Positions 1-64,000 of a DNA stretch of 64,000 bases are shown here, piece after piece. Source of the stretch: a plasmid. Location of the stretch: the NCBI RefSeq assembly GCF_056746865.1, contig NZ_JBWKMP010000003.1. One strand, 5' to 3'. The position numbers and the translations under genes were made by a program. How positions within the stretch are numbered: the stretch's first letter is position 1; the number at the start of each line of letters is the position of its first letter. The notes beneath the pieces are model-generated. The model saw only the letters and a program-made list of their open reading frames with translations. It ran no database searches and was not told where the DNA came from.

Positions 1-99
1 AAGATAGAAGCTCAATTACGAAAGGAGCAGCGTCAGTTGGTGGCGATGACTAACCAGCTATGGAACGCCGCTGTGAAAAAACGTGAGGCTTCCCTATGA
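1..99 (+). CDS. 3' end of an upstream gene (partial, hypothetical)
   Basis: Frame is open from the window edge (KIEAQLRKEQRQLVAMTNQLWNAAVKKREASL*). Its TGA (97-99) overlaps the ATG at 96 of the next gene (ATGA coupling). Confidence 0.4.
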   Translation, partial: KIEAQLRKEQRQLVAMTNQLWNAAVKKREASL

Positions 100-1460
100 C
101 GTTAATTAACTGGGAAGCGCATCGAGCTAAGTTCCTGGAGTTAAGAGAAGAAACCGGGATCACCATAAAAGAATATTGCGAGCAGCATGACCTCAGCTTT
201 AACACCGCCAGAAAGCATCTCAATATGAAAAAAAATGAGGTTAAGGCGAAAGCTAAGGCTACCGGGAAAAGTACAAAACAGCGCGCAAAAAGCAGCGCCA
301 CCGGCTCAAAAAAAGAGCAAAAAAAGGCTAATAAAAGCACAGAATTTACAAAAACTGACAAATCGTTGGCTGGTGGACGGTTCCGCGCCATGCCGCAAAA
401 ACAAAATGCGGATCACAAAGAAAAGCCAAGTAATAACAACAAGATACACAAGGATGTGAAGGGATCATTTTGTGATGAAATGGGAGAAATGATCCCTAAA
501 AGCAGCGATAAAGCCCAACGAAACAAGGGATCATTGCAAATGATCCCTGATTCATCAGCTCAAAGCACCACTTTGCCTGCCACCAACGTCGCCCGTGAGA
601 TGATGAAGAACGGCGCGACTGAACATTTACGACTTGCGATACAGATGGCGCAGGAACGAGCAATTCAGTATCAGGCTATCGTTGACCAGGAAGCGGAGCG
701 ACTACAGGAAGAGATTGACGCCCTCGGTGATACACAGCCAGAGGGGATGCACCCAGGGCAGCGTCTTCTCGGACTGATCAGCGATGCGGCCTACTACATG
801 AATGACTTTATCACCAGGCTGGCAGCCATCTATCAGAACGAGCAGAAGCTACGCCAGGGGGATGAAAAACTTGCGCAGGGCGCGCGTCAGCAGGCATTCA
901 GGGAGGCTGAGGCCAGAGAAAAACTGGCGATTGCCCGCCTACAAGCCGAGCAGCGTGGCAAGGAGATTGAGTATCGCATTGGCGCTGACGCACGCGCCGC
1001 CAGGGTTATCGCCGCCGCTATACGTATGCGTGAGCGCGAGGAGCTGGATGATATAGGTGTTGCTGAATATATCGAGCGGCAGGGCGTCAGTGTCCCGGCT
1101 ATCCTGGCGGCACGAGCGGCAAAAGCGATCTCACTTCTGGAGCCTCCGGTTTCTGACGTTAACGATGTTGATGATGAGCAACTGGATAAAGAGGCGAAGC
1201 AGTTTGCCGAGCAACAAGCTGGACTCCCACAATGGCTTGCACAACGCCGGGCTGAAGTAGCGAAAATCGTTGATAGGCTTGGGATGGGGGATTACGACCG
1301 GAACGGAGAACGTAAAGCCGGTGAATTTGAGGCCAATGATGAAGACCTGAATATAGACCCTTCCGCGACGGCTGATATCTACGGTGATTATGACGCGGGG
1401 GATACCGGTTTTGATGCTGTAGATGACGAGATTGCGATAGACCAGCCGGAGGATGACTAA
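96..1460 (+). CDS. pacA: terminase small subunit, P1 PacA-like
   Basis: 454 aa. N-terminal HTH-like segment (ITIKEYCEQHDLSFNTARKHL) as in P1 PacA. The stop overlaps the large-terminase start (TAATG at 1458-1462). Contains a GATC-repeat cluster. Confidence 0.6.
   Translation: MTLINWEAHRAKFLELREETGITIKEYCEQHDLSFNTARKHLNMKKNEVKAKAKATGKSTKQRAKSSATGSKKEQKKANKSTEFTKTDKSLAGGRFRAMPQKQNADHKEKPSNNNKIHKDVKGSFCDEMGEMIPKSSDKAQRNKGSLQMIPDSSAQSTTLPATNVAREMMKNGATEHLRLAIQMAQERAIQYQAIVDQEAERLQEEIDALGDTQPEGMHPGQRLLGLISDAAYYMNDFITRLAAIYQNEQKLRQGDEKLAQGARQQAFREAEAREKLAIARLQAEQRGKEIEYRIGADARAARVIAAAIRMREREELDDIGVAEYIERQGVSVPAILAARAAKAISLLEPPVSDVNDVDDEQLDKEAKQFAEQQAGLPQWLAQRRAEVAKIVDRLGMGDYDRNGERKAGEFEANDEDLNIDPSATADIYGDYDAGDTGFDAVDDEIAIDQPEDD
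459..548. repeat. four alternating-orientation copies of a GATC-containing motif inside pacA (candidate pac site)
   Basis: AAGGGATCATT at 459-469 and 525-535; its complement AAATGATCCCT at 488-498 and 538-548. Each copy carries a Dam site. P1 pac is a cluster of GATC-containing repeats inside pacA. Confidence 0.35.
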
Positions 1461-2968
1461 TGGCTGGTGGTCGTAAGATTAAGTGCGTCACCAGTGATCC
1501 ACGTTGGCGCGATATGGTTATCAGGTATCGATACAACTTTACCCAGGCGGTTGTCGATATTTTTGGGATGTTCCCCTCCCACCAGCAGCAGCAGATCATT
1601 CAGTCAGTGCAGGAGACGGGGAGCAGGACGACCGTTACGTCCGGACACGGAACGGGTAAGTCGTCCCTTACCGCGATGTTGCTACTAATTTTTATGATCC
1701 TGTTCCCCGACGCCCGCGTCATTATTGTTGCGAACAAAATAGGCCAGGTAAAAACAGGCGTATTCAAATACGTGAAACAGTTTTGGGCGAATGCTGTTAA
1801 GCGCCACGGCTGGTTACAGACCTATTTTGTCCTGTCTGACACCATGTTTTATGAGCGTTCCCGTAAAGGGATATGGGAAGTGCTCTGTAAAGGTTATCGA
1901 CTCGGTAACGAAGAGGCACTGGCGGGGGAGCACGCGGAGCATTTACTGCTAATCCTTGATGAAGCATCGGGCATATCCGATAAGGCGATTAACGTCATGA
2001 CGGGGGCGTTAACGCAGAAAGATAACCGTATGCTCATGCTTTCCCAGCCTACGCGTCCAAGCGGTTACTTTTATGAATCTCACCATTCAAGGGCAAAGGC
2101 AGAAGGCAATCCGGAAGGTGTCTGGACGGCAATAGTCCTTAACTCTGAAGAATCACCATTCGTTGAACCGAGCTTTATTCGTGAGAAATTGCTGGAGTAC
2201 GGCGGCAGGGATTCGCTGGAGTACATGGTTAAGGTGCTGGGCCAGTTCCCGCGTGCAATTAACGGGTATTTGCTTGGTCGTGATGAGTGCGACCGCGCCG
2301 CACGGCGTAAAGTGTTGCTGGAGAAAGATTGGGGCTGGGTAGCGACCGCTGACGTCGGTAATGGTCGCGATAAATCGGTGCTCAATATATGCAAAGTATC
2401 CGGTTATCGTGAGAAACGACGCGTTGTGAACTTTAAGATACTGGAGATGCCAGGCACTATGGACCCGTTGGCTTTTGCCGACTTTATCTATAACGAATGC
2501 ACTCCTGATAAATACCCGAACATCACCATTGCTGTGGATGCTGATGGCTTTGGTTCAGATACGTGTGCGCAGCTTGTCCGCCGTGGTGCTAATCCCGTTC
2601 GCATCCGTTGGGGTAAGCCTATGTTTGCGCTAAGAGACAGAGAACGCTTTGTCAATCAGCGTGCTTACGCCAATATTATGGCAGGGGATGCCATTAAATC
2701 CGGGCGTATGCGTATCGATAGTGACCCCAAAACCGCAGATCAGGCATCAAAAATCCCGTATATGCTTAACGAAGAAGGGAAGGTAGCGATGATGCGCAAG
2801 GAGCACATGCGGCAGAAGTTAAACATCAAGTCACCGGACAGATGGGATACCTACTGCTTCACTATGCTGGTGGATTACGTGCCTGCTAATGAAGACATTG
2901 GCGCAGAACTCGCAACATTCCGCGATCAGGTGTTGGCAGAAGTGGATATTCCTGATATTGACATTTAA
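1460..2968 (+). CDS. pacB: terminase large subunit, P1 PacB-like
   Basis: 502 aa. P-loop TSGHGTGKSS and Walker B LLLILDEASG. C-terminal nuclease-like half (WVATADVGNGRDKSV ... VDADGFG). Translationally coupled to pacA. Confidence 0.8.
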   Translation: MAGGRKIKCVTSDPRWRDMVIRYRYNFTQAVVDIFGMFPSHQQQQIIQSVQETGSRTTVTSGHGTGKSSLTAMLLLIFMILFPDARVIIVANKIGQVKTGVFKYVKQFWANAVKRHGWLQTYFVLSDTMFYERSRKGIWEVLCKGYRLGNEEALAGEHAEHLLLILDEASGISDKAINVMTGALTQKDNRMLMLSQPTRPSGYFYESHHSRAKAEGNPEGVWTAIVLNSEESPFVEPSFIREKLLEYGGRDSLEYMVKVLGQFPRAINGYLLGRDECDRAARRKVLLEKDWGWVATADVGNGRDKSVLNICKVSGYREKRRVVNFKILEMPGTMDPLAFADFIYNECTPDKYPNITIAVDADGFGSDTCAQLVRRGANPVRIRWGKPMFALRDRERFVNQRAYANIMAGDAIKSGRMRIDSDPKTADQASKIPYMLNEEGKVAMMRKEHMRQKLNIKSPDRWDTYCFTMLVDYVPANEDIGAELATFRDQVLAEVDIPDIDI

Positions 2969-2991
2969 AAGCCCCGGCGATTCGGGGCTTG
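2968..2991. terminator. bidirectional stem-loop between convergent pacB and 3006-4043
   Basis: GCCCCG (2971-2976) pairs with CGGGGC (2983-2988), flanked by A/T runs, between two convergent stops. Confidence 0.6.
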
Positions 2992-3005
2992 TGGGTGGCT
3001 TGCGA

Positions 3006-4043
3006 TTACCAGAGTTTTGCCGCGTACATCGTTTGTGTGAATGTGTACCCATAGCGTTCTTCAACGCTTTTACCGTATTTTTTCCTGGCTTCAGTAAGGC
3101 GGATGCCTGTCAGGTCATCGCCGGAGGCAATCATAACTTCCAGTAGTTCCAGGTCCATTTTATCCAGCCTTGCCATTGCATCTTTAGCCTCTTGAATTTT
3201 CCGGCTAACGATCTGGTGTATGGCTGGATCGGCTTCGGCCAGCATTTTATCTGATTTGTTTTTTAAACTCTGATTGCGGATATCAATGTTTCTCAGGATA
3301 TATGACTTCACGACGTAGCTTGGCTGCTGCTTTTCCAGATCACGAACCCGATAAAGGTCAAATTCGCCGAGAAGTCCGCACGGAAGCGGTTTAATGCCAG
3401 TGTAAATGGTAAGGGTGCGGCGCTCACCAACGTTGTTAACAACGGGAATCTCTGTGTTTGCTTTTTTTGCAAAGATCAGCGCACCGTGCGTACCCACTCT
3501 GAAGCGTGAAAGTCCATTGTTGCCCTCAATATTGGTGGTAATCACCACATCGGTATAACCTTCTTTTCTTGCGCGGTATACCTCGCCCTCACGTTCAGCG
3601 GCGAAGAATCTGCGTTCTTCTTCAAGCGCACCGACAACCTGTGAAAATATCCTGTTTTTCATGCTTTTCTTTATAGTTTTATCGTATTTTTTCAGCAGGT
3701 CTTCGCGCGTAAATGTTCTCGTTGTGGTTGCGCTTTGCATAACGATGTGCGTACTCTGATTAGTATCCTCAACAATGAATGGGATCGGTAAATAAACCGA
3801 CTCAACAATGTTTGAGGCTTTGTCATCATCCTTGCGACACAGATCAACAAAGGCTTTCCATTCGGCTATGCATTTTTCAGCTTCTTCTAATACAGCCGGA
3901 TCATGTGTTAATGCAACATGGCGAAATTCCTCGCCAACATAACTGGTATCATGGAAAACAGAGTTTGCGACCACCAGCTCTTTCCACCTTTCAGCGGTTT
4001 GCAGGAACCGTTTGTACTCATTCTCGATCGACTTCTTACTCAT
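3006..4043 (-). CDS. hypothetical protein; candidate C1-type immunity repressor by position only
   Basis: 345 aa from ATG 4043 (MSKKSIENEY...); the track ORF starts further upstream at 4106. It occupies the slot between pacB and the recombination site that c1 occupies in P1. An operator-like TTTTCTAACA lies 19 nt upstream of its ATG. I cannot assert sequence similarity to P1 C1. Confidence 0.4.
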   Translation of the reverse strand: MSKKSIENEYKRFLQTAERWKELVVANSVFHDTSYVGEEFRHVALTHDPAVLEEAEKCIAEWKAFVDLCRKDDDKASNIVESVYLPIPFIVEDTNQSTHIVMQSATTTRTFTREDLLKKYDKTIKKSMKNRIFSQVVGALEEERRFFAAEREGEVYRARKEGYTDVVITTNIEGNNGLSRFRVGTHGALIFAKKANTEIPVVNNVGERRTLTIYTGIKPLPCGLLGEFDLYRVRDLEKQQPSYVVKSYILRNIDIRNQSLKNKSDKMLAEADPAIHQIVSRKIQEAKDAMARLDKMDLELLEVMIASGDDLTGIRLTEARKKYGKSVEERYGYTFTQTMYAAKLW

Positions 4044-4061
4044 TATTCCTACTCGATTTAG

Positions 4062-4071
4062 TTTTCTAACA
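4062..4071. promoter_or_regulatory. operator-like site TTTTCTAACA
   Basis: Member of the dispersed motif family (see findings). Lies in the leader of the 3006-4043 gene. Confidence 0.45.
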
Positions 4072-4146
4072 TAAAAGTCCTGTGACAAATTTATGCTGAA
4101 TAACAAGGTGAGTAAAGGATAAAACCGCTTTTTTTTGATTGTTCCT

Positions 4147-4156
4147 ATTAGAAAAT
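4147..4156. promoter_or_regulatory. operator-like site, variant (ATTAGAAAAT = complement of ATTTTCTAAT)
   Basis: Variant of the TTCTAACA core (TTCTAAT), in the same intergenic region. Confidence 0.3.
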
Positions 4157-4239
4157 GTAACCAGGAGCGGCTACCGCATGGCTGACGGATTTGCGAAGTG
4201 ATCTGGTCGGTGTTTTTTTGGGAAAAAAGTTCCGATTTC

Positions 4240-4271
4240 TAACTTTAAATAATTGGCATTATTTAAAGTTA
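4240..4271. other. rox: rox site (Dre recombinase target)
   Basis: TAACTTTAAATAATTGGCATTATTTAAAGTTA is the exact reverse complement of the published rox sequence TAACTTTAAATAATGCCAATTATTTAAAGTTA (14-bp inverted arms, 4-bp spacer). Confidence 0.9.
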
Positions 4272-4280
4272 GGCTATAAT
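4253..4280 (+). promoter_or_regulatory. sigma70-like promoter overlapping rox, reading toward dre
   Basis: TTGGCA (4253-4258, spanning the rox spacer), a 16-nt spacer, then TATAAT (4275-4280). Lies 144 nt upstream of the dre ATG. Confidence 0.4.
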
Positions 4281-4423
4281 CTCCAGTAAACAGGCAGTAT
4301 TGACAAGGATGAAAAATCATGCCTCGAATCAAAGGCTTGAATTTTGAAAATTAACTTATAACTACCCTGTCAGTTTTCTATTTTTCACGTAGCGTTATCT
4401 GTATATAGAGGTTTAATAGTTTC

Positions 4424-5452
4424 ATGGGTGAACTAGTTATCTCCGGCGGTTCTGGTGGTTTTCTGCGCGATATTGGCACCGAATACCAGGAAGCTGCAAA
4501 AAACTTTATGCAGTTCATGAACGACCAGGGAGCTTATGCTCCAAATACGCTTCGAGATCTCCGTCTGGTGTTTCATTCCTGGGCGCGGTGGTGTAATTCG
4601 CGCCAGCGCCCCTGGTTCCCGATTACGCCGGAAATGGCCCGCGAGTATCTTCTCCAGTTGCATGAGGCCGATCTGGCCTCGACCACCATTGATAAGCACT
4701 ATGCCATGCTTAACATGCTGCTTTCGCAATGTGGCCTCCCGCCGCTGTCGGACGATAAAAGTGTGTCTCTGGCCATGCGGCGCATCCGGCGCGAAGCGGC
4801 AACGGAAAAAGGCGAGCGAACAGGCCAGGCTATACCGTTGCGGTGGGATGATCTGAAATTGCTCGACGTGTTGCTGTCCCGTTCCGAGCGGCTGGTGGAC
4901 CTGCGCAATCGGGCGTTTCTCTTCGTGGCATACAATACCCTGATGCGTATGTCAGAAATCTCGCGCATCCGCGTCGGAGATCTGGACCAAACAGGTGACA
5001 CTGTAACGCTGCATATTTCACACACGAAGACCATCACGACCGCCGCCGGACTTGATAAGGTGCTTTCTCGTTACACTACCGCCGTACTGAACGACTGGCT
5101 GGAGGTGTCCGGACTTCGAGAACATCCGGACGCGGTGCTATTCCCGCCAATACACCGCAGTAATAAGGCCAGAATCACGACAACGCCCCTTACTGCACCT
5201 GCAATGGAGAAAATATTCAGCGATGCCTGGGGGTTGCTGAACAAACGAGATGCCACGCCGAACAAAGGAAGATACCGGACGTGGACAGGCCATAGTGCGC
5301 GTGTTGGTGCGGCAATTGATATGGCTGAGAAACAGGTGTCAATGGTCGAGATCATGCAGGAAGGTACATGGAAAAAGCCCGAAACACTTATGCGATATTT
5401 GCGCCGTAGCGGGGCATCCGTTGGTGCAAATAGTCGCCTGATGGACTCATAA
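4424..5452 (+). CDS. dre: Dre-type (Cre-family) tyrosine recombinase
   Basis: 342 aa. Cre-like layout with the catalytic-region motifs HSARVGAA and TLMRYLR. Matches my recollection of phage D6 Dre over almost the whole length. Adjacent to an exact rox site. Confidence 0.93.
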   Translation: MGELVISGGSGGFLRDIGTEYQEAAKNFMQFMNDQGAYAPNTLRDLRLVFHSWARWCNSRQRPWFPITPEMAREYLLQLHEADLASTTIDKHYAMLNMLLSQCGLPPLSDDKSVSLAMRRIRREAATEKGERTGQAIPLRWDDLKLLDVLLSRSERLVDLRNRAFLFVAYNTLMRMSEISRIRVGDLDQTGDTVTLHISHTKTITTAAGLDKVLSRYTTAVLNDWLEVSGLREHPDAVLFPPIHRSNKARITTTPLTAPAMEKIFSDAWGLLNKRDATPNKGRYRTWTGHSARVGAAIDMAEKQVSMVEIMQEGTWKKPETLMRYLRRSGASVGANSRLMDS

Positions 5453-5457
5453 ATTAA

Positions 5458-5467
5458 TTTTCTAACA
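5458..5467. promoter_or_regulatory. operator-like site TTTTCTAACA
   Basis: The 19-nt string ATAAATTAATTTTCTAACA is identical to the one after ref (25208-25226). Sits at the head of the 5525-9410 operon. Confidence 0.45.
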
Positions 5468-5497
5468 ACCTTTTTAGACAGTGCATTTTAATGTAAA

Positions 5498-5527
5498 GTA
5501 CCCTCGCCTATTGCGGAGGGTACTTTG
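5498..5527 (+). terminator. rho-independent terminator after dre
   Basis: GTACCCTC (5498-5505) pairs with GAGGGTAC (5516-5523), followed by TTTG. Confidence 0.6.
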
Positions 5528-5869
5528 CACAATCGTATTACGGAATCAAAACGCTTCACTGTTGACGGTTACACCATAACCTTCACTGCGGGCGTTAAGC
5601 GCGACCAGGCGGTCGTGGTGTTCGGTGTTATGACCGGACTTGATGCCGTTCCCGTATTTACCCTCGAAAAAAACTGGCGAAATCTGGAGGAAGCTGAACG
5701 CTACGTCCGGAAAGTAACCGTCATTGCTGCTGAAAAACTCCTGGCCCACTATCAGGAAAATTATCGCGCTATGACCGAGAAAATTAACCATGTTTTCACT
5801 CGCCCCACCAGCGGCTTCATTGCCCCTGATGCGAATGCCGGGCGCTATCCGGCAAGGGGGCGCAAATGA
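5525..5869 (+). CDS. hypothetical protein
   Basis: 114-aa ORF with a TTG start just after a GGAGGG that is also the terminator stem. The stop overlaps the next start (ATGA at 5866). The start is uncertain. Confidence 0.4.
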   Translation: MHNRITESKRFTVDGYTITFTAGVKRDQAVVVFGVMTGLDAVPVFTLEKNWRNLEEAERYVRKVTVIAAEKLLAHYQENYRAMTEKINHVFTRPTSGFIAPDANAGRYPARGRK

Positions 5870-6354
5870 AAACTTACTACCCATCCCTGAACTGTTATCC
5901 AACCACTAATCCTGAGCTGTCAGGGAAACTTCTGTCCCTCCTGGCTGATAGTCCTGATGAATGGCATAAGCCTGGTGATATCAACACACAGTTCCCTGAG
6001 TACGGGTGTATCCGCACCCGAAATGAGCTGAAGAACCTCATTGCTCACGGTTTTGTCCGTCACCGTAGCGGGAAAGGCTATCAGTTGGCTATCCCACAAG
6101 GAGAGGCAAGAGAACTCTTTGGCTATCGAGAAAGCCAGACGCAAGCGCGGGTGATCGCAGAAATTATCCGTAATGGCAGCGTCTATGCCCGCAAATTCTG
6201 GCTGTCTGGCGGTGGTGATGCATCACAGTTCTTGCGTGCTGTGCGATCGCTGGAGGAACAAGGTGTTATCGAGAATACCTGCGTCTCCGTTCCGACCGCT
6301 CCGCATATCAAACGCCGGATTTATACATTTACCCGGAGAGCTAAAAAGCAATGA
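5866..6354 (+). CDS. hypothetical protein (possible winged-helix repeats)
   Basis: 162 aa; ATGA-coupled at both ends (5866 and 6351). Confidence 0.6.
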   Translation: MKTYYPSLNCYPTTNPELSGKLLSLLADSPDEWHKPGDINTQFPEYGCIRTRNELKNLIAHGFVRHRSGKGYQLAIPQGEARELFGYRESQTQARVIAEIIRNGSVYARKFWLSGGGDASQFLRAVRSLEEQGVIENTCVSVPTAPHIKRRIYTFTRRAKKQ

Positions 6355-6845
6355 TTAACGTGAAAGTGAAACGCCTTCATCCGGCGGCAAAACTCCCCGT
6401 TTACGCCACCGCCGGATCGGCGGCGATGGATTTTGTTGCTGTTGAAATAACGCCGGGTATCGATAGCAACGGCGCTATTTCCTCAAGCTGGTGGGTGCAT
6501 ACCGGCCTCGCTATGGCGATCCCTCCTGGCTGGTGTCTGAAACTTTATCCTCGTTCCGGATTGGGCTGCAAAAAGCATACGCGCCTGGCTAACTGCGTAG
6601 GAATTATCGACTCCGATTATCGCGGTGAAATCAAAGCAAAACTGATTACAGATCCCGGTGGTGAAGGCGTTTGCCTCAAGCCAGGAATGGCGGTCATGCA
6701 AGGCATTTTTGAGCGTGTTGAACCGGTATCGCTGGTAGAAGTTGATGAACTCGATGAAACAGAGCGAGGTGCTGGTGGCTTTGGTAGCACATCGGAAGAC
6801 CGCATTGAAATCAAGCGTACACCGCTTCAGTACGCAAAGTTTTAA
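6351..6845 (+). CDS. dut: dUTP pyrophosphatase (trimeric dUTPase)
   Basis: Motifs AGSAAMD, PRSGLG, GIIDSDYRGE and C-terminal RGAGGFGST. Confidence 0.9.
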   Translation: MINVKVKRLHPAAKLPVYATAGSAAMDFVAVEITPGIDSNGAISSSWWVHTGLAMAIPPGWCLKLYPRSGLGCKKHTRLANCVGIIDSDYRGEIKAKLITDPGGEGVCLKPGMAVMQGIFERVEPVSLVEVDELDETERGAGGFGSTSEDRIEIKRTPLQYAKF

Positions 6846-6859
6846 GTAGAGGAAAGGCT

Positions 6860-7510
6860 ATGAATAACATGCCAACGAAAGAGCTTTTTAAGTTCCTTCC
6901 CAAATACAAAGCTCACAAAAACGTTAGTGCATCGAAAATTAAAAATGTTGTTATTTTCGGAGTAACTGATGCCCCACTTTGGGGCTGCATCGAACTCGTT
7001 GAACCAAAAGGGGCAACAGTTTGTGTTGACGCAATGTTTTTACAAAAACACCGACCAAAAACTGGCGGGTATCTGATCGTTTATGAAAACGGTTATCTGT
7101 TCTATGCCCCGGAGAAACCATTTGAGGAATGCTATGGCCTGGTTAACGACGCCTCCAAAAATGGAACCACGGTCATCATTACGGATGACAACGGCGTGAT
7201 GATTAATCTTACTGGGAGCGTAACTATTTCTGCTGGTGGCATCACCACCCAGCAAGAAGAAATCGACCTTGAAGCAGCCGACTTCTCTGATGCGCTAATG
7301 TGGTTGAAGGAAGGCAAGAAAGTTGCCCGACGCGAGTGGAAAGGCGAAAAGCAATTCTGCTGGTTAGTTCTCGCTGGAAGCGTCAATTTACACGGCATTC
7401 ACGTTCCTTATGGTGACCATTTTGTATTGAAAGATGCACAAAATATGGACAGCGTTTGGTTGCCGTCTGTGGATGATTTACTGGCCTGTGACTGGTTTGT
7501 TGTGGAGTGA
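6860..7510 (+). CDS. protein with C-terminal DUF2829-like domain (the family that includes Thoeris anti-defence Tad2)
   Basis: 216 aa. The C-terminal 75 aa (DFSDALMWLKEGKKVARREWKGEKQF...VDDLLACDWFVVE) fit the DUF2829 pattern: aromatic-x-A-L-x-x-G-K-K-V-R-R-x-W near the start and D-L-L-A-x-D-W near the end. Confidence 0.55.
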   Translation: MNNMPTKELFKFLPKYKAHKNVSASKIKNVVIFGVTDAPLWGCIELVEPKGATVCVDAMFLQKHRPKTGGYLIVYENGYLFYAPEKPFEECYGLVNDASKNGTTVIITDDNGVMINLTGSVTISAGGITTQQEEIDLEAADFSDALMWLKEGKKVARREWKGEKQFCWLVLAGSVNLHGIHVPYGDHFVLKDAQNMDSVWLPSVDDLLACDWFVVE

Positions 7511-7516
7511 TTTAAC

Positions 7517-8323
7517 GTGGAAAATACCAAGAACATTCAATATCGCTTGCGTAACGGCCTGCTGGTGGATGTAAACGATGATATGTCCCTGCCCTTTGCC
7601 ACCATTGAGCGAACCATCCTTACATACCTGGGCTTAGACGAAGAGTTAGATAGTGAGAATGGCATTGCTATCTGGCGTGACGGAAAAACGGGAGTCAGAC
7701 GTTTTATTACGGCAAGAGGCATTCAGTGCACACAGGAAGAATTGTTTGAACTGGCGCAGTCTTATGGATGCATCGCGTTAGATCCCCTGTATGACCCAGC
7801 CATAGCACAACAACTCATTCGAGAGCTGTCGCTTTCGGTCACGCCAATAATCTTCCGCCAGGGAACCTTAACCGGCACATGGCGTGTAGAACGCATCTCT
7901 AAATATCAGCCATATAATATCCATTTGAACGGCACTATTACTGGTGTGGATCAACCAGTAGCAGGTGAAAACAAAGACCTGGAACTTGCAGTAATGATGG
8001 CAGCTTGTCGCGTGCTTGGCCTGGGCAAGCAGATGTTTATCCATTTCCCAAACGGCGCGGAAGGCGAAGTAGAGCTGATTTCCTGCGACTTTTCCTTAAC
8101 CTGGATGCTTGATGAATTCCTGGACAAAACAGTATTCCGTGCTGAAGAACTGGATATGTATGTCACCTCAAGTATTCCTAATGACGTGAAAGTTGAGGCC
8201 ATCGCTACAGCCAGGGCGAAATGCCGTGCGGCGATTGCAGAACAGGCCAAAGAAGAACAGTCCGATGAAGTCGCGGCAGATGTGGAGGCAGAGGTAGCGG
8301 AGGATGCTGATGCTGACGCCTAA
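7517..8323 (+). CDS. hypothetical protein with acidic C-terminal tail
   Basis: 268 aa, GTG start. Tail EEQSDEVAADVEAEVAEDADADA. Overlaps the next gene by 20 nt. Confidence 0.55.
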   Translation: MENTKNIQYRLRNGLLVDVNDDMSLPFATIERTILTYLGLDEELDSENGIAIWRDGKTGVRRFITARGIQCTQEELFELAQSYGCIALDPLYDPAIAQQLIRELSLSVTPIIFRQGTLTGTWRVERISKYQPYNIHLNGTITGVDQPVAGENKDLELAVMMAACRVLGLGKQMFIHFPNGAEGEVELISCDFSLTWMLDEFLDKTVFRAEELDMYVTSSIPNDVKVEAIATARAKCRAAIAEQAKEEQSDEVAADVEAEVAEDADADA

Positions 8324-9410
8324 AAACATCACCGAATTACCAGAGTGGAGAGAGCTGGTAAGCAAATATAGCCATGACTGGGCATTAGCAGCAGAAGAGT
8401 TGATGGGTGTTAAGTTAACCCACCAGCAAAAGCTAATTGTTGAGGCGATTCAACAAAAAGGTTCAGCAGTCAGCGTCACCACTCCTGAAGGGATAGGCCA
8501 AAAGACGGTTATCGCTATAATTAGTATTCTTTATACAATCCTGATGCCTGAGTCTAAAACGGTTATTGTTTCCCCAAAGTTCTATAATTGTCGCAGGCAA
8601 GTTATCCAATACATAAGTACGTATTGGGATAGAGTCAGTAACAGAATCCCATTGCTGGGAGAATATTTTAAAGTCGACGGAAACGGCATCAATCATCGTT
8701 ACCGGGAATATTGGGGCTGCGAAATTAAGCCATATCACCGAAATTATGAGGAAGGTTTCGGTGGATATTATGCTGAACATCTTTTAATCATTGTTACGGA
8801 GGCGGCTCTTGCTGGCGATCGGCTATTCAGCATGTTAAGAGCATCGTTAGTAAGTGACGATTCACGTATACTTTTAATGTCCGCTCCTTCAGAGGAGGAG
8901 CATGGACACTTTTACGATTCCCATCATGGTCGTGCAAAATCAGAAGAAAATCCATGTGGTATTTATACAGCCATCAAGCTGAACGCAGAAGATACCCCCA
9001 TTATTTCACAAGGTTATCTTGATAACATTGCAGAAATATATGGTGGTAAAAACAGCGATTACTACCGTCGCATGATTCTTGGTGAGTTTCCAGGTATTAG
9101 GGAGGCTGTTCTTGAATCAGATATGCCGAAAACAATGCGCTTTTCGATGCCTGATGGTAGTGAATGGATAATGCCATTACGAGTGATAGCCCGGCATCAT
9201 GCACAGCACCACGCCAAAAAACATGGCGTTACAACATTGGAGTGGTTGAAATCGCACACCATTCCACTCTTCACTGCAGATCACAATGCTATCGTTGAGT
9301 GGGCAAAAACAATTCCGTGGGAGAATGTCGCTGAATACGCCCACATGCTAAAACCGCCGAAAGACAGGCAAGAAATTAGCTGGCTGACAGCAGAAAAAAT
9401 CATTGAGTGA
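8304..9410 (+). CDS. paralog of the terminase large-subunit ATPase domain (degenerate Walker motifs, no nuclease domain)
   Basis: Residues 1-270 are colinear with PacB residues 20-280 (THQQKLIVEAIQ vs SHQQQQIIQSVQ; HFYDSHHGRAKSEENP vs [16 protein letters not shown]; GEFP vs GQFP). The P-loop is EGIGQKT and Walker B is LLIIVTEAA. The C-terminal 95 aa are unrelated to PacB. Confidence 0.6.
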   Translation: MLMLTPKNITELPEWRELVSKYSHDWALAAEELMGVKLTHQQKLIVEAIQQKGSAVSVTTPEGIGQKTVIAIISILYTILMPESKTVIVSPKFYNCRRQVIQYISTYWDRVSNRIPLLGEYFKVDGNGINHRYREYWGCEIKPYHRNYEEGFGGYYAEHLLIIVTEAALAGDRLFSMLRASLVSDDSRILLMSAPSEEEHGHFYDSHHGRAKSEENPCGIYTAIKLNAEDTPIISQGYLDNIAEIYGGKNSDYYRRMILGEFPGIREAVLESDMPKTMRFSMPDGSEWIMPLRVIARHHAQHHAKKHGVTTLEWLKSHTIPLFTADHNAIVEWAKTIPWENVAEYAHMLKPPKDRQEISWLTAEKIIE

Positions 9411-9417
9411 TAGTAGG

Positions 9418-9446
9418 AAGCCCGCCTGGTTGAGCGGGCTTCTTTT
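9418..9446. terminator. bidirectional terminator between 8304-9410 and doc
   Basis: GAAGCCCGC (9418-9426) pairs with GCGGGCTTC (9434-9442), followed by TTTTC. Confidence 0.7.
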
Positions 9447-9826
9447 CAAATATTGGAACCATATAGTTCACGTAGTTTATCCGCTACTGAAGATACGGGG
9501 ATTTCACCAGTTGCAGCCCCCACCGCAAGTTCCACCAGCACGGGAGAATCATATACCTGTATACCGTTACGGCGTAGAAATAGCAGCGCACTGTTTAGCG
9601 CGGTACGCTTATTGGCATCATTGAATATATGCCCTCTCGCTGTAGCCACCAGGTAGGTGGCGGAGACTTCGAAAAGGTCGGTGATCTCTTCGTAGGCAAC
9701 TCTGGCCTGAACTCTCCCGATAATGGCCTCTGCCCTGCCCGGATCTGACATGCCAGGCAGGCCGCCGTAGCGGCTTATATTCGCATCATGAAGCGCAATA
9801 AGTTCTTCCGGTGATATATGCCTCAT
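9446..9826 (-). CDS. doc: Doc toxin (Fic-fold kinase) of the phd-doc addiction module
   Basis: 126 aa. [22 protein letters not shown]... with the Doc-type Fic motif [12 protein letters not shown]. Matches P1 Doc as I recall it, apart from the C-terminal ~25 aa. Confidence 0.93.
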
Positions 9827-10047
9827 TATCGGTTAACCAGTTCCTTGTTGGTGGAGTCCAGGGTGTCAAACAGGGATGCAAATTCAGCATCCAGCGCCGC
9901 TTTTTTGTAGGCTTCGAAAGTAGCCTTGCTGACAATTACTGCTGGCTCACGGCCTCTGCGGGTGATTTCAACCTCTTCCCCGGCTTCAACATTGTTGAGC
10001 ACTTCAGAAAGGTTGCCACGCGCGGTACGGAAGTTAATGGATTGCAT
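9826..10047 (-). CDS. phd: Phd antitoxin
   Basis: 73 aa from [40 protein letters not shown]..., as in P1 Phd. The stop overlaps the doc start. Confidence 0.93.
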
Positions 10048-10119
10048 AAACACCTCGTGTACTCGTTATGTGTACACAATTATAAACTTCACAGGCATAA
10101 AGCACCAGCACTTTGCAGC

Positions 10120-10509
10120 TTAAATAACCGGACAATCATCAAATTCCCCACTTCGGGCATCATTGATGACATGAGTGATCACACCAAAAACAGCATTACT
10201 GCCCGTGTATCCATCGTCATCTACTGGTAACGCCTCTTTCTTCCCGGTGCTTAAGTCCTCCAGGTGCTGGCGCGGATACTTCCTGTATCTCTTTATGCGA
10301 TATTCACCCTCCATAGCGCACACAAGCAGAGAACCATCAACCGGAGTAAGCGAGGAATCAACCACCAGCAAAGCACCCTGCAATATTCCCTCACGGTGAT
10401 GGCTATCAGCTGCCCGCATGAAGTAGGTCGCTGAAGGATGTCTAATTATCTGCTGATCAAGAGAAATTCGGCTTTCAACATAATCCGCCGCAGGAGAAGG
10501 GAAGCCCAT
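10120..10509 (-). CDS. humD: UmuD'-like protein (P1 HumD homolog)
   Basis: 129 aa starting MGFPSPAADYVE, i.e. already at the position of cleaved UmuD'. S24 peptidase fold. A LexA box lies 19 nt upstream. Confidence 0.88.
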   Translation of the reverse strand: MGFPSPAADYVESRISLDQQIIRHPSATYFMRAADSHHREGILQGALLVVDSSLTPVDGSLLVCAMEGEYRIKRYRKYPRQHLEDLSTGKKEALPVDDDGYTGSNAVFGVITHVINDARSGEFDDCPVI

Positions 10510-10527
10510 AGCGTTTTACCTCAATGA

Positions 10528-10547
10528 TACTGTTTATTCATACAGTA
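10528..10547. promoter_or_regulatory. LexA (SOS) box
   Basis: TACTGTTTATTCATACAGTA fits the consensus TACTG-N10-CAGTA. Lies just upstream of humD. Confidence 0.8.
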
Positions 10548-10632
10548 TACATTGAAAAGGCATAGTTTGTGAAAGCGGGGTTTGTAGGCGCGCCACGCTG
10601 GGGGCTAATCACATTTCTCCCCCATCTTGCCG

Positions 10633-10884
10633 TTATTTTTTTGGTGCATCCTCGTTCTGATACACCGGATCGCTCCCTTTTGGCAACTGGAGGCTTAACT
10701 GCCGATAGTGCCGTAACCGTTCCATGAAATAGGTGCGCAGATTCTCTGGTTGCTCGCGGGCTACCTGTTCAGCTATGACAGGTATGTTCAATCGCTCTTT
10801 GTACGCCACACCGCTGGCAGCCAGATCAACGTTAACCTTATCCCGTTCTTCCTGACTTTTAGCTGCAATATTCCAGTCGCTCAT
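10633..10884 (-). CDS. hot: homolog of DNA polymerase III theta subunit (P1 Hot)
   Basis: 83 aa. [43 protein letters not shown] parallels E. coli HolE ([39 protein letters not shown]). Confidence 0.85.
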
Positions 10885-10886
10885 AT

Positions 10887-11159
10887 TTAAGGCTCACATT
10901 TCCAGATGGTATTCTGAACACCCGAACCGGGCGCAAGATTAGGGTTGGCGTTCGCGCTATGCTGATATACTGCTTTAGACTTCCCATATTGCTGACAGGC
11001 TTTATCTGCGGTTTTTTGCAGGCTATCCAGGCCATACCAACCATCTGACTGTATGCTTACCTTTTCACCGTCGTTGTATTGCACCATTGCACACCCAGAT
11101 ATAGCCAGTATCGCACCGACAATAACGCTTTTCCATAAAACTCTATGCAACATATACAA
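10887..11159 (-). CDS. putative lipoprotein
   Basis: 90 aa. Signal peptide plus lipobox ([12 protein letters not shown]). Confidence 0.6.
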
Positions 11160-11198
11160 AAATCCCCTCTGTGAATTGAGGGGATTTTAGCATGGTGA

Positions 11199-11834
11199 TC
11201 AGATATCGGCCTTATTCGGAATTTTATCAGCCACCAGCGGCAATAAAGCCTTCGCCATTTCATGAACCAACATGGCATCAATGACGCCTAGCGTATGGCC
11301 CGGTTTAATGTTTAATGCCGCCTCAAGATGACTCCTTTCCAGGCCGCTTTTCTCGGCTTGTTTATGACGATCTGGTGTAATAACTTCGCCCAAAACGCGG
11401 CTAATTTTTTCTCGTAATTGCTGGGTGCCAGCACACTTGATCGCTGTATCGTGGAGACGGTTAACCAGTTCGCGATAAACATGCGGCTTAATGCGGATAC
11501 GTTCACCGGTGACGCCCTTTCCTGGCGCTGGCACCGAACTATCCGGATAGTTGCCAGCCTCGTAAGCTACCCGCAGCCAGTGCATGAATGTTTCAGTGGA
11601 CACACAACCACAGTCCACATCGATTTTTCCGCGTTGCTGTTCCAGCCACTGCTCAAAATTCAATCTACACGTATTACTTTCATGTTGCTCTTTTTGTCTC
11701 AAGGCCAGCATCTGCTGGGCTATTTCCAATACTTCATCTGCCGTATATCCAGCACCGTGACCATACATTTCGATACGGGAAATAATCTCTGATATACGCT
11801 CTTCAGTGATTCTGGTCATTTCTTTTTGCGCCAT
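11199..11834 (-). CDS. hypothetical protein (shares a module with 23758-24369)
   Basis: 211 aa. KPHVYRELVNRLHDTAIKCAGTQQLREKI aligns with APHIYRELVNALRDIAAVYHGTEQLRERL of the DUF4406-like protein. Confidence 0.6.
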   Translation of the reverse strand: MAQKEMTRITEERISEIISRIEMYGHGAGYTADEVLEIAQQMLALRQKEQHESNTCRLNFEQWLEQQRGKIDVDCGCVSTETFMHWLRVAYEAGNYPDSSVPAPGKGVTGERIRIKPHVYRELVNRLHDTAIKCAGTQQLREKISRVLGEVITPDRHKQAEKSGLERSHLEAALNIKPGHTLGVIDAMLVHEMAKALLPLVADKIPNKADI

Positions 11835-12187
11835 TTCTTTTCACATTCCTTAGTCCATTTTTCAATGTTCATTTTGGCAATATCAGTCATTCCATCACCT
11901 AAGAAATACTTTTTCCGGTATGTCTTGCACTTAAACCACACTACAACAGCCACCAGCCAGAAAATAAAAGGCCATACAGCAATACCAACGACAGCCGCGA
12001 TAAAGCCCAATAGCCATAAATGAAGCTCTCCAACTTCTGTTTCCGGCAATATTCTTAAAGAATTAAACAGCAGGCTGAACGAATGGTCGTATGCATTGGC
12101 GGTATAAGACATGCAATCCATATAATTAAAGTCATAGCCTGCGGCTGCCGCCCATAATGGGCGGTCAAGAAAATGTTTTAGTGTCAT
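11816..12187 (-). CDS. membrane protein
   Basis: 123 aa. Hydrophobic core LWLLGFIAAVVGIAVWPFIFWLVAVVVWF. Confidence 0.55.
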   Translation of the reverse strand: MTLKHFLDRPLWAAAAGYDFNYMDCMSYTANAYDHSFSLLFNSLRILPETEVGELHLWLLGFIAAVVGIAVWPFIFWLVAVVVWFKCKTYRKKYFLGDGMTDIAKMNIEKWTKECEKKWRKKK

Positions 12188-12196
12188 TATATAAAT

Positions 12197-12490
12197 TTAA
12201 GGTTCAGACCAGTTATCTTCAATAGCAATGCTTAATCTTTGTAGCCATTCTGCTAATTTCAGCATTGCTTCTCTTTCGCTTAAACCACGAGGAAAATCAT
12301 CAAGCGAAATTGTTGGCTTGAATCCCCCGCAATTATCCATTTCAACTGTCAGATTTTGTTCCAGCACGGTATTTCTTACGCGGCTATTGTGCCGAAGCAA
12401 ATATACTGAGCGTGATTTATTGGTTTTGTGGTCTAGCTTATATTCGGTAAGTATCATCTGGCTTTTGCCATGATTATTACCTCTCCACAT
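12197..12490 (-). CDS. hypothetical protein
   Basis: 97 aa from ATG 12490 (GAGGT Shine-Dalgarno upstream). The longer track ORF (to 12586) runs through an upstream small gene in another frame. Confidence 0.5.
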   Translation of the reverse strand: MWRGNNHGKSQMILTEYKLDHKTNKSRSVYLLRHNSRVRNTVLEQNLTVEMDNCGGFKPTISLDDFPRGLSEREAMLKLAEWLQRLSIAIEDNWSEP

Positions 12491-12497
12491 ACTTACC

Positions 12498-12620
12498 TCA
12501 CTTAATAAAACAACTCCATGCGTAGTTGATGATTTTTTCCCACGTAATATAAATCTGCACTCCGGCAGTAAAACCAAAGCCAACAATTGCTGAAAAAATC
12601 AAAACATTTACTTTTGACAT
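12498..12620 (-). CDS. small membrane protein (40 aa, below the ORF-track cutoff)
   Basis: MSKVNVLIFSAIVGFGFTAGVQIYITWEKIINYAWSCFIK. The stop lies 7 nt before the next ATG. Confidence 0.35.
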   Translation of the reverse strand: MSKVNVLIFSAIVGFGFTAGVQIYITWEKIINYAWSCFIK

Positions 12621-12668
12621 TATAAATTTTCTCTCGGTGTCGTAGGTGATAGCACCATAATTGATAAT

Positions 12669-12902
12669 TTAGTGAGTTAGCAGTTCCATTTTTTTGATGA
12701 TTTCCGCATGAGCATCATCGTTATCAACACTTAGCTCGTTTAATGCTTCTCGCACTACATCAACTTCTTCAGGCTGAAAGAAGTCGTCGCGGTAATCACC
12801 AAATAGAACCGAAACCAGCCTGCCACCAGCAACATCAAGATTGGCGCTAACAGGTGGCTCTTTGCCATCCTCAAATTCGACTACAAAAGTTAATTTTCCC
12901 AT
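12669..12902 (-). CDS. hypothetical protein
   Basis: 77-aa acidic ORF with a GGGGT Shine-Dalgarno. Confidence 0.55.
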   Translation of the reverse strand: MGKLTFVVEFEDGKEPPVSANLDVAGGRLVSVLFGDYRDDFFQPEEVDVVREALNELSVDNDDAHAEIIKKMELLTH

Positions 12903-12978
12903 CGTTACCCCCAGAAGATAAAAATAGCGGCAATCGCCATAGCTACGCCTACAATCGCAAATGCTTCAGGCCAGCTTA

Positions 12979-13239
12979 TTACCTCACCTCCAGTCTCCAT
13001 ACCGCCTGACCAATCCGGCTGGCATGGGTATCTTTGGATACTGTTCCATCTTTAGCCAGCTCCATAAGAATTTTGCGCAAATCTGCCGAACGCCATTCTT
13101 CATCAGGAAATTCCTTCTCCATTGCCAACCGCAGATTCCAGGTTGCTATCGTGAATGGATATTCCCCGCCGAGAGCTTTCTCTTGCAGGGCAGCACGGGA
13201 ACGTATCACCTGCAAAACCTTCTCTTTTACATCCATCAT
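12979..13239 (-). CDS. hypothetical protein
   Basis: 86 aa from MMDVKEK. The ATG overlaps the upstream stop (ATGA). Confidence 0.55.
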   Translation of the reverse strand: MMDVKEKVLQVIRSRAALQEKALGGEYPFTIATWNLRLAMEKEFPDEEWRSADLRKILMELAKDGTVSKDTHASRIGQAVWRLEVR

Positions 13240-13934
13240 TTTGCCTCCTGCGGCGGTTCTGGTAGCGGCATCCAGTGTGATGGTATCCACGACGCACCAG
13301 GTATTACCCACCCATCATTAGCGTCAGGATGCCCCGGGATGTAAGTCGCCCATTTCATTCGCCAGTCACCTTTCCTGTCAAACTCCCTGGCAACAAGAAC
13401 GGCTGTTTTGGTATCCGGCATTCGCTCACTACAGCTTATCCAACTATCCGGAATTACCGGATAGTTGCCCGACAGCTTGTTCAACTTGTAAGTCTGGCTT
13501 ACAGGTTTGGCACCATGAAGCATGGCGTCGCTCCGCTCTATGCCATCCAGCGCGATTCGCAGTGCCTGAATTGTGGTAGAGCTATCGTTTGGGGCTATTC
13601 CATATCGCTCGAATACAGCTAAATGGTTGCGCATAATCTCAGGCGTAAGCTCTTTGTAAGCATAAGCAAGAGACTCTGATGCATTATCCGGCACAACCGA
13701 CGCAAGCGCGGCAGCATAAACAGGAATAACGTCCACTTGCTCTTTATTGCTTTCATCCGTTAAAGCCCAGAATAATTTCCCGGCCGGATGTTTGAAAATA
13801 TAAGCAATTGGTTCTGCTTCCAGCGATGCCAGAGCAATTTCATACGACCGTCGCTCAATATTGTCTCGCACGTCCAGGCTGCTGATACGCTCTTTGATTT
13901 CTTTAATCAGTTCTTTGTCGGTTAAAGTGGTCAT
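13236..13934 (-). CDS. DUF551-domain protein
   Basis: 232 aa. The C-terminus (WISCSERMPD...IPSHWMPLPEPPQE) fits the DUF551 signature. Confidence 0.65.
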   Translation of the reverse strand: MTTLTDKELIKEIKERISSLDVRDNIERRSYEIALASLEAEPIAYIFKHPAGKLFWALTDESNKEQVDVIPVYAAALASVVPDNASESLAYAYKELTPEIMRNHLAVFERYGIAPNDSSTTIQALRIALDGIERSDAMLHGAKPVSQTYKLNKLSGNYPVIPDSWISCSERMPDTKTAVLVAREFDRKGDWRMKWATYIPGHPDANDGWVIPGASWIPSHWMPLPEPPQEAK

Positions 13935-13944
13935 AAATTATGCC

Positions 13945-14181
13945 TCAGTTGTATCCGATTGGATTAACCGCAACAAGAACGCCATCCGCGAACAAATCTT
14001 TAATGAGGTGTTCGCTCGGCTCGCCTTTTTCGTACTCTTCAATAAGGTAAGTGTCTCCATCTTCATTGATATAAACAGGAAGGATGGAGCCGTTGATAAA
14101 GTAGGTTCCGTTGTTATCGAGGATTTTTGCCTCGGCGATTTGTTTTTTGGTAAAACGCTCTTCTTTTGTCAAAGTTGCCAT
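13945..14181 (-). CDS. hypothetical protein
   Basis: 78 aa from MATLTKEE, with an AAGGA Shine-Dalgarno. The start lies 1 nt after the upstream stop. Confidence 0.5.
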   Translation of the reverse strand: MATLTKEERFTKKQIAEAKILDNNGTYFINGSILPVYINEDGDTYLIEEYEKGEPSEHLIKDLFADGVLVAVNPIGYN

Positions 14182-14182
14182 A

Positions 14183-14401
14183 TCAGCTTTCCTTATATGG
14201 GTTGATTTTGTTGTGCAATGTGTTGAACGACGCCCATACCACGTCGTTATACAATTCAATAACTGGCTCAATTATTTTCCCGATTCCCCATACCAGAATT
14301 AACGGGGATATCGGTATCATCAACACGATAAACAGAATGAGAAACAGAAATTCTGTTATTCGGCTTCTTTGCGGATATTCTTTTCTGAATAATGTTGGCA
14401 C
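14183..14401 (-). CDS. small membrane protein
   Basis: 72 aa from a GTG preceded by AAGGAGAG. TM segment FLFLILFIVLMIPISPLILVWGIG. Confidence 0.45.
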   Translation of the reverse strand: MPTLFRKEYPQRSRITEFLFLILFIVLMIPISPLILVWGIGKIIEPVIELYNDVVWASFNTLHNKINPYKES

Positions 14402-14402
14402 A

Positions 14403-14624
14403 TCACTCTCCTTTGCCCGCAGCTTTCGCCTGCTCTTTAGCAAGTCGCTCCGCTTCTCTGAAATCCCAATCCACTCGATGTGCGATATCAATTGCAGAAC
14501 GCACGGTTCGTTCAATTAGCGTATCCAGGTTATCAATTGTCATTGCCATATCTGGATTTCGAGATAAAATCTCCGCCCTCTGAATCTGCCAGTTGTTACA
14601 GGTTTCAAGTAATGAGTTAGCCAT
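14403..14624 (-). CDS. hypothetical protein
   Basis: 73 aa from MANSLLETC, with an AAGGAGAG Shine-Dalgarno supplied by the upstream gene's 3' end. Confidence 0.55.
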   Translation of the reverse strand: MANSLLETCNNWQIQRAEILSRNPDMAMTIDNLDTLIERTVRSAIDIAHRVDWDFREAERLAKEQAKAAGKGE

Positions 14625-14625
14625 A

Positions 14626-14814
14626 TCACTCTCCTTTAGTGCGCAAGTGGTTTTTCCAGCGGTTTTGCGCCGCGCTGGGCTTTTTGCAAAAACCACAATC
14701 CATCATCCCGTAATATTTCATCAACCCCATCCGTCGGTTGCTGAGTCTCACCCACTGCCAGACGCCAGGAGCGTTTCTACGAACTAACAGAATCTTTGCT
14801 TTACGGTTTTTCAT
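14626..14814 (-). CDS. small basic protein (MKNRKAK family, copy 2)
   Basis: 62 aa. The start overlaps the stop of its paralog (ATGA). Confidence 0.5.
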   Translation of the reverse strand: MKNRKAKILLVRRNAPGVWQWVRLSNRRMGLMKYYGMMDCGFCKKPSAAQNRWKNHLRTKGE

Positions 14815-14987
14815 CTTACAGCGTACCCTTTCTTCCGCCTGTTCTGTGACGCAGTAGGCTTACGCTTTGCGGCAAAAGCCACCTGACCAAATGGATGGAG
14901 TACCGCTATCTTATGGTTGCTAATAACCAGCTCCACCACACGCACAGGTCGCTGTAAAAAAAGTCGTTTTGCCTTACGGTTTTTCAT
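14811..14987 (-). CDS. small basic protein (MKNRKAK family, copy 1; below the ORF-track cutoff)
   Basis: 58 aa: MKNRKAKRLFLQRPVRVVELVISNHKIAVLHPFGQVAFAAKRKPTASQNRRKKGYAVR. AGGAGAG Shine-Dalgarno. The 5' 25 nt are nearly identical to those of copy 2. Confidence 0.45.
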   Translation of the reverse strand: MKNRKAKRLFLQRPVRVVELVISNHKIAVLHPFGQVAFAAKRKPTASQNRRKKGYAVR

Positions 14988-15160
14988 CGCTTTGCTCTCC
15001 TGCGTCTCTTTGCTGCTCGTCGTGCCGCTGCAATACCGGTATGGCGGCGCTTTGGTGCCGGGATGATGTTGTCAGCCATCAGGACATACGGCTTTGCAAT
15101 TAGCGCAGAAGCCCAAAAACGAGTCGGGTACGGTAACAAGCCGATACATGCCACACGCAT
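14984..15160 (-). CDS. small arginine-rich protein (below the ORF-track cutoff)
   Basis: 58 aa, coupled at both ends (TAATG at 15160, ATGA at 14987). C-terminus AARRAAKRRRRAKR. Confidence 0.35.
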   Translation of the reverse strand: MRVACIGLLPYPTRFWASALIAKPYVLMADNIIPAPKRRHTGIAAARRAAKRRRRAKR

Positions 15161-15912
15161 TACTCACCTCCTTTGATGCGAATGCCTGCGGCGCGGATTG
15201 CAGCGATGACTTCAGAAACTTTGTATGCCATTACCGTTTGGTAATCATCGTGAAAATCTGTTCGATGAAGCATGCTGCTACGTTCCGGGAGCGATATTTC
15301 CCGAGCATCCAGTTCCTTAACGCGTTCCTCCAGTTCGTAGACCCTGCATTGTTCTCTATCATCAATCAGATATACCCCAAGACATTCGCTTTCTACCCAA
15401 CCGCCAAAATCATGATCGTAACGCTCACATGAAAACTCACCGTCACCGTCCTTTGTTGGAATGGTGTAACTATCTAATGGGCCACCATATGTCGGCACAT
15501 TTCCCAATGTTGGATGCTCAATCCACATGAAAAATGCACGTCCGGTTATTGGGCAAATATCTGGCCGCCATTGGTTACGAACAGCCTTGGTTTCGGATAA
15601 TTCTTCAGCGTGTTGTTTTACTTCCTCAAGCTCAACTCTCAGCTTCCCTACCGTTAGCGCAATATCCTCGTTCTCCTGATCGCGGCGTTTTATGTATTGC
15701 TGGTTTCTTTCCCGTTCATCCAGCAGCGCCAGCACGGTTTCTGGTCCGGTCAGAAATTTGAAGGCGTTGAGCGCATCAATATCCACACCGTAATCTTTAA
15801 GTTCCTGTTCACTTAACAAATCATCATCAGCTGGCAACATTAACAGGCGTTCCATTGCTGGAATTGCACGTTCCGCCGCCTCACGCAGTGCCTGGTAATT
15901 AATTTCGCTCAC
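15160..15912 (-). CDS. Ead/Ea22-like mosaic protein
   Basis: 250 aa. N-terminal INYQALREAAERA, coiled-coil module [36 protein letters not shown], tail [10 protein letters not shown]. Confidence 0.7.
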   Translation of the reverse strand: MSEINYQALREAAERAIPAMERLLMLPADDDLLSEQELKDYGVDIDALNAFKFLTGPETVLALLDERERNQQYIKRRDQENEDIALTVGKLRVELEEVKQHAEELSETKAVRNQWRPDICPITGRAFFMWIEHPTLGNVPTYGGPLDSYTIPTKDGDGEFSCERYDHDFGGWVESECLGVYLIDDREQCRVYELEERVKELDAREISLPERSSMLHRTDFHDDYQTVMAYKVSEVIAAIRAAGIRIKGGE

Positions 15913-16571
15913 TGGTTGCCTCCTTTGCGAAGCTGGGCAGCAAAGTCAACTAACCACTCAGTCATTTCAACCTTCCCTACCAGGTCGGAACCAGGGTGCA
16001 TACAGCAATCACTCTGCGCCGCTTTGAAATCCTTACACTCATATTCTTTGGCCACCAGATTTTTTGCAGCTTCTATAGCAGCATCCACCCCCTGCGCCCG
16101 CACTTCAGCCAGAAAAGCATCGGTAGCTGGAGTTTCGCTGTGGTGTAGGGCATCGTTGATAATCATTGCAGCAACACCAGCCTGCCCTGCATCCGTGACC
16201 GACACATGCTCAAGAGTTACGGCCATTGCGTGTTTCAGCCCAGCGTTCTCTGCCACCAGCGCAGCGATATTAGTCTCAAGCTCTGAAATTCGGCACGTGG
16301 CATCAATATTTGTGTCCTCCAAGCACTTAATTTCACCAAGCAGCTCCAGTGCAACCTTTGGGTTGAACGCGGCAACATGACGAGCGTTGTTCTCTGCATT
16401 TTTCTGTCCATCAAAGCCGGTCCATTTGATAACGTCTTCACATCGTTCATCACCGGGCGTGTGCACCGCATAAGTACCAGTATCCGTCGAAATAAATGCG
16501 ACCCATTCGTCTGGTGTTGCCTTTTCTGCCGCCTCACGCAGTACCTGATAGTCAATTGTCATTCTCGCCAT
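15909..16571 (-). CDS. Ead/Ea22-like mosaic protein
   Basis: 220 aa. [30 protein letters not shown], tail FAAQLRKGGNQ*. Confidence 0.7.
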   Translation of the reverse strand: MARMTIDYQVLREAAEKATPDEWVAFISTDTGTYAVHTPGDERCEDVIKWTGFDGQKNAENNARHVAAFNPKVALELLGEIKCLEDTNIDATCRISELETNIAALVAENAGLKHAMAVTLEHVSVTDAGQAGVAAMIINDALHHSETPATDAFLAEVRAQGVDAAIEAAKNLVAKEYECKDFKAAQSDCCMHPGSDLVGKVEMTEWLVDFAAQLRKGGNQ

Positions 16572-17203
16572 CCTTCACAGTTGTAATCACTACAGCCTTC
16601 AAAATCATATGGGCTGTACTGCCAGGTTATTTTTCCGCAATGCGGACAATTCCAACGCACCTTCCCGCTTCGCGACTTCTTTCTTCTGTTCTGCTCTTTC
16701 AACCAGTCAGGCATGATCAAACCTGCGCCCTGAACCATTGTTCTGCGGTTAAAGTTATTGATATTGAACGTCCGGCGCTTTGCTGCATCAGCAATGGAAA
16801 ATGGCAACCAAACTATTCCTGGTTCGTTTTTGTTGGCGACGCTAAAGATGGTCGCTTTACTGAAGTCATCTGTTGGCAATCCACCGTGTTGAAGCCAGTA
16901 AACATCGTTGCCGTTCCAGCTACCTTTTTTGTAGGCCACATACGCAGTGCAATCTGACTCAATCAGGCTTTCTGTAGGGATGTACTGGCAATCAACGTGC
17001 CACACAGCCATTGCATCCACGCTATCAGCGCAAACAGGCTGATCGATATCTCGCCCACAATTCCAGGCTTTTTGGGCTTCTTCCAGCGTGTAAACATGAG
17101 CGCGATCGATATCAGAGCTATAACCATTGCCGTTATGGCAATGGAATGAGGCGTTATTACCCACAGTTTCACGCAAGCACATCATGTAAAAACGGTTACT
17201 CAC
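16559..17203 (-). CDS. hypothetical protein with C-terminal zinc-ribbon-like motif
   Basis: 214 aa from a GTG in a GTGA overlap with the upstream stop. C-terminus WNCPHCGKITW...CSDYNC. Confidence 0.6.
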   Translation of the reverse strand: MSNRFYMMCLRETVGNNASFHCHNGNGYSSDIDRAHVYTLEEAQKAWNCGRDIDQPVCADSVDAMAVWHVDCQYIPTESLIESDCTAYVAYKKGSWNGNDVYWLQHGGLPTDDFSKATIFSVANKNEPGIVWLPFSIADAAKRRTFNINNFNRRTMVQGAGLIMPDWLKEQNRRKKSRSGKVRWNCPHCGKITWQYSPYDFEGCSDYNCEGWRE

Positions 17204-17439
17204 TGGTTGCCTCCTTGGCGGAGTTGCGCTGCGATGCATGAAAAAAAAGACTCCCGAGTGTGACAGTTAAGAGCTGGTGCGAACGCCGCGTTAAGAACGG
17301 CGGCATCACAGCCGTCATCAATATAGAGCGCAATTTTTTTCTCCAGGCGCGCTTTGGCTTCCTGCAACTGCATACCCCGGCACGCACGCGGGATATAATC
17401 AGCAATTTGAGCGATAGCTTTTTCGTTCTGTTTAAACAT
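17200..17439 (-). CDS. hypothetical protein
   Basis: 79 aa, ending with the conserved junction tail AAQLRQGGNQ*. Confidence 0.55.
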   Translation of the reverse strand: MFKQNEKAIAQIADYIPRACRGMQLQEAKARLEKKIALYIDDGCDAAVLNAAFAPALNCHTRESFFSCIAAQLRQGGNQ

Positions 17440-17635
17440 GCTTCACCTCGATAGGCTTGATGGTGTCTAACAGCAGTCGGCGGCGCGTATTTTCTGCAAA
17501 ATGGCGGCGTCCAGTTTCTTTGTGGTAAAACTCGTTTTTGCCGACGACCCACATCCGCTCTGTTTGGTGCAGTTTTTTTACCTTCGGGCCATCTTTGGTG
17601 ATCACGGTACCGGTATGGGTTTTTACGATTGTCAT
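17432..17635 (-). CDS. hypothetical protein
   Basis: 67-aa basic ORF overlapping the next gene by 8 nt. Confidence 0.5.
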   Translation of the reverse strand: MTIVKTHTGTVITKDGPKVKKLHQTERMWVVGKNEFYHKETGRRHFAENTRRRLLLDTIKPIEVKHV

Positions 17636-17718
17636 GCCACTACCTATTCGAACAGATGAACGAGACAGGCCGATGCTCGTCCACCTGAAAAACTGACGAT
17701 TTGATGCATACTCACGGT

Positions 17719-18447
17719 TTATTCCTGAATGCGCTTAAACTCGATTACCCACACCCAGGGATTAGCGTTCCAGCTTTCTTCACCATAGATGGATTCCCAC
17801 AGGCGCTGGAACGCAACCTTGGCCATTGCGAAATCCCCCTTGGGAGTAAGGAATGTTCCCGGGTGATCAGGAAGCAAACTTCCAGCAGGCGGAACGCCCT
17901 CAGCCCTTGCATCGCATTCGCTGATATCGTTCAACCGTTCAACGCGCACGTTGGTAATTTCCAACAGAATGCGTGATGCCCATCGCGGCATGTGAATTGA
18001 TGGACGCCACCCACCATCAAACTTTTCATTCACAGTGTGAGGTTTCCAGTCGGCATCATCGGGTATCGACCATAAGCCGTAATCACCAGGTTTTTGCTCG
18101 CAACTGGCCCGATAAATCCTTGCTGCGTTCTTCTCATCGCCACGACAAAGGTTGTCGTTCCAGTCCACACTGCAACCATCCTCATTGCCTAATATCGCCC
18201 ATGTTTCACGAACCCAAATTCGATCGCCGACGATACCAAATGGGCAATTGAAAACACTGCTTACACCATCAGCCCCGTACCACTGAAAACCTGCACCAAT
18301 TTTTCTAACCATCACTGGTGCTTCTGGACCAACTTCCGCAGGCTGATTTTTCATTATCCGCCGCGTCTGCGTTTTCCTTCCTTCGAGGATGGCCCGGACC
18401 ATCTCATCGTTAAAAATCATCCCGCGTTCTTTCATTTTTTGATCCAC
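17719..18447 (-). CDS. ASCH/PUA-like fold phage protein
   Basis: 242 aa. The N-terminal motif MVRAILEGRKTQTRR recurs in ASCH-like phage proteins. Confidence 0.55.
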   Translation of the reverse strand: MDQKMKERGMIFNDEMVRAILEGRKTQTRRIMKNQPAEVGPEAPVMVRKIGAGFQWYGADGVSSVFNCPFGIVGDRIWVRETWAILGNEDGCSVDWNDNLCRGDEKNAARIYRASCEQKPGDYGLWSIPDDADWKPHTVNEKFDGGWRPSIHMPRWASRILLEITNVRVERLNDISECDARAEGVPPAGSLLPDHPGTFLTPKGDFAMAKVAFQRLWESIYGEESWNANPWVWVIEFKRIQE

Positions 18448-18451
18448 TCCA

Positions 18452-19447
18452 TCAGTTATTGAACGTGATCACTCCGCGCTCGATGGCGAAGTCGAAAAGC
18501 TGGTTGGCGGCTACGTAAAGGCGTATGCCATGTGCTTTTTCCCATGCCCGGACATCGTTTTCTGCGCTTCTGGCGCATTCATCGCAAAGAGGAACGGCCC
18601 AGCGATCGTGTTCGTTTAACGAGCGGGCGCGGTACATGAACGGGTGATTAACTTTGCCTCCGCATCCGATGCACGGACGAGAAATCACAAACCGGAGATA
18701 AGCCGGGCTTTTACCGAGAACCGCTTTTGGTCGGCGCATATACAGCAGGCCGGAATCCTCATCTACAGACAGGTTGACGATCTGCTCTGCGGTTATGTCC
18801 ACCAGCTCACGGGTGCTGTGCTCCCAGGTGATATCCGATTCTTTCAGTGTGCCGGTAGGGATTTCCTGTTTTGGCTGACAAAATGCAATGCGACCGGCTT
18901 CATCTGGCAGCTCGTCTTTCAGATTCCGGCGAATGGCCCAAAAAGTGAGTTCAACCATGCTCAGATCGCGTTCTGGCGGTAGTTTTAACTCGCTCGCAGC
19001 CCAGTTCATAACCCAGTTGGCACGATTCAGGGATAACTGGTCATCCAGCTTGCCGTACCCCTTCATCATGTATTCCGCATCATGCTTCCAGCACAGGCGA
19101 ACGGCAGAGCCGTTATAGAAATGAGTGGTTAGCTGGTGGCTGCAATCGCGCTTATCGTGCGCCTGGCAATCGTGGATATTGGAACTTACCCAATGAACAA
19201 GCGAATCTTCACCGCCTAATGCGTTAAATACGCGCTCGCTTTGAAAAAATGCTTTCAGAGACTGGTTGGCAACCAGCGAATAGTTCAGATCCACTACGCC
19301 ATCTGGCGTGTTTTCAGCCTGTTCGCGCGGAAGTGGAGAGATAATGAAACGGCGACCTGCGCCAATGTAGTTGCTGGTGGGCTTGTCTACCGGAAAGACA
19401 GCCACACCAGCTCCGTTTACGAAATGAGGTGTGATTATTGCACTCAT
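18452..19447 (-). CDS. hypothetical protein with DUF968/HNH-like cysteine-rich C-terminus
   Basis: 331 aa. C-terminus RPCIGCGGKVNHPF...WAVPLCDECARSAEND. First gene after the operator pair at 19489-19522. Confidence 0.5.
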   Translation of the reverse strand: MSAIITPHFVNGAGVAVFPVDKPTSNYIGAGRRFIISPLPREQAENTPDGVVDLNYSLVANQSLKAFFQSERVFNALGGEDSLVHWVSSNIHDCQAHDKRDCSHQLTTHFYNGSAVRLCWKHDAEYMMKGYGKLDDQLSLNRANWVMNWAASELKLPPERDLSMVELTFWAIRRNLKDELPDEAGRIAFCQPKQEIPTGTLKESDITWEHSTRELVDITAEQIVNLSVDEDSGLLYMRRPKAVLGKSPAYLRFVISRPCIGCGGKVNHPFMYRARSLNEHDRWAVPLCDECARSAENDVRAWEKAHGIRLYVAANQLFDFAIERGVITFNN

Positions 19448-19488
19448 AATGTATACCGACTCTGTTTTGTTCCGAGCGGTAAAATAAT

Positions 19489-19522
19489 ATGTTAGAAAAT
19501 TAAAATCAATATTCTAACACGG
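19489..19522. promoter_or_regulatory. inverted pair of operator-like sites
   Basis: ATGTTAGAAAAT (19489-19500) and ATTCTAACAC (19511-19520) face each other, 42 nt upstream of the 19447 start. Confidence 0.5.
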
Positions 19523-19551
19523 TTTTGAGTGCATAAACGATGTGTTCAGGA

Positions 19552-20238
19552 TTACGGCTGGCCTCCCTTCACCTGCTTTAGCGTCAGATTTCCGCAAAAA
19601 ACCGCGCCAGTGTCTATGTAGTGCTGGTTCCAGAAAGATTTCGGGCTGTTTACTGGCGTATGCCCGAAAATAAAGCTATCTGCACCAGTGATCATTCCAC
19701 CAACACCATCAACCGCGTCATAAAATCGCTCACGCCGCCAGGTAACATTGAGATCGCTAACAGGTTTACCAAACTGGTATTCGTTATCAGGATAGTCGGC
19801 ATGGGCTATAACGATAGTTTCATGCCCGGTGTTCAACTCAATGATATAGGGTAAACGTCTTACCAGCTCCACCAGCGCCCTGGCTAATATTTCCCGATCA
19901 GCGTCCAGCATGAAGAACCATTGGCCGCCATTCATTAGCCAGTTATTCACGTTGCCTGCGGGGCTTAACGCATCGATCATTAATCGCTCGTGGTTTCCCA
20001 TAACCGACCGAAACCAGGGCATCTGCAATAGCTCCAAGCATTCAACATTTTCGGTGCCGCGATCGATAAGGTCGCCAACCGATATCAGTAAATCCTGTGT
20101 CGGGTCAAAGTCCACACGATGAAGTTCAGACATCAATCTGGTGTAGCAACCATGCAGATCACCAACAACCCATATGTTTCTGTAGCCTGAACCATCAATA
20201 CGGCCATATAAATTCACTTCATGCAGCGCCTGGGTCAT
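19552..20238 (-). CDS. ppp: Ser/Thr protein phosphatase (lambda PP / P1 Ppp type)
   Basis: Metallophosphoesterase motifs VVGDLHG, GDLIDRG, GNHE. The ATG at 20238 overlaps the upstream stop (ATGA). Confidence 0.9.
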
Positions 20239-20546
20239 GCGGCAACCTTCTCCCGCAGCCAGATACAAACCGGGCCATCTTCAGTGTCATGAATAGAGCC
20301 AACAAACCATCCTTCGCCCTCTGGTCGCTCTGGTTCCCAGGCGGCAATATCGGGACCATCTGCGTCCAGATTAAAATGATCTTCATCCATACTGCGAATA
20401 GTCCACTGAAGATTATTATCCTTCATCCAGGCGTCAAATTCCTCAGTGGATATATATTCACGACCTGCGCAAAACTTTTCATATTCCGGATGTGTCCAGC
20501 AGCCATATTCATCACGTTCTACCGGCATTTCTTTAATGATGCTCAC
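20235..20546 (-). CDS. hypothetical protein
   Basis: 103-aa acidic ORF, coupled at both ends. Confidence 0.6.
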
Positions 20547-20767
20547 TCTTCATCCTCCAAGTCGGCAACGGCCTCCATCACATCAGAACCGCGAATAACC
20601 TCAAAAGCACGGCAGGCCATTTCAAACACCTGTTGTTCTTGCGGATGCGGTGACTCCCAATACTTAAAACCAGGTCGATGCTCGTAACCCAACATGGAAT
20701 AAAAATCGCCAGCAAGTTCAATCGCTGCATCAACAAGTTCGCGATTTGTCATCGTCTGTTCTGTCAT
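20543..20767 (-). CDS. hypothetical protein
   Basis: 74 aa, coupled at both ends. Confidence 0.6.
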   Translation of the reverse strand: MTEQTMTNRELVDAAIELAGDFYSMLGYEHRPGFKYWESPHPQEQQVFEMACRAFEVIRGSDVMEAVADLEDEE

Positions 20768-21039
20768 TTTGTTTTCTCCTGTCTGAACATCACTATCATC
20801 AGGTCGCCTTTTGTCGCTATCCTGGCTGTTGTACCTGGTTCAATGCGGCTAAGCTCAAATGCGTCATAGAACGCTTCTAATGCCTTCTGGCGTAGTTCCT
20901 GTTTGCGCCGTTTTTTCCACTGTTTTAGGAAAATGGAACCCAGCCATCGCCATGTACGGGACATGATGTAAAGCCAACCGAGAAGTGCCAGACCGGTATT
21001 TAGGAGCGTATCGATCGTTATTGTCGTGTCGATATTCAC
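20764..21039 (-). CDS. small membrane protein
   Basis: 91 aa. GTG start in a GTGA overlap. TM segment LLNTGLALLGWLYIM. Confidence 0.55.
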   Translation of the reverse strand: MNIDTTITIDTLLNTGLALLGWLYIMSRTWRWLGSIFLKQWKKRRKQELRQKALEAFYDAFELSRIEPGTTARIATKGDLMIVMFRQEKTK

Positions 21040-21752
21040 TGGCTGCCTCCTTTGCGAAGCTGGTCGGCGAACAAACGTACACTAGACGCTTCACTGCGTA
21101 GAAACTTAACGGCATAATCAAAACCACCTCGTTCTGCGTCGTCTGCTCCGTTGTCGAGGTTATCTGCGTACATCTCTACCCCCTGCGCACGTACTTCAGC
21201 CAGGAAAGCATCGGTGGCTGGGGTATCAACACGGATACTGTCGCGCAAGATGAAAAATGCATTGAGCATTCCAGTCTCTGGCACTTCATCCTGATGCTTC
21301 TCATACGCATCAAGAGCCTTCATCATCTCAGCTCCGAATGGTTGAGGGTGCACAGACTTCAGCTCCGCATTCTCCGCCGCCAGCACCGCGCGTTCGCTCT
21401 CCAGTTCTGTAATGCGCCGTCTTGCAGCATCCAGTTCAATCGACAATTTTCCCAACTGCTCTTTATGCTTCTTGTATTCCTGATATGCGTGCCAAGACTG
21501 ACCTTTGCGCACACTATCCGTGATATCAGTAATCTGTTCTGGTGTTAGCGTGGTCAGTGGCTGTGCTGGGAAAATCAGCACTTTCCCAGCATCCCAATCA
21601 AAACCCACCTGAATTGACTGAACCTCAACTGATGGTGTTGAACCGATGCGACCAGGCGAATGAACAACGATCGTTACATCCATATCGCGACGATGGCTGT
21701 GGTTGTTGGACAAAATACGATTCACCAACTCCGAGAATTTGGAAAATTTCAT
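21036..21752 (-). CDS. mosaic protein with Ea22-like C-terminal modules
   Basis: 238 aa from MKFSKF. Contains [16 protein letters not shown] and the tail [11 protein letters not shown]. Confidence 0.6.
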
Positions 21753-22072
21753 GCTGATTCCCTTTGCTCTTCCTGGATAATGTTGTTGCAATCTTTCACG
21801 CACTCGTTGCAGATGAAAACGTTGTCCCCGGCAATTAACTTTTTAACGGTGTGCTGGGATTTGTTGCAGAAGCTGCAATAAAGCGTTGGACTGGCTGATA
21901 TGGATGGTGCGCCAGATGTCAGCCGCGCGATGTCGTTCTTGCGACGCAATATCACACGGCTGCACTCGACCAGCATCTCCGGGGATATATCCTCCTCCGT
22001 GGCGAGCGCCTCCAGACGTTCGAGCAAGCGAAATACTTTTTCCTGGGTGATTGCAGAATGCGATGTGGTCAT
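21749..22072 (-). CDS. small protein with a ClpX-type C4 zinc-finger domain
   Basis: 107 aa. [39 protein letters not shown] aligns with the E. coli ClpX N-domain [39 protein letters not shown]. Confidence 0.65.
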
Positions 22073-22073
22073 C

Positions 22074-22724
22074 TCACTCTCCTTTGATGCGAATGCCAGC
22101 GGCACGGGAGTCATTCCATCGCTTTACTTCTTCACGAATTACGTCAATGCATTCTTTCGAATCCATTAGGTAATCTTCATCAAAAAGCCTTTCCTGTTCG
22201 TTTTCTATCGCAACAATGATTGCTTCAACTAACTTTTGTGCCTGAGAACCACTTTCTAACTCTGCAATGCGCTTCTCTGCGGCTTCCAGCTTCTCGCGCA
22301 TATCGTCAACGTACTCGACCAGAGATCCGCCAGCAGGAATTTCGCACTCCTCGACCAGTTGGAAGTAGATATCAGCTGCGGCCCGTGTGTTGCTATGCCT
22401 AGCGTCGCCCATCTCACCTTCACGAAGAGCATCGCGTTCGGCGGTAAGATTGGCTATTTTGCTGTCTTTGCCTTCAAGCTCAACGCGCAGCTTCCCTACC
22501 GTTAGCGCAATATCCTCGTTCTCCTGGTCGCGGCGTTTTATGTATTGCTGGTTTCTTTCCCGTTCATCCAGCAGCGCCAGCACAATGTGTGGCGTTATCA
22601 AGGACTCAAATTCGGCAACAGCTTGCTCACCTCGCTTGTAATTCTTAATCCCACCTAAATCTTTCGCGTTCTGTGCCGCCTCACGCAGCGCCAGTGTGTC
22701 GATGTCGATGTCGATGTTGCTCAT
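22074..22724 (-). CDS. Ead/Ea22-like mosaic protein
   Basis: 216 aa from [21 protein letters not shown]. Carries the same [36 protein letters not shown] module as 15160-15912. Tail AAGIRIKGE*. Confidence 0.65.
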
Positions 22725-22954
22725 TGTGCCTCCTCGATTTCGTCCCATTCCACCCAGGCATTCTCTCCATCAGCATCGATTTCACCTTTGTGACCGCATT
22801 TGGAACAAACGGCCTCATCACCCGCCCACAAAGAATCTTTGGTTACCGACCATCCTGTTACCCTGGCTTTGCCGTGCTGGCACCTAGGGCAATCATCAAG
22901 CCATTCGACTTCGACCGTTGAAGGACCAAATCCATGTTCAGTTCGGATGCTCAT
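22721..22954 (-). CDS. small zinc-ribbon protein
   Basis: 77 aa. CPRC...CSKCGH. Confidence 0.55.
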   Translation of the reverse strand: MSIRTEHGFGPSTVEVEWLDDCPRCQHGKARVTGWSVTKDSLWAGDEAVCSKCGHKGEIDADGENAWVEWDEIEEAQ

Positions 22955-23454
22955 GACTGAACTCCTTTGCGAATCTGTTCCGCCCATTCTTCAAGGGATT
23001 TCTCCGCATATTCACCGGACAGGCCATCAATCGGATGCGGTTCATTAGCCAACTCTTCTTTCGCTGACAAAATCATGCGTGTAACGTCGAAAACTTCACG
23101 CAAAGACTTATTGATAAATCCGTGATTGAACGCAGCAGCAAGACGGCTTGCGGTGTAGTTAATCCCCTCGTTGCGTGCCTCCGCACGTATTTCAGCCAGG
23201 AAAGCGTCGGTGGCTGACATATTTCCTGTTGCCTTCATGGCCTTCAAAATAACCAGAACGCCATCTTGCCCAACCAACTCGGAGATAATCTCAGTGTTGT
23301 CGCCAACAACCTCACAGAATGCCTGAACAGCTTTACGAGCAAGTGCATTCTCCGCCGCCAGCGCCGCGCGCTCTTTCTCAAGTCGGGAAATTTCCGTTAC
23401 ATACTCAGCGTTACGCTCTGCCAGTTGTGCGGGCGTTAAACCTTCAGACTTCAT
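22951..23454 (-). CDS. Ead/Ea22-like mosaic protein
   Basis: 167 aa. [18 protein letters not shown], tail WAEQIRKGVQS*. Confidence 0.6.
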   Translation of the reverse strand: MKSEGLTPAQLAERNAEYVTEISRLEKERAALAAENALARKAVQAFCEVVGDNTEIISELVGQDGVLVILKAMKATGNMSATDAFLAEIRAEARNEGINYTASRLAAAFNHGFINKSLREVFDVTRMILSAKEELANEPHPIDGLSGEYAEKSLEEWAEQIRKGVQS

Positions 23455-23761
23455 GCACTCTCCTTTCGAAATAAACGTACTGATTAATCATGCCCAGGGG
23501 CATTTCGAACTTTTCTGCGATCTCACGGCGGGGAACGCCACACTGATGAAGCTGCCGCGCCAGCTCTATATCGCTCTGCCGGTATTTGGCTGACTGGTGA
23601 AAGTCACCTTTCAGAATCATGCTGATCCGCAATTGCCGCGCTTTAGTCCTGACAGCACCACCGGTACGCCCGATCAGTCTCCCAATACCCTCGACTGTCA
23701 TAGTCCCGGCGCACTGGCGGAGTATCATGATTTCTGCCCTTCCCCATCCCCGCCAGCTCAC
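23444..23761 (-). CDS. putative DNA-binding protein
   Basis: 105 aa. Two HTH-like segments (TVEGIGRLIGRTGGAVRTKARQL; PRREIAEKFEMPLGMINQYV). Confidence 0.5.
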   Translation of the reverse strand: MSWRGWGRAEIMILRQCAGTMTVEGIGRLIGRTGGAVRTKARQLRISMILKGDFHQSAKYRQSDIELARQLHQCGVPRREIAEKFEMPLGMINQYVYFERRVHEV

Positions 23762-24369
23762 GCAGAACTCCTTCTAACCAAAAGAACGCCATCTTCAGAA
23801 ACAACGTTGCAGGACTTCAGGTAATTCATTGCCTCTTTCGGTAATGGATTCTTTGGATCGGCGCTTGCCAGGGATTTCGATAACCTCATGATAAATTTGA
23901 TCATTACCTTCTGACGGAGCTTGTGCTCATGGGATGCAGACAGGTAATAGGAAATGGTATGGGCTAAACGCTCACGAAGCTGTTCTGTGCCGTGATATAC
24001 AGCAGCGATATCACGCAGTGCATTGACCAGTTCCCGGTAAATATGCGGAGCAACCTGGCATTCAATGTTGGTTGGTGACTCATAAATTACATTCAGCCCC
24101 AGCTTTTGAGCCAGCTCGTGCTCTGCACGAGCGCCAACTGATTCCTCCCACCCCTTGAGCAAATAGACCGCATTAGCCGAACGCACCATTGCAAGGCAAA
24201 TATCCATGTATTCGCTCTGGCAGAGGCCAGCAGGTAACAGCGCCGGATTCAGAACAATATGCCCTACCTCCATCAGCTCTTTTGCTTTCGAAAAAAACGC
24301 TGTGCGGTTGTAGTCGGGATAACCAGTCATCGGACCCGCGATGTAAATTTTCATAATGCGTTTTGACAT
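23758..24369 (-). CDS. DUF4406-like (nucleoside deoxyribosyltransferase-fold) protein with an extra C-terminal module
   Basis: 203 aa from MSKRIMKIYIAGPMTGYPDYNRTAF...LKGWEESVGARAEHELAQKLG. The C-terminal half is homologous to part of 11199-11834. Confidence 0.6.
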   Translation of the reverse strand: MSKRIMKIYIAGPMTGYPDYNRTAFFSKAKELMEVGHIVLNPALLPAGLCQSEYMDICLAMVRSANAVYLLKGWEESVGARAEHELAQKLGLNVIYESPTNIECQVAPHIYRELVNALRDIAAVYHGTEQLRERLAHTISYYLSASHEHKLRQKVMIKFIMRLSKSLASADPKNPLPKEAMNYLKSCNVVSEDGVLLVRRSSA

Positions 24370-24521
24370 CAAAGTTTCCCCAGGAACGTTACGCAAAAGT
24401 TAATGAGAGCAAAGAGTTCAATGCCCAGCTCAAACAACGCCAGGACAGTGAAAAACAGGGCATATAGCAACCCAATTTCTGTACCGGATTGCTGGTGGAT
24501 TGCACTTATTGCGACAAGCAT
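24369..24521 (-). CDS. small membrane protein (50 aa, below the ORF-track cutoff)
   Basis: AGGAGG Shine-Dalgarno 5 nt before the ATG at 24521. The stop overlaps the next ATG. First gene of the operon leaving the 24565-24596 operator. Confidence 0.4.
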   Translation of the reverse strand: MLVAISAIHQQSGTEIGLLYALFFTVLALFELGIELFALINFCVTFLGKL

Positions 24522-24564
24522 CATGACCTCCTGATATAGCGTCTGAAAAAAGTATCTTCATTTT

Positions 24565-24596
24565 GTGTTAGAAAATCAATTTTGATTTTCTAACAC
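24565..24596. promoter_or_regulatory. palindromic double operator between divergent operons
   Basis: GTGTTAGAAAATCAA-TT-TTGATTTTCTAACAC: perfect 15-bp inverted arms. Lies between the minus-strand early operon and ref. Confidence 0.6.
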
Positions 24597-24640
24597 TTTT
24601 GATCAACCATAGCGGCGATGTAGACAAACCGGGTATTTCT

Positions 24641-25216
24641 ATGAAGCAAAGCTATTGGGAGAAACAGACACAAAAAGCCCTGCAAAAACTGGCTGATCCG
24701 AAATGGCGGGAGGAACAAAGGGCAAAGCGTCTTCAGCAAGCTCAACGCCAGCAGCAGCGTGCGCGAGAAAAAGCCGCATCGCCTGAATATCGGCAAAAGA
24801 AAATTGAAAAAGCGAAGCAATATGAACAGCGAAGAAAAGAGAAGGCCGCTTCTGCTCCTGTCAAAAAAACTCGCGCGTCACGCGGCCTGAAAGGCAGAAC
24901 ACTCACAGCAGATGAGCGCCGGATACAAACTGCCATCGGTGCTCTCCCCTGCATTGCCTGCCATATGCACGGACAGCATAGCCCTGTGGTATCCCTGCAC
25001 CACATCTTCGGGAGAACAGCAGAAAACGCGCATAAATACGTCCTCCCTTTGTGTAAATGGCACCATCAACACGCAGCGCCAGCAGAGATCCGCGAGCAAT
25101 ACCCCTGGTTGGTTCCTGTTCATGCTGATGGAAAAATAGGCGGCAAAGCAGATTTCAGGCGGCACAATGCTGATGAAATGACGTTGTATCAGATGGTGAC
25201 TGAATTAATAAATTAA
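24641..25216 (+). CDS. ref: Ref-type HNH endonuclease (RecA-dependent nuclease of P1)
   Basis: 191 aa from MKQSYWEK. LKGRTLTADERRIQTAIGALPCIACHMHG...SLHHI.GRT...LPLCKWHHQHAAPAEIREQYPWLVPVHADG matches P1 Ref as I recall it. Confidence 0.85.
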   Translation: MKQSYWEKQTQKALQKLADPKWREEQRAKRLQQAQRQQQRAREKAASPEYRQKKIEKAKQYEQRRKEKAASAPVKKTRASRGLKGRTLTADERRIQTAIGALPCIACHMHGQHSPVVSLHHIFGRTAENAHKYVLPLCKWHHQHAAPAEIREQYPWLVPVHADGKIGGKADFRRHNADEMTLYQMVTELIN

Positions 25217-25226
25217 TTTTCTAACA
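25217..25226. promoter_or_regulatory. operator-like site TTTTCTAACA
   Basis: Immediately after the ref stop, at the head of the immI-like region. Confidence 0.45.
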
Positions 25227-25322
25227 TTTTAAGTTGAATTGTGAAATTCGCCGTTGTACATTCACAACCGATTGGTACACCGGTCAACTTTTTGAGACAA
25301 ACCGTTTGGTTTTTCGTATGAT

Positions 25323-25440
25323 TGCCGCCGCCATACCAATGGCGGTGCAATATAGGTGGCTGAAAAGCCCCCGTTGACTCACGGTGTTCCAACCTTTATT
25401 GCGCCGCCACCAGACCGTGGAACAGTCGATGGCGGCTCCG
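25323..25440 (+). ncRNA. candidate structured RNA element A (paralog of element B)
   Basis: Helices 25328-25334/25339-25345, 25385-25391/25418-25424 and 25403-25409/25430-25436. Colinear with element B, with compensatory changes. Followed by AAGGAG and an ATG. Confidence 0.3.
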
Positions 25441-25461
25441 AAAGCAAGGAGTCACTACACT

Positions 25462-25551
25462 ATGAACAGCTACTGTCTTTTCCCATCACTCGTTATCCGC
25501 CACTCACGCGATAATCTGCATTCTTTACTCGCGCTGGGGGTGTCAAAATGA
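25462..25551 (+). CDS. possible 29-aa leader ORF
   Basis: Its stop overlaps the ATG of the next small ORF (ATGA at 25548). AAGGAG lies 10 nt upstream. Confidence 0.25.
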   Translation: MNSYCLFPSLVIRHSRDNLHSLLALGVSK

Positions 25552-25715
25552 CCGTTCGCTATCTCAACTTTCAAATCCAGAACATCACTGGCGGTTGCTA
25601 TGACTGGTTTGTCACTCTCGGAAAAGAAGTGATCACCGGGAAGCTGGATGAAGTGAAAGCTAAAGCAATGGCCTACGCCTGCAAGCAAGCCCAAAAGAAG
25701 AAAAGAAAAGCATAA
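25548..25715 (+). CDS. small hypothetical protein (55 aa, below the ORF-track cutoff)
   Basis: MTVRYLNFQIQNITGGCYDWFVTLGKEVITGKLDEVKAKAMAYACKQAQKKKRKA. GGGGTG Shine-Dalgarno-like sequence upstream. Confidence 0.35.
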   Translation: MTVRYLNFQIQNITGGCYDWFVTLGKEVITGKLDEVKAKAMAYACKQAQKKKRKA

Positions 25716-25820
25716 GAAAACACACAGTTGCGCCCTGGCATTATCGTGGGGTATATTTCTACGGCACCTTAGAAAAACGGGTGCCGGGATTGGAACCCCG
25801 GATAATGTCAAAGGCGACAC

Positions 25821-25843
25821 AGACGCCGAACGCGTCTTTTTTT
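25821..25843 (+). terminator. rho-independent terminator
   Basis: AGACGC (25821-25826) pairs with GCGTCT (25832-25837), followed by a run of T. Confidence 0.65.
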
Positions 25844-25884
25844 GTGTCATGCCATCGCACAGCCATACTTAGCGTTTAGCTCAG

Positions 25885-26002
25885 AGATCAATGGTAGTGC
25901 TGGCTGGGCTGCCGAAAGGCAGGCCGGTTCCCTTTGACGCCGGTAGTTCCAACCCAGTCAGTGCTACCGCCATTGAGATTGGAACCTCACGCGGTAGCTC
26001 CT
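25885..26002 (+). ncRNA. candidate c4-like regulatory RNA (element B) directly upstream of icd
   Basis: GAAA-tetraloop hairpin at 25907-25925. Helices 25946-25952/25979-25985 and 25963-25970/25991-25998. Its position relative to icd and ant matches P1 c4. Confidence 0.4.
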
Positions 26003-26028
26003 TAACTTAGTCAAAGGAGGCTGCCAAT

Positions 26029-26244
26029 ATGGCTACTATCCCTACCCCAACTCATTCTGAATTTATCTGGCGTTTCTATTCCTGCCAAAAACACCTTTAT
26101 ATCTGCGTAATGGCTGCTACCGAAGCAGAGGCGCGCTCATACCTTCCCGAAGAACCCTGCATTTTTGCTGCTCGCTTCACTCTTGATGCGATGGAGATCC
26201 TCAATTACTGGAATCTGCCAATGAACTGCGTGGAGGTGCACTGA
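26029..26244 (+). CDS. icd: Icd-like cell-division inhibitor
   Basis: 71 aa. FIWRFYSC...ICVMAATEAEARSYLPEEPCIFAARF fits the Icd-family pattern (aromatic-rich start, A-x-x-E-A-E-A-R, FAAR). The stop overlaps the next ATG. Confidence 0.65.
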   Translation: MATIPTPTHSEFIWRFYSCQKHLYICVMAATEAEARSYLPEEPCIFAARFTLDAMEILNYWNLPMNCVEVH

Positions 26245-27185
26245 TGAATCTGTCCATCTCTCAAAAAGCGACAATGACCAGCATTGAGATCGCGGAACTG
26301 GTAGGAAGTCGCCCAGATAGTGTGAAGAGAACTATCGAAACACTGGCTAAAAAGAGTGTGATTCAATTTCCACAATCTGTGGAAATTGAAAATAAACAAT
26401 CAGTTGGCCCTCGTCGATTTTCCAAGGCTTACATCTTTGAAGGCGAACAAGGAAAACGAGACAGCATCATTGTCGTCGCGCAGCTCTCTCCGGAATTTAC
26501 CGCCCGGCTGGTGGACCGCTGGCGCGAACTGGAGAATGCCCGGGTACAGTTAAAATCCAAAGCCGAAATCCTGGCCGAAATGGCGCAAATGCATCTTGAG
26601 CATGAACGCCGGATCAACGCCGTTAATGCCCAGGTAGCCGAAGTATCGGCACAAGTGTCCAGGGTCACCGAAACACTTGAGCAGATCAAGAAAGGCAATA
26701 TTCCAGAAGGCTACATTGGCTATCGCCAGTTGGCGGCAAAATGCGGCCTGACTGAAGCCAAATGCCGCAACCTGGTCAACGCTTACCGGATACCCACTGA
26801 TACGCATGAGTTTTTAACTCCCGACGGTTTGCTTGCGCGACGCTCCATTGTGGCCCTGGCCCCCTTCCGGAAAGCCTTTAAGCAGGTTATGTCGGAGGCA
26901 GAACCACGTAACAAACGCTGGTATCATCCCAGGATGGGGCTATTTCAGGCCATTCACCATCCTGTGCCTGAAAGTCCAAAGGCAAACCTGTCGTTGCATA
27001 CCGCCAGAGAGAAGATTAAAACAGGGTATGCAACCGTATGCCGTCGAGCATCCTGGCCTGAAAGTGTCTGGGTATGGCCCGAAAGAGGCTCACGGAAAAA
27101 CTGGCGCACCATTCGCGACGGCAAGATCTGTGCGATTGATTTACAGCCAGAAGATGTAGCAGCGACCGACTGGATTGTTAGTTAA
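26244..27185 (+). CDS. Rha-family regulatory protein / putative antirepressor
   Basis: 313 aa. The N-terminus MTSIEIAELVGSRPDSVKRTIETL fits the Phage_pRha pattern. Occupies the ant slot after icd. The C-terminal 60 aa are weakly DUF2829-like. Confidence 0.6.
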   Translation: MNLSISQKATMTSIEIAELVGSRPDSVKRTIETLAKKSVIQFPQSVEIENKQSVGPRRFSKAYIFEGEQGKRDSIIVVAQLSPEFTARLVDRWRELENARVQLKSKAEILAEMAQMHLEHERRINAVNAQVAEVSAQVSRVTETLEQIKKGNIPEGYIGYRQLAAKCGLTEAKCRNLVNAYRIPTDTHEFLTPDGLLARRSIVALAPFRKAFKQVMSEAEPRNKRWYHPRMGLFQAIHHPVPESPKANLSLHTAREKIKTGYATVCRRASWPESVWVWPERGSRKNWRTIRDGKICAIDLQPEDVAATDWIVS

Positions 27186-27192
27186 TAGATTT

Positions 27193-27214
27193 GCCCCGGT
27201 CATGCCGGGGCTTT
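27193..27214 (+). terminator. rho-independent terminator
   Basis: GCCCCGG (27193-27199) pairs with CCGGGGC (27205-27211), followed by TTT. Confidence 0.6.
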
Positions 27215-27223
27215 AACTACTAA

Positions 27224-27562
27224 GTGACCGGACACAGCAAAATGTATGCCACGAAAAAAATTGATTTCACTTATTCTTCCGCCACAATTGAGCGGCGCTT
27301 CACCCTCATTAGAGAGTTGGAACTGTCAAAAGTCTGGTATCAAATTCTACTGGATGAAGAGTTCTCACTGATGATAATGGCTGAAAAAGAAGCAATGCCG
27401 AATGACCGGCATAAAGTCATTGCCAGCCTTGACCTGGTGACAAACAGATACTGGGAGACAGAGGAACTGCGTGAAGCGGGAGTAATTCGTGACCTGATGG
27501 AGAGTTCCGTTCCCCGCCGCTATCGTGCGGGAAACGAAATCTCCGTGATTAAAGGGGCTTAA
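27224..27562 (+). CDS. hypothetical protein
   Basis: 112-aa ORF (GTG start, or the ATG at 27242). Confidence 0.45.
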   Translation: MTGHSKMYATKKIDFTYSSATIERRFTLIRELELSKVWYQILLDEEFSLMIMAEKEAMPNDRHKVIASLDLVTNRYWETEELREAGVIRDLMESSVPRRYRAGNEISVIKGA

Positions 27563-27951
27563 AGCTCACCAGCACGCTGTTTTTCAAGCGTAGATTTAAC
27601 ATTGGGCGCTTTCCCTTTAAAAGAATGGAAAGTGCCACATTTTTCTGTTTTAACCTCGCGCAGAGCTTCGCCATCGGCGTTCTGCCATTGATGAGATAAC
27701 GTCATATCACCGCGAGAAGGAACATCCAGCGAGTACAACGTGTAAGTTCCCCCCATCTCGGCATACTCCTGGAACACATAGCTCATTACGTCAGATTCAG
27801 TTTTCCGGTGCGCGTTATCGACCTTATTCCCATTCAGAAATATGGCGTTCGGATAGATTTTTATATCAAACCTACCGCACTTCACTTGTAAATTCCCGGC
27901 GTGAGCGATCAAAGGGAAAGCTGCCAATAAAGCAATAGCTAATCTTTTCAA
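27559..27951 (-). CDS. secreted (periplasmic) protein of unknown function
   Basis: 130 aa. Signal peptide MKRLAIALLAAFPLIAHA. Confidence 0.6.
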   Translation of the reverse strand: MKRLAIALLAAFPLIAHAGNLQVKCGRFDIKIYPNAIFLNGNKVDNAHRKTESDVMSYVFQEYAEMGGTYTLYSLDVPSRGDMTLSHQWQNADGEALREVKTEKCGTFHSFKGKAPNVKSTLEKQRAGEL

Positions 27952-27971
27952 TTCTGCCTCCGCTGCGTAAC

Positions 27972-28592
27972 TTATTGCCCGTATTGTTTACACCATTGCT
28001 CTGCCATTTGTGGGGCTAAAGGCCCAGCCACTGCGCTGTATTCTGCTGTTTTGCTTTGCACGCATGAGGCAGATGGTTTTTTATTGCGCTGTTCCTTGAG
28101 TTGTTTTTCATAGGCAACGATGGCATCGAAACCAGCTACATCTTCCTCCCTCATGAACCCTTTCTTGATCAGAAACTGCTGACCTTCCGGCACCAATGCT
28201 AGAGCATACAACGGCTGCAACAGCTCCCCCAATCCTTCCCGGCTATAAACTTGAAACTGCATCCAGCTTTTACTTAACGCTGTCATAGTGTCTTTGGTGG
28301 AATAGCCAGCCTTGCGTATAGCCTTGTCTAATCGATCTGCTGAATACGCAAACAAACAGAAATCGCCCTTTCCTGTAAACCCCGGTTCAACCGGTTGCAA
28401 CGTGATATTTTCTTTTTCGCAAAAGTCTATAAATTCATCAGGTCTATCGGTTTTATAGTCCCGCAATACCTTCAGTCCAGCCTCATACTTTGCAGGTAAC
28501 GCGCCTGCATAGGCAGCATTAAGAGAAACTCCCCCCAATATAACCGCGAGCACTGCTCCCAAAACCCTTAACTTCACAAAACCATCCTTCAT
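27972..28592 (-). CDS. secreted (periplasmic) protein of unknown function
   Basis: 206 aa from MKDGFVKLRVLGAVLAVILGGVSLNAAYA (signal peptide). The track ORF extends to 28733, but that N-terminus is implausible. Confidence 0.6.
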   Translation of the reverse strand: MKDGFVKLRVLGAVLAVILGGVSLNAAYAGALPAKYEAGLKVLRDYKTDRPDEFIDFCEKENITLQPVEPGFTGKGDFCLFAYSADRLDKAIRKAGYSTKDTMTALSKSWMQFQVYSREGLGELLQPLYALALVPEGQQFLIKKGFMREEDVAGFDAIVAYEKQLKEQRNKKPSASCVQSKTAEYSAVAGPLAPQMAEQWCKQYGQ

Positions 28593-28807
28593 GTAAACAA
28601 ACTGAAGTTTTATGTTACAAAAGCAAACATCTACGCCAAAATGACTTAGGCCAAATTCAGCGCGAATAAAAAAATCAAAAAAATTGTTGACACTATTCTG
28701 GAAATCACAATCTGGACAAAATCCATTGCGCAAACGGCTCCCGTTGAAGGTTCTTTTGACGACTAACTTTCAGCCGATGCGCGGTAGGGAGTCATAACGC
28801 CAAAGCA

Positions 28808-28831
28808 GGCCGCCATGTGCGGCCTTTTTTT
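28808..28831 (+). terminator. terminator-like hairpin in the leader of 28858-29511
   Basis: GGCCGC (28808-28813) pairs with GCGGCC (28819-28824), followed by TTTTTTT. It is oddly placed between divergent genes, so it may be an attenuator. Confidence 0.35.
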
Positions 28832-28857
28832 GTGCCTGCTATCGTGGAGTAAAAGCC

Positions 28858-29511
28858 ATGCAAAAGATCGCAATATTCAGTCTTTCTACTAACAAGCCGC
28901 TGATGGCTACGGCAGTCCTGAAAGACGGCGCGCTTGTAATTGACAAAGTAAAGCCGCTCCCTGCATCTGCTATTGAACAAAAACGAAAAATTCCACCAGC
29001 AATTGCCGAGCTGCGTAAAAGTGAATTTAAGGTGCTGGTTGACGAAATCACGCCAACCATTTCAGCCGGTACAGGTGCCAGCCAGGTAACATTAAAAACA
29101 CGGCACGCCGACGGCAGAGCAGCGATCATTGTCGGCATGGAGAGATACCGGGAGCTGAAACTACAAAGGCTGCTATCCCTGCCTGACAAGAACAAAGGGG
29201 CATTTGAGATCCCCGACTCTATCGTCGATACCGAATACAACGGCAACGGTGAAGAGGTTTATCGAGTTAACTGGCAAGATATCCGACCAGAGCACATCCT
29301 GATGATTCTGTGCTGCTATGCAACGGTATACCACAATGTTGCCAGCGCGGATTACCTGAAACAAATGACAGGAGCGGTAGAGAAAGAAAACAAAGCAGGG
29401 ATAATGGCCTCGTTCCTGTCCATTATCAGCGATCAAAAAGCTAAAGCAGGAAATACCCAACCAAAATCGCTGGCCGGGCAAGTAATTGATGAAGATACGG
29501 TGATACTTTAA
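28858..29511 (+). CDS. hypothetical protein
   Basis: 217-aa ORF with a GGAG Shine-Dalgarno. Confidence 0.55.
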   Translation: MQKIAIFSLSTNKPLMATAVLKDGALVIDKVKPLPASAIEQKRKIPPAIAELRKSEFKVLVDEITPTISAGTGASQVTLKTRHADGRAAIIVGMERYRELKLQRLLSLPDKNKGAFEIPDSIVDTEYNGNGEEVYRVNWQDIRPEHILMILCCYATVYHNVASADYLKQMTGAVEKENKAGIMASFLSIISDQKAKAGNTQPKSLAGQVIDEDTVIL

Positions 29512-29747
29512 TCAACTCAGTAGCTTTGTTAACTCCCTTAATACCAGGTAGAAGAGTAACAAAAATACTAACGCCAGTATTTGCGTGGTCAACGAGGCGT
29601 TCATAAACAGAACAATTAGCTTTAACAATTCGAGAATAACGTCCATGTCATTCACACTATTTAATTTTTAATCTACAGCCAGCAAACAATGAAGCTGGCC
29701 CCCGCATAAAGATTAATGAAAGTCACTTGTCACCAGTGAGGGGATTT

Positions 29748-29846
29748 ATGAACCACATCCCCCTGAACTGGTGGACTGTCTGTTTCTCGCATTTCACACC
29801 CTGCATACAGTTCCCCCCAGGTTATGACTGTGAGGAACTGTTATGA
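29748..29846 (+). CDS. possible 32-aa coupled leader ORF
   Basis: GAGGGG Shine-Dalgarno 4 nt upstream. The stop overlaps the ATG at 29843 (ATGA). Confidence 0.3.
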   Translation: MNHIPLNWWTVCFSHFTPCIQFPPGYDCEELL

Positions 29847-30172
29847 GTTACAGCAGGCTCGACGATCGATGCATTGAAGACGATGTGCTGCGCGCACTAT
29901 TCCATCAGGAGATGATCAAGCGGGTATCGGAGTACCACTCCGATAATTTCCAGTACACGATAAAAATTGATGAGGTTTATCGCTCAGACCTGGCGGCCTA
30001 TCGCGCCTATGGCAACGCTGATTTGCGCTGGGTATTTCGCGTGCTGGTGGGCCATGAGTCAGAAATGGAAGAAATGCCGGTCGGGACAACGTTAACTCTT
30101 CCTGACGCAGCATGGCTAAGAAACAAGATTCGCGATTACGCTGGCTCGGCACCGGAGATAGAAAATGCCTGA
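29843..30172 (+). CDS. tail protein X-like (LysM-like) protein
   Basis: 109 aa. YRSDLAAYRAYGNADLRWVFRVLVGH...PVGTTLTLPD resembles the P2 gpX pattern. Confidence 0.45.
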   Translation: MSYSRLDDRCIEDDVLRALFHQEMIKRVSEYHSDNFQYTIKIDEVYRSDLAAYRAYGNADLRWVFRVLVGHESEMEEMPVGTTLTLPDAAWLRNKIRDYAGSAPEIENA

Positions 30173-31361
30173 CTTCCTGAAAAATCAGGACGGGCGATAT
30201 ATCACTGACGGCCTGTCCTCTAAGGATTTCACACGCGTATTTGAACTCATCAGGAAAGAGCAAAACCGCAAACGCCGCCAGGCGAACAGGACACTCACGC
30301 CGGGCAGGCTTAGGAATAAATCAGCCGAAGACATTCTTAAGCTGGGGAAAAAGAAAGGCGGCACGTTCTTTACGCGTGACGATCTGAAAGGCTTCGAAAA
30401 GCTGCGAAGCAAAGCACGCGAAAAATATGACAGCAAGACGGCTGGCATTACATACGCACAACTGGTAGCGTCCAGCCAGGCTATCGATATTAAGCGAGCA
30501 AATAACGCCGTAGACGACGGTTCTGGTATCAAAAGAGCTACGCCCGTATCTCTTCGTCACAATGTGATTAATATCCGCGTGGAAGCGTCCGATATATCCG
30601 TTCACCAGCACCACATTGTCCGGGTACGTTTTGAAGAATGGGATCAGATGGTCGATGACATCGCAGAAGACGATAAATCAGCCCTGAAAGTCACAAAATC
30701 ACTGTGTGCCGGGCGAGTGTCTTTCGACTGTGACTGCGGTCGCCATCAATACTGGTATCGCTACATCGCCACTGCGGGTAACTTTGCCCTGGCCCCGCCA
30801 AAAGAATACGCCTATCCAAAAGTTCGCAACCCTAAGCTGCAAGGCGTCGCCTGTAAACATGTGATCCACTCAATGACACGACTACAGTCTGCCAGTTGGC
30901 AGATGAGTATTGCTCGTGCGCTACAAAAGGCTGCAACGCAAATTGCATTTGGTGACGATCGCCGCCGTACAACCAAACACTTCTCAAAAGAAGACGAGAA
31001 GGAGTTTAATCGCAATCGTAGCAGTAAAACGAACGTTGAAGCCGCCAAACGCGAATGGAGGCTCTATCAGAAGCGCCAGGCAGCTTTAAGTACAAAACTG
31101 GCGAAGGACAACGGCAAGATCGACAAGCTACGTGACCAACTGACCAGGGCCAGAAAGTTGTCAGACGCACAGAAAAAACGAGCGGCAGCAAAAGAAGCGG
31201 CCTTGCAACGTGAGAAACAGAAAAACAAGGAGCTTCAGCAACGCCTTGCCGATCAGTTCGCACTGAAGAAGCAGGCGTTCATTGATGCGCTGGTCATGGC
31301 AGGAACGTCACCTGGGCAAGCTGAAAAAATGTTTATGGAGTACGTGAAGAAAGGTTCTTGA
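30165..31361 (+). CDS. SWIM zinc-finger protein with basic coiled-coil C-terminus
   Basis: 398 aa. CDCGRHQYW...GVACKHVIH fits the SWIM pattern CxC...CxH. The C-terminal 110 aa are K/R/Q/A-rich coiled coil. Confidence 0.55.
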   Translation: MPDFLKNQDGRYITDGLSSKDFTRVFELIRKEQNRKRRQANRTLTPGRLRNKSAEDILKLGKKKGGTFFTRDDLKGFEKLRSKAREKYDSKTAGITYAQLVASSQAIDIKRANNAVDDGSGIKRATPVSLRHNVINIRVEASDISVHQHHIVRVRFEEWDQMVDDIAEDDKSALKVTKSLCAGRVSFDCDCGRHQYWYRYIATAGNFALAPPKEYAYPKVRNPKLQGVACKHVIHSMTRLQSASWQMSIARALQKAATQIAFGDDRRRTTKHFSKEDEKEFNRNRSSKTNVEAAKREWRLYQKRQAALSTKLAKDNGKIDKLRDQLTRARKLSDAQKKRAAAKEAALQREKQKNKELQQRLADQFALKKQAFIDALVMAGTSPGQAEKMFMEYVKKGS

Positions 31362-31395
31362 TTGACAACAAAGGCGGTCATACAGACCGCCGAAC

Positions 31396-31755
31396 TCATA
31401 CACCAACCAGGCTTTCAAGAGGAATGCCAAACTGGGAATGTAAACGACGAATCATAGGTAACGTTAAATTTCGTGTTCCATTTAGCACTTCGTAAACACG
31501 ATTTGACTTACCAATCGCCGGTTCCAGATCCTTCACGGTCAGCCCTTGCTGTTCCATACGGAATTTAATGGCCTCAATAGGTGATGGTGGCTCAATTGGG
31601 TAATGTTTTTTCTCGTACTCCTCAATGAGAAGACACATGACCTCAAAGAAATCACCTTCCGGGGTGTTCATTTCCGGTTCGTTATCGAACATCGGTTCGA
31701 CCGCACGCAGTGCGGCCTCATAATCTTGTTCTGTACGGATAGGTTTAATGTTCAT
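31396..31755 (-). CDS. orphan HigA(YgjM)-type antitoxin-like HTH protein
   Basis: 119 aa from MNIKPIRTEQDYEAAL. N-terminal helical domain plus a C-terminal XRE HTH (GKSNRVYEVLNGTRNLTLPMIRRLHSQFGIP), as in E. coli K-12 HigA. No cognate toxin lies directly upstream. Confidence 0.65.
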   Translation of the reverse strand: MNIKPIRTEQDYEAALRAVEPMFDNEPEMNTPEGDFFEVMCLLIEEYEKKHYPIEPPSPIEAIKFRMEQQGLTVKDLEPAIGKSNRVYEVLNGTRNLTLPMIRRLHSQFGIPLESLVGV

Positions 31756-31772
31756 TAATTCCAAAGGAAAGC

Positions 31773-31797
31773 CCACTTGTTAAGTGGGCTTTTTGTA
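31773..31797 (-). terminator. stem-loop between higA and the orphan antitoxin gene
   Basis: AAAGCCCACTT / AAGTGGGCTTT inverted repeat with flanking T run. Confidence 0.45.
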
Positions 31798-31811
31798 TGT
31801 GTTTAACTATA

Positions 31812-32150
31812 TCAGGCTGCTTTTTTATTCAGGTTCCGCTGAGAAATAAATTTTTCAGCAGTATTGATACGACTTAACTCTTCCTGAACGCGCATATCAT
31901 TTTCGACTTCCCACAGGTCTACTGCGGTCTGAAGATTAATCCAAAAATCTACAGAAGTATCGAATGCTTTTGCCAGGCGATATGCCATATCCATCGTTAG
32001 CTTACGATTGTTATTAACAAGAGCACTTACGGTGTTACGATGAACATGAAGTATTTCTGCTAACTCGTTGATCTTAAGCTCTAACGGCTCCAGGTATTCG
32101 TACAGCAGGATATCACCTACAGTCGTCGGTTTTCTGGTTGCCTGTTTCAT
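31812..32150 (-). CDS. higA: HigA antitoxin (XRE HTH)
   Basis: 112 aa. TVGDILLYEYLEPLELKINELAEILHVHRNTVSALVNNNRKLTMDMAYRLAKAF. Confidence 0.85.
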   Translation of the reverse strand: MKQATRKPTTVGDILLYEYLEPLELKINELAEILHVHRNTVSALVNNNRKLTMDMAYRLAKAFDTSVDFWINLQTAVDLWEVENDMRVQEELSRINTAEKFISQRNLNKKAA

Positions 32151-32221
32151 TTTTTGCCCTTACTAGCGTGCGTATTAAGTGGACTCTGGTCAGTACCTGG
32201 CCCATCCGCCGGGTATTTGTT

Positions 32222-32524
32222 TTAGTATTTGTGAGGGTCGAGATACAAGTCCTCGGCCTTTCCGTTAACCCACTTAAAAATTAACCTGTATTGCTTATTC
32301 ACCCTTATTGATGAATAGCCGTTTAGCTTCCCTGACAATTCCTCATACCGATTACCTGGTGGTGATCTCAAGTCCTTCCAAGTAGTTGCAGCATTGATAA
32401 TATCCAGCTTCCGCAACAATGTAATCTGAATATCAGAAGGTATCTTTTTGTGTGGTATTGAAAATTCAAAAAAATCATCAAGCCACTCATCCCTGAAATT
32501 CTTTATGTTAATCTTTTTGCTCAT
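32222..32524 (-). CDS. higB: HigB toxin (RelE/ParE superfamily, plasmid maintenance system killer)
   Basis: 100 aa. ...DLRSPPGNRYEELSGKLNGYSSIRVNKQYRLIFKW... Toxin-first gene order, typical of higBA. Confidence 0.85.
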   Translation of the reverse strand: MSKKINIKNFRDEWLDDFFEFSIPHKKIPSDIQITLLRKLDIINAATTWKDLRSPPGNRYEELSGKLNGYSSIRVNKQYRLIFKWVNGKAEDLYLDPHKY

Positions 32525-32675
32525 CGATCATTTTATCCTCCATGATTATTAATGAATGTCATAATGATAGCGCACTGTTGCACCGTGCGCAAGTGCATAT
32601 TGTAACAATTCCCCTCCTCCATCCAAAATCACAATCTCCCGAAAATCTTCCTTTCGATACCTGATAAATCGACCT

Positions 32676-33482
32676 TTGAGGACGCTTATGGGCCGTTTTG
32701 ATGAATGGCTTGCTGATGATGCAAGCCTGATGAGAAAGGGAACAGAACATGACAGCACGCAGAGAGAAGAGACAACGACGGTTGAAGCGAATGAAGGAAG
32801 CACAACGGAAAATGGGAAGGTCAGTACAGGGCCATTCAGTATTCTGGAAGAACACGCTGCCACCGAAGCAGATAGCCGCCATGATAATTGGCCTGATAAT
32901 GCTGGTGACTCTGTTACGGAAGTGATTGAACCTGACATCGCCCCCCTACCGGCATCGCTCGCTAACAGAGAACCAAACCAGCAGCTTAAAACCCGATATA
33001 ACGGACACAAAGCGTTCAACGACCAGATCCGCGCCGATTGGATGCTCATTATTGAATCAAGCCCTGACGCATTCGAGGCGCTTTTATATCGCCCGGCTGA
33101 TGGCACCTATGGCGTCGTAAACGATGAAACAGGTGAAGAGTCATTCACGCAACTGGACAACAACCAGCGTGAGCTTACCTATCTGGAACCGGAAATCGTA
33201 TACGTCCTGGACAACCCGGACGGAAGGGATTCGTTTCATGCCATTGATGCCGATGGAGAACAGGATGGTCTTGCTGATGAAGTGCTAATCCTGCGTATTG
33301 CTGCAAACAACGTACCTGTTGGTTCAATCCTGGAATGGAACGAAGAAATGGCGAATGGCCTCGCCCGCCGCTGGTGGTACGTGCACCGAATCTTCAGCTA
33401 CGGAACACAACACGTCGGCTCCCTTTATTACTGCATCCCGGCCAGGAACTTTGATACCACTCAAAACGGAGTGATCGAATGA
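32676..33482 (+). CDS. acidic hypothetical protein (virion-module context)
   Basis: 268-aa ORF (TTG at 32676 or ATG at 32688). ATGA-coupled to the next gene. Confidence 0.5.
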   Translation: MRTLMGRFDEWLADDASLMRKGTEHDSTQREETTTVEANEGSTTENGKVSTGPFSILEEHAATEADSRHDNWPDNAGDSVTEVIEPDIAPLPASLANREPNQQLKTRYNGHKAFNDQIRADWMLIIESSPDAFEALLYRPADGTYGVVNDETGEESFTQLDNNQRELTYLEPEIVYVLDNPDGRDSFHAIDADGEQDGLADEVLILRIAANNVPVGSILEWNEEMANGLARRWWYVHRIFSYGTQHVGSLYYCIPARNFDTTQNGVIE

Positions 33483-34246
33483 CATCCAACAAAACTCTCC
33501 TGTCCCGCATTGGCGAGTGGCAGACAACGCGTACTGGAAAATTCCAGACAACTGGTCTGGAAAGAGTGGATAACGCTTTTGCTACGCTAATCAGTGACAT
33601 TTTTTCTGACGTAACGCTGGTGGAACCAGCAAAAGAAGAAAGGCGCTTTGCATCATTCCTGAGTCGCCCACCAGCGGAGCGTGTTTATGTTGCCCGTTTT
33701 GATAACGCGGTCGAGTTCCTTAAAGCGGTTCGCCGTGCTAATGCCGGGCAAGGGAGAAAGCCAGAGAATCCGAACATTAATCGCGATGCGCTCCCTCTGA
33801 TTAATATCTCGCGCTCAATGGATATCAGCTATATCAACAATGACCAGCAGATAGACCGCAAAAGCTGTGATCACTTCTGCGAACCTGGCAGCGGTATGCC
33901 TTTAGTAGCCCTGGAATACACCCAGGCAAATCTGACGTATGACGTTACATTAATGGCGACGGATAAGGCGACCATGAGTCTGATGTGTAATTCGCTAGGA
34001 GCACGTCTTCGCTTGATGGCAGGAACGCAGTTTGAAGCAACAACCCCGCTGGTACGAGTACCCGTCCCGCTAATTTGCGCGATTCAGGATGCTAAAGACA
34101 TCAGTTTTACTGATGTTTCAGCCCCAATTGGGGAAGAGCGTATTTATGCTGCACAAACGGCAATTAGTGTTATAGCAGACGTGATCACCGCCTGGGAGCT
34201 GGACGCGAAACGAATTATTACTGAAACCTCTCTGAGAATGGGGTAA
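33479..34246 (+). CDS. hypothetical tail/baseplate-module protein
   Basis: 255 aa, coupled to neighbours in the hub-spike operon. Confidence 0.45.
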   Translation: MTSNKTLLSRIGEWQTTRTGKFQTTGLERVDNAFATLISDIFSDVTLVEPAKEERRFASFLSRPPAERVYVARFDNAVEFLKAVRRANAGQGRKPENPNINRDALPLINISRSMDISYINNDQQIDRKSCDHFCEPGSGMPLVALEYTQANLTYDVTLMATDKATMSLMCNSLGARLRLMAGTQFEATTPLVRVPVPLICAIQDAKDISFTDVSAPIGEERIYAAQTAISVIADVITAWELDAKRIITETSLRMG

Positions 34247-34249
34247 GCC

Positions 34250-35230
34250 ATGTCCCAGGAGCTACAGCAATACTTTCTACAGTCCGTTACCATCAACGGA
34301 AACAAAGTACCCAGGGAGTGGATATTCACTGCCGTATATGTGGAAAAGGCAAACCTGCGTGCACCATTGCTGAAACTGGAAATTCACGACATTACCGGCA
34401 CCATAATTGATGACTGGAAAACAAAATACGGCGCAGCACTGGTTGCAGAGATGGGAGATCCACAAGGCAATTCAGGCACGTTTAAAACAACTTTTTTCGT
34501 AACATCTGCGGTGCTGGCTGGTGATGTCATCACGGTCATTGCAGTCAGTGAAGACGTTCGGATATTTAAGATCCCCGCCATACGGGCTAACCTGCATACA
34601 AATAAAACGCCTGATACCATTTTCAAGACGTATACCGGTACACTGAAAATCGCCTCCAGCGCATTGAAACGAAGCTGTACGTACCATCTTTCCGCCGGGG
34701 AAAAACCCTCCAAAATGCTATCTGAAATGGCCCGCGATAAAGGCGCTTTATGCTGGGCCTGCCGTGGTCAGTTTAACTTTTATACATTAGCTGACCTTAT
34801 GAAAGCCAAACCATCATTCACCTATGAAGGGAACAACCCCAGGGCGGAATACACGATTTCAAAAATGAGGCTTATACAGCAAGAGTATGCCGTTACGGCA
34901 AATACTCAGTATCGATTTACCGGCTATTCAATGACTGAAGGCTATGTCGAATATGGCGATAGCTCACTTCCAATACGCTATATATCCGATCCGGATATGG
35001 AAACTCTGCGCAATATGCAATTGTCGCTCGTACCCAAAATGGATATTGAGGTCGCGGGTAATCCCGACATCACGCCGGGAATGGTTATTGAGATCCTCGT
35101 GTATCGTTACGACCAGGAAAATAAGCTGGACGAATCGTTGCCTCGTAAGCTGTTGGTGAAAAACGTAGCCCATTTTGAGGACCGGATCGGCTATACAACA
35201 CGAATGATATTAGGAGTACCCAACCAGTGA
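34250..35230 (+). CDS. baseplate hub protein (P2 gpD / gp27-like)
   Basis: 326 aa. Lies immediately upstream of the spike. The segment SKMLSEMARDKGALCWACRGQFNFYTLADL resembles the hub-family motif. Confidence 0.5.
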   Translation: MSQELQQYFLQSVTINGNKVPREWIFTAVYVEKANLRAPLLKLEIHDITGTIIDDWKTKYGAALVAEMGDPQGNSGTFKTTFFVTSAVLAGDVITVIAVSEDVRIFKIPAIRANLHTNKTPDTIFKTYTGTLKIASSALKRSCTYHLSAGEKPSKMLSEMARDKGALCWACRGQFNFYTLADLMKAKPSFTYEGNNPRAEYTISKMRLIQQEYAVTANTQYRFTGYSMTEGYVEYGDSSLPIRYISDPDMETLRNMQLSLVPKMDIEVAGNPDITPGMVIEILVYRYDQENKLDESLPRKLLVKNVAHFEDRIGYTTRMILGVPNQ

Positions 35231-35904
35231 AACGCAGAGCGCAAATCGTAGGGACCAAACACCCTGCCGGACTTATGCGAGCGCAGGTCCGCATACTGCC
35301 TGACTGGAACGGTGTACCGGATGAAGACCTCCCATGGGCAGAGTATCAAATGCCTATCGGTAACGCCTTTACACCTACAGTCAGCGGCGATTTAGTCTGG
35401 GTCGAATTTCCTTATCTGGATGCTAAAGGCAGGATAGACACGCGCCGACCTTTAATCGTTGGCGCGGCGCAGGATGCCCCAGGAGGCGTACCAAATGTGC
35501 CTCCGGAAGCCTCCGGACAAGGAAACGGATGGTCGCCAGAAGAAGTTGATGGTGCTCCTGCCCGCCCCCAGTTTTCGGCGACTGAAGATTTTGTTATTCA
35601 CCGAAACAATATCCTTGAGGTCAGAACGGCTGGCGGTGGCTATGAAATAGCAAACACCGCCGCAGGATCAAGGATAGGGATGAACGAATCCGGCCAGATT
35701 TACATAATCGGCCCGGCGAATATAGTGCTTAATGCTGGAGGTGAGGTTAACGTCAAATCAAGCAGCAAAACCAATGTATCCTCAGATGGAGACGTTAATG
35801 TAAAAGGCAGCAATGTAACCGTCGCCGCTGATGGTGATATAGCCCTGAAAGCTGGTGGCGCGCTAAAAGCAACAGCGAGCAATTTCTCCTTTGTGAAGGG
35901 ATAG
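35227..35904 (+). CDS. baseplate central spike (gpV / VgrG-like: OB-fold plus beta-helix)
   Basis: 225 aa, GTGA-coupled. N-terminal GLMRAQVRILPDW...LPWAEY...GDLVWVEF. C-terminal repetitive G/N/V-rich beta-helix. Confidence 0.65.
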   Translation: MKRRAQIVGTKHPAGLMRAQVRILPDWNGVPDEDLPWAEYQMPIGNAFTPTVSGDLVWVEFPYLDAKGRIDTRRPLIVGAAQDAPGGVPNVPPEASGQGNGWSPEEVDGAPARPQFSATEDFVIHRNNILEVRTAGGGYEIANTAAGSRIGMNESGQIYIIGPANIVLNAGGEVNVKSSSKTNVSSDGDVNVKGSNVTVAADGDIALKAGGALKATASNFSFVKG

Positions 35905-35910
35905 CAAAAT

Positions 35911-35957
35911 GCAAAACTGTGTTAGATAATTGAGTTTTATTTTCTAACACAGTTTTG
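35911..35957. promoter_or_regulatory. inverted pair of operator-like sites within a 16-bp-arm palindrome
   Basis: GCAAAACTGTGTTAGA...TCTAACACAGTTTTGC. Lies just upstream of rdgC. Confidence 0.55.
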
Positions 35958-35963
35958 CGAAAC

Positions 35964-36869
35964 ATGAGATTAGTCGCCTTTAAAAACATATACGTCTATC
36001 GCCTTGCCCGCGAAATTAAACTGGACTCAACCACCGTTAGTGATGCCTTAAGCCAATTCACATTCACTCCATGCGCATCACAAGAAATGGCAAAAGTCGG
36101 ATGGGTGCCGGTTCTGGCTGACAACCTGATCCATGAATACCACGGTTTTCTACTTCTCCAGCAACAGCGAGAAATTAAGCTCCTGCCCTCTCATGTCATT
36201 AAGGAGGAAGTGCAGAAAAAAGTGGAAAAGCTCGAAAATGAGCAATCTCGTAAGCTGAAGAAGTCGGAAAAAAACACCCTGAAGGATGAAGTTCTCCACT
36301 CTTTGTTGCCTCGCGCATTCACTCGCAAATCATTGTCGCGAATCCTTATTGATCGCGACAACTATCTGGTCTTCGTAGAAGCTTCCAGCGCCAGAAAAGC
36401 AGAAGAAATGCTGGCGCTCTTACGTAAATCACTTGGCAGCCTGCCAGTGATTCCATTCACGCCGATAGAACCGCTCGAAATGACTATGACCGAATGGTTC
36501 AAGTCAACATTTCCTCAAGGCTTTAAAGCAGGCGAAGAAGCCATATTGAAATCTCTGTTCGATGACGGCGGCGCAGTTCGTTGCAAGAAAGTAGACCTAC
36601 AGTCAGAGGAAATAATGACTCATATTGAAGCCGGAAAAGTTGCAACAACAGTTGCAATCAACTGGCAGGACCGCGCGACCTTCAGGTTAAACGATGACAT
36701 GAGCATCAAAGCACTGACGTTTTGCGATGATCTCTATGACCAGAACGATGACATCGACCGTGAAGATGTTGCCCAGCGATTTGATGCTGACTTCATTCTG
36801 TTCACAAGCGAATTATCCGCGATGTTTAGCTCGCTGGTGGAGGCCATTGGCGGTGAAGCAGAGCATTAA
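35964..36869 (+). CDS. rdgC: RdgC-like recombination-associated protein
   Basis: Colinear with E. coli RdgC (FKNIYVYRL; FTPCASQEMAKVGWVP; LKDEVLHSLLPRAF; LRKSLGSLPV; DIDREDVAQRFDADFILFT). Confidence 0.85.
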   Translation: MRLVAFKNIYVYRLAREIKLDSTTVSDALSQFTFTPCASQEMAKVGWVPVLADNLIHEYHGFLLLQQQREIKLLPSHVIKEEVQKKVEKLENEQSRKLKKSEKNTLKDEVLHSLLPRAFTRKSLSRILIDRDNYLVFVEASSARKAEEMLALLRKSLGSLPVIPFTPIEPLEMTMTEWFKSTFPQGFKAGEEAILKSLFDDGGAVRCKKVDLQSEEIMTHIEAGKVATTVAINWQDRATFRLNDDMSIKALTFCDDLYDQNDDIDREDVAQRFDADFILFTSELSAMFSSLVEAIGGEAEH

Positions 36870-36885
36870 TAACCGACCGCTGGCG

Positions 36886-37533
36886 GTGAGTCTTTGTGAT
36901 TATACAGGGAATATGGTTTCCCCCTGGCTGGAACACGGCATTGATGCAGTCATTGTCGATCCGCAACACCAGGAGTCCGGCAGCCAATTGATGGAGTCAG
37001 GTGCTGTACTCACACGTATCAGCGCAATTATTGACAGTGATGAGGTCTACAATTTCCTTCGGAAAAATTTGCACAGAGTTGTATTTTTAGCCGGTTTCCC
37101 TCCATGTACTGACCTGGCTGTATCTGGCGCACGCTGGTTCGCAGATAAAGCAAAAAAAGATCCGGTTTTCCAGTTCAAAGCAATGCAGGTTGTCTGGCAG
37201 TGTTACGACATTGCAAAGATGATTGGTTGCCCGTACATGATTGAAAACCCGGTCAGCCAAATATCGACATTCTGGCGTAAACCTGATCACATATTCCATC
37301 CTTATCACTTCACTGCATATTGCAAGGAAGACAATTACACCAAAAAAACATGCCTGTGGAGCGGACAAGGATTCATCATGCCAACTCCGCGAATCGACAA
37401 GTCGTTAGGTGATCCAGATAACCGAATACACAAGGCACCGCCAGGGCCTGAAAGAGCGAATTTTCGTAGCGCGACACCTTACGGTTTTGCAAGAGCTGTA
37501 TTTGAAGCAAATAAGGAGGGAATCCGTGGCTGA
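36886..37533 (+). CDS. DNA (cytosine-5) methyltransferase-like protein
   Basis: About 215 aa from a GTG after the rdgC stop. Motifs LAGFPPCTDLAVSG (PC motif IV) and MIENPV (ENV motif VI). Confidence 0.5.
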   Translation: MSLCDYTGNMVSPWLEHGIDAVIVDPQHQESGSQLMESGAVLTRISAIIDSDEVYNFLRKNLHRVVFLAGFPPCTDLAVSGARWFADKAKKDPVFQFKAMQVVWQCYDIAKMIGCPYMIENPVSQISTFWRKPDHIFHPYHFTAYCKEDNYTKKTCLWSGQGFIMPTPRIDKSLGDPDNRIHKAPPGPERANFRSATPYGFARAVFEANKEGIRG

Positions 37534-38285
37534 TATTGGTGCTAAATTTATTTCTTATAGCGACAATCATCGTCCTGCGGCGGAAGCCACTATCAGCCAT
37601 ATGCGACGTATTCGCTCGGAGGACGAATTTGATCGCCCAGTCTTTAAGTGGGTCGGCGGCAAATTTTCTGCACTGCCCATTATCTTCGAACACCTGCCCC
37701 ACGGAAAACGGTTGATAGAACCTTTCGTTGGAGGTGGCGCTGTTTTCACTAATGCCGGATTTAAAAGCAACCTGCTGAACGATATCAATAATGACCTGAT
37801 TAACTTCTATCAGACATTGCAGCGTGAAGGGCATTCTCTTATCACACTGGCATATCGTTTTTTTCAGGATTACAACTCTGCTGATGCATTTTTGAATGTT
37901 CGCAATGCATTCAACAATGGTGCTTATGATTCCCTTCACCATGCAGCGGCGTTCCTGTATCTCAATCGTCATTGTTTTAATGGCGTCACTCGCTATAACC
38001 GTAAAGGAGAGTTCAACGTCGGATATGGAAAGCAGAAATCACCCCACTTCCCTCTCGCGGAAATGGAGGCGTTCCTGGCTGACGATATTTCAAAGTATTC
38101 GGAATTTGTGTCCGGCGATTTTGCTGGTGTAATTGAGGCTGCCGGGAATGATGATGTGATTTTCTGCGATCCCCCCTATGAACCATTGCCTGACACTACC
38201 GGATTTACAAATTACTCAGGGCATAGCTTTAGGTTTGAAGATCAACAACGGCTGGTGTCACTGCTGGTGGATGCTGGATTTGCCC

Positions 38286-39191
38286 CTATATTTCCAGACA
38301 CCTGTTATCACTTAACCCATTACTGGCCCGCTGCCGTAGATATTCCCGTGGCGAGCGATAACCCAGTGCACTATGCGGATGCCATTCGTTATAATGCTCG
38401 AACGCCTCTGCAAGGTTCTTTGCTGCCGTTAACCCGTCTGGTTTAGGCATGATACTGATGTAGTCACGCTTTATCGTTTTCACGAAGCTCTCTGCTATGC
38501 CGTTACTCTCCGGACTCCGCACCGCCGTGTTCTTCGGTTCAAGCCCCAACATCCGGGCAAACTGCCGTGTTTCATTAGCCCGGTAGCATGAACCATTATC
38601 CGTCAGCCACTCTACTGGAGACGCCGGAAGCTCGTTGCCGAAGCGGCGTTCCACCGCTCCCAGCATTACGTCCTGTACTGTTTCACTGTCGAAGCCGCCC
38701 GTAGTGACTGCCCAGTGCAGTGCCTCACGGTCACAGCAGTCCAGCGCGAACGTGACTCGCAGTTTTTCTCCGTTATCACAGCGGAACTCGAACCCGTCAG
38801 AGCACCATCGTTGATTGCTTTCTTTCACGGCCACTTTGCCAGTATGTGCCCGTTTCGATGGCGGTACAGCGGTTTTTCGCTCAAGCAACAGCGCATTCTG
38901 GCGCATGATCCGGTAAACACGTTTGGCATTGATCGCAGGCATACCATCAAGTTCGGCCTGTCTGCGAAGCAGCGCCCATACCCGACGATAACCATACGTG
39001 GGCAGCTCTCCGATAACATGGTGTATACGGAGAAGCACATCCGTATCATCTGAGTGACGGCTGCGGCGACCATCTTTCCAGTCATCGGTTCGTCTGAGAA
39101 TGACGTGCAACTGCGCACGCGACACCCGGAGACAACGGCTGACTAAGCTTACTCCCCATCCCCGGGCAATAAGGGCGCGTGCGCTATCCAC
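38286..39191 (-). CDS. insD: IS2 OrfB (InsD) transposase catalytic part, expressed by -1 frameshift from OrfA
   Basis: 301 aa with the DDE region. An A-run slippery site lies in the orfA/orfB overlap (around 39190-39200). Confidence 0.93.
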
Positions 39192-39514
39192 TTTTTTGCA
39201 CGCCCGTATTCAACGGCTTCTTTAAGGAGTTCATTTTCCATCGTTTTTTTGCCGAGCAGGCGCTGGAGTTCTTTAATCTGCTTCATGGCAGCAGCAAGTT
39301 CAGAGGCAGGAACGACCTGCTCTCCTGCGGCCACAGCAGTAAGACTTCCCTCCTGGTATTGCTTGCGCCAGAGAAATAACTGGCTGGCTGCCACACCGTG
39401 TTGCCGGGCAACAAGGGAGACCGTCATTCCCGGTTCAAAACTCTGCTGAACAATAGCGATCTTTTCCTGTGTAGTACGCCGTCTGCGTTTCTCCGGTCCT
39501 AAGACATCAATCAT
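39149..39514 (-). CDS. insC: IS2 OrfA (InsC)
   Basis: 121 aa: [41 protein letters not shown]... Confidence 0.93.
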
Positions 39515-39780
39515 CTGCTCTCCAATGACTAGTCTAAAAACTAGTATTAAGACTATCACTTATTTAAGTGATATTGGTTGTCTGGAGATTCAGGGGGCCA
39601 GTCTAGATGCCCACAGACGCGGAGCGAAAATTGTGATAACAAACAGTGGTGCGCCTAACATTCGCGAACTTTACGTTGGCAATGGCTTCAAGGTGTATCC
39701 TATGCCATCCCGTCGCTCTGTATCCTGTAAAGCATCAACGCGAATGATAGCTAACGACATTATAGCCACACTTAATTAAG

Positions 39781-39802
39781 AAAAGCCCCATATGGGGCTT
39801 TT
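39781..39802 (+). terminator. rho-independent terminator after dam
   Basis: AAAAGCCCCA-TA-TGGGGCTTTT. Confidence 0.7.
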
Positions 39803-39827
39803 ATAACATCAAACAAGCACCGTTACG

Positions 39828-39860
39828 GTACACTAACAACACCATTCTGGTACTAAAAAG
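39828..39860. repeat. two tandem copies of CACCnTTnnGGTAC(n)TAA (candidate centromere repeats, downstream flank of the parA operon)
   Basis: CACCGTTACGGTACACTAA and CACCATTCTGGTACTAAA. A related copy lies at 41034-41051. Confidence 0.35.
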
Positions 39861-39914
39861 GAATCAAAGTAGCCTCAAAATAACACATGGACCCAAAACG
39901 GTGTCATTCCGGCG

Positions 39915-40202
39915 TCATTTTGTATCCTCAGACTCTGCAAGCATGAGGATAGCATGGCGGATCATATTCAATTTGCTGCGATTATGCTTTTTGCTTAACG
40001 CATCAAGTACCTGGTACTCGTATTCATTGAAGCCAACACGAATGGATTTAAAATCACGTGGGGCGTCCTTATCGAGCACTTTGTTGTCTTCTGGTTGCTC
40101 ACCCGGCACCAAATCAGCTTTGCTGGCAAAAGCCTCAATTCGGCGTTCAAGATCGAGGTCTTTTACTTCGGGGGCTTTTACCGATTTACGAGGCTTAATC
40201 AC
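39915..40202 (-). CDS. ribbon-helix-helix centromere-binding protein (ParG/type Ib ParB-like)
   Basis: 95 aa. Disordered basic N-terminus plus an RHH C-terminus (FKSIRVGFNEYEYQVLDALSKKHNRSKLNMIRHAILML). Overlaps the parA stop. Confidence 0.65.
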   Translation of the reverse strand: MIKPRKSVKAPEVKDLDLERRIEAFASKADLVPGEQPEDNKVLDKDAPRDFKSIRVGFNEYEYQVLDALSKKHNRSKLNMIRHAILMLAESEDTK

Positions 40203-40836
40203 TTAATAACTCCTTAACCAACATCTGGATTTCACCTTTAGCTTTCCCGTTGTCCATCTCAACAACGCCCTTCCCTTCAGCCATACAATCGCGGTAAACC
40301 TTGCGATCGCGAATGATGGTTTTCAGCAACTTCAGTTGCGGATATTCAGCCAGGTACTCTTTGGCCTCATTGGCTTCATTCACAACCGGATTGGATGGGG
40401 CCATTGTTAAAACTGCGCACGCCTTAATGCTAGGATTAGGCATCAGATCCAAAGCCTCTTCAAAGACTTCAACAAAATGCGCCAGCGTGTCTAAATCTGG
40501 CTGAGATGGCCTGAATGGAACAAGCAAAACATCCGCCGCAGTAATACCGGTGCGCATCTCTTTGCTATCACGACCAGCGGTATCAACAACCACAAATTCA
40601 TAACGCTTGTCCAGATCAAGAAGTGTTTCACGAATATTCCCAAACTTCTGGACGCAATGAATTACTGGAGAAACCTCTGCCGCATTACGGTCCGATGCCC
40701 AACGGGCAGATGTTCCTTGCTTATCTGCATCAAGTAGAACTACGTCCTTATTTGCGCGGGCAAGCTCCGCACAAATGTTTACGCTGGTGGTTGATTTGCC
40801 ACAGCCACCTTTTTGGCTGGCTACCAATATAATCAT
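40195..40836 (-). CDS. parA: ParA-family partition ATPase (type Ib, short)
   Basis: 213 aa. Deviant Walker A SQKGGCGKST, followed by VLLDADKQGT. Confidence 0.9.
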   Translation of the reverse strand: MIILVASQKGGCGKSTTSVNICAELARANKDVVLLDADKQGTSARWASDRNAAEVSPVIHCVQKFGNIRETLLDLDKRYEFVVVDTAGRDSKEMRTGITAADVLLVPFRPSQPDLDTLAHFVEVFEEALDLMPNPSIKACAVLTMAPSNPVVNEANEAKEYLAEYPQLKLLKTIIRDRKVYRDCMAEGKGVVEMDNGKAKGEIQMLVKELLSD

Positions 40837-40853
40837 ATCCGTCCCTCGGTGTT

Positions 40854-40869
40854 ATTTTGGTATCAAAAT
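40854..40869. promoter_or_regulatory. palindrome upstream of parA (possible autoregulatory operator)
   Basis: ATTTTG-GTAT-CAAAAT, 18 nt upstream of the parA start. Confidence 0.3.
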
Positions 40870-41028
40870 GGCTCCAAACAGAAGCCTTATTGATGCGGTT
40901 TTGGCTCTATAGTGGAGTCACTATGCTTTGCAAAAGTATAACACTAAACACTCGAAATTTGCCCTCTGTTGCATCCTGTTTAACACGAAGTCAGCCTCAA
41001 AGTGGAACCAGACACAAAACAGCACCAC

Positions 41029-41053
41029 AACAACACCGTTTTGGTACTAAAAG
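41029..41053. repeat. copy of the AACAACACCnTTnTGGTACTAAAAG repeat (upstream flank of the parA operon)
   Basis: AACAACACCGTTTTGGTACTAAAAG here, versus AACAACACCATTCTGGTACTAAAAAG at 39835-39860. Confidence 0.35.
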
Positions 41054-41078
41054 AGCACCAAATTAGAACCATAACAGT

Positions 41079-41106
41079 ATAAAAAAGGCTGCAAATTGCA
41101 GCCTTT
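41079..41106 (-). terminator. rho-independent terminator after parR
   Basis: On the minus strand: AAAGGCTGCAATTTGCAGCCTTTTTTA. Confidence 0.7.
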
Positions 41107-41121
41107 GAAGATGTAGATTTG

Positions 41122-41487
41122 TTAATCAGGGAGTGAGTTTGCCAAATTCTGTGCAGAGCGGCTTTTCGAAACGCCAGGTTTTTTAACATCCGCTGAGGCT
41201 GAGGGGTTTCCTTCAGGGTTTTCCCGAACTTCAGGCGAAATTTCAAGAAATGAAACCAGCATTTTTCTGATCACTTCAGGGCTATTATCACCGGATAAAA
41301 GCGATGCCAACATGGGAGGTAATCTGCTATCAACCTCGCCAAGAGCGATACCTGCAAGCATCGCTGTGCGCGCCATATCATTGCGATCTCTTAATGGATG
41401 GCCCTCAAGTTTTGCATCAGCATATTGCTCACTGGCGTTAAGACCAGGACGAAGATAAAACAATACTTTTCGACGTTCCTGAGACAT
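41122..41487 (-). CDS. parR: ParR-like centromere-binding adaptor
   Basis: 121 aa. MSQERRKVLFYLRPGLNASEQ...RNDMARTAMLAGIAL parallels R1 ParR (RRTIAFKLNPDVNQTD...RLNRAALTAGLAL). Lies directly downstream of parM. Confidence 0.7.
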   Translation of the reverse strand: MSQERRKVLFYLRPGLNASEQYADAKLEGHPLRDRNDMARTAMLAGIALGEVDSRLPPMLASLLSGDNSPEVIRKMLVSFLEISPEVRENPEGNPSASADVKKPGVSKSRSAQNLANSLPD

Positions 41488-41497
41488 GGCAACCTCA

Positions 41498-42457
41498 TCA
41501 ACCGATAGATTTTAGACCATAGACAAGAGCAAGTTGTGGATCATCAGCAACGAAAAACCTATCGTCACGAATGTTTACCTGCTCACGGATAGCATCAGCA
41601 ACAAGCGGCGCGCCGCCACCAATGACCATAACATGCGTGTATCCTTTGAAATCACTGATCACATCCAGTACGCGTGTACGGAGTCGTTCTATGCTTGACG
41701 AAATGGCTTTCTTAACATCATCAATAGCAGACGGATCGTTAATATTGTCGGTCAAATAATCCTCATCATCACGATTAATGATTAATTGATCGACATTATA
41801 ATTAGAGGTTTCGGTATTCGCTTTTGCAAGTGCCTGTCTGACCTCTTTAGTTACCAGCGAAACGCCGAGATTAGAATCGCCAAATACGCGAGAAACGGCG
41901 GTCATTTGCCCGGCGACCATCGACACATCCAGAGTAGTCCCACCAAGATCAACAATAAGCACAGAATGCGCTGGCACAAGGCTGTCGCACAGACCGATCC
42001 CTGCGGGTATTGACTCCGGGCGCACAGTCACTTTTTTGATAGTAAAAACCTGACCTTTGTTAAGGGTGACTGGTCGCATCAGGCTGGCCTTTTTCCGCTC
42101 AATATTTTTCATGTTGTATTGTGCGTCGTCGTCATAAAACTCTGCCAGTGGCAACGTGACAACTATTTCCACTTCTTGAGGCTCAATGCCACTTGTAAGC
42201 AGGGCATGATGAACAGCAAGCACATTAAGCGGGCTGTATTGCCATTCAACGTTATTCGTCGGCAGCACATCCGGCGAGATCAAGTCATATGAATATTTTT
42301 CGTCATCAATGATGTAGTTAAACGGCTTTCCTGCGCCAAATGTGGCGGACCATCCACGTTTAAAACTGTTCGGACAGATATGGGTTCGAGTTTCCCCGTC
42401 TTGTTCCCACAGCATTTTGATATTGGTAGAACCATCGTCGATAAAAATGCGCATCAT
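41498..42457 (-). CDS. parM: ParM/StbA actin-like segregation ATPase
   Basis: Starts MMRIFIDDGSTNIKM. Internal IVDLGGTTLDV. The track ORF begins 57 nt further upstream. Confidence 0.9.
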   Translation of the reverse strand: MMRIFIDDGSTNIKMLWEQDGETRTHICPNSFKRGWSATFGAGKPFNYIIDDEKYSYDLISPDVLPTNNVEWQYSPLNVLAVHHALLTSGIEPQEVEIVVTLPLAEFYDDDAQYNMKNIERKKASLMRPVTLNKGQVFTIKKVTVRPESIPAGIGLCDSLVPAHSVLIVDLGGTTLDVSMVAGQMTAVSRVFGDSNLGVSLVTKEVRQALAKANTETSNYNVDQLIINRDDEDYLTDNINDPSAIDDVKKAISSSIERLRTRVLDVISDFKGYTHVMVIGGGAPLVADAIREQVNIRDDRFFVADDPQLALVYGLKSIG

Positions 42458-42470
42458 ATTGCTCCACTTC

Positions 42471-42660
42471 TGAGACACATTTGAGAAAGAATTGAATTTT
42501 ATATGAGAAAACAAAATAAGACCAGAAGTTAGATAGCGTAAAAAGCATCAAACAAGAGACGTAAGAGAGACGCAAAAGAGACTTAGATGATACATGATGT
42601 ACCCACGATACCCGTTTGAGACAAATCAGAGACAAATGTGAGAAGTAAGAAATCTGAAGA
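42471..42660. repeat. parC: parC-like centromere/promoter: (A/T)GAGAC hexamers phased at 11 bp
   Basis: AGAGAC at 42555, 42566 and 42577. TGAGAC/AGAGAC/TGAGAA at 42617, 42628 and 42639. One extra TGAGAC at 42471. The two triplets are separated by about 35 bp, upstream of parM. Confidence 0.55.
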
Positions 42661-42706
42661 GTGAAAATCACAAAGTGGAGAAGATTTAAGAAAAAGGAGG
42701 TGTTAG

Positions 42707-42991
42707 ATGAGTGCAATAGCGACCAGTGACACAGTTTGTTCTGGTCATGGAGGATTCCCTCCGCGACCTGTAGCAGAAACAGTTTCCTGGTTTACCGTAA
42801 ATGGAAAGCCAGTGGTTGTAGATGGGGGAGCGTTCCCCAGCCATACAGACGGAAATAGCGCGCACCCCGGATCAGCCGTATCGACGCGCTCATGGTTTGC
42901 AATAGGCGGGAAAGGAGTTGTTTGTGTGGGAGATCCCCTTTCTTGTGGCTCAGTCATCGCCAATGGTGAGGCAATTTTTCAGGTGTCATAA
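42707..42991 (+). CDS. PAAR-domain spike-tip protein
   Basis: 94 aa. Gly/His/Cys-rich PAAR-like repeats (CSGHGGFPP, FPSHTDGNSAHPG, VGDPLSCGS). Confidence 0.7.
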   Translation: MSAIATSDTVCSGHGGFPPRPVAETVSWFTVNGKPVVVDGGAFPSHTDGNSAHPGSAVSTRSWFAIGGKGVVCVGDPLSCGSVIANGEAIFQVS

Positions 42992-43785
42992 TGCTTGATT
43001 CAATCGCTGAAGTTAATGCATTCAAAATTCTAAATGCATCAGGCACAACTACGCCTGCATCTATCACGCTAAGTAAAACAGCGTCATCCAATGCCAGTTC
43101 TCTGGAAGAGAATATCCAGGCTCTTATCCTGAAGGATAAAGCATACCCGGCGTCGGTGGTTTCATGGGTCAATCAGCTTTCTGTCTTTTCAGAACAACTG
43201 AAAACTGTCAGTGCAGAAGCAACCAATTTAGCCGACTCGCTGTCTCCGTATACTTCGCCAACTGAATTACTTCAGATGAAAATTGGCTGGGAATGTTACG
43301 TCAAAGGTAATGAGTTATCTCCTGCGCCAGAATTTGCTCTCGTAACAGTTATGGGAGATACCCTGCATCCGCAATCGCTTATTGACGCGTTGGCAGCATT
43401 TGAACTGGTGCCAATCACTTCAGCCATGACCGCTATAAATGCAAAAGTTCAGGCGTCAAGCGGGGAGGCTTCAGGCAACGGAAGTTCCACCGGAACAACA
43501 CAGCAACCAGCACTAACAGAAGAAGAGATCAAAGCACTAAAAGACGCTGTGGAAGCAGCAACAGAACAAATAAATGCAATAAACAACACGAGCAGTAGTC
43601 TCTCAACACTTGTACAGCAAGTTAAGGACTCTACCGGAAAAGCCAAACAGGGACTGGAGAATGCTGTAGCTATTACGTTAACCGGTTCTCTACTGGGCGA
43701 TGAAGTAATGAGTCCGGCAATCAGTTTGATCATGCCACAAGGTGTGATCGATGCGCTCCAAAACAACACTAAAAAGGAACCATAA
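42991..43785 (+). CDS. hypothetical protein
   Basis: 264 aa; ATG overlaps the PAAR stop (TAATG). Confidence 0.55.
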   Translation: MLDSIAEVNAFKILNASGTTTPASITLSKTASSNASSLEENIQALILKDKAYPASVVSWVNQLSVFSEQLKTVSAEATNLADSLSPYTSPTELLQMKIGWECYVKGNELSPAPEFALVTVMGDTLHPQSLIDALAAFELVPITSAMTAINAKVQASSGEASGNGSSTGTTQQPALTEEEIKALKDAVEAATEQINAINNTSSSLSTLVQQVKDSTGKAKQGLENAVAITLTGSLLGDEVMSPAISLIMPQGVIDALQNNTKKEP

Positions 43786-43855
43786 CCACACCATTTAAGC
43801 CCATAAATGGTTACAAATTGGTACACATATCACACCAACAAAAAATCTGAAGAGG

Positions 43856-44314
43856 ATGGTTTTGAAAAAGATAATTTTGATAGTAGTTGCGCTTTTAGCC
43901 ATTTATGGAATTTACCGTACTACGGCGGCAGTTATCGATCACATCAGGTATATCCGTTCCCTGGAAGACTCAAAATCACAACTTGAAAGCGAGAACAACA
44001 CGCTTTCTACCGCATTGCAGTTAAGTGAAAAATCGCGATCTGCCATGATGGCTGAAAACGAAAGAATTAAAACACTGGAGAAGGAGTACCAGCGCAAAAC
44101 AGCAGAACTGAATACCAGCCTGATCAAACAACGGGAGGAAAGCCAGAATGAAATCAATCGTCTTGAAACTGCGTTACGCAATGCCGGGGTTAATGATGTG
44201 CGTGTGCCTGATGACGTTATCAGGATGCAGCGGGAACGGGCAAAAGAAATCAATCAGCGTGCCAATGCAAATTACCGTAGAAGCCACCAGCAAACCGCAG
44301 GGAAATCTGATTGA
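43856..44314 (+). CDS. i-spanin (Rz-like)
   Basis: 152 aa. N-terminal TM (IILIVVALLAIYGIY) followed by a long coiled coil. Confidence 0.6.
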   Translation: MVLKKIILIVVALLAIYGIYRTTAAVIDHIRYIRSLEDSKSQLESENNTLSTALQLSEKSRSAMMAENERIKTLEKEYQRKTAELNTSLIKQREESQNEINRLETALRNAGVNDVRVPDDVIRMQRERAKEINQRANANYRRSHQQTAGKSD

Positions 44315-44528
44315 TTATACCCCTTGCATAGTGCCAGAGGACACGCCTGTGCTGTTAAACAAGTATCCGGCATACACTGAACAGTTATTCAGCACTATCG
44401 ATGAATGCAACCAACGAAACGCACTGAATAACCAAAGGAATAGGGAGATTTGGGAAGGGAAGGGGGTTAAGGCTCCTGAAGCCAGATGTCCTGGCTGTCA
44501 GCTTCTTCGAAACCGTGACAGACGTTAA
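44148..44528 (+). CDS. o-spanin (Rz1-like lipoprotein), overlapped architecture
   Basis: +1-frame ORF starting inside the i-spanin gene. Lipobox LMTLSGCS. The true start may be an internal Met (44181-44196). Confidence 0.5.
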   Translation: MKSIVLKLRYAMPGLMMCVCLMTLSGCSGNGQKKSISVPMQITVEATSKPQGNLIDYTPCIVPEDTPVLLNKYPAYTEQLFSTIDECNQRNALNNQRNREIWEGKGVKAPEARCPGCQLLRNRDRR

Positions 44529-44949
44529 AGTCACTCAAGCGATACTGGCGCTGACGGCCTCTATTTCGCTCATGCCAATGCATATATCCACCAGCAAATG
44601 CCAGCGGACAATCGCTATAGTCGATGTAGCCAATACCATTACCCAAACGCGCTTCGCGCGCCCCGGCTTTCCAGGACAGCAGAAAAGAGTCACGATCTGC
44701 CAGCATGACTACAAAATCATCCAGATCGCCTATGCAGTGAAGAATGCCTGCCTTGCATAACTGTTTGAGTGCCTTGGACTGACTCAGGATGTCTTCACCG
44801 TAATACTGAAAACAATCATCAACAATAGCGGGATAGCCAGCGGGTGGATTCAGGCTGGTTGGTATAGCTGACGCGATAGCCAGCATTAAACGATATTGTG
44901 TTTTCGATGGGTTCGCGTGACTCATGTTTCCTCTACTCACTGTCTCCAT
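44467..44949 (-). CDS. hypothetical protein
   Basis: 160-aa ORF, overlapping the upstream gene by 13 nt. Confidence 0.5.
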   Translation of the reverse strand: METVSRGNMSHANPSKTQYRLMLAIASAIPTSLNPPAGYPAIVDDCFQYYGEDILSQSKALKQLCKAGILHCIGDLDDFVVMLADRDSFLLSWKAGAREARLGNGIGYIDYSDCPLAFAGGYMHWHERNRGRQRQYRLSDFNVCHGFEEADSQDIWLQEP

Positions 44950-45329
44950 GCATTTTTCAGCTCCGGAATATCAGCCATTTCAACCAGCTTCCGAAGCCCC
45001 GCGCTGACCTTCCCATTACCAACCGCAGCAAGCCAATCCCTTACTGACTTCGGCATATAAAGAGTGGTCGTTACAGGATCTTCCACTCTTACAGGCGTGC
45101 CAATTTGAGGCCACTTAACAGATGCCAAAACGTCAGAAGGCGGGGTAAGCGCGGGAACATTAAGAATAGCCTTTCCTGAATGGAGAATCACGATTCGTTC
45201 AGCCAGGGAAAGAATGTCTCTTTCAGTAAGGATTGATGACAGTTGAGCTTCTACAAGGCATCTGCTGCTTGTATTCAGAGAATGGCTTTTAGCACCATTT
45301 TTGTATGAAACGAAGATCTTGTACGCCAT
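44937..45329 (-). CDS. hypothetical protein, first gene leaving an operator cluster
   Basis: 130-aa ORF. The start abuts operator-like sites at 45331-45410. Confidence 0.55.
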   Translation of the reverse strand: MAYKIFVSYKNGAKSHSLNTSSRCLVEAQLSSILTERDILSLAERIVILHSGKAILNVPALTPPSDVLASVKWPQIGTPVRVEDPVTTTLYMPKSVRDWLAAVGNGKVSAGLRKLVEMADIPELKNAWRQ

Positions 45330-45330
45330 T

Positions 45331-45410
45331 TGTTCTAATGTTTTATGTTAGAAAATTAAGATTAAACCATACTAACACAAGATTGTTAACGAAAATTATT
45401 TTTCTAATGC
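45331..45410. promoter_or_regulatory. cluster of four operator-like sites in a divergent control region
   Basis: TGTTCTAATG (45331-45340), ATGTTAGAAAAT (45345-45356), TACTAACACA (45369-45378), TTTTTCTAAT (45399-45408). Confidence 0.5.
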
Positions 45411-45488
45411 TATTGACTAAATAACAAAGTGAGTATTGTCACCTCGTCAAAAGAATCTTCACGCCGCGCCCGAATTTAGGGTTTAACC

Positions 45489-47186
45489 GTGAACAAGAAC
45501 ATTGAGCCAGCTCGTAAGCGCGAGCGCGAGATTATGAATCGGGCGGCAAGCGTCATGGCTATGACCGTCGATCCAACCACTGATGCTGCCGGTAACATGA
45601 TTACCGACAACGAAGTGATGATGGCTAACCTGGAAAAAGCTATCCAGAAAGAGCCAATGTTTGAAGGCGTTGGACCAGAAGCAGCTCGCCAGATCATTGG
45701 TAGCTGGGCCATGTCTATTCATGAATACAAACGCCAGCATGGGCATTATCCGGCAAGCGATGTATTAGCCAACGCCCATGTAGCACTTGAGCGCCTGATG
45801 ATGGAGTCCGCTAAAGAGACGCATGAAGGCGCTGGCAAAGCCATGTTTGAATCAGTAGCCAAGGACATGCGCACCTCCGATGGTGTAATGAAGGTTGCAC
45901 AATATGCCGCACTGATCCTGCCTGCTTCTCTCGGCGCAGCCACCAGCGACGCATGTACGTTTATCCCTTGTGATCGTGATGAAACCAATATTTACGAGCT
46001 GACCAACGTTGCTGGTACAAAATTCGGTACATTCGAGCAGGGCGATGAACTGAACATGCAGTCTGCTGGCGTGTATTCGCAGATGAAACGCCTGTACATC
46101 CTGACCGAAAAAGGCGATGGCAGCAAAACCACCTTCCAGTTTGATATCCAGAACTTCGAAGGCCAGGCCTGCCCGCTGCGCCAGGGCTACAACAAACTGC
46201 TGATTAACCGCAAACCGTCCAAAGTAGATGATGGTGACGGCAACCTGTATTTCAACGACAAAGACGTCAACGGCAACTCTTTCTCTGCTACAGCAAAAGT
46301 TAAATACGATACCGGCGTTATCGATATCACCTTTAATGAAGCACCAGCAGAAGGCACAGAAATCGCTGTTCAGGTTGAAATCAACATTGAACGCAATCCG
46401 AGCCTGATACCAGTCATTAACCAGTCCATGCGCAATTACGCCCTGCGCCCGTCGCAGTACGTGATCGCATCCGAACATACGGTTATGACAGCATCTGACC
46501 TGAGCCGTGAACACGGACTCGAACTGGCAGCATTGCAATTCTCCGCAATGCGCAACTGGATTTCCCACGAAATCGATATGATGCGCCTGCGCACTCTGGT
46601 ATTCCACACAGTTTACGGTCGTGAATTTGATGTGGCACTGCCAGAAGCGCAGAACTACGAATCGTGGGTTGGTTTAATTCGCCATGTAGTGAACGCGCTG
46701 TCACAGGACATGGCTGACCGCACCCTGACTACCGGTATCCGTGGTGGCTTTGCTGGTGGCGATGCTGCTAACTTCCTGCGTTCCTTACCGCCGCAGCACT
46801 TCCAGTTGGCACCGGGCTATGTACAGTCGCCGTACATTCAATACATCGGCACCCTGTTTGGTTCCATTCGTATCTACGAAGTGCCGAAGCCTATCTGCAA
46901 ACAATTCCAGGAACATGGCTACGACTTTGGCCTGGACGACATCTACTTCTATGGTCGTGGCGAAGGCATTGGTAAAGCTGGCCTGGTCGCTGGTGATGCT
47001 GTGCCTGCTATTCCGTATGTCCACGAAACAAATCCAGCCCTGGTAAACCGCACCACTCTTTGGGGTACAGCAATCAACGATGTGCATCCGCGCAACGGTG
47101 AGAACTATTTCACTCGCCTTCGCCTGACACGTTCGAAAGAAGGTGCGATTGACATGTTGAGCGGGCAAATCAACGAAAAAAAGTAG
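45489..47186 (+). CDS. putative major capsid protein (P1 gp23-sized, with N-terminal delta-like region)
   Basis: 565 aa, GTG start. First gene of the capsid-sheath-tube block. Its size and helical N-terminal ~120 aa are consistent with a processed major head protein. This is a positional and compositional call. Confidence 0.5.
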   Translation: MNKNIEPARKREREIMNRAASVMAMTVDPTTDAAGNMITDNEVMMANLEKAIQKEPMFEGVGPEAARQIIGSWAMSIHEYKRQHGHYPASDVLANAHVALERLMMESAKETHEGAGKAMFESVAKDMRTSDGVMKVAQYAALILPASLGAATSDACTFIPCDRDETNIYELTNVAGTKFGTFEQGDELNMQSAGVYSQMKRLYILTEKGDGSKTTFQFDIQNFEGQACPLRQGYNKLLINRKPSKVDDGDGNLYFNDKDVNGNSFSATAKVKYDTGVIDITFNEAPAEGTEIAVQVEINIERNPSLIPVINQSMRNYALRPSQYVIASEHTVMTASDLSREHGLELAALQFSAMRNWISHEIDMMRLRTLVFHTVYGREFDVALPEAQNYESWVGLIRHVVNALSQDMADRTLTTGIRGGFAGGDAANFLRSLPPQHFQLAPGYVQSPYIQYIGTLFGSIRIYEVPKPICKQFQEHGYDFGLDDIYFYGRGEGIGKAGLVAGDAVPAIPYVHETNPALVNRTTLWGTAINDVHPRNGENYFTRLRLTRSKEGAIDMLSGQINEKK

Positions 47187-47315
47187 CAGTGGCGAACGTG
47201 TCAGTTTCACCAACGGCAATTGAAGTAAACGAAGGTGAAACTATCGCCGCAAGCACTTCAAAGACACGAAAAACACCCAAAAAGAAGTAAGACAAGCCCC
47301 TGAATAGGGGGCTAT

Positions 47316-47606
47316 ATGGAGGAAAAAATGGCTGATATTCAGGTAACTATTACCCCACCAAATGCGACAGATAAAACTTTCACTGTCGAATCCGATCATC
47401 CGGAAATTGTGAGTGTTGATGGAACCACATGCACCGCAGTATCTGCTGGTACTGCGGTACTAACCATCAAAACTACAGATGGAAATAAAACCGCAACATG
47501 CACTGTAACGGTTAATGAAGCCGCAGTAAGTGTCAACTCTGTCAGCGTTGATCCGTCAACCAAAGAAGTGACGGTAGGTGACAGCTTCACGGTCGGCGAA
47601 GCCTGA
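47316..47606 (+). CDS. Ig-like (Big_2) domain protein
   Basis: 96 aa (probable start at 47328, after GGAGG). ITPPNATDKTFTVESDHPEIVSVDGTTCTAVSAGTAVLTIKTTDGNKTATCTVTV is a Big_2 domain. The ORF ends after only the first strands of a second Big_2 repeat. Confidence 0.65.
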   Translation: MEEKMADIQVTITPPNATDKTFTVESDHPEIVSVDGTTCTAVSAGTAVLTIKTTDGNKTATCTVTVNEAAVSVNSVSVDPSTKEVTVGDSFTVGEA

Positions 47607-47609
47607 TAA

Positions 47610-47637
47610 AAGCCTCCCCATGCAAATGGGGAGGCTT
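47610..47637 (+). terminator. strong stem-loop after the Ig-like gene
   Basis: AAGCCTCCCCA (47610-47620) pairs with TGGGGAGGCTT (47627-47637). The downstream T-run is weak. Confidence 0.5.
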
Positions 47638-47671
47638 CTCTCATCCGCTCGATAAAGAGGAAAAGAGCAGC

Positions 47672-49327
47672 ATGAATAAAATTGGTTTTTCTGTTGGTCA
47701 GGCGGCGGGCGTTGCGGTAGCGGACGTAAATGCCGATGCTATTCTGTCCAACACATCTGGCGGTGCTTCCGTCTTTGCCGGGCTGGTGATTTCCCGCAGA
47801 GGAGCACCAGGCAAGGTTTTGCAGGTTACAGCAGCCAACTATCAGAGCGTGTTAGGTTCACCTCTTCACCCGCGCACCGGGGCCGCATTTGAACCATATC
47901 GCCACGTTGAACGCGCAGTAAAAGGCGGCACCGGTTATGTGGTTCGCGTATGCGCAAAAGACATGAAAGTACCGGGCATTGCCGTTTCTGTTCAGGCCAG
48001 GTCGAAAAGCACCAAGTCAGCAAAAACTCTGCAAATTGCTCCGACCGAAGCAACGGTAAATATCGGCGATACACTGACCGTTCGTGCCGTTTCTGGAGCC
48101 ACTTCTCCGGTAACTTTCGCTGCAAGCGAAACACCTGAAATTTCCGGCAGTGAACTGGCTATTTTCTACATAAAGGACGGTGATGCTTCGACAAACCGCA
48201 CGTTATCACTGACCCGTGAGGACGAAGAAAATGACCTGTTCACTCTGGAACTGAAAGAGACACAGACCGATGGTTCTGTAGAAACTTTGGAAAGCTACCA
48301 GGTTTCTTTCGATCCGGATGCAACGAACGATATGGGCCAGCCAGCATGGATTCCTGCGTTGTTAGAAAGTCAGTCCTCCAGGCTTGGAGCTGTACTGGCT
48401 GATGGTGCCGAAGACTCCGCTCACTTGCTGACTTTCGAAGATGTAGCGTTTGAAGGCGGTACAGATGGCGATCTGTCCTCAATTGACGCTGATGATTATC
48501 TGAAAGCGTTAGAGGTTCTCGAAGCGTCAGAAGTTAATTATACCGCACTGCTTTCTATGGGCTGCTACGACGCATCCGTGCTGGCAAAAATTAATTCGCT
48601 GGCAGAAGACGTTCGCGTGGATATGTTCTACGACCTGAAATGTGCTCAGACTGGTGATAACGCTATCGCGGAAGCTAAATCACATGGTTTCGGCAAATCC
48701 CACCAGGCTGCACGTTATCACTTCCCGTACTCATGCCGTGACACTTTCAGCGGTATGAATGTGGTTTACGGAATCAGTTGTGATGCGTTCGTGGCAAAAG
48801 CGAAAGGCGTTGCGCTTGTGTCTGATGTAGGCGGCTGGCATTACGCCCCGGCTGGTCTGTCTCGCGCAATCATTGATCGCCAGAACATCACCAGACTCTC
48901 CGGAATTGGCACAATCGATCGTGAAGCGTATGTGACCGCTCGTATTAACCCTGTAAGCGTTGCAGCGGATGGTTCTGTCTACATCGACGACTCCCTGACG
49001 ACATACAGCAAAAATAACTATCTGCGATTCCAGCACGTTTCATCACTGATGAATGCAATTGCCCGCAATTTCTATGAAGTTGCTCAGGCAATCAAGCATG
49101 AACCTGATGGCGTTACGCAGGAAAGTCTGACTAACGCACTGACAGATCTTCTGGACCGTTTTTATGCGGCTGGTGCGCTGGTTACACCACGCGATGAATC
49201 TCAAGGTTCTGACCCTTATGTGGTCAAGGTAACTCAAAAAGACATCGACTTGTGGGAAGTGGAATGGTCCGTGTGCCCAACAGGCACTGCCCGTCGAATC
49301 CTCGGCAAACCAATCCTGATGCGTTGA
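47672..49327 (+). CDS. tail sheath protein
   Basis: 551 aa. C-terminal region (ARINPVSVAADGSVYIDDSLTT...) fits the sheath-family pattern. Followed by tube-like genes. Contains a Big_2-like insertion (LQIAPTEATVNIGDTLTVRAV). Confidence 0.6.
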   Translation: MNKIGFSVGQAAGVAVADVNADAILSNTSGGASVFAGLVISRRGAPGKVLQVTAANYQSVLGSPLHPRTGAAFEPYRHVERAVKGGTGYVVRVCAKDMKVPGIAVSVQARSKSTKSAKTLQIAPTEATVNIGDTLTVRAVSGATSPVTFAASETPEISGSELAIFYIKDGDASTNRTLSLTREDEENDLFTLELKETQTDGSVETLESYQVSFDPDATNDMGQPAWIPALLESQSSRLGAVLADGAEDSAHLLTFEDVAFEGGTDGDLSSIDADDYLKALEVLEASEVNYTALLSMGCYDASVLAKINSLAEDVRVDMFYDLKCAQTGDNAIAEAKSHGFGKSHQAARYHFPYSCRDTFSGMNVVYGISCDAFVAKAKGVALVSDVGGWHYAPAGLSRAIIDRQNITRLSGIGTIDREAYVTARINPVSVAADGSVYIDDSLTTYSKNNYLRFQHVSSLMNAIARNFYEVAQAIKHEPDGVTQESLTNALTDLLDRFYAAGALVTPRDESQGSDPYVVKVTQKDIDLWEVEWSVCPTGTARRILGKPILMR

Positions 49328-49370
49328 TTTATCTTCCCCGCTGAAACGCGGGGATGAATGAGGTTTCCTA

Positions 49371-50117
49371 ATGAAAAACTATTCTGTTGTTGATCCATTC
49401 ATGCGCGCGCTATTTGCAGGCAAAACAGCCGATAACGCAGATACAGCCATACTGGAAAGCGCCAAAGATTCTGGTTGTTTTGAAAGTGGCGATAACGCCA
49501 TCCTGGAAAGTGCCAAGAATGGAACCGATGGCGCGGATATCGAAGCCGCAATGATGGAAGCGGTGGAATCCCGTGCACAAAGTGACATCCGCAGTCTGGC
49601 AGCTTCAATGCTGGCGAGCTGGGTAGAAGATGGCGACCCTGAAGCGGATTCATTTGATGCGCTGGCAATCACAATGGCTGGCCTGGCCGACATTGACGAA
49701 GACACAGAACTGACCGACGAACAGGTTGACGCATATAACGACGCACTCGCGGCGTTGGCTAACGCGGCTGTGGCCCTGGGCGCTGATCAGGACGACGTCA
49801 CCGAGATGATCGATGACGAAGATGACGCGGCAGCAGAACGCGTATTTGACGCACTGTCAGAAAGCGATAGCGAAATGATGGAAGAAGCCATTGCGATTTA
49901 CACCGTTGCTGGTGGCAATGCCGCAATGCTCGAAGCTGTCAGCAAAAAAGTCGTTCGTGATGGCAAGGTTACTATCATCCGCAAACGCCCGCGCCCGCGT
50001 CGCATGACGTCCTTACAAAAGCAGGCGCTGAAAAAAGCTCGCCTTAAGGCGCATACGTCGATAGCTAACACTCGCCGCCGCAAGTCTATCCGCATTCGCA
50101 AAAAACGCGGTCTGTAA
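49371..50117 (+). CDS. bipartite acidic/basic hypothetical virion-module protein
   Basis: 248 aa. The first ~190 aa are strongly acidic with A/D/E repeats. The last ~55 aa are strongly basic (RKRPRPRRM...RRRKSIRIRKKRGL). Confidence 0.5.
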   Translation: MKNYSVVDPFMRALFAGKTADNADTAILESAKDSGCFESGDNAILESAKNGTDGADIEAAMMEAVESRAQSDIRSLAASMLASWVEDGDPEADSFDALAITMAGLADIDEDTELTDEQVDAYNDALAALANAAVALGADQDDVTEMIDDEDDAAAERVFDALSESDSEMMEEAIAIYTVAGGNAAMLEAVSKKVVRDGKVTIIRKRPRPRRMTSLQKQALKKARLKAHTSIANTRRRKSIRIRKKRGL

Positions 50118-50135
50118 TGATGTAAGCCACCTGTA

Positions 50136-50753
50136 ATGGTGGCCTGTTTGGGAGAAATAGCAGTGATTTGCGGCGCTAACGTTGCGGACGGAATCAGTCC
50201 GCTAATGAAAGCATACATCATATCAAGCGAGGATATGGTCATCGGATATATCGGCGAAGGTTCCTCTGCCGAATTAACGTCTCTGTGGCAGTCGCCATTT
50301 GAAGATAAAGCGATGGGCAGCATGTTAGGCGCTATTAGCGAGGCGGCATCATCTCTTGCAGGCATCGTGCAGACATCATCAGGGTACACGAGTAAAAGCC
50401 GGTTCAACTCCACCCTCGTGTGGGAAGGGCAACAACCGCCGGAATTTACCCTTGTACTGGATTTTTTAGCGATGTCCAACGCCAAAACGGAAGTGAATGA
50501 CGCCATCACGACGTTGCTGAAAATGGCATCGCCAGAACTAAACGACATTACGCCTTTTGGTCGAGTCCCGGAGGCCGTAACGATAAATATCGGCAGGAAC
50601 GTGATGTTAACGAACGTTGTGATCAAAAGCGTCAGCTATCAGCTTGACGCCCCGCGCACATCGGAAGGCTATTTCACCCACAACACGGTCACTCTGCAAT
50701 GCAGTGGTAACACATCTATTAACCGCAGCAATATCTCATCTGTTTTTGTTTAG
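50136..50753 (+). CDS. tail-tube-family-like protein (start uncertain; a GTG at 50163 has a better Shine-Dalgarno)
   Basis: About 200 aa. Position and beta-rich composition support the call. GGGAGA lies 6 nt before the GTG at 50163. Confidence 0.4.
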   Translation: MVACLGEIAVICGANVADGISPLMKAYIISSEDMVIGYIGEGSSAELTSLWQSPFEDKAMGSMLGAISEAASSLAGIVQTSSGYTSKSRFNSTLVWEGQQPPEFTLVLDFLAMSNAKTEVNDAITTLLKMASPELNDITPFGRVPEAVTINIGRNVMLTNVVIKSVSYQLDAPRTSEGYFTHNTVTLQCSGNTSINRSNISSVFV

Positions 50754-50761
50754 GAGTAATT

Positions 50762-51253
50762 ATGGCCGGTTTTTCAAACACAAAAGCCGATCTCGCCTTC
50801 CTGAAAGCCAGATTCAACAAGAACCTGGCAGCAGGCGAAAAATTAATTGGCACTGAATATTGGATGACCATTAAGGGATACGAAAATCTGTCAGTGCTGA
50901 TCCGCACCGCGCAGTTACCGGAAATGACGCGTGAAGACGTAGAAGATTACGCTCCAGGCGGTATGAAGTTCAACCAACACGGCCCGCTGCGTAACTCAGG
51001 TGAATTTCAGGTTACCTGTGCGGAGACGATTGAAGGTGTTGTACTCGCTGCCGTCAAAGAGATGGTTTATCAGAAGAAATATCTGGATATCTCTTTCCAG
51101 GCTGCCGCTGAATCTAACAGCGGTGACAGCAAAGGTCTGTCACGTACTTACTCACACTGCAAAGTGTATTCCGATGCCGTTGATTTCTCATCAGAAGATG
51201 TAACGGCGGTTGTCAGACCGACCCTGCGTATTGTGTACAACTGGGTTGAGTAA
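50762..51253 (+). CDS. tail tube protein
   Basis: 163 aa. TAQLPEMTREDVEDYAPGGMKFNQHGPLRNSGEFQVTCAE fits the contractile-tail tube pattern (site-E-x-x-E-x-x-x-x-GG...G-x-F-x-V-T). Confidence 0.55.
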   Translation: MAGFSNTKADLAFLKARFNKNLAAGEKLIGTEYWMTIKGYENLSVLIRTAQLPEMTREDVEDYAPGGMKFNQHGPLRNSGEFQVTCAETIEGVVLAAVKEMVYQKKYLDISFQAAAESNSGDSKGLSRTYSHCKVYSDAVDFSSEDVTAVVRPTLRIVYNWVE

Positions 51254-51304
51254 TACCGATCCCGCTCAAAAGAGCGGGATTATCCCCCTCCGTCCGGAGT
51301 ATTT

Positions 51305-51856
51305 ATGACACCTTCTGAACTATTAGAAAGCGTTAAAGCGCGATTCAATCCTCTTCTTGTACGGGAAGAGGAAACACTGAAAGCATTCCTGCTCAAAGCG
51401 TTGACTACTTACCAGGACAGGGCAGGCGTAGTTAAGGCGTTAAAGCTGGAGAAATCAGACGGCACGGCGATCCCTGTTCCGGATGATTATCTGTCTCTGG
51501 TCCACGTCACTGACCACAACGGGCTTCTGGTTTACGCCGACGAGATTGCCGGTTTTGTCGAACTTGAGCTTACCGGTTCTGAACGCTGGCCTTTCAAGAT
51601 GCAATACCTTGTAAATCTCCGCGATCGCAACCTGGATGAGTGGCAAGTGCCACCTGCGATTATCGGAATGCTTGAGGAATATCTTGAAGCACTTATCAAT
51701 GTCCGCAACGTTGCCCGCCAGCGAAGGGCGTCAATTGATGGCAAGTTTGATTACTCCGATCTTCCTGATGAGGCGACGCTCTACGCGCGTGTTCAGGAGA
51801 TAGAAGAAAAAATGGCAGCCAACCGGGCCATTATCCCTGGTGCTACCATTTTTTAA
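51305..51856 (+). CDS. hypothetical virion-module protein
   Basis: 183-aa ORF, preceded by an intercistronic hairpin at 51259-51280. Confidence 0.5.
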   Translation: MTPSELLESVKARFNPLLVREEETLKAFLLKALTTYQDRAGVVKALKLEKSDGTAIPVPDDYLSLVHVTDHNGLLVYADEIAGFVELELTGSERWPFKMQYLVNLRDRNLDEWQVPPAIIGMLEEYLEALINVRNVARQRRASIDGKFDYSDLPDEATLYARVQEIEEKMAANRAIIPGATIF

Positions 51857-51869
51857 CACGGAGGGCTAC

Positions 51870-52577
51870 GTGAGTATTTTTAGTGCTACAACGCAAACGC
51901 TAGCCAGTGCGGTATCGTTTAGCGCGAAATCGTTCACCAGCAACCTTATCAGCGACATTCTGGATAGAGCGGTGTCTGGCAGTGGCGTTAGTGGGAGCTA
52001 CGGCAATGACATCGCTTACGGAAAGAACGTAGTTGCTACGGCTATGCGTATCCGCTATGCCCAGGGCTGGCAGTGGACGGTAGACGTAGACGGATTAAGC
52101 GGCTTTGATATGTTCGTTAAGGACATCACTTACAGTAGCGGGAATATTGAAACAGAAAGCAAAATCATTGGTAGCGTCGAGTTCAATAAGCCAACGCACG
52201 TAACCGCCGGGCCGGTAACAATGACGGTCAGAGACACAGAAGACGGCAAAATAATGAATTGGTTCAAAGAGCGCCGCGCTCGTGTAACCAATAGCGATGG
52301 TACGCTAAACCTGCCGCCAGATTATCTCATGAATATCAGGCTATACCGCGTTACACAGGAAGGCGGGAAAGAGCTGGAAGAGGAAATGCGTGTATTTCCG
52401 ACTCAGATAGGAGAGATCAGCCGCTCACGTGATCAGGTGTCCGAATTCTTGTCCTATCCGATCACGTTCCAGCGATACACATCTGCCGGTTCCGGCCTGT
52501 CCGCATTAGTCAATGGAGCTGCTGGTTTAGCAACAAGCGCACTTAAAAGCGCCGCCAGCAACGTGATCAAGTTTTGA
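51870..52577 (+). CDS. tube/baseplate-junction-like protein
   Basis: 235 aa from a GTG at 51870 (GGAGGG Shine-Dalgarno). Tube-family-like core (WQWTVDVDGLSGFDMFVKDITYSSGNIETE...GPVTMTVRDTEDGKI). Confidence 0.45.
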   Translation: MSIFSATTQTLASAVSFSAKSFTSNLISDILDRAVSGSGVSGSYGNDIAYGKNVVATAMRIRYAQGWQWTVDVDGLSGFDMFVKDITYSSGNIETESKIIGSVEFNKPTHVTAGPVTMTVRDTEDGKIMNWFKERRARVTNSDGTLNLPPDYLMNIRLYRVTQEGGKELEEEMRVFPTQIGEISRSRDQVSEFLSYPITFQRYTSAGSGLSALVNGAAGLATSALKSAASNVIKF

Positions 52578-52618
52578 AATGCAATATTAAAGTGCGAGAA
52601 GGTGGGGAAGGGGCAAAC

Positions 52619-52912
52619 TTGAGGGCAATATCTACACCTGCTGTTTACGTCAATGATGGCATTTTTTACACATCACAACAAAATCAACGCGTTACAACCA
52701 TAAAACATTCAACAGTAGTGCGATAAAAATAGCTATAGCATACGATGCCATCTGAGGGTGATTTTTACACATTCCTTATTAATCAATAAATTACAAATAA
52801 TGTTAGCCGTTAAAGATCCAACCAACTAACTAATGATGTAAGAATTGCCCTCAATCTCCCATCTTTAAGGGCAAATCCTACACCTACAGAGAGGTGTAGA
52901 AATTGCCCTTAA
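52619..52912. repeat. downstream iteron array (incA-like)
   Basis: Iteron consensus TGAGGGCAAatCTTACACCT. Plus-orientation copies at 52619-52640, 52752-52773 and 52865-52885, with a degenerate copy at 52654-52674. Minus-orientation copies at 52835-52854 and 52892-52912. Confidence 0.7.
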
Positions 52913-53664
52913 GACTGCTGATAGGTGAATTTTATTTTTGTAACTCTGCCACCTTCTGTAACCTCTGAGAAAACTATTTTCATTTTTGTGTTTTTTTCGA
53001 TTTCAGCTACAGCTTTTGCCAGAAAGCTTCTCTTAAATTCGGCGTACCGTTGATAGCTTTTGGGAAGACCATAACGCTCCCGCATCCATTCAACGCCAAG
53101 TATAGCGAAGCCGCTCCCATCATCCTTTCTATACTGGCATAAGGACTCATAAAGCCGCATAGAATAAGGGTTTGTCAGGCGAGACACTTCAGTAAAATTC
53201 AGCCTCGTGAACCTCTTATCAAGCAGAGTAAAAAACGGCATGAGATATGGATTCAGATGAATAATGTAAGTCCCCCGGCGTGGTGAGTAAGCCTCCTTAA
53301 TCATCCAGGGATAAGACTCATAACTGTCTTCTGATTCGGTTGATTCATCAGGGTTATATATCGTGACTTTCTTCTCACTAAGTCCGGAGATAGCTTTACG
53401 AATATCCTTGCTGGCTTCAGCAGAGGGCAAATTATACATCTCTGCATATTCGTTGACCGTCAACTCACAGGCACCTGAACCAAGAACGCCATCCTTAGAA
53501 GCATAGCGAAGTCTTCCCACCACAATAAACAACAGTCGCTTTTGGTCGCGTGTCAGGTGATAAGCCGCCTCTGTGATCTCATTGGCCTGCGCCAAGCTAC
53601 GGCTAATTGGTGTCGCTGATTCAATCAGACTGACGGCTTTTGCCGTTAATTCCGCTCTGTTCAT
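52909..53664 (-). CDS. repA: iteron-binding replication initiator RepA (Rep_3 family)
   Basis: 251 aa from MNRAELTAK. Flanked on both sides by roughly 20-bp iterons. Winged-helix Rep pattern (LTRDQKRLLFIVV..., NPYSMRLYESLCQY...). Confidence 0.85.
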   Translation of the reverse strand: MNRAELTAKAVSLIESATPISRSLAQANEITEAAYHLTRDQKRLLFIVVGRLRYASKDGVLGSGACELTVNEYAEMYNLPSAEASKDIRKAISGLSEKKVTIYNPDESTESEDSYESYPWMIKEAYSPRRGTYIIHLNPYLMPFFTLLDKRFTRLNFTEVSRLTNPYSMRLYESLCQYRKDDGSGFAILGVEWMRERYGLPKSYQRYAEFKRSFLAKAVAEIEKNTKMKIVFSEVTEGGRVTKIKFTYQQS

Positions 53665-53687
53665 AACCCTGTGTGATCCTTCAAATG

Positions 53688-53807
53688 GTGAGGGCAATTT
53701 TTACATCACTTTGAGGGCAATTACTACACCTTTTGAGGGCAAATCTTACACCTGCTGAGGGCAAATCTTACACCTCAATAGCTTAATTGAGGGCAAATCT
53801 TACACCT
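53688..53807. repeat. five direct iterons over the repA promoter (incC/origin-like)
   Basis: Copies at 53688-53708, 53711-53731, 53733-53753, 53755-53775 and 53787-53807. The three central copies are spaced exactly 22 bp apart. Confidence 0.8.
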
Positions 53808-53839
53808 TGGTCCTCTACAAGCCCCGCCACCCCTGGCCT

Positions 53840-53990
53840 CCGCGATGCCTAAAAAGGATCTAAAAAGGATTAAAAAGAGAAAAAGGTTTATAAAAATACT
53901 CTGTGGATATGTGAATTGCGTCACTTAAGGTGTAAAAATCACCCTCAATAGTTGCTGTTCGATCGACAAAGATCCTTATTCAATACTCCC
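53840..53990. other. oriR: probable replication origin core
   Basis: AT-rich with an AAAAAGGAT(C) triple repeat (53851-53885). DnaA-box-like TGTGGATAT (53902-53910). Inverted iteron at 53927-53948. GATC sites at 53857, 53961 and 53972. Confidence 0.5.
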
Positions 53991-54050
53991 ACAAATCACA
54001 CACTCCCTATCCTCTGAAAAACTAACTGAACCTAGCTTTCGGAGGAATCC

Positions 54051-54875
54051 TTGAACATTCCCAAATTCCCATTGCCTTCACAGCCTGAAATAGAAATTCA
54101 GTTTCATGCACCTACTGTGAAAGATGCCCTGAAATATTCAGACATCAATCCGGCAGAAGACGAGGCAACCACAACAGAATACCTCAATGCTATGCAAGAC
54201 GGCGAAATTAACGACAGCTCAAACTGGACAGTTCAGGATCGCAGAACCGCGCTTTGGTGGATCTTTGTTAATTCCAGGCCTGATGCCGTCATGACTTACT
54301 CATACGAGTGTGGTCACTGTGGAAACGTTCATCACGCAGATATTAACCTTTCAGACCTTGCCGAAACGGTAGAAATCCTGACTGTCCCGCCGTTTATTAA
54401 AACTATGGTCCCTATAAACGGAGTACCAACCGAGTGGACGCTTAAACCACTAACAGGGAAAGGAGCTGAATTGCTTGAGCGTATGCGCGCCACTTTGCCT
54501 GATATGAAAACTCCAGAGTACAGTGCTGAGGTTGCTCGTCTCCGCATAGCTGAGTTGGCCTTGTGTACATCTCTGAACGACGATCCAGAAGACTTCACAC
54601 AAGCTGCAAACAGACGATTCGATATCATTGAAAACATGGCTCTGGAAACCGAGTTTACCCCTCTGGTAGCTCGCATTCAGCTCATGCAGAAAGACCTTCG
54701 CCACGGCTTAAAAATGGCTATTGAACGAGGCACAAGCCGCCTGATCCTACCGCCACAACGCTGCAAAAACGCTAAGGAGGGTGCAGACGTGACTACCACG
54801 CTGTACGCCCCATTTCTCAATAGAGAGTTTATCCCATCAATTAGATCTGAATGGATGGCTAACCATTATCAATAA
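54051..54875 (+). CDS. putative tail assembly chaperone (gene immediately upstream of the tape measure)
   Basis: 274 aa. TTG start with a GGAGGA Shine-Dalgarno. CGHCG zinc-like motif. The +1 frame stays open across its stop (see findings). Confidence 0.4.
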   Translation: MNIPKFPLPSQPEIEIQFHAPTVKDALKYSDINPAEDEATTTEYLNAMQDGEINDSSNWTVQDRRTALWWIFVNSRPDAVMTYSYECGHCGNVHHADINLSDLAETVEILTVPPFIKTMVPINGVPTEWTLKPLTGKGAELLERMRATLPDMKTPEYSAEVARLRIAELALCTSLNDDPEDFTQAANRRFDIIENMALETEFTPLVARIQLMQKDLRHGLKMAIERGTSRLILPPQRCKNAKEGADVTTTLYAPFLNREFIPSIRSEWMANHYQ

Positions 54876-54926
54876 CCTGACGTTATACGGCTACCAGCCA
54901 GTTAGTGACGTTGAACAATTACCGCA

Positions 54927-57900
54927 GTGGCGGGCACTCCATATGGAAAAAGCACTGGAAGAGAAATACAAAGCCCACGCCAAAAAAACAGGGTGATCAC
55001 CGCCGATGTAAGTGAGGTTATTTTGAACGATAAAAAAGACCGAATAGCGATAATCGACGCAATACAAACGGCAAACGCGAAAGAGCTAGCTGCGCTTTCA
55101 GAAATAAAAAAAGCACTTGAGTCTTACGGACGCAATCCTGATACCAGCGACGCACCACAAGGACGCGTAAGTCGTCGCCTGGCCCGAACAGGGAAAGCAG
55201 GGGCGCAACGCAACAGTTTCACACAGGGGCCGTATAAAGACCGGCTCCCTACCAGGAAACAGAGATTACGTATAAACAACACTAGCGAGATAGATAATCC
55301 GCAAAAAGCAGCAGCAGATCACCGCACCGCTCATTCGGAATCAAAAACAGCACCGCTGGCTGAAGGCAAAGCCACGAAGTCATCACCTGAGCGCATTCAA
55401 TCGCTCACTCCTGACATTCAGCCTGCAAGGCAAGAACAACCAGTTAGAGAAAACCAGAGCATCGCTGGTGCACCGTTACGGGATAGCAACGGACGATTTG
55501 CCTCTCAGAAAAAAAACGAGGATCTCGCACGCCAGAATGAGCTACGCGCACAGGCAAAACTACAGGTTGGGTTCCTGCGAAAACTCGGTTCCATTATGGG
55601 GGTTGATGGTTCAGGGAAAGCCGACGATGGAGCTGTAACCGATGCTGCCGGGGTAGGGGCTGGTGGTCCACTATGGATGGCAGCACGGGGCGTATTTGAT
55701 ATCAGCCGCGAGATTACTGGTAAGGCTAAATCATTGAAAGAATGGATAGATAATGGCAACGACAAGGCGGCTGGCGCACCGGTGGTCGCAAAAGCCCCCG
55801 CCATTACTTACCCGGCACCTGACAATGAAAGGAAGACTCCAGATAACGCGCCCGGTTCAGCAAAGGCATTTACTGAAGCCGTTAAAGAAAAATCTGTGCG
55901 TGCGATCGAAGAACAAACGAAAGTTCTTCAACGCAACGACAGCCAGATAATTGATGAGCTGGAAACTGTATCCGAAGAGATCCGGAAGCTAAGAAAGTCC
56001 CAGGAGAGTGGGCTAAAACTGAGCGACCTCCTCGGCGGTGGCAGATTACGCACCAAAATATCCCCTACACGCGGTCGTAGCAGTGCACGTGGTGGCAACA
56101 CGGGCCGCACTGGAGACAGTAAAGAAAACAAGGGCAAGAAGGGAAAAAACACCAGCAAACCTACTGAGACGGGCAGGAGTCAGGAAGGCAAAGAGGGGAA
56201 AAAAAATCAGCCAGGCAAAAACAACAGTGCGGGCGAGGAAAAAAATCGGACAAAAAATGCTGGTGGGAACGAGGGTAGTACCTCACCAAAATCATCGGGT
56301 GATAAATCTTCAGTTAAAACCAGAGCAGGTAAGGTCACTGAAGAAAGTGTAGCCAAAACGGCGACTGGTGGAGCGGCAGGGAAAGACGCTGGTAAAGCGG
56401 CAACTTCCGCTGGGGAAAGCCTTACCAGGAAAGAGGCGGGTAAGGTTGCCGTTGCCACTGGTGAAAACATCGCGAAAAAAGAAGCTGGAAAAGTGGCTCT
56501 CAAAGCTGCCGGAGGTGTTGCCGCAAGGGCCGGATTCAGGGCGATTCCAGTCATCGGCCAGGTGGCTATGGTTGGTTATGATGCCGTAGACGGCTACAGC
56601 GACACAGAAGCGCAGAGGGCGACTTATAACCTGAAGGAAGGGCAGGACGTTACAACACAGCAAAAGAGCGCCTACGCCGCTGCTAACGTCCTGGATATGG
56701 GCGGTCTGGTGACGGGAGCGGCTAACCTCATTGGCGAGGGGATGTCCGCGCTAGGCTTTGAAGGTGTCGGACAAAAACTTCAGAGTCTTGATACCAGCAA
56801 TATCGCTCGCGGCATAAATAGTTCTATCGACGCGTCGAAGAACGCATTCAGCAGCCTAAAAGAATCGTTCTCATCAAGCAGCGAAGGCACTGCGCAGGTT
56901 AAGAAAGCCGTTGAAGATGGCACCAAGCAAACGGTAGCCGCAATTAATGATCTGGCCCGACAGCTACAGGGCGGGCGCAGAGGTGAGGATGGCGTGGGTG
57001 AACACGGCTACAAATCGCCAGACGAATTTAAAGCGCCTGAAAAAAATACAATAACGGCTGATCTGAATATAGGCGGAAGCAACGCCAAGAACAGGAATTA
57101 CCGGAATAACAACCTGGGGAACCTGGTTTTTGCAAATCAGGAGGGGGCGGTACTGGAAGCGCCGAACGCGAAAGGCGAACAGCGTTTTGCGCGGTTTAAT
57201 ACGCCCGAAGAAGGGATTCGGGCATTGGCAAACCAGGTATCGAGTTATTACAACGGTACAAGTGCTGCCGCCGGGTATCAGAAGCTGCAAACAGTATCCA
57301 GCATCATTTCAAAATGGGCACCACCAACAGAGAACAACACCAATCAGTACATTGAAAACGTCAGCAAATATCTCGGGGTATCCCCCAACGATAAAATAGA
57401 CGTTAGCAACCCTGAAGTTATGACGCACCTTGTTCGCGCCATTGCGACGAAGGAGGGGGGTAACCCGGCGGTTAACAACAATTTCATCAAAACAGCTCTT
57501 GGTTCATTCAACGCTAAAACTGGGCGTTGGGAAGGGCAATTCAATGATGAAACGCTGGAACACATTAATAAAATCCAGAAGGAAAAGGGCGGTCCTCTAA
57601 TCGCTCGCAACTCCCAATATAGTGTCGGTAGCAAAGTCAAATACGCCAACGGCTCATCTTCTGCTATTCCTGCGTCAAGCGTAGCCCAGGCTGTAATGCC
57701 TAGCCCTACTGACGTGGTTCAACACGCACAGGCAGCTAAAAAACCGAAGGCAGCTCAACAGGAAAATGCCCAAGCGATCAGCCACGCGAAAGCTAGTGGC
57801 AATTCTTCCGCCGCAGCCGGATTGACGGAGCGGTTAATGAGTGCAGACGGTGTTGGGGGCGTCATCGCCGGGATAGTTGGGGGAGATCCCAATATGGGGC

Positions 57901-58790
57901 TAAATCTCGGCCCTGTCAGTTCTCCGGAAGAGATGTCCTCGTTAGCAGCAAAAGCCAAGCAATTGGATAAGTTTCTTGTTGAAAAAATATCCAGAGCAAC
58001 GGGCAAAAACTTTAGTTTCCAGAAGGCGGAACAGATCGCCGATATCACTACGGCTATACAGCAAAAGCGCAACGTTAACCGCGATACAGAAACCATTGGC
58101 CTGCTTCCGGAGAGTCCGGCAACCATCAGCGAGAAGCGTGCCACATCGACACCGGCGGGTGTGCAGATGTACGACAACGGCTACAAGGTGGTTGAAGGTG
58201 AGGACAGGGGCTTCTTTGGCTCGCTATTTGATTCAACTGTGTCAGGGCTTAACCAGGTAGGCTCCGCCGTCCTCCCCGCCGTTGGAGATAACCTCTCGCG
58301 ACTTGTGGGCGGTATTGATAGCACCGGAATGTTAAATGACTTTGTATTGCAGTCCTCTGGACAGAATACCGATGTTGCTCGCGCTATTAGTCCGTTAACA
58401 AGGAGTGTTGGCGGTTGGCTGAATGGTGGCATACAGAAAACGGCGGATACGATCAGGGACACAACTGGCGCAATCAATCAAAGCCTGTTTGCTTCGGGCG
58501 TGGCTGCTAAAGAACCGTTCCTTGCAATGCCTCCGCAGCTACCAATCGTCACGGACCTCGCACGAAGCGGAATAAGGCAGATGCTAACAACAGATACCGC
58601 AAATAACGATCCGGCTATGTTGAAAGCACTGGAGAACGTTTATTCCGTTCTTAAAGAGATTCTTGGCGTAAGCAAAGACAACCGCAAAGGCGATCAGGAC
58701 AAAGTTGTGAACACATCACAACCACAACCTCGTCAGCGTGCCAGCACGACTATCAATGACCCATCTCTTGACAAATTACTGGAGGATTAA
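54927..58790 (+). CDS. tail tape measure protein (start uncertain: GTG 54927, GTG 54993 or TTG 55023)
   Basis: About 1260-1287 aa, the largest ORF, lying between the chaperone-like gene and the baseplate genes. Contains long helical/low-complexity regions and hydrophobic Gly-rich segments. Confidence 0.75.
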   Translation: MAGTPYGKSTGREIQSPRQKNRVITADVSEVILNDKKDRIAIIDAIQTANAKELAALSEIKKALESYGRNPDTSDAPQGRVSRRLARTGKAGAQRNSFTQGPYKDRLPTRKQRLRINNTSEIDNPQKAAADHRTAHSESKTAPLAEGKATKSSPERIQSLTPDIQPARQEQPVRENQSIAGAPLRDSNGRFASQKKNEDLARQNELRAQAKLQVGFLRKLGSIMGVDGSGKADDGAVTDAAGVGAGGPLWMAARGVFDISREITGKAKSLKEWIDNGNDKAAGAPVVAKAPAITYPAPDNERKTPDNAPGSAKAFTEAVKEKSVRAIEEQTKVLQRNDSQIIDELETVSEEIRKLRKSQESGLKLSDLLGGGRLRTKISPTRGRSSARGGNTGRTGDSKENKGKKGKNTSKPTETGRSQEGKEGKKNQPGKNNSAGEEKNRTKNAGGNEGSTSPKSSGDKSSVKTRAGKVTEESVAKTATGGAAGKDAGKAATSAGESLTRKEAGKVAVATGENIAKKEAGKVALKAAGGVAARAGFRAIPVIGQVAMVGYDAVDGYSDTEAQRATYNLKEGQDVTTQQKSAYAAANVLDMGGLVTGAANLIGEGMSALGFEGVGQKLQSLDTSNIARGINSSIDASKNAFSSLKESFSSSSEGTAQVKKAVEDGTKQTVAAINDLARQLQGGRRGEDGVGEHGYKSPDEFKAPEKNTITADLNIGGSNAKNRNYRNNNLGNLVFANQEGAVLEAPNAKGEQRFARFNTPEEGIRALANQVSSYYNGTSAAAGYQKLQTVSSIISKWAPPTENNTNQYIENVSKYLGVSPNDKIDVSNPEVMTHLVRAIATKEGGNPAVNNNFIKTALGSFNAKTGRWEGQFNDETLEHINKIQKEKGGPLIARNSQYSVGSKVKYANGSSSAIPASSVAQAVMPSPTDVVQHAQAAKKPKAAQQENAQAISHAKASGNSSAAAGLTERLMSADGVGGVIAGIVGGDPNMGLNLGPVSSPEEMSSLAAKAKQLDKFLVEKISRATGKNFSFQKAEQIADITTAIQQKRNVNRDTETIGLLPESPATISEKRATSTPAGVQMYDNGYKVVEGEDRGFFGSLFDSTVSGLNQVGSAVLPAVGDNLSRLVGGIDSTGMLNDFVLQSSGQNTDVARAISPLTRSVGGWLNGGIQKTADTIRDTTGAINQSLFASGVAAKEPFLAMPPQLPIVTDLARSGIRQMLTTDTANNDPAMLKALENVYSVLKEILGVSKDNRKGDQDKVVNTSQPQPRQRASTTINDPSLDKLLED

Positions 58791-58795
58791 GACCG

Positions 58796-59170
58796 ATGCT
58801 TTATGAGATTGATGCCCGCCTTCAGACAAACGAGAGCGGGGTGGTGATCGCTGAAGGCGACACAAACGCCTGGATAGCCCGACTCGATGAATGGCTACGG
58901 ACACCAAATGGCAGCGTTTACGGATTTCCGTCATGGGGGAATCCGATGGAGGAGTTCAAACACGAACCCTTCGGTTCTGATACGTCACACATTGTTGAAG
59001 TGGCGATTGAAGCGCGAATGATGACGAAGCTACAGCAGGACTTACCAGGGCTTGGACTCCAGGCGATCCGCTGCGCGACTGTCTCTGAAGACCAGTTACT
59101 AATTAGCTTCCAGGCAAAAGGAGGCACCGTGAATGTTGTTATGCAGAAAGATAGCGGAGATACAGCGTGA
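58796..59170 (+). CDS. baseplate wedge protein (gp25 / GPW family)
   Basis: 124 aa. GSVYGFPSWGNPMEEFKHEPF...IVEVAIEARMMTKLQQDLPGL...LLISF fits the GPW/gp25 pattern. Confidence 0.7.
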   Translation: MLYEIDARLQTNESGVVIAEGDTNAWIARLDEWLRTPNGSVYGFPSWGNPMEEFKHEPFGSDTSHIVEVAIEARMMTKLQQDLPGLGLQAIRCATVSEDQLLISFQAKGGTVNVVMQKDSGDTA

Positions 59171-60597
59171 GTATTACCGAATTACTGGACAAGTTTAATG
59201 CCAAGCTGAACGAAAACCCCTGGTGGGCGCGATTTGTAAACAGCCAGTTTATTCAAATGCAGTCCGTTTTGGGCGCGCAGATTGTTTATATTGCGCGTAC
59301 ATTTGCAAGCCGTGCACTTACAGAAGGATTCATTTCCACCGCGACGCGTAGAGCAAGTATTCTCGCGGCAGCGGAAGACCGTGGCTATGTCGGTCGTTTG
59401 GTCGATGCGTCATACGGCACTGTTTCCATCACCAACAAAACCGACAGGGATATTACTCTACCCGGAGGGGCTGAATTACTGACAAGTGACCAGACACCAA
59501 TTGCAACCAGCAGTAGTGTTGTTATCCCTGCTGGTGAAACAGTACCCGGCATAGAAGTAAAACAGCATGAAGCAGTCAGCGTAACGTTCGACGTGGTGCA
59601 AGAAACACCATTCTTGACGCTGTTACTTTCCCGTGAGTTAACAGCAGAAGTCGCCAGCCTGGAAGTTGTCGTGATAACTAATGGTGTCGAGGAAAAATGG
59701 ACACATAACCCCCTGTTCCGCATGTCCAGGGATAACAGTAAACATTATGTGTTGGTTTATAAGCCGACAGAACAGATCGGCGTGCGCTTCGGTGATGGAT
59801 CAATGGGGATGATGCCAGCGGCAGGGAGTCAGGTACGCATTGATATTATGGCAAGCCTCGGTGATTACACGCTGGCTGAAGGCCAGAAACTTGAACCAGC
59901 AGGGAACATCTCCGGGTATGTCGAATCACTGGAAGTAAAAACCGATTCGATCATTTCTGGCGGTGGTGGCATGGAAACTACCGAGGAAACCCGAAACAGG
60001 GCGCAGTATTATGTGGCCTACGATGAGCAGGTTGTTTGGGGCGGTGATTACCGCCAGTTCATTCAGAACGTGGTCAGTGGCACGTCATGGCTTAACGTGT
60101 GGGGGGAGGCGCTACAGGAGAAAATCACGGGCTTTGATGTGCGTAATATCAACAAAATTTTCTTTTGTGGGCACAAGCCCGGCGTAACACAGGAAGCTCT
60201 GAAAACAGAGATATTATCAGCCCTTGAGAGTATCCCTAATGAGCTGAATAAGAAGTTCGAATACGTCGCCACCAATGAACAGCCGTTCAACATCAAATTT
60301 ACCGGTATCGTAAAAAAGAGTGTGCTGGTGGATGACGCGCTAACTGCAATTAAAGCGGCACTGGAGGAGAACTTCGGTAAAGACTCCATGTCATTTAGCC
60401 AGCTATTGCAGAGTGATGACGATTCACAGCAATGTTATGCACAGGTCAAAGTAAAAGATATCTGGCGAGTAATCGAATCGCTGGATATGTTCCTGTCTTA
60501 TGACGTGGCTACGCAGAACATGAAAGAAGCTGTGTACTTTAATGATTTTGTTTATCTGGACGTGGAATCATCAACGTTCAGCATAACCTATCCGTAA
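59167..60597 (+). CDS. baseplate J-like protein
   Basis: 476 aa, GTG start overlapping the upstream stop. RRASILAAAEDRGYVGRLVDASYGTVSITN...ITLPGGAELLT fits the Baseplate_J pattern. Confidence 0.65.
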   Translation: MSITELLDKFNAKLNENPWWARFVNSQFIQMQSVLGAQIVYIARTFASRALTEGFISTATRRASILAAAEDRGYVGRLVDASYGTVSITNKTDRDITLPGGAELLTSDQTPIATSSSVVIPAGETVPGIEVKQHEAVSVTFDVVQETPFLTLLLSRELTAEVASLEVVVITNGVEEKWTHNPLFRMSRDNSKHYVLVYKPTEQIGVRFGDGSMGMMPAAGSQVRIDIMASLGDYTLAEGQKLEPAGNISGYVESLEVKTDSIISGGGGMETTEETRNRAQYYVAYDEQVVWGGDYRQFIQNVVSGTSWLNVWGEALQEKITGFDVRNINKIFFCGHKPGVTQEALKTEILSALESIPNELNKKFEYVATNEQPFNIKFTGIVKKSVLVDDALTAIKAALEENFGKDSMSFSQLLQSDDDSQQCYAQVKVKDIWRVIESLDMFLSYDVATQNMKEAVYFNDFVYLDVESSTFSITYP

Positions 60598-60606
60598 GAG
60601 GTCACA

Positions 60607-61449
60607 ATGCAGAATAACTGGCTAAAAGAGCGTCTGACGCAATTTAAACAGGATTCTAAATTGTGGGCCGCCTTTGTTGATACGATTCAGGACGTGTGGA
60701 ATGAATCGGTTGAACCTATTCTCACGCGAATAAGCAACCGTAAATCGTTTTTCACAATGGCAAGGGAGGATATGGACACTCGCATTGCTGAATATGGTCG
60801 TTTCTTTGTTATCACAGAAACGGACAAAACACGCAGGCCAATGCTATTAGCTCAACGACTGGATGAGGTGCACTTCAAAGGAACAGTAAGGCCGATAGAG
60901 CAAACGTTCTGGCGTGAATTTGGCACAATCCCCGTCTCATGGGAACCTTTGTATGCGCCTGTCGATACAGAAAAACATCCCTATGGTTCATTCTTCGCGA
61001 CCGCAAATGAAATACCGACCGCTCAGGCACAATATGGTGAGTTTTTCCTGACATCCAGAGGGCTGGTTGTCGTCAACCAAAATAAGCTGTATCGAGCTTA
61101 TGATAGCGATGACCGAGACGTTGCTGTACAGAAGCTACTTGCTGATTTTGATACGGTTATAGCGCCGCTATTGCCATTGCATATCGTGTTTGATGGTGTT
61201 TCTTTCCAGTTAAGCGCAACATTGCCGGAAATGGCGGAGATCCTGAATTGCTTATCTGCGGAAGTGTCCTTTATTGAGGGGGTGTACACGACGCAAGAGA
61301 TGGTCGATGAGCTATCTATTAGCGATACGATCATTCAAATAGGCGGCATCCAGTTCGCAGGAAGGCCAGACCGGACGACGGAAAGAGTGCTTCATCTCGA
61401 TGAACTCCCGCTCGACGCCTGGGCGCTGGATTATAATTTTGCACCTTAG
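60607..61449 (+). CDS. baseplate-associated hypothetical protein
   Basis: 280 aa. Lies between the baseplate J gene and the tail-fibre genes. Confidence 0.4.
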   Translation: MQNNWLKERLTQFKQDSKLWAAFVDTIQDVWNESVEPILTRISNRKSFFTMAREDMDTRIAEYGRFFVITETDKTRRPMLLAQRLDEVHFKGTVRPIEQTFWREFGTIPVSWEPLYAPVDTEKHPYGSFFATANEIPTAQAQYGEFFLTSRGLVVVNQNKLYRAYDSDDRDVAVQKLLADFDTVIAPLLPLHIVFDGVSFQLSATLPEMAEILNCLSAEVSFIEGVYTTQEMVDELSISDTIIQIGGIQFAGRPDRTTERVLHLDELPLDAWALDYNFAP

Positions 61450-61565
61450 CAAACCAGGCCCCGCCAACCTGGGTGGGGCCATTTCTCAAAACAAAAGACC
61501 ACTGGAAATCACAAACTGAACATACTGCCCTTCGATTTATTGCTTGTTAAAGGGGCTATGTTCGT

Positions 61566-62012
61566 ATGGCTGAAACTTTAAAATCCCAAAGCGATTCCAG
61601 TATTTACAAGGCGCAACTCCTTTCTTACTACTACTCTCGCCGTGCAGAGTCTGCAATCGGCAGAGGTGAGCGTTTTGTTATGACAAAGGCTTATTGGTGC
61701 AAGTCCGATCTTGTGACGGTAAATAGTGCTGGTGGCTGGACTATTTCTGATATTCCGCTCGACTTCAAGTTAAGTGATGCACAGCATTTTGCTGAATCCA
61801 ATCTCATTCTTTCCAGCCTCGATGGTGTCATTACGATTAATGCCGCTTTTCCACAAGAAACGATGCCGGACGATACACCTTACGATTTCAATACGCTGGT
61901 TCTCGTAGATGCAGAGGATCAGGCTTTTGGGGTTGTTTGTACTCAACAGGACACCTTATTCAAAGGTAAGCGATACAGCTTGCTCATGACCATTGAACAG
62001 GTCGAGGGATAA
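61566..62012 (+). CDS. tail-collar fibre-like protein
   Basis: 148 aa. YDFNTLVLVDAEDQAFGVVCTQQDTLFKGK resembles the tail-collar fibre (DUF3751) motif. Confidence 0.45.
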   Translation: MAETLKSQSDSSIYKAQLLSYYYSRRAESAIGRGERFVMTKAYWCKSDLVTVNSAGGWTISDIPLDFKLSDAQHFAESNLILSSLDGVITINAAFPQETMPDDTPYDFNTLVLVDAEDQAFGVVCTQQDTLFKGKRYSLLMTIEQVEG

Positions 62013-62014
62013 TT

Positions 62015-64000
62015 ATGTGCGCAGATAAAGTAAAGAACATTGTCACCTTATCTTCGGACATTTCCGCTCCACTAATTGCAGACATGCAATACTTTGAGCT
62101 GTATAGCACCGAAGCTCTAAACAGGAAGATGAAAAATATCGTTCTGCCCGGTGTGTACTGTGGGTTTGAACCGGTGCCAGGGGATGGCCTGTTTGTGCGG
62201 ATTACATCCGAGAAAACAGAGGGAAGAGGGGCGGCTTCAGTTGACGTGGGTAAATGTCAGATATCCGTGCAGCAAGTCAGTGATGTTGTTGTTCCTGTAG
62301 AAGCAGGTGTAACGACAATCATCGTTCTTGAAGCTAATTACGAACATGGAGTGAAAACCAGCCAGGTAGATAGTTCATCGGATATTAGCGCAGCGAGAAT
62401 TATAGCTCTCGTTGATGAGGGCATAGCATCTAACCAGATTGAGCTATGCCGAGTGATCGTGCCTGACAATGCTCAAGCCGTTACCGCAGATATGATTAGC
62501 ACTAAATATCGCGCTAATCGTGCTGTAGGTGTTGAGTTCTCCAGTGCTTTGGATAGTGACGAAGAATATAAAGCTGCAACCCCCCTTGCTATCAGCACGT
62601 TAAATAAACTTAAAGCTCCGGTTGATAGCCCGGAATTTATAGGTATCCCTACATCTCCAACTCCGGAACAAGGTACAAACAGTACACAAATCGCAAACGC
62701 TGCCTTTGTTCAGGCCGCTATAACCGCACTTATTGATGGTTCTCCTTCAGCGTTGGATACGCTGAAAAAAATTGCAGATGCAATAAACAATGATCCCCAG
62801 TTTAGCCAGACGATTAATGATGCTTTAGCTCTTAAAGCGCCGTTATTAAGCCCGGCATTTACGGGGGTTCCAACAGCTCCTACGGCGTCACAAGGTACGA
62901 ACAACACTCAGATTGCAACAACCGCTTATGTTCGTGCCGCTATTTCTGCATTGGTCGGCTCATCACCAGAAGCTCTTGATACTCTTAATGAGCTTGCTGC
63001 GGCGCTGGGCAATGACCCGAACTTTGCGACTACAATGACAAATGCCCTGGCAGGTAAGCAGCCTCTCGACGCAACCTTAACCGCGCTCGCTGGCCTGGCG
63101 ACGGGGGCAAATAAATTACCGTACTTTACCGGAACAGACACTGTAGCCCAGACTGATTTAACGTCAGTCGGTCGCGATATTCTTGCTAAAACAAGCACAC
63201 TGGCTGTTATCCAATACCTTGGTTTAAGAGAACTCGGAACCAGCGGAGAAAAGCTCCCCCTGTTGAGCACAGCTAATACCTGGAGTGCACGCCAGACTTT
63301 CAGCGCGGGGATCACTGGTACGCTGACCGGGAACGCCGATACTGCGACGAAATTAAAAACAGCCAGAAAGATTAACGGTGTGGCATTTGATGGGTCGGCA
63401 GATATTACTCTGACCCCTGAAGATCTTGGCTTAACGGATATTGCTTCTCAAGCTGGTAACGCAGTTCAGCGTTCTGGCGACACAATGGGGGGGCAGCTAA
63501 AAATTGGCACAATAAATGCCCTTCGAATATTTAACCAGGACTTTGGCCTTATCTTCAGGAGATCCGAGGAATATCTTCATCTTATCCCGACAAATGAAGG
63601 GGAGGGTGAAAATGGTGACATCGGGCCATTAAGACCATTTTCTATAAACTTAAGAACTGGGTTGGTGTCCATCGGTAACGGCGTAAAAGTTGGCGGTGGT
63701 ATTACTGGTAATTTGACGGGAAACGCAGATACTGCCACAAAGCTCAAGACAGCTCGAACGATCGGCGGAGTGTCATTTGATGGCAGCGCCAATATCGACC
63801 TGCCTGGCGTGAATAAAACAGGTAATCAGAGCACTACCGGCAATGCTGCAACCGCAACGAAACTTCAGACGGCACGCACAATCGGCGGAGTGTCATTTGA
63901 TGGCAGCGCCAATATCGACCTGCCTGGCGTGAATAAAACAGGTAATCAGAGCACTACCGGCAATGCTGCAACCGCAACGAAACTTCAGACGGCACGCACA
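62015..64000 (+). CDS. tail fibre protein (5' part; runs off the window)
   Basis: Open for all 662 codons to the window edge and absent from the ORF track because it has no stop. Contains phage tail-fibre repeats (SPxFxGxPTxPTxxxGTNxTQIA; GNADTATKLxTARxIxGVxFDGSAxI). Confidence 0.85.
   Translation, partial: MCADKVKNIVTLSSDISAPLIADMQYFELYSTEALNRKMKNIVLPGVYCGFEPVPGDGLFVRITSEKTEGRGAASVDVGKCQISVQQVSDVVVPVEAGVTTIIVLEANYEHGVKTSQVDSSSDISAARIIALVDEGIASNQIELCRVIVPDNAQAVTADMISTKYRANRAVGVEFSSALDSDEEYKAATPLAISTLNKLKAPVDSPEFIGIPTSPTPEQGTNSTQIANAAFVQAAITALIDGSPSALDTLKKIADAINNDPQFSQTINDALALKAPLLSPAFTGVPTAPTASQGTNNTQIATTAYVRAAISALVGSSPEALDTLNELAAALGNDPNFATTMTNALAGKQPLDATLTALAGLATGANKLPYFTGTDTVAQTDLTSVGRDILAKTSTLAVIQYLGLRELGTSGEKLPLLSTANTWSARQTFSAGITGTLTGNADTATKLKTARKINGVAFDGSADITLTPEDLGLTDIASQAGNAVQRSGDTMGGQLKIGTINALRIFNQDFGLIFRRSEEYLHLIPTNEGEGENGDIGPLRPFSINLRTGLVSIGNGVKVGGGITGNLTGNADTATKLKTARTIGGVSFDGSANIDLPGVNKTGNQSTTGNAATATKLQTARTIGGVSFDGSANIDLPGVNKTGNQSTTGNAATATKLQTART
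63761..64000 (+). repeat. perfect 120-bp tandem duplication inside the tail-fibre gene
   Basis: 63761-63880 and 63881-64000 are identical at every base (40-aa unit IGGVSFDGSANIDLPGVNKTGNQSTTGNAATATKLQTART). The array may continue beyond the window. Confidence 0.9.

Follow-up and report, generated by a model that had tools for sequence, protein, structure and literature searches.

The 64,000-nucleotide stretch of DNA that we analysed (hereafter the window) comes from a phage-plasmid of E. coli that is D6-like and related to P1, and a complete copy of IS2 in it has split the element's dam gene. We are highly confident of the account as a whole, in which IS2 entered dam recently and host Dam would compensate for the loss, by analogy with P1. 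The window covers ~64 kb of an element of ~92 kb, as relatives of which we found D6 and about 100 D6-like plasmids; the DarB-like SNF2/methylase gene of the relatives falls outside the window. The interrupted gene belongs to a conserved block of three genes, in the order rdgC, a mini C5-methyltransferase-like gene, and dam, which are joined by stop/start overlaps and end at a hairpin (Table 1). In particular, there is an overlap of 17 nt between the rdgC stop and the C5-like start, and one of 8 nt between the C5-like stop and the dam start. Note that the first gene of the block is labelled rdgC in a relative and hrdC-like in D6.

Table 1 Features of the dam region and of the GATC-bearing sites (positions in the window)
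Feature	Position	Strand	Evidence or remark
Four GATC-containing hexamers (TGATCC / GGATCA), candidate Dam-sensitive pac site	463..545	.	GATC sites denser here than anywhere else in the window
rdgC / hrdC-like recombination-associated gene, first gene of the block	35955..36869	+	PHROG 724, E 1.5e-119
Mini C5-methyltransferase-like gene, intact, 226 aa	36853..37533	+	PHROG 757
dam 5' fragment, codons 1-249 plus 2 nt	37526..38274	+	GTG start, AAGGAGG ribosome-binding site
Target-site duplication GATGC, left copy, 5 bp	38270..38274	.	Sequence
IS2 (IS3 family), complete, 1331 bp, opposite to dam	38275..39605	-	100% identity to an E. coli IS2 copy
IS2 orfB, 301 aa, DDE/rve integrase core	38286..39191	-	PF00665 E 8.5e-20; PF13683
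IS2 orfA, 121 aa, HTH_Tnp_1 transposase N-terminal part	39149..39514	-	PF01527 E 2.4e-19; ATG at IS position 92
Target-site duplication GATGC, right copy, 5 bp	39606..39610	.	Sequence
dam 3' fragment, last 56 codons plus stop	39611..39779	+	Continues the frame of the 5' part when the IS and one copy of the duplication are taken out
Hairpin AAAAGCCCC ATAT GGGGCTTTT, perfect, just past the dam stop, between convergent genes	39781..39802	.	RNAfold -14.6 kcal/mol
Origin-like region: five iterons (TGAGGGCAAATCTTACACC-like), then an A-rich stretch	53697..53975	.	GATC at 53857, 53961, 53971

The inserted element, the single IS2 copy of the window, has its IRR at 38275 and its IRL at 39605, with the transposase genes on the minus strand. 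Its terminal inverted repeats are imperfect (TGGATTTGCCCC... and TAGACTGGCCCCC...), and the overlap of orfA and orfB contains the A6G -1 frameshift site AAAAAAG at 39191-39197 (IS position 409). The features that mark an IS2, namely the length and identity, the two overlapping ORFs with A6G, and the imperfect repeats with a 5-bp duplication, were all present. Over its full length the element is 100% identical to a copy in NZ_CP102854.1 (E. coli); thousands more copies are at least 95% identical, and 5452 records cover at least 80% of the element. In itself, this IS2 is no different from the copies in the databases, and its sole novelty is the site of insertion. The extent and 1331-bp length that an earlier, sequence-only reading had given for the IS, together with its perfectly matching GATGC duplication, were confirmed from the sequence coordinates, and the ORFs at 37409-38446 and 39525-39779 are, as that reading stated, read-through into and out of the IS.

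We entertained the idea that the IS2 comes from an assembly error, with a repeat collapsed or misplaced into a dam gene that is really whole. In keeping with this idea, IS2 is a highly repeated sequence of E. coli (4899 of 5426 genomes have it, at a median of 4 matching places per positive genome and a maximum of 41), and no other database record shares the junction. It is almost certainly wrong, since a complete IS with both ends and an exact 5-bp direct duplication is the signature of real transposition and not a product of misassembly; moreover, the duplicated target sequence occurs just once in an IS-free relative.

Removal of the IS and one copy of the duplication joins 37526-38274 to 39611-39779 (918 nt) and restores an uninterrupted Dam-family frame of 305 aa with the motifs FKWVGGKF, EPFVGGGAV (motif I), and DPPY (motif IV), in agreement with what had been claimed from the letters of the DNA. 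All three motifs are carried by the 5' fragment, including the AdoMet motif FxGxG (as EPFVGGGAV) and the catalytic DPPY. The translation of the 3' fragment, which ends IATLN, is 100% identical to that of the IS-free relative. For comparison with this relative, the E. coli plasmid NZ_LR890273.1, we used positions 36700-38274 joined to 39611-40250 (2215 nt with the IS removed). The two matched in one piece at 99.9% DNA identity, with 3 differences (38191, 39740, and 40012), and the two differences inside dam are both synonymous. The restored ORF aligns end to end with intact homologs, as the sequence-only reading required of it: the protein is 100% identical to WP_016262374.1 of NZ_LR890273.1 and 76% identical to orf63 of phage D6. 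The restored ORF also matched PF02086 (E 1.7e-53; 182 bits against a cut-off of 22) and TIGR00571 (E 1.3e-68; 231.6 bits against a cut-off of 114.85), and it aligned with the E. coli Dam structure 2g1p (E 1.6e-51) through residue 302. Finally, it is 69% identical over 285 aa to residues 471-753 of P1 Dmt (E 3e-149), whose Dam half is annotated in the P1 record as methylating GATC. The identity to P1 Dmt and the match to E. coli Dam suggest that the restored Dam would be GATC-specific.

To judge from the sequence, the insertion is both recent and private. It is private and recent because the IS2/dam junction is missing from related plasmids in the collections that we searched (5426 complete E. 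coli genomes and the 72,556 plasmids of PLSDB), and it is recent because the two copies of the duplication match perfectly, the IS does not differ from copies now in circulation, and both dam fragments are free of non-synonymous changes. The earlier claim that IS2 recently entered a Dam-family gene and left it otherwise undamaged is supported; against the relative, the only further differences in dam are two silent ones. When the E. coli genomes were searched with dam, all 88 matches were in a single piece and none was split by an insertion. That dam is uninterrupted in all 88 D6-like plasmids of these dam+ genomes suggests that selection maintains it even alongside host Dam, so that its loss is possibly costlier than the precedent of P1 implies.

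The insertion might itself have been selected, through relief of over-methylation toxicity, through escape from a methyl-adenine-dependent defence, or through IS2 antisense transcription that lowers expression of the C5-like gene. The IS2 transposase genes do read toward the dam 5' fragment and the C5-like gene, and the upstream gene and all else are preserved, as such a scenario would have it. We nevertheless consider selection very unlikely, given that none of the 88 relatives carries a second, independent disruption of dam and that a single private allele, otherwise unchanged, has the look of a neutral or mildly harmful recent event. The disruption of the gene is real yet routine.

A complete IS2 has inserted itself at codon 250 of dam, which has 305 codons, and has duplicated the target GATGC. 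The dam coding sequence of the window is no longer continuous: it is split after codon 249, and its last 56 codons are moved 1336 bp downstream. The interrupted gene now encodes residues 1-249 followed by 57 IS-derived residues, a fusion product that keeps motif I, the DNA-recognition region, and DPPY. The last 56 residues are missing from it, among them the 'VITNS' strand and the strands at the C-terminal end of the catalytic Rossmann core. Since the fragment retains its central region as well as the AdoMet and catalytic motifs (EPFVGGGAV and DPPY), and the reading frame runs 57 codons into IS2, one could suppose that the truncated Dam with its IS-encoded tail is still active and that the element's Dam is not functionally lost. 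We regard this as highly improbable. The Pfam and TIGRFAM Dam profiles and the alignment with the E. coli Dam structure reach residues 280-302, and D6, P1 Dmt, and E. coli Dam all conserve the segment that was lost. In Dam structures this segment includes strands of the catalytic core, which the fusion product would lack. From the loss of the C-terminal core we infer that the truncated Dam is inactive.

The hairpin that follows dam was not listed by a simple terminator scan and was confirmed by folding instead. It looks like a terminator, which would make dam the final gene of its transcription unit. Since dam is the last gene of the unit, no polarity would be expected on downstream genes, and the methyltransferase-like gene upstream is untouched. 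Methylation of GATC sites in the element would now depend on host Dam.

The sequence-only reading raised the prospect that loss of Dam affects functions with GATC sites. Candidate sites of this kind exist. The GATC-rich site is real and lies within a pacA-like terminase gene (96-1460; the ORF matches PHROG 1711, terminase); all four of its GATC positions are conserved in the pacA of D6, though the local identity is ~62%, and the pac hexamers of P1 are a precedent for it (PMC10028697). The origin-like region adjoins an ORF (52909-53697, minus strand) that is the counterpart of a RepB-family initiator in a relative; GATC sites were found at two of the origin positions named earlier (53857 and 53961), with the third at 53971 rather than at 53972. 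Over the whole window there was no enrichment of GATC (218 sites against about 245-313 expected). As for the effects themselves, they are likely to be mild in E. coli, since the phage Dam of P1 is essential only in Dam-minus hosts (PMC12707154). By this analogy, a dam+ E. coli host should still allow the candidate pac site and the origin to function and lytic growth to proceed; the functional impact there is probably small, with host Dam covering most of the loss. The possible costs are that virion DNA would end up under-methylated when lytic replication is fast and that the element would fail in hosts deficient in Dam.

The gene upstream of dam is intact, and the 8-nt overlap with dam reported earlier (37526-37533) is correct. 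The start proposed at 36886, however, gives way to a GTG: the gene most likely starts at 36853, since a GGAGG lies 10 nt upstream, both elements are conserved in D6, and the N-termini of homologs agree. Residues 3-223 of the protein matched PHROG 757 ('DNA methyltransferase') over profile positions 9-221 of 247 (E 3.5e-78). The description of this ORF as cytosine-5-methylase-like stands insofar as the protein carries the PC (motif IV) and ENV (motif VI) motifs of C5-methyltransferases and has the fold of their catalytic domain, but it has no match to PF00145. In an alignment of 39 family sequences with identities down to 32%, C85, E131, and N132 are invariant and P83 occurs in at least 90%; P84 is invariant in a 31-sequence family alignment. 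No model of Pfam or NCBIfam matched the protein, none of the 39 diverse members of the PHROG 757 family matched PF00145, and neither the single sequence nor two family profiles found a match among PDB sequences. With these sequence searches empty, the C5-like assignment rests on the motifs, the fold, and the PHROG match.

The family of the upstream protein comprises at least 2,524 clusters at 50% identity, mostly from phages and prophages, and its members are nearly always 200-280 aa in size. The sizeable target-recognition domain between motifs VIII and IX is missing from the protein of the window, in which YTKKTCLW and RSATP are spaced only about 35 residues apart. Literature searches returned no experimental characterization of the family, including of cytosine-C5 methyl transfer to DNA. 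One tentative and rather doubtful suggestion is that the small protein modifies cytosine in DNA and selects its targets in an unusual way (a very short or relaxed site, or single-stranded DNA), maybe acting with Dam in P1/D6-type elements; the possibility of joint action comes from the translational coupling of the two genes and from one apparent natural in-frame fusion of both families, on a 2-kb metagenomic contig (P0121, run SRR32529081). (An obligatory adenine-methylase partner for the small methyltransferase was rejected, as an adjacent N6-methylase occurred just once across five bacterial prophage contexts and three further phage contexts.)

These findings do not overturn current understanding, and their significance lies mainly in annotation: the two ORF calls at the ends of the IS should be merged as one disrupted dam pseudogene, and the start of the upstream gene should shift to 36853. 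As a natural dam knockout in a D6-like phage-plasmid, the allele offers a way to learn whether phage Dam matters when host Dam is present, with respect to pac cutting, origin firing, and the sensitivity of virion DNA to restriction, and it could expose any methylation signature that the small, co-transcribed C5-like enzyme leaves, free of the Dam signal. If the reading of the small protein as a cytosine-modifying enzyme is true, the IS2 allele would be a ready-made Dam knockout in which to isolate its activity.

When compared to D6, the window has its dam in the same position as orf63 (a site-specific DNA-adenine methylase), in the same length class and with the same start position. The D6 gene starts with ATG at the homologous position whereas the start in the lineage of the window is GTG, and D6 has glnS downstream of dam whereas this lineage is without it. 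Both D6 orf63 and WP_016262374.1 are uninterrupted, in contrast to the dam broken by IS2.

The small protein is set apart from canonical C5 enzymes such as DNMT3B, M.HhaI, the prophage methyltransferase 3g7u, and the C5-carboxymethyltransferase 8yf3, in that at ~220 aa it is too short for a target-recognition domain of normal size, and in that its motif I is a degenerate CDxTG where the canonical form is FxGxG. Its likeness is to members of PHROG 757 (D6 orf64, Citrobacter phage Stevie gp47, and phage JSE EpJSE_00196), which are also ~220 aa and with which it has LCDxTG, DPQH, FPPCTDLAVSG, ENPV, YTKKTCLW, and RSATPxGF in common. In most of the phages and prophages examined, the PHROG 757 gene stands alone with no adenine methylase adjacent, whereas in the window and in D6 it is translationally coupled to dam.

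The two genes had been said to resemble a split version of P1 Dmt. The resemblance holds for the Dam half and for gene order (rdgC/hrdC, C5-like, Dam): hrdC of P1 is directly upstream of dmt, just as the block of the window places its two methylase-like genes downstream of hrdC/rdgC, and Dmt has a C5-type module N-terminal to Dam where the window has a C5-type gene upstream of dam. It does not hold for the C5 half, which is unrelated in sequence. The N-terminal half of Dmt is a canonical PF00145 C5 methyltransferase (E 1.6e-35), whereas the upstream gene of the window is from a different and much shorter family, and comparison of the upstream protein with that half revealed no homology (BLASTP E 4.1; hhalign probability 0.2%). 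On these two comparisons we rejected a literal fission of a P1-type Dmt as the origin of the two genes. By sequence comparison, 'split Dmt' is thus a description of arrangement and not of ancestry: P1 Dmt is a single bifunctional polypeptide of 754 aa, whereas the window has two ORFs in different frames with an 8-nt overlap.

The dam gene of the element is interrupted by an insertion sequence, the only IS2 copy in the window (see the table for features). The sequence of 36700-40000 and a mechanical ORF list agree with what a sequence-only reading had described, namely an IS2 flanked on both sides by the pentamer GATGC, and two flanking ORFs, dismissed in that reading as artefacts, that are indeed dam fragments running into and out of the IS ends. 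From end to end, the IS2 segment has the same sequence as an IS2 copy of an E. coli plasmid; matches to it occur in 4899 of the 5426 complete genomes of E. coli searched, where the annotation is IS3-family transposase. Because of this full-length match, and because orfA, orfB and the A6G slippery site are all present, the copy looks complete and functional.

Features of the window that bear on the interrupted dam gene
Feature	Position	Strand	Detail
pacA-like terminase ORF	96-1460		
Four-GATC cluster	463-545		densest in window; within pacA-like ORF
RepB-like ORF	52909-53697	minus	
Origin-like region	53697-53975		five direct iterons (TGAGGGCAAATCTTACACC-like), then A-rich stretch AAAAAGGATCTAAAAAGGATTAAAAAGAGAAAAAGG
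GATC in origin-like region	53857, 53961, 53971		
C5-methyltransferase-like gene	36853-37533	plus	226 aa
dam, restored	37526-38274 + 39611-39779		IS2 and one GATGC copy taken out
ORF running into IS2	37409-38446		dam fragment
ORF running out of IS2	39525-39779		dam fragment
GATGC duplication	38270-38274 and 39606-39610		
IS2	38275-39605		1331 bp; begins TGGATTTGCCCC, finishes GGGGGCCAGTCTA
orfA	within 38275-39605	minus	121 aa, PF01527
orfB	within 38275-39605	minus	301 aa, PF00665, PF13683, PF13276
A6G slippery site	orfA/orfB overlap of IS2	minus	
Perfect hairpin	39781-39802		after dam stop; -14.6 kcal/mol

Several observations point to the insertion being a recent and private event. In particular, neither the 5426 complete genomes of E. 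coli nor 72,556 PLSDB plasmids gave a record spanning the dam-IS2 junction, and dam matches in the E. coli genomes are single uninterrupted pieces in 88 of 88 cases. Moreover, the GATGC duplication has no mismatch, circulating copies of IS2 match this one exactly, and the differences of the two dam fragments from the IS-free E. coli plasmid NZ_LR890273.1 are all synonymous. The main interpretation made earlier, that IS2 recently knocked out the Dam of the element and that its C5-like neighbour is intact, holds. (Note that because IS insertions in prophage and plasmid genes are commonplace, the disruption of dam is itself of low interest.)

The restored dam join is an open frame of 918 nt (305 codons). 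When used as a 2215-nt query (36700-38274 joined to 39611-40250, IS2 left out), the region matched NZ_LR890273.1 as one ungapped piece with 99.9% identity and three differences, at positions 38191, 39740 and 40012. Lack of an end-to-end alignment between the restored ORF and intact homologs had been named as grounds for rejecting the reading, but such alignments exist: the protein has 100% identity to WP_016262374.1, the 305-aa Dam of NZ_LR890273.1, and can be aligned from end to end with phage D6 orf63 (76% identity). Matches to PF02086 (E 1.7e-53), to TIGR00571 (E 1.3e-68, far over the cut-off) and to the E. coli Dam structure (E 1.6e-51, aligned to residue 302) show that the restored protein clearly belongs to the Dam family of enzymes. 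Note that current RefSeq marks the intact dam of NZ_LR890273.1 (72459-73277; 22459-23277 in locus L012) as a pseudogene 'missing N-terminus' (window equivalent 37526-37625). Older PLSDB annotation gives a 305-aa protein with a GTG start, and D6 has an ATG at the same position; the flag looks like an annotation quirk arising from the GTG start and a poorly conserved 35-aa N-terminal extension.

IS2 breaks Dam after residue 249. The predicted product retains the AdoMet motif EPFVGGGAV and the catalytic DPPY, and has the final 56 Dam residues (ending ...IATLN) swapped for 57 IS-derived residues. Because D6, P1 Dmt and E. coli Dam all conserve the missing segment, which falls inside the Dam profiles and, in Dam structures, supplies strands of the catalytic core, we infer that the interrupted enzyme would have lost its activity. 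The genes 3' of the hairpin that follows dam are convergent, and no downstream polarity from IS2 is expected.

Loss of Dam had been suggested to matter for functions that carry GATC sites. The window is not enriched for GATC (218 sites versus about 245-313 expected). The hexamers of the four-GATC cluster alternate in orientation (GGGATCA and TGATCCC), and all four sites are exactly kept in D6 pacA, where surrounding identity is only ~62%. The P1 pac site lies inside pacA and is made of GATC-containing hexamers (PMC10028697); by analogy, the cluster is likely a pac site. The origin-like iterons adjoin the RepB-like ORF, and the region is a probable plasmid origin. The GATC-bearing regions themselves stand, and make dependence on Dam plausible; the functional consequences of Dam loss are speculative and likely modest. 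P1 reportedly cannot do without its own methylase only when the host is Dam-minus (PMC12707154), and by the same token loss of dam is probably tolerated in dam+ E. coli. That 88 of 88 relatives have kept dam speaks against the gene being fully dispensable.

The frame of the upstream C5-like gene is open from 36727. Since GTG 36853 and a GGAGG 10 nt upstream of it are kept in D6, the D6 annotation (orf64) gives the equivalent start, and homologs from many genera have 8-12 residues ahead of an invariant LCDxTG motif, we favour this GTG, which sits 17 nt before the rdgC stop; the start at 36886 proposed in the sequence-only reading is less likely. That the gene is intact was borne out, since its protein is 100% identical to that of the IS-free relative. 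RefSeq starts the gene at an ATG equivalent to 36913, which would remove the family-invariant LCDxTG.

No Pfam, NCBIfam or PDB sequence match to the upstream protein was found, even with family-profile queries; it does match PHROG 757 'DNA methyltransferase' (E 3.5e-78). Its family comprises 7688 clusters at 90% identity (E <= 0.001), 2524 representatives of clusters at 50% identity, almost all of them 200-280 aa long, and 1571 phage records by tblastn. Sequences as distant as 32% identity all share C85 (FPPC motif), E131-N132 (ENP), K164, T166 and R205. An AlphaFold2 model (pLDDT 85, pTM 0.84) gave weak Foldseek matches to C5 methyltransferase families in the PDB, and its best matches among viral models were equal-sized phage proteins labelled DNA-cytosine methylase. 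Motifs and predicted fold thus support the label C5-methylase-like. As a compact branch of its own, the family lacks a recognition domain of normal size, and literature searches found no experimental work on it; this large, uncharacterized family is the only moderately interesting by-product of the dam analysis. One member, P0219 (548 aa), carries an intein-like insert inside catalytic motif IV, directly after FPPC, which is the likely origin of Hint, LAGLIDADG and HNH Pfam matches in a member-wise scan and hints that FPPC is a functional active site. The small fold also matches part of the BFVD models A0A6J5NPY6 and A0A6J5SE15, which represent phage proteins 1126 and 1397 aa long (one labelled helicase/UvrB-like); from these models, larger DNA-processing proteins appear to employ the domain as a module.

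Of eight other neighbourhoods of the small gene, taken from five bacterial prophages and three phages, most have no adenine-methylase gene next to it, which rules out Dam as its obligatory partner. A lead for a functional link is P0121 (563 aa; 218-1909 of a single 2-kb metagenomic contig, L016, run SRR32529081), in which a small C5-like domain is fused in frame to a Dam domain; the linker is similar to the extension at the N-terminus of the split Dam, and both contain 'DNHR'. The fusion could be an indel error. An RdgC gene lies ~0.5 kb (Kushneria) or ~3 kb (Agrobacterium) upstream of the small gene in distant prophages too, which suggests that the rdgC-methyltransferase association recurs beyond P1 and D6.

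Phage D6 matches the dam region, as do ~100 plasmids of E. coli, Salmonella and Shigella that are non-mobilizable and roughly 90 kb in size. These matches, together with the gene order (baseplate genes, rdgC, orf64, orf63 (dam), then ParA-like and ParM partition genes), identify the window, by sequence, as part of a D6-like, P1-related phage-plasmid. In D6, a glutaminyl-tRNA synthetase gene (4781-6442 of its locus, L002) separates dam from the ParA-like gene, whereas the window has only a short intergenic stretch with the hairpin at this place (39780-39915). In P1, dmt lies directly 3' of hrdC and codes a protein of 754 aa whose N-terminal part carries PF00145; PF02086 covers residues 493-725. 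The two methylase genes of the window had been likened to a split version of Dmt. That comparison holds for the arrangement, a C5-type module and then a Dam module after rdgC, and for the Dam half (69% identity to Dmt residues 471-753), but not for the C5-type half, for which neither BLASTP (E 4.1) nor hhalign (probability 0.2%) detects any similarity to the Dmt N-half. The C5-type modules belong to different families, and it looks as if one had replaced the other in the same place, and not as if a Dmt gene had simply been split.

Follow-up and report, generated by a model that had tools for sequence, protein, structure and literature searches.

The double par locus of pB171, an E. coli virulence plasmid, combines par1, a ParM/ParR system, with par2, a ParA/ParB system with the sites parC1 and parC2, and its two divergent operons share the central parC1. 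This locus is said to have been described by Ebersbach and Gerdes in 2001 and by Ringgaard et al. in 2007. In TP228, the parH site consists of tetramer boxes with 4-bp spacers. In R1, the promoter within parC is surrounded by two sets of 11-bp iterons (PMC2241845), with five iterons in each set. Type I systems with a ribbon-helix-helix (RHH) ParB were found together with type II systems in 971 accessions in a 2026 survey of PLSDB, which called the combination previously reported (PMC13245405). A D6-like Salmonella plasmid lists cop, parA, stbB and parM (PMC6799933), and the GenBank record of phage D6 already labels StbA, StbB and a "possible ParA".

The locus analysed here lies in a 64-kb stretch of plasmid DNA (the window) and holds a ParM/ParR cassette next to a small ParA with a 95-aa RHH-like partner. 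We consider it, with a probability of about 75%, to be the partition locus of a D6-like (P1-g2) phage-plasmid, in which two autonomous cassettes, each with its own transcription, follow one another on the minus strand. As a double-cassette locus it is ordinary, a common combination that has already been described. The initial annotation had called the pairing unusual; this is unsupported because type II together with type Ib RHH has already been published, in pB171 and in the 971 PLSDB accessions, and a pB171-type locus among those we compared (L009) is a precedent.

The locus and its carrier

Along the minus strand, parC-like iterons are followed by parM, parR, a terminator, an iteron array, parA, the gene for the 95-aa RHH protein, a second array and another terminator (Table 1). 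The initial annotation had proposed two adjacent, same-strand partition cassettes that differ in mechanism, and gene identities and coordinates agree with this apart from minor coordinate errors. The window is 85% identical in nucleotide sequence to phage D6 and 99.9% identical to the 92.8-kb plasmid NZ_LR890273, over whose entire length no partition genes are annotated beyond this locus; in particular, that relative has no annotated gene of a type Ia ParAB/parS system (large ParA with an HTH domain, HTH ParB, parS). P1 proper, the phage named for comparison in the initial annotation, was rejected as the host element in favour of the D6/P1-g2 lineage. In NZ_LR890273 repB lies about 10.5 kb from the locus, and this picture of repB and partition genes agrees with that of Pfeifer et al. 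for P1-g2 (PMC7969092).

The pairing of the cassettes is real and conserved in all D6-like phage-plasmids, which are present in Escherichia, Salmonella and Shigella. Relatives were surveyed for one system or both: 119 PLSDB records have a ParM at least 80% identical, 118 a ParA at least 80% identical and 118 an RHH protein at least 60% identical, both cassettes are matched in about 118 PLSDB plasmids, and the D6-like records inspected carry both. In E. coli, 95 complete genomes out of 5,426 match one cassette and 100 the other, always on a plasmid and at one place per genome. One cassette might, as the initial annotation allowed, have been mutated in relatives; instead, parM, parA and the RHH gene are under purifying selection, with dN/dS between 0.01 and 0.12 (parM 0.013–0.023, parA 0.03–0.06, RHH gene 0.05–0.12). 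The history of the cassettes is modular. Compared with D6, the window has a dS of 2.9 in parM but 0.37 in parA and 0.19 in the RHH gene. On a Providencia plasmid the nearest ParMR beyond the family occurs by itself, as do ParA-RHH homologues on a Serratia plasmid.

Table 1. Genes, repeats and putative signals of the locus, in window coordinates
Feature	Position	Strand	Remark
Block B of parC-like iterons: TTCTCA (degenerate, 42639), GTCTCT (42628), GTCTCA (42617), 11 bp apart	42615-42647	-	Repeat family D1
Block A of parC-like iterons: three 11-bp units GTCTCTnnnnn	42549-42582	-	AGAGAC at 42555, 42566, 42577 (+ strand)
Promoter-proximal TCTCA boxes at 42509, 42487, 42476 (sense strand), in 11-bp register	42471-42514	-	Surround a conserved TAAAAT (42501-42496)
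parM (StbA), actin-like ATPase, 318 aa	41498-42454	-	320 aa if the upstream ATG at 42460 is used
parR (StbB-type adaptor), 121 aa, N-terminal RHH	41122-41487	-	Pfam Plasmid_stab_B
Intrinsic terminator after parR, AAAGGCTGCAATTTGCAGCCTTT then a T run	41084-41106	-	Terminator scan: 10-pair stem
Upstream array, parC1 analogue, six direct 11-bp units	41006-41071	-	Holds the initially annotated copy at 41029-41053
Tentative parA promoter: TTGCAA, 16 nt, TATAGA	40906-40933	-	By eye; low confidence
Inverted boxes TGGTATCAAAA and TGGCTCCAAAC, including the near-palindrome	40854-40880	+	Downstream of the tentative promoter, ahead of the parA ribosome-binding site
parA, 213-aa deviant-Walker-A ATPase, no N-terminal HTH domain	40195-40836	-	KGGCGKST at residues 9-16
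RHH-like gene, 95-aa candidate centromere-binding protein	39915-40202	-	C-terminal RHH at about residues 52-93
Downstream array of 11-bp-phased TGGTRYY-like boxes, parC2 analogue	39804-39914	-	Holds the initially annotated copy at 39835-39860
GC-rich hairpin AAAAGCCCC-ATAT-GGGGCTTTT, T runs on both strands	39781-39802	.	Read from sequence

Genes and repeats of the two cassettes

Both domains of an actin-fold ATPase were recognised in the parM product (Pfam StbA_N, 2e-69; ParM C-terminal domain, 9e-56), which aligns end to end with the R1 ParM structures 1mwk and 4a62 (1e-110). An IncF-plasmid ParM with a similar score, which we take to be R1-type, shares 53.6% identity with it. Directly downstream, 10 bp past the parM stop, begins parR, whose product matches Plasmid_stab_B with 53 bits (cut-off 25; 3e-14) and aligns over residues 3–78 with the pB171 ParR 2jd3 (4e-7). 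The window's ParR allele occurs in 7 PLSDB records and is 57–59% identical to ParR of the D6 type; the ParR/parC allele here is a minority variant. The terminator after parR is kept in all four variants compared and separates the two operons.

Upstream of parM, WGAGAC occurs at 42555, 42566, 42577, 42617 and 42628, and again at 42471. The first five of these positions are those given in the initial annotation for two triplets of (A/T)GAGAC phased at 11 bp, but the remaining member, at 42639, reads TGAGAA; further TGAGAA units at 42482 and 42504 are in 11-bp register with 42471. The last unit of block A and the start of block B are 40 bp apart, and D6-type variants have TCTCA boxes at positions aligned to block B. 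The −35 element of the parM promoter can tentatively be placed at 42524–42519 (TGGTCT). Judged from sequence, parM-parR with its upstream repeats has both the genes and the parC repeats of a type II ParMRC system.

ParA gave Pfam matches to AAA_31, MipZ, CbiA and VirC1, aligns over its full length with ParF of TP228 (4dzz, 3e-18) and is 42% identical to the pB171-type ParA; against the NCBIfam model ParA_partition it scores 158 bits, under the cut-off of 180, and covers model positions 1–203 of 203. Its gene shares 8 bp with the RHH gene, to which it is translationally coupled. A short Walker-type ParA with a 95-aa RHH partner had been read from this stretch initially, and the 213-aa ParA, the overlap and the RHH-like C-terminal half of the small protein all bear it out. 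That protein has an N-terminal basic motif and a helix (residues 16–28), a disordered linker and a C-terminal ribbon-helix-helix, a fold to which several weak, agreeing lines point. It matches PHROG 9169 (unknown function) at 3e-60 and the Arc-like phrog_3431 at 4.7e-4; its predicted model, at a mean pLDDT of just 61, has helices at residues 60–73 and 77–93 after an extended segment, and the top Foldseek list for that model comprises ParG, Arc, CopG, MazE and TacA, all non-significant (best E 0.7). The profile of its family matches CopG across the entire RHH at E 0.09, and 12 and 7 of 69 family members match NikA-like and RHH_1 families in Pfam, respectively. Searched alone, the window's protein passes no Pfam threshold and finds no family at E ≤ 10, ParG included, nor any PDB sequence at E ≤ 10, and BLASTP detected no similarity to the pB171-type ParB (E 2.1). 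The protein is a member of an unnamed family and is modestly new. A ParA of about 200–230 aa, an RHH partner and a repeat array are what type Ib systems have, and ParA-RHH with its adjacent arrays would be classed with them on its primary structure.

The initial annotation had the operon bracketed by a repeat, and AACAACACCnTTnTGGTACTAAAA (24 nt) indeed occurs at 39835–39858 and 41029–41052 and is unique to these two places in the 64 kb, with similarity between the copies reaching 38 nt at 82% (repeat family D3). They are not a simple bracket, but rather the best-matching units inside two longer arrays of 11-bp-phased TGGTRYY boxes. The upstream array has the units TGGTTCTAATT, TGGTGCTCTTT, TAGTACCAAAA, CGGTGTTGTT G, TGGTGCTGTTT and TGTGTCTGGTT, and the downstream array also holds CACCGTTACGGTAC at 39818–39831. 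An extra repeat placed at 39828–39846 exists as CACCGTTACGGTACACTAA, but its true position is 39818–39836. The palindrome reported at 40854–40869, ATTTTGGTATCAAAAT, was located correctly but is only a near-palindrome, with 6-bp arms around a non-symmetric GTAT; it is kept in D6 and not in the diverged relatives L005 and L007, where box-like sequences persist. The inverted boxes that include it are probably an operator. The tentative parA promoter, kept in D6 (TTGCCA, 17 nt, TATAGA) and not in L005 or L007, was not found by a consensus scan, and promoters were not convincingly located. The hairpin beyond the downstream array, on which a simple terminator scan made no call, is probably a bidirectional terminator that closes both the parA-RHH operon and the convergent dam gene; an equivalent hairpin ends the downstream array in L005 and L007. 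Arrays on both sides of the operon with a period of 11 bp, not 7 bp, are modestly new.

Proposed working and alternatives

By homology with R1, pB171 and TP228, both cassettes would be active and would stabilise the plasmid. ParR dimers, through their N-terminal RHH, would bind the 11-bp TCTC iterons upstream of parM, in two distal blocks of three and three promoter-proximal boxes; the ParR-DNA complex would cap ParM-ATP filaments, so that sister plasmids would be pushed apart, and may also repress its own operon. Dimers of the 95-aa RHH protein would coat the two TGGTRYY arrays, one upstream of parA and the other downstream of the RHH gene, and the inverted boxes over the parA leader may serve autoregulation. 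With its flexible N-terminal tail, the RHH protein would stimulate the ATPase activity of the small Walker ParA, which, bound to the nucleoid, would position plasmids.

A reading of the repeats as coincidental, or as a side effect of AT-rich intergenic DNA and terminators, could appeal to the shortness and degeneracy of single boxes (TGGTRYY alone has 89 matches in the window), to the fact that two-copy families are often due to chance, and to a few coding segments elsewhere that reach a z score at lag 11 (z11) of about 3. Yet this reading is effectively refuted. A search of the 64 kb that tolerated 3 mismatches gave exactly 2 matches to AACAACACCnTTnTGGTACTAAAA, where 0 are expected (100 shuffles), and six of the 28 WGAGAC matches in the window (both strands, 128 kb; 45 expected overall) sit within 165 bp upstream of parM. 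Lag 11 is the strongest autocorrelation lag in all three non-coding stretches of the window and of three diverged relatives, and thus top in 12 of 12 region-by-variant tests (z 3.3–5.2 for sub-regions picked by eye, against shuffles that kept base composition only): z is 3.8 in the window's upstream array and 3.3–5.2 in that of its relatives, and 3.3 in the downstream array against 4.2–4.4 in D6, L005 and L007. Across the whole window, z11 is at least 3.3 in 0.3% of 100-bp segments, 4 of the 9 segments with z of at least 3 fall inside the locus, the segment from 42551 has the highest value (5.7), and the one from 40851, over the inverted boxes, has 3.3. The box TGGYRYY, defined on the window and D6, is strongly enriched in the two arrays of each independent variant, L005 (11 against 1.7 expected, p 4.5e-7) and L007 (11 against 1.5, p 9e-8), weakly in D6 (p 0.03) and not in the Serratia homologue (p 0.19). 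It is slightly less far-fetched, though still very improbable, that the repeats are ordinary operators, the RHH protein being a CopG-like "cop" repressor in a regulatory module with an ATPase of other function. RHH proteins are mostly transcription repressors, the best sequence-level matches here are CopG, Arc and NikA rather than ParG, and a cop gene is listed beside parA in the D6-like Salmonella plasmid (PMC6799933). However, the replication gene is about 10.5 kb away, and the second array, downstream of the operon, cannot serve as an operator; the end-to-end alignment with ParF and the identity to the pB171-type ParA argue for a partition ATPase, and PADLOC gave no meaningful match. The overlapping ParA-RHH pair also co-travels in Enterobacterales, Moraxella, Acinetobacter and Aeromonas, and a 32-kb Moraxella plasmid has no annotated partition-like genes other than its homologues.

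A more serious, if still unlikely, alternative is that segregation in E. coli depends on one cassette alone, the other being retained for a different purpose, such as serving as a back-up in further hosts (Salmonella, Shigella, E. marmotae), excluding or being incompatible with rival plasmids, or acting at a different stage, for example establishment after infection. Such a division has a parallel in SCP1, where only one of two intact systems proved critical under laboratory conditions, with roles in host range or incompatibility being proposed (PMC13245405), and it would suit the spread of D6-like elements over Escherichia, Salmonella and Shigella. The strong diversification of ParR/parC into two alleles, with parC unalignable between them, is moreover what diversifying pressure on incompatibility specificity would be expected to produce. 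Purifying selection on both motor genes is nevertheless very strong, and D6-like records with a ParM, a ParA or an RHH homologue are almost equally numerous. In pB171, par1 and par2 reportedly each stabilise plasmids, according to Ebersbach and Gerdes in 2001. Nor does the window contain anywhere a P1 C1 operator that would link either operon to the lysis-lysogeny switch. The preferred reading is still two autonomous cassettes that would both serve partition.

Likeness to D6, TP228, R1 and pB171

Phage D6 (orf58–61, GenBank MF356679) and other P1-g2 phage-plasmids have the same four genes in the same order and genomic neighbourhood as the window. The D6 and window proteins are 94% (ParM), 96% (ParA) and 96% (RHH protein) identical, whereas ParR reaches just 59% and parC can be aligned only over its last 45 bp or so, a promoter-proximal stretch that is the sole alignable part of the parM upstream region in comparison with D6-type variants. 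The surroundings differ in that D6 has glnS between dmt and orf61, and the window has IS2 inside the dam gene immediately beside the locus.

With the archetypal type Ib system ParF/ParG/parH of TP228, the locus shares a small ParA that lacks an HTH domain and aligns with ParF throughout, and a partner whose N-terminal tail is disordered and whose C-terminal part is an RHH (in the window, in a predicted model). Its partner, unlike that of TP228, is not of the ParG family by sequence, its boxes recur every 11 bp, in contrast to the 4-bp-spaced tetramers of parH, and it has a second array downstream of the operon. Short boxes, direct and inverted, lie near the operon in both (PMC5016525).

The ParMR cassette resembles that of R1 in the end-to-end ParM alignment, in having parR directly downstream of parM, and in direct 11-bp iterons upstream of parM in two blocks that a core of about 29–34 bp keeps apart. 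An echo of the two blocks of R1 parC had been noted initially, and two 11-bp blocks are there, but they are arranged as 3+3 with three further promoter-proximal boxes and not as 5+5. The iteron core, GTCTC(T/A), is unlike that of R1, the promoter may be proximal to both blocks instead of between them, and ParR matched only Plasmid_stab_B in Pfam and, weakly, the pB171 ParR.

In the pB171 type, as in the window, type II and type Ib RHH cassettes adjoin on one low-copy replicon, with a ParA of about 213 aa and a centromere-binding protein of about 91–95 aa, and arrays flank the operon at both ends, ahead of parA and beyond the small gene, as is said of pB171 itself. The operons of the window are in tandem on the same strand with a terminator between them, whereas those of the pB171-type locus L009 are divergent; the array period is 11 bp against about 7 bp in pB171-type parC1 and parC2, and the small protein has no sequence similarity to pB171 ParB. 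The ParA and ParM of L009 are each 42% identical to those of the window, whose ParM is thus closer to R1 ParM than to the pB171 type (53.6% versus 42%).

Organization of the par locus

All four partition genes, parM, parR, parA and the gene for a 95-residue ribbon-helix-helix (RHH) protein, lie in tandem on the minus strand of the window, confirming the view of the initial annotation that two different partition systems, a type II ParMRC and a type Ib ParA-RHH, adjoin on the same strand. The terminator between parR and the parA array is conserved, an argument for insulation between the two operons. On the other side of the locus, the PAAR-domain gene and the gene for a 264-residue protein (similar to P1 upfB according to the D6 note) together occupy 42707-43785 and are divergent from parM, so their promoter must fall within the 246 bp where the parC-like iterons, the array upstream of parM, are located. 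A consensus scan for minus-strand promoters gave nothing convincing, and the promoter positions are tentative calls made by eye.

Features of the par locus, listed in the direction of its transcription
Feature	Position	Strand	Remarks
PAAR-domain gene	42707-42991		Divergent from parM; 94 aa; D6 note: similar to P1 upfC
Intergenic region, 246 bp	Between parM and the PAAR-domain gene		Common to both genes
parM	42454 down to 41498	-	First gene in transcription order
parR	41487 down to 41122	-	3' of parM
Intrinsic terminator, 10-pair stem	41106 down to 41084	-	After parR; from terminator scan
Non-coding stretch, 250 bp	Between parR terminator and parA
Upstream array, six 11-mers	41071 down to 41006		Sense strand: TGGTTCTAATT, TGGTGCTCTTT, TAGTACCAAAA, CGGTGTTGTTG, TGGTGCTGTTT, TGTGTCTGGTT
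Two inverted boxes	Directly before the parA ribosome-binding site		TGGTATCAAAA, TGGCTCCAAAC; over the near-palindrome
parA	40836 down to 40195	-
95-codon RHH gene	40202 down to 39915	-	8-bp overlap with parA
Non-coding stretch, 110 bp	Downstream of the RHH gene
GC-rich hairpin	39781-39802		Beyond the 110-bp stretch; T runs on both sides

An Rfam search of 39500-43000 gave zero matches, a search for P1 C1 operators across the window gave zero sites, and PADLOC hits were dismissed as noise at the level of the P-loop. Adjoining the par locus, a 1,331-bp IS2 (38275-39605) flanked by a 5-bp target duplication (38270-38274 and 39606-39610) is inserted ~170 bp before the end of a Dam-family methyltransferase gene; it cuts the gene into 37409-38274 and a remnant at 39606-39779, and the gene is intact in NZ_LR890273, a close relative. 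Phage D6 carries a glutaminyl-tRNA synthetase gene (orf62, 4069-5730 of locus L002) between its dam-like gene and the RHH gene; neither the window nor any other relative inspected has it at this position.

Arrays of 11-bp units

In each of the three non-coding stretches the strongest autocorrelation lag is 11, and this holds for the window, D6 and the loci of diverged relatives, L005 and L007 (z 3.3-5.2, for sub-regions picked by eye and against shuffles that keep base composition only). In a control scan along the 64 kb, a lag-11 z-score of at least 3.3 was rare (0.3% of 100-bp windows). Nine windows had z of at least 3, four of them within the par locus, and the maximum, 5.7, is the parC block. 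Inspection of the lag-11 windows at ~7401, ~7851 and ~25301 revealed no clear repeat units, and they were set aside as chance-like.

WGAGAC occurs 28 times in the window, counting both strands, and six of these occurrences fall upstream of parM, from 42471 to 42633. Two GAGAC triplets in exact 11-bp phase had been proposed here: the units at 42555, 42566 and 42577 and those at 42617 and 42628 are exact, but the unit at 42639 reads TGAGAA. Further TGAGA(C/A) units at 42471, 42482 and 42504 keep an 11-bp register of their own.

The parA-RHH operon had been described as bracketed by a repeat. Both copies are real and unique, the AACAACACCnTTnTGGTACTAAAA pattern matching at 39835 and 41029 only in 64 kb with up to three mismatches (0 expected) and the similarity of the pair reaching 38 nt, but the bracket is part of two 11-bp arrays: downstream of the RHH gene are units of the same type as those upstream of parA. 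The additional repeat CACCGTTACGGTACACTAA is present, although at 39818-39836, ten bases to the left of where it had been placed, and ATTTTGGTATCAAAAT lies at 40854-40869 as claimed but is only a near-palindrome. A search with TGGTACTAAAA allowing 2 mismatches was dropped as unspecific (19 matches versus 15 expected).

A TGGYRYY box was derived from units of the window and of D6. It is over-represented in the array pair of each independent variant, with 11 occurrences versus 1.7 expected in L005 (p 4.5e-7) and 11 versus 1.5 in L007 (p 9e-8). Enrichment is weaker in the arrays of the window (6 versus 1.1 expected, p 7.5e-4) and of D6 (p 0.03), and it is not significant in those of a distant Serratia homologue, whose cassette carries GGTACTAAATTAACACC upstream and TGGCACTAAAATTACACC downstream. 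A count of TGGTRYY over the whole window was abandoned, a single box being too degenerate and too unspecific.

Partition proteins and their history

ParM matches both Pfam ParM domains (2e-69 and 9e-56), aligns end to end with R1 ParM structures (1e-110), and is 53.6% identical to an IncF-plasmid ParM of similar score, which we take to be R1-type; its identity to the pB171-type ParM is 42%. ParR matches Pfam Plasmid_stab_B (3e-14) and, weakly, the RHH part of pB171 ParR (2jd3, 4e-7). The 213-residue ParA has a deviant Walker A motif and lacks any additional N-terminal domain; its alignment with TP228 ParF is full-length (3e-18). It is 42% identical to the pB171-type ParA and scores 158 bits against NCBIfam ParA_partition, below the 180-bit cut-off.

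The 95-residue protein has no match in Pfam or among PDB sequences, and none to pB171 ParB. A word-indexed search recovered its close relatives only; an exhaustive representative search gave a family of ~100 clusters at 50% identity, mostly of 55-130 residues. Compared with Pfam, 12 of 69 family members match NikA-like and 7 of 69 RHH_1, with others matching TacA, RHH_7 and TraY, all of which we take to be ribbon-helix-helix families. A profile of the family matches CopG over its entire length (E 0.09), and the protein itself has an Arc-like PHROG match (4.7e-4). Its AlphaFold model, which serves as supporting evidence only given its low overall confidence (mean pLDDT 61; 75-82 at residues 60-90), places a disordered linker between an N-terminal helix (16-28) and two C-terminal helices; a Foldseek search with it gave no significant match, ParG, Arc, CopG, MazE, TacA and AmrZ appearing in the top list below significance. 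R5, F25, N59, E62, L66, R75 and R82 are near-invariant in the family alignment, and R20, R21 and the entire strand KSIRV are invariant among the D6-like proteins. We accept the protein as an RHH protein. Its basic N-terminal tail followed by an RHH follows the domain plan of ParG and omega (PMC5016525), and we do not place it in the ParG family. On sequence grounds, the family, "hypothetical" in RefSeq and of "unknown function" in PHROGs, probably comprises type Ib centromere-binding proteins, which would give it a role.

The two cassettes have different histories, since dS between window and D6 is 2.9 (saturated) for parM, yet only 0.37 for parA and 0.19 for the RHH gene; the whole parMR cassette is thus of an old, diverged lineage, unlike parA-RHH, which is closely similar to that of D6. 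The same saturation speaks against the idea that the ParR allele of the window is a recent import into a D6 backbone. Compared with D6 (L002), L005 and L007, the ParR (41122-41487) and parC (42461-42700) segments of the window fall into two sharply different alleles. ParR of the window type is 57-59% identical to the D6 type, ParM 94%, and the regions upstream of parM are unalignable save for the last ~45 bp, which hold a conserved TAAAAT, two TCTCA boxes and the ribosome-binding site. The window allele is the minority type, found in 7 PLSDB records; most of the remaining D6-like records have the D6 type (56-59% identity). Near-identical, full-length copies of the window-type parMR cassette occur in 17 E. 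coli genomes. The two ParR/parC alleles may mark separate partition-incompatibility groups. Outside the D6-like family, the nearest ParMR (70% in ParM) is on a Providencia plasmid, where it occurs by itself. ParA-RHH homologues occur by themselves on a Serratia plasmid, and a 32-kb Moraxella plasmid has no annotated partition-like genes apart from such homologues.

The par locus is 85% identical to that of phage D6 and 99.9% identical to that of NZ_LR890273, a 92.8-kb non-mobilizable E. coli plasmid whose full annotation includes P1-like phage genes, repB, phd/doc and higBA, with no partition genes besides the par locus. Mapping from that plasmid puts repB on the minus strand at ~52909-53664. 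Its distance of ~10.5 kb from the par locus fits the published separation of partition from replication in the P1-g2 (D6-like) subgroup (PMC7969092). Five direct iterons with consensus TGAGGGCAAATCTTACACCT and ~22-bp spacing, just upstream of the repB homologue (53688-53807), are presumably the plasmid replication origin.

Both cassettes are retained nearly equally, in 119 PLSDB records for ParM (at least 80% identity), 118 for ParA (at least 80%) and 118 for the RHH protein (at least 60%), and in 100 and 95 of 5,426 complete E. coli genomes, where matches are always on ~90-kb plasmids, once per genome and never on chromosomes. With dN/dS against three variants of 0.013-0.023 for parM, 0.03-0.06 for parA and 0.05-0.12 for the RHH gene, neither cassette is decaying, the outcome of the survey of relatives that the initial annotation had proposed; the locus is conserved in its anatomy and under selection. 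L006 (pSa1423-90k) was left out owing to many frameshifts in its par region. The sole possibly defective cassette among the matches listed is that of the D6-like CP042632.1 in PLSDB, where ParA matches in two pieces without an annotated ParA CDS; a frameshift may be the cause, or else an error in the sequencing. D6-like phage-plasmids are found in roughly 2% of complete E. coli genomes as well as in Salmonella and Shigella, and sometimes co-occur with resistance plasmids.

Proposed mechanism and known systems

The anatomy of the par locus fits the R1 and type Ib models point for point, and we adopt both. Two sets of 11-bp iterons surround the R1 promoter; ParR binds them at roughly one dimer each, represses the operon and links the DNA to ParM filaments (PMC2241845). 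In type Ib systems the RHH dimers recognise short repeats, direct and inverted, and use their N-terminal tails to activate the ParA ATPase (PMC5016525). We infer binding, autoregulation and stabilisation by the par cassettes. A joint reading, to which we give a probability of only about one in eight, is that an unnamed type Ib family acts with 11-bp arrays on both flanks, and that ParMRC and ParA-RHH divide labour and are not redundant. Sister copies would be separated by ParMRC and positioned on the nucleoid by ParA-RHH; alternatively, within the same joint reading, each cassette would serve a different host or life-cycle stage. If the joint reading is true, rapid ParR/parC diversification would set incompatibility groups among co-circulating phage-plasmids. 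Since partition-mediated incompatibility depends on them, the true partition determinants and centromere sites of D6-like elements help predict which can coexist.

The pairing had been called unusual, a claim that fails in the face of the pB171 precedent, a PLSDB survey and existing gene labels. In the 2026 survey, 971 accessions combine type I RHH-ParB with type II, a pairing that it describes as previously reported (PMC13245405); the GenBank record of D6 has the labels StbA, StbB and "possible ParA"; and the partition system of a Salmonella D6-like plasmid is given as cop, parA, stbB and parM (PMC6799933). Among known systems the double par locus of pB171 comes closest, and a pB171-type locus in a related IncF plasmid (L009) served as its stand-in, confirmed via the essentially identical sequence of the ParR structure (2jd3). 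In pB171 par2, ParB binds parC1 upstream and parC2 downstream, and parC1 is common to both divergent operons, whereas the D6-like operons are in tandem with a terminator between parR and the parA array. The array period is ~7 bp in pB171 but 11 bp here, the small protein is unrelated to that of pB171, and ParM is R1-like. As far as we have checked, three points may be undescribed so far: the two flanking 11-bp arrays, the split of ParR/parC into two alleles, and the placing of the 95-residue "hypothetical" family among type Ib centromere-binding proteins. The D6-like par locus reveals no new kind of system; it offers a compact natural setting in which to ask why type II and type Ib systems occur together so often.

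What the first reader, a model, noticed from the sequence alone, without database searches (positions are those of the whole stretch)
47177..47606. A_AAA_AAG slippery heptamer one codon before the capsid stop opens into Ig-like (Big_2) sequence; Ig modules downstream look fragmented
The capsid ORF ends ...AAC GAA AAA AAG TAG. The heptamer A AAA AAG (47177-47183) is the classic efficient E. coli -1 slippery site.

A -1 shift replaces the stop with a 35-aa extension, VAVANVSVSPTAIEVNEGETIAASTSKTRKTPKKK*, ending at 47290. Its core (VSVSPTAIEVNEGETI) is the first two strands of a Big_2 Ig-like domain.

A GC hairpin follows at 47293-47309. After it comes a separate ORF (47316-47606) with one complete Big_2 domain and then only the opening strands of another (SVSVDPSTKEVTVGDSFTV) before a stop and a strong stem-loop.

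Ig-like domains are known to be appended to phage capsid and tail proteins through programmed frameshifts. This locus looks either like such a system or like a broken-up relic of a longer capsid-Ig fusion.
Basis: partly seen in the sequence, partly recalled or inferred. Interest (0 to 1): 0.55.

Follow-up and report, generated by a model that had tools for sequence, protein, structure and literature searches.

The report
Frameshifted capsid tag for split Ig domain
A D6-like E. coli phage-plasmid very probably uses a programmed -1 ribosomal frameshift to put the missing first strands of an Ig-like domain on a fraction of its capsid proteins; the same orphan strands sit in a tail-sheath loop, and a small gene between the two encodes the rest of the domain, which suggests (unproven) a natural 'tag and catcher' way of decorating head and tail.

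Summary
The capsid gene (45489-47186) ends AAC GAA AAA AAG TAG, and a -1 shift on A_AAA_AAG (47177-47183) gives the stated 35-aa extension. The heptamer alone is not rare. However, every relative with extra DNA between the capsid and sheath genes has an in-frame slippery heptamer at the capsid end: A_AAA_AAG in at least 7 divergent lineages and G_GGA_AAG in another. None of about 60 relatives without that DNA has one. The -1 frame shows a coding signature. The frame-overlap window shrinks to exactly the heptamer in one lineage. Some extensions have no start codon, and one lineage fuses the same peptide in frame.

The 'fragmented' Ig pieces are not a relic. The extension matches Big_2 profile positions 1-22. 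The downstream 92-aa ORF (true start 47328) matches positions 23-79 plus a second 1-22 segment at its C-terminus. A third 1-22 segment lies in a roughly 32-aa loop insertion of the sheath protein (47987-48091). All are under purifying selection. One contig has lost both the Ig gene and the sheath insert.

Best reading: orphan strands on capsid and sheath dock a strand-deficient Ig protein. The frameshift is well supported; docking is inferred.

The parts
45489..47186 (+). Major capsid protein gene (P1 gp23 homologue, 565 aa), zero-frame product ending ...GQINEKK*
   Evidence: ORF list. It is 87.6% identical to the D6 major capsid protein and 45% to P1 gp23. It matches solved P1 Gp23, PDB 9ukm, at E = 3e-166.
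47177..47183 (+). Slippery heptamer A_AAA_AAG in the capsid zero frame, immediately before the TAG stop
   Evidence: Sequence. It is conserved in all 35 loci with the Ig module except the in-frame fusion class, and absent from about 60 loci without the module. The overlap window in which the frames can be joined is 31 nt here and 7 nt in L103.
47189..47250 (+). Candidate frameshift-stimulating stem-loop: outer stem 47189-47195 / 47244-47250 (GUGGCGA/UCGCCGC), inner stem 47203-47211 / 47234-47242
   Evidence: RNA fold gives -24 to -26 kcal/mol, z = -3.3, and the structure starts 5 nt after the heptamer. Third codon positions in the stem regions vary at 1 of 10 sites, against 8 of 10 in the loop region, among 8 distinct sequences. 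No compensatory changes were available, so this is suggestive only.
47183..47290 (+). -1 frame extension (35 codons + stop): linker VAVAN, Big_2 strand A/A' segment VSVSPTAIEVNEGETIAAS, basic tail TSKTRKTPKKK
   Evidence: Translation. dN/dS is 0.26-0.45 in this frame against 0.7-2.7 in the other frames, and variable sites fall 10/4/15 by codon position. Joined to the Ig ORF core, it raises the Pfam Big_2 score from 28.4 to 43.4 bits and extends profile coverage from 23-79 to 1-79; scrambled controls give no gain.
47295..47313 (+). GC-rich hairpin between the extension stop and the Ig ORF ribosome-binding site (no + strand T-tract)
   Evidence: Folds and scan. An equivalent hairpin follows the capsid gene in P1 and Leclercia and in nearly all module-bearing lineages.
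47328..47606 (+). 92-aa Ig protein: Big_2 strands B-G (residues about 3-62), a short linker, then a second strand A/A' segment at the C-terminus (residues 72-92, nt 47541-47603)
   Evidence: Pfam Big_2 27.9 bits, profile 22-79 only. The family of 91-96-aa proteins all start at strand B and end about 20 residues into the next repeat. The query aligns contiguously inside giant tandem Big_2 arrays. AF2 gives pLDDT 83.5, and the core superposes on Big_2 domains including lambda gpV. Tail omega is 0.06-0.58.
47610..47637 (+). 12-bp hairpin after the Ig ORF, before the sheath ribosome-binding site
   Evidence: Fold gives -30.9 kcal/mol for 47600-47672, z = -3.7.
47672..49327 (+). Tail sheath protein gene (P1 gp22 homologue, 551 aa)
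   Evidence: 42% identical to P1 gp22. It matches solved Gp22, PDB 8jaj.
47987..48091 (+). Sheath loop insertion (residues 106-140): basic linker SKSTKSAK plus a third Big_2 strand A/A' segment TLQIAPTEATVNIGDTLTVRAV (48026-48091)
   Evidence: It is an insertion relative to P1 gp22. It is present in every lineage with the Ig ORF, absent from lineages without it, and precisely deleted in L107, which has also lost the Ig ORF. Joined to the Ig core it raises the Big_2 score from 28.4 to 41.5 bits (scrambled: 28.1). AF2 predicts an unstructured excursion, pLDDT 40-62, between confident strands.

Best explanation
The window is part of a D6-like (P1-related) phage-plasmid of E. coli.

**Step 1 (well supported, about 0.85).** A minority of ribosomes slip -1 on A_AAA_AAG at the last two codons of the major capsid gene. 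A stem-loop starting 5 nt downstream and the adjacent stop codon probably help. These ribosomes make a capsid protein that is 35 residues longer.

**Step 2 (shown at the sequence-profile level).** The extension is not a domain. It is only the first ~20 residues (strands A/A' and the start of B) of a Big_2 Ig-like domain, followed by a basic tail. The next gene encodes a 92-aa protein that is a Big_2 domain lacking exactly that segment, and it carries a spare copy of the segment at its own C-terminus. The tail sheath protein carries a third copy in a surface loop.

**Step 3 (inferred, about 0.45-0.5).** The orphan segments act as docking strands. They complete the strand-deficient Ig protein in trans by beta-strand complementation. 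Ig domains thereby become attached non-covalently to a frameshift-limited subset of capsid subunits and to the sheath. The Ig protein's own tail can recruit a further copy, or is capped by a tail-less unit as encoded in L103.

**Step 4 (by analogy with other Ig-like phage surface domains).** The displayed domains mediate weak adhesion to surfaces or glycans.

The overall confidence of 0.5 applies to the whole chain including docking.
For: **Frameshift**
- The heptamer is kept with TAG, TGA or TAA stops, either zero or two codons before the stop, and next to unrelated capsid tails (EKK*, EEKKSE*, EAKKSE*, DEKK*, GKKSQ*).
- Rosenbergiella relatives use G_GGA_AAG plus a perfect 11-bp hairpin 4 nt downstream to open a different 72-aa extension.
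- No in-frame heptamer occurs in about 60 relatives lacking the module.
- The -1 frame has a coding signature.
- The overlap window is 7-31 nt. L009's extension has no start codon, and L105's only start codon is at codon 16.
- L040/L041/L102 fuse the same strand segment to the capsid in the zero frame, so it belongs on the capsid protein.

**Split domain**
- In Pfam concatenation tests, the capsid extension, the ORF tail and the sheath insert each restore near full-length Big_2 matches, adding 8-15 bits in most lineages (2-6 bits for the L040 and L105 sheath inserts). Scrambled controls do not.
- The ORF equals one register-shifted period of a tandem Big_2 array.

**Function rather than relic**
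- The extension, the ORF tail and the sheath motif all have omega below 1 while synonymous sites are saturated.
- Split positions are identical in all lineages.

**Coupling**
- All 35 Ig-ORF loci have the sheath insert.
- L107 has lost both the Ig ORF and the sheath insert.
- L103 encodes a tail-less B-G unit plus a tailed unit: two donors and two acceptors.
- AF2 leaves the sheath insert unstructured within a confident fold.
Against: - No direct evidence exists for the trans-frame protein or for any complex.
- AF2 of the Ig protein alone places its own tail with pLDDT 85-89. That could mean cis completion (a circular permutant).
- The donor segments overlap the acceptor's N-terminus by about 4-7 residues of strand B, so the fit is not a clean jigsaw.
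- The module-bearing lineages probably form one clade. Co-occurrence may therefore largely reflect one ancestral gain, and the correlated loss rests on a single 2.3-kb metagenomic contig.
- Class-B lineages show no shared downstream RNA structure.
- It has not been verified that the capsid C-terminus faces outward.
- With one acceptor type and two or three donor types, chain length would be uncontrolled.
Confidence: 0.5

Rival explanations
1. The frameshift is real, but the 92-aa protein is a self-contained, circularly permuted Big_2 domain whose C-terminal strand folds back in cis. The capsid extension and sheath insert are then independent surface peptides (for example basic or adhesive tails) or competitors that displace the cis strand, and are not needed for folding.
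For: AF2 places the ORF's own tail confidently (pLDDT 85-89) in a monomer model. Basic stretches accompany many extensions and sheath inserts.
Against: The linker between strand G and the tail is only about 9 residues, while the N and C poles of an Ig domain are opposite (inference from Ig topology). DSSP assigns no strand to the tail in the model. L103 has a 68-aa unit with no tail that cannot self-complete. The orphan strand motif, not just the basic part, is conserved in the extension and sheath. The Ig ORF and the sheath motif are lost together in L107. AF2 monomer models are known to fold swapped elements back in cis (general knowledge).
Confidence: 0.2
2. The frameshift is real, and the extension matters only as a capsid tail: a variable C-terminal appendage of this capsid family, as in the Ala-rich Rosenbergiella extension. 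The Ig-fragment resemblance of the extension, ORF tail and sheath insert reflects shared ancestry by recombination with Ig-coding DNA, without any physical interaction among them.
For: Capsid C-terminal tails are highly variable in the family, and a non-Ig extension is also made by frameshifting in L014/L066. L107 keeps the extension although the Ig ORF is gone. Ig-like domains are notoriously mobile among phage genes (Fraser 2006 as cited in PMC9022992).
Against: Three orphan segments all stop at the same profile position and are kept under purifying selection over saturated synonymous divergence. A 20-residue piece of a beta-sandwich has no obvious stand-alone fold. DNA-level similarity among them is low, so recent recombination is excluded.
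Confidence: 0.15
3. There is no frameshift. The 33-35-codon frame is a separate small gene (D6 orf50 as annotated) translated by termination-reinitiation at the capsid stop.
For: D6 has a TGATG stop-start overlap, and the window has GTG 47189 three bases after the stop. D6 annotators called it a separate ORF.
Against: L009/L042 extensions contain no ATG, GTG or TTG. L105 has a start codon only at codon 16, inside the strand. Start codons are not conserved while the heptamer is. No RBS is present. In L040/L041/L102 the same peptide is covalently part of the capsid protein. In class B the stop lies two codons after the heptamer, so stop-start coupling geometry differs while the heptamer stays fixed.
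Confidence: 0.05
4. The locus is a decaying relic of a former capsid-Ig-Ig fusion broken by insertions. The heptamer is a chance consequence of a Lys-Lys C-terminus.
For: AAAAAAG is common (PMC9307594). The pieces do look like a cut-up tandem array.
Against: Omega is below 1 for all pieces with dS up to saturation. There are no frame-disrupting mutations in dozens of loci. End points are identical in lineages only 41-52% identical in the Ig ORF. AAA-AAG preceded by A is kept in every lineage rather than the synonymous alternatives.
Confidence: 0.05

Closest known systems
T7/T3 major capsid proteins 10A/10B (-1 frameshift near the end of the capsid gene giving a minor, C-terminally extended capsid species)
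   Same: A -1 slip at the very end of the major capsid gene yields a substoichiometric longer capsid protein whose extra residues are additional to the shell fold (own knowledge of Condron et al. 1991; not tested here).
   Different: The heptamer and stimulator are different. The T7 extension is not part of an Ig-like domain, and no partner protein is known. Here the extension is a defined fragment of a Big_2 domain with a cognate partner gene.
Ig-like domains appended to phage structural proteins by programmed frameshifting (Fraser et al. 2006; e.g. SPP1 gp17.1* FN3 by +1 shift), as summarised in PMC9022992
   Same: Frameshifting is used to put Ig-like sequence on a controlled fraction of a major virion protein. 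The Big_2 family is typical of such domains, and lambda gpV's C-terminal Big_2 domain is a top structural match of the Ig ORF core.
   Different: In the known cases the shift appends a whole, self-folding domain. Here it appends only about 20 residues (profile positions 1-22), and the rest of the domain is a separate polypeptide.
E. coli dnaX and lambda G/GT frameshift sites
   Same: The slippery heptamers are identical: A_AAA_AAG as in dnaX (PMC5389563, PMC9307594), and G_GGA_AAG as in lambda G/GT in the Rosenbergiella relatives (own knowledge). A stem-loop lies 4-5 nt downstream in two classes.
   Different: No conserved upstream Shine-Dalgarno-like stimulator was seen. Class-B lineages lack a shared downstream structure. 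Efficiency is unknown.
Ig-like capsid decoration proteins Hoc (T4), pb10 (T5), gp17 (N4) (PMC7602432)
   Same: A small accessory Ig-like protein is encoded among structural genes and is presumably displayed on the virion for adhesion.
   Different: Those proteins have complete Ig domains plus a dedicated capsid-binding domain and recognise a capsomer surface. The 92-aa protein has no such domain, and its Ig fold lacks strands A/A'. Its proposed anchor is a peptide supplied by the capsid and sheath proteins. P1 itself has no cement or decoration protein (PMC12810830).
Donor-strand complementation/exchange in chaperone-usher pili (Fim, Pap, Caf1) and engineered split Ig-like domains (SpyTag/SpyCatcher)
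   Same: The logic is the same: an Ig-like fold missing a strand is completed by a strand donated from another polypeptide, and a subunit that carries both an acceptor groove and a donor strand can form chains. L103's tail-less unit resembles a chain-ending subunit.
   Different: The missing element here is N-terminal (A/A'), not the C-terminal G strand. There is no chaperone or usher, and no isopeptide chemistry is evident. Complementation is inferred from sequence only.

Membership tests
Programmed -1 ribosomal frameshift site (bacterial/phage) | X_XXY_YYZ heptamer in the zero frame at the junction of two overlapping frames | tested here: met
   A_AAA_AAG lies at 47177-47183 with AAA and AAG as zero-frame codons. 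The overlap window is 31 nt here and 7 nt in L103.
Programmed -1 ribosomal frameshift site (bacterial/phage) | Heptamer and open -1 frame conserved in relatives beyond what protein coding requires | tested here: met
   This holds in at least 7 divergent A_AAA_AAG lineages plus one G_GGA_AAG lineage. None of about 60 module-less relatives has a heptamer.
Programmed -1 ribosomal frameshift site (bacterial/phage) | -1 frame encodes a peptide under purifying selection | tested here: met
   dN/dS is 0.26-0.45 against 0.7-2.7 in other frames, and the codon-position pattern is 10/4/15. Indels between L014 and L066 keep the frame.
Programmed -1 ribosomal frameshift site (bacterial/phage) | Stimulatory RNA structure 5-9 nt downstream | tested here: inconclusive
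   The window/D6 class has a stem at +5 nt (z = -3.3) with depleted synonymous variation. Rosenbergiella has a perfect 11-bp hairpin at +4 nt. Class B has no shared structure. No compensatory pairs were available.
Programmed -1 ribosomal frameshift site (bacterial/phage) | Trans-frame protein detected; efficiency measured | not testable with these tools
   This needs mass spectrometry or a reporter assay. The D6 genome paper could not be read.
Pfam Big_2 (PF02368) domain | Score above the gathering threshold | tested here: met
   The Ig ORF scores 27.9 bits against a cut-off of 22.8. The AF2 core superposes on Big_2 structures at rmsd 1.3 A.
Pfam Big_2 (PF02368) domain | Complete domain (all strands) in one polypeptide | tested here: not met
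   The match covers profile positions 22-79 only. Positions 1-22 are supplied by the capsid extension, the ORF's own C-terminal tail or the sheath insert in concatenation tests.
Ig-like capsid decoration proteins (Hoc / pb10 / gp17 type) | Ig-like domain(s) plus a separate capsid-binding domain | tested here: not met
   The 92-aa protein consists only of a truncated Big_2 plus a strand segment. No other Pfam match was found.
Ig-like capsid decoration proteins (Hoc / pb10 / gp17 type) | Presence on the virion surface | not testable with these tools
   No virion proteomics or cryo-EM of a D6-like phage was found.
Donor-strand complementation systems | Acceptor Ig-like fold lacking one edge strand | tested here: met
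   At the profile level, strands A/A' are absent from the ORF N-terminus in all family members. In the AF2 model the N-terminal 17 residues have no strand.
Donor-strand complementation systems | Donor strand on a partner polypeptide that matches the missing element | tested here: met
   The extension, the tail and the sheath insert each fill profile positions 1-22, and scrambled controls fail.
Donor-strand complementation systems | Physical complementation in trans | not testable with these tools
Donor-strand complementation systems | Dedicated chaperone/usher machinery | not tested
   No neighbouring gene was examined for this. It is not expected for a cytoplasmic phage assembly, so membership in the pilus family is not claimed, only a mechanistic analogy.

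The most novel reading that the evidence does not exclude
A natural split-domain 'tag/catcher' decoration system. One Big_2 Ig-like domain is divided among virion proteins. Strand-A tags sit on the capsid protein (dosed by -1 frameshifting, or constitutive where fused) and on every sheath subunit. A 92-aa strand-deficient Ig protein snaps onto these tags by beta-strand complementation, and through its own tail it can extend into short chains. Head and contractile tail are thus decorated by a single small gene. No such mode of decoration-protein attachment was found in the literature searched.
Probability: 0.45. Interest if true: 0.85.

Novelty: new variant of a known kind. Interest (0 to 1): 0.7.

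Why it matters
**If only the frameshift holds:** it adds a well-conserved capsid -1 frameshift, in the manner of T7 10A/10B, to the P1/D6 phage-plasmid group. That group is widespread in E. coli, Salmonella and other Enterobacterales. Current annotation misses the frameshift: D6 orf50 is called 'hypothetical', and RefSeq omits it.

**If the docking model holds:** it would be a new way of attaching decoration proteins. A fold would be completed across polypeptides, with ribosomal frameshifting setting the number of attachment points on the head and a loop insertion providing them on the sheath.

**Testability and use:** the model is directly testable with D6, a cultivable phage. It could also give a compact natural peptide-tag/partner pair for display on P1-type transducing particles. 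The clean cassette swap of only the Ig core between otherwise identical plasmids suggests the displayed domain is under diversifying exchange, which bears on phage-surface or phage-host interactions.

Tried and rejected
Model coordinates are not exposed, so the position of the ORF tail could not be inspected.
- **The D6 genome paper** (Gilcrease & Casjens 2018) is not held by DOI or PMC id. Whether the authors noted the frameshift, or have virion mass spectrometry for orf49/orf50, is unknown.
- **A shared downstream RNA structure in class-B lineages** was not found by RNAalifold.
- **A broader family of strand-A-less Big_2 proteins:** the 68-84-aa Big_2 hits from other contigs are start-call variants of complete single-domain proteins.
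- **The exhaustive representative search** returned only giant tandem Big_2 arrays. It was useful for showing the register shift but gave no new split systems.
- **DNA-level repeat or recombination-substrate role** for the three strand segments was rejected. Only 18 of 57 positions are shared and there are no long direct repeats.
- **Hairpins as + strand intrinsic terminators:** neither meets the T-tract criterion.
- **Locus L010** (Salmonella Sa1423) was ignored as an error-ridden assembly.
- **An upstream Shine-Dalgarno-like stimulator** was looked for by eye and is not conserved.
Full report
**1. What the window is.** The region is the capsid-to-sheath junction of a D6-like, P1-related phage-plasmid. 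The stretch 45400-49400 matches Escherichia phage D6 at 76% nucleotide identity over its full length. D6 annotates the same gene order: major capsid protein (orf51), a 34-codon 'hypothetical' orf50 overlapping the capsid stop, orf49 'structural protein with Ig domain', and tail sheath (orf48). The capsid protein is 45% identical to P1 gp23. It matches the solved P1 Gp23 (PDB 9ukm), and the sheath matches P1 Gp22 (PDB 8jaj).

**2. Check of the observation.** The capsid ORF 45489-47186 ends AAC GAA AAA AAG TAG. A_AAA_AAG is at 47177-47183. The -1 frame from 47183 reads VAVANVSVSPTAIEVNEGETIAASTSKTRKTPKKK*. Both hairpins exist, at 47295-47313 and 47610-47637, but lack + strand T-tracts. The Ig ORF probably starts at ATG 47328, because GGAGG at 47319-47323 sits inside the longer reading and D6 and RefSeq use the equivalent start. 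The heptamer by itself is not significant: the window has 26 copies against about 20 expected, and PMC9307594 reports it in 68 E. coli genes.

**3. Comparative test of the frameshift: survey.** I collected about 110 related loci from phage, plasmid, GTDB, IMG/VR and Logan/JGI sources. Every locus with a large capsid-to-sheath gap has something special at the capsid end, and none of about 60 loci with a short gap (18-72 nt) has an in-frame X_XXY_YYZ in the last 90 nt. Window-like and D6-like loci have A_AAA_AAG directly before TAG, TGA or TAA.

**4. Comparative test of the frameshift: divergent lineages.** L009/L042, L105, L108, L109 and L110 have entirely different capsid tails but keep A_AAA_AAG two codons before the stop. 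L103/L104 have it directly before TAA. The Rosenbergiella loci L014/L066 instead have G_GGA_AAG before TGA, followed after 4 nt by a perfect 11-bp hairpin. Their -1 frame of about 72 codons is rich in Ala, Gln and Lys and keeps its frame across indels. P1 and Leclercia have neither a heptamer nor an open -1 frame.

**5. Further frameshift evidence.** Among eight distinct window/D6-class extension sequences, variable sites fall 10/4/15 on codon positions 1/2/3 of the -1 frame. dN/dS is 0.26-0.45 there against 0.7-2.7 in the other frames. The window in which the two frames can be joined is 31 nt here, 10 nt in D6, 16-19 nt in L105 and L009, and exactly the 7-nt heptamer in L103. L009's extension has no ATG, GTG or TTG, and L105 has one only at codon 16, which excludes independent initiation there. 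In L040/L041 and L102 the same peptide is fused to the capsid in the zero frame with no heptamer, so the peptide is meant to be part of the capsid protein.

**6. Candidate RNA stimulator.** A stem-loop starts 5 nt after the window's heptamer (-24 to -26 kcal/mol, z = -3.3). Third codon positions within the stem regions vary at 1 of 10 sites, against 8 of 10 in the intervening loop. This suggests an RNA constraint, but no compensatory changes were available. Class-B lineages share no downstream structure. I rate the frameshift at about 0.85.

**7. The Ig pieces form a conserved split domain.** The ORF core alone matches Big_2 positions 23-79 at 28.4 bits. Prefixing the capsid extension gives 43.4 bits over positions 1-79, and prefixing the ORF's own C-terminal tail gives 39.4 bits over positions 2-79. 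Scrambled prefixes give 26-30 bits with no gain. The same result holds for L009 and L040.

**8. The Ig ORF family.** A family of 91-96-aa proteins (41-98% identical) all begin at strand B (M-[PA]-x-I-x-V...PENAT[DN]K) and all end about 20 residues into the next repeat (...VSVDxxxxxVTVGDTFTVGE). Ordinary tandem Big_2 proteins read straight through that point, and the query aligns contiguously (residues about 2-89) inside giant Big_2 arrays. The ORF is therefore one array period in a shifted register. The tail has omega 0.06-0.58 with saturated dS, and its end point is fixed within about two codons. It is not a relic.

**9. A third orphan segment in the sheath.** Relative to P1 gp22, the window's sheath has about 32 extra residues, at positions 106-140 (nt 47987-48091): SKSTKSAK + TLQIAPTEATVNIGDTLTVRAV. 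All 35 loci with the Ig ORF have an enlarged loop here (58-86 aa between fixed anchors), with the same h-x-h-x-P-x4-V-x2-G-[DE]-x-h-x-h motif in full or half form. Loci without the Ig ORF have 40-49 aa. The exceptions are L018 and L020/L074, whose inserts are unrelated.

**10. Tests on the sheath insert.** Joined to the cognate Ig core, the insert raises the Big_2 score from 28.4 to 41.5 bits in the window (scrambled: 28.1), 34.9 to 50.4 in D6, 44.6 to 58.7 in L103, 25.0 to 30.7 in L105 and 29.6 to 31.9 in L040. Its omega is 0.23-0.76, against 0.05-0.15 for the rest of the sheath N-terminal part. AF2 of the sheath (pLDDT 82, pTM 0.80) leaves residues about 108-141 without secondary structure at pLDDT 40-62, between confident strands 99-107 and 142-150. 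The caveat is that only about a third of MSA rows contain the insert. Extra sheath domains lie away from the tube (PMC9230969), so the loop is probably external (inference).

**11. Natural experiments.** L107, a 2.3-kb contig, retains the capsid extension, but the sheath gene follows the hairpin directly. It therefore has no Ig ORF, and its sheath has a precise in-frame deletion of the motif. L103/L104 encode two Ig units after the extension: a 68-aa strand B-G unit with no tail and a 91-aa unit with a tail. That makes two donors and two acceptors, compatible with a capped two-unit chain.

**12. Mechanism proposed.** A frameshift-limited subset of capsid subunits and all sheath subunits display an orphan strand A/A' segment. 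P1 has 53 hexameric sheath rings (PMC12810830). The 92-aa strand-deficient Ig protein is completed by these segments in trans and so decorates head and tail, and its own tail can recruit another copy. Steps shown: sequence anatomy, conservation, selection, co-occurrence. Steps inferred: frameshift efficiency, outward location of the capsid C-terminus, physical complementation, adhesive function.

**13. Evidence against the mechanism.**
- The AF2 monomer places the ORF tail at pLDDT 85-89, which may indicate cis closure.
- Donor and acceptor overlap by a few strand-B residues.
- Module-bearing lineages are probably one clade.
- The correlated loss rests on a single contig.
- Multimer prediction was not possible.

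I rate the docking model at about 0.45-0.5.

**14. Comparison with known systems.** Frameshift-appended Ig-like domains are known (Fraser 2006 via PMC9022992; SPP1 gp17.1*), as are capsid -1 frameshift products (T7 10A/10B, own knowledge) and Ig-like decoration proteins (Hoc, pb10, gp17; PMC7602432). This locus differs in that only a fragment is appended and the remainder is a separate protein. The same fragment is also embedded in the sheath. The nearest mechanistic analogy is donor-strand complementation in chaperone-usher pili, or engineered split Ig domains. Family membership is not claimed, because the missing strand is N-terminal, no chaperone or usher is involved, and complementation is untested. 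Literature searches found no virion decoration by strand-complemented Ig domains. P1 itself lacks cement proteins (PMC12810830).

**15. Verdict.** The system is larger and more unusual than described. Novelty: new variant of a known kind. Interest: 0.7.

Noticed in passing
window 47300-47560 compared with L007 (NZ_CP069647.1) and L006, L022, L024: Between plasmids that are otherwise 100% identical through the capsid end, the extension and the sheath, only the Ig ORF core is replaced by a 66-90% identical, D6-like version, while the tail stays window-like. This is a clean cassette exchange of the displayed domain.
   Followed up: partly
L014 4695-4920 and L066 4695-4920 (Rosenbergiella): A different slippery heptamer (G_GGA_AAG, lambda G/GT type) lies directly before the capsid stop. 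A perfect 11-bp hairpin follows 4 nt downstream, and the -1 frame encodes about 72 codons rich in Ala, Gln, Asp and Lys. There is no Ig ORF. This looks like an independent or ancestral capsid frameshift with a non-Ig extension.
   Followed up: partly
L033 (IMG/VR 2531839449_000024), extension tail: A 1-nt length change in the A7 run inside the D6-type extension (CAGAAAAAAACAAAG) changes its basic tail to ...KKQSRSKAKTRP* and moves the stop into the hairpin. This could be a sequencing error or slippage-prone variation.
   Followed up: no
L018 and L020/L074 sheath genes, loop equivalent to window 47987-48091: These Ig-ORF-less relatives have their own 20-30-aa insertions at the same sheath loop (e.g. 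LKSKSVKSGAGDVEPLAAE). The insertions are basic and Gly/Asp-containing but lack the Big_2 strand motif. The loop is a general hot spot for insertions.
   Followed up: no
window 47259-47287 and 48002-48025; also L105, L109, L110, L107 extensions: Lys/Arg-rich stretches accompany the orphan strand segments. They are C-terminal to the segment in capsid extensions (TSKTRKTPKKK) and N-terminal to it in the sheath insert (SKSTKSAK). They are absent in L009, L103 and L108. Their role is unknown.
   Followed up: no
window 47295-47313 and 47610-47637; L003 about 4225-4250; L004 about 4760-4780: A GC-rich hairpin without a clear T-tract follows the capsid gene in P1, Leclercia and all D6-like loci, and a second follows the Ig ORF. 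They may attenuate transcription or stabilise the capsid mRNA 3' end and so set expression ratios.
   Followed up: partly
window 49944-49950 and 50031-50037 (within ORF 49371-50117, P1 gp21-like): Two more AAAAAAG heptamers occur in the next structural gene, but by position relative to the ORF start they are not in the X_XXY_YYZ register. They are probably incidental.
   Followed up: partly
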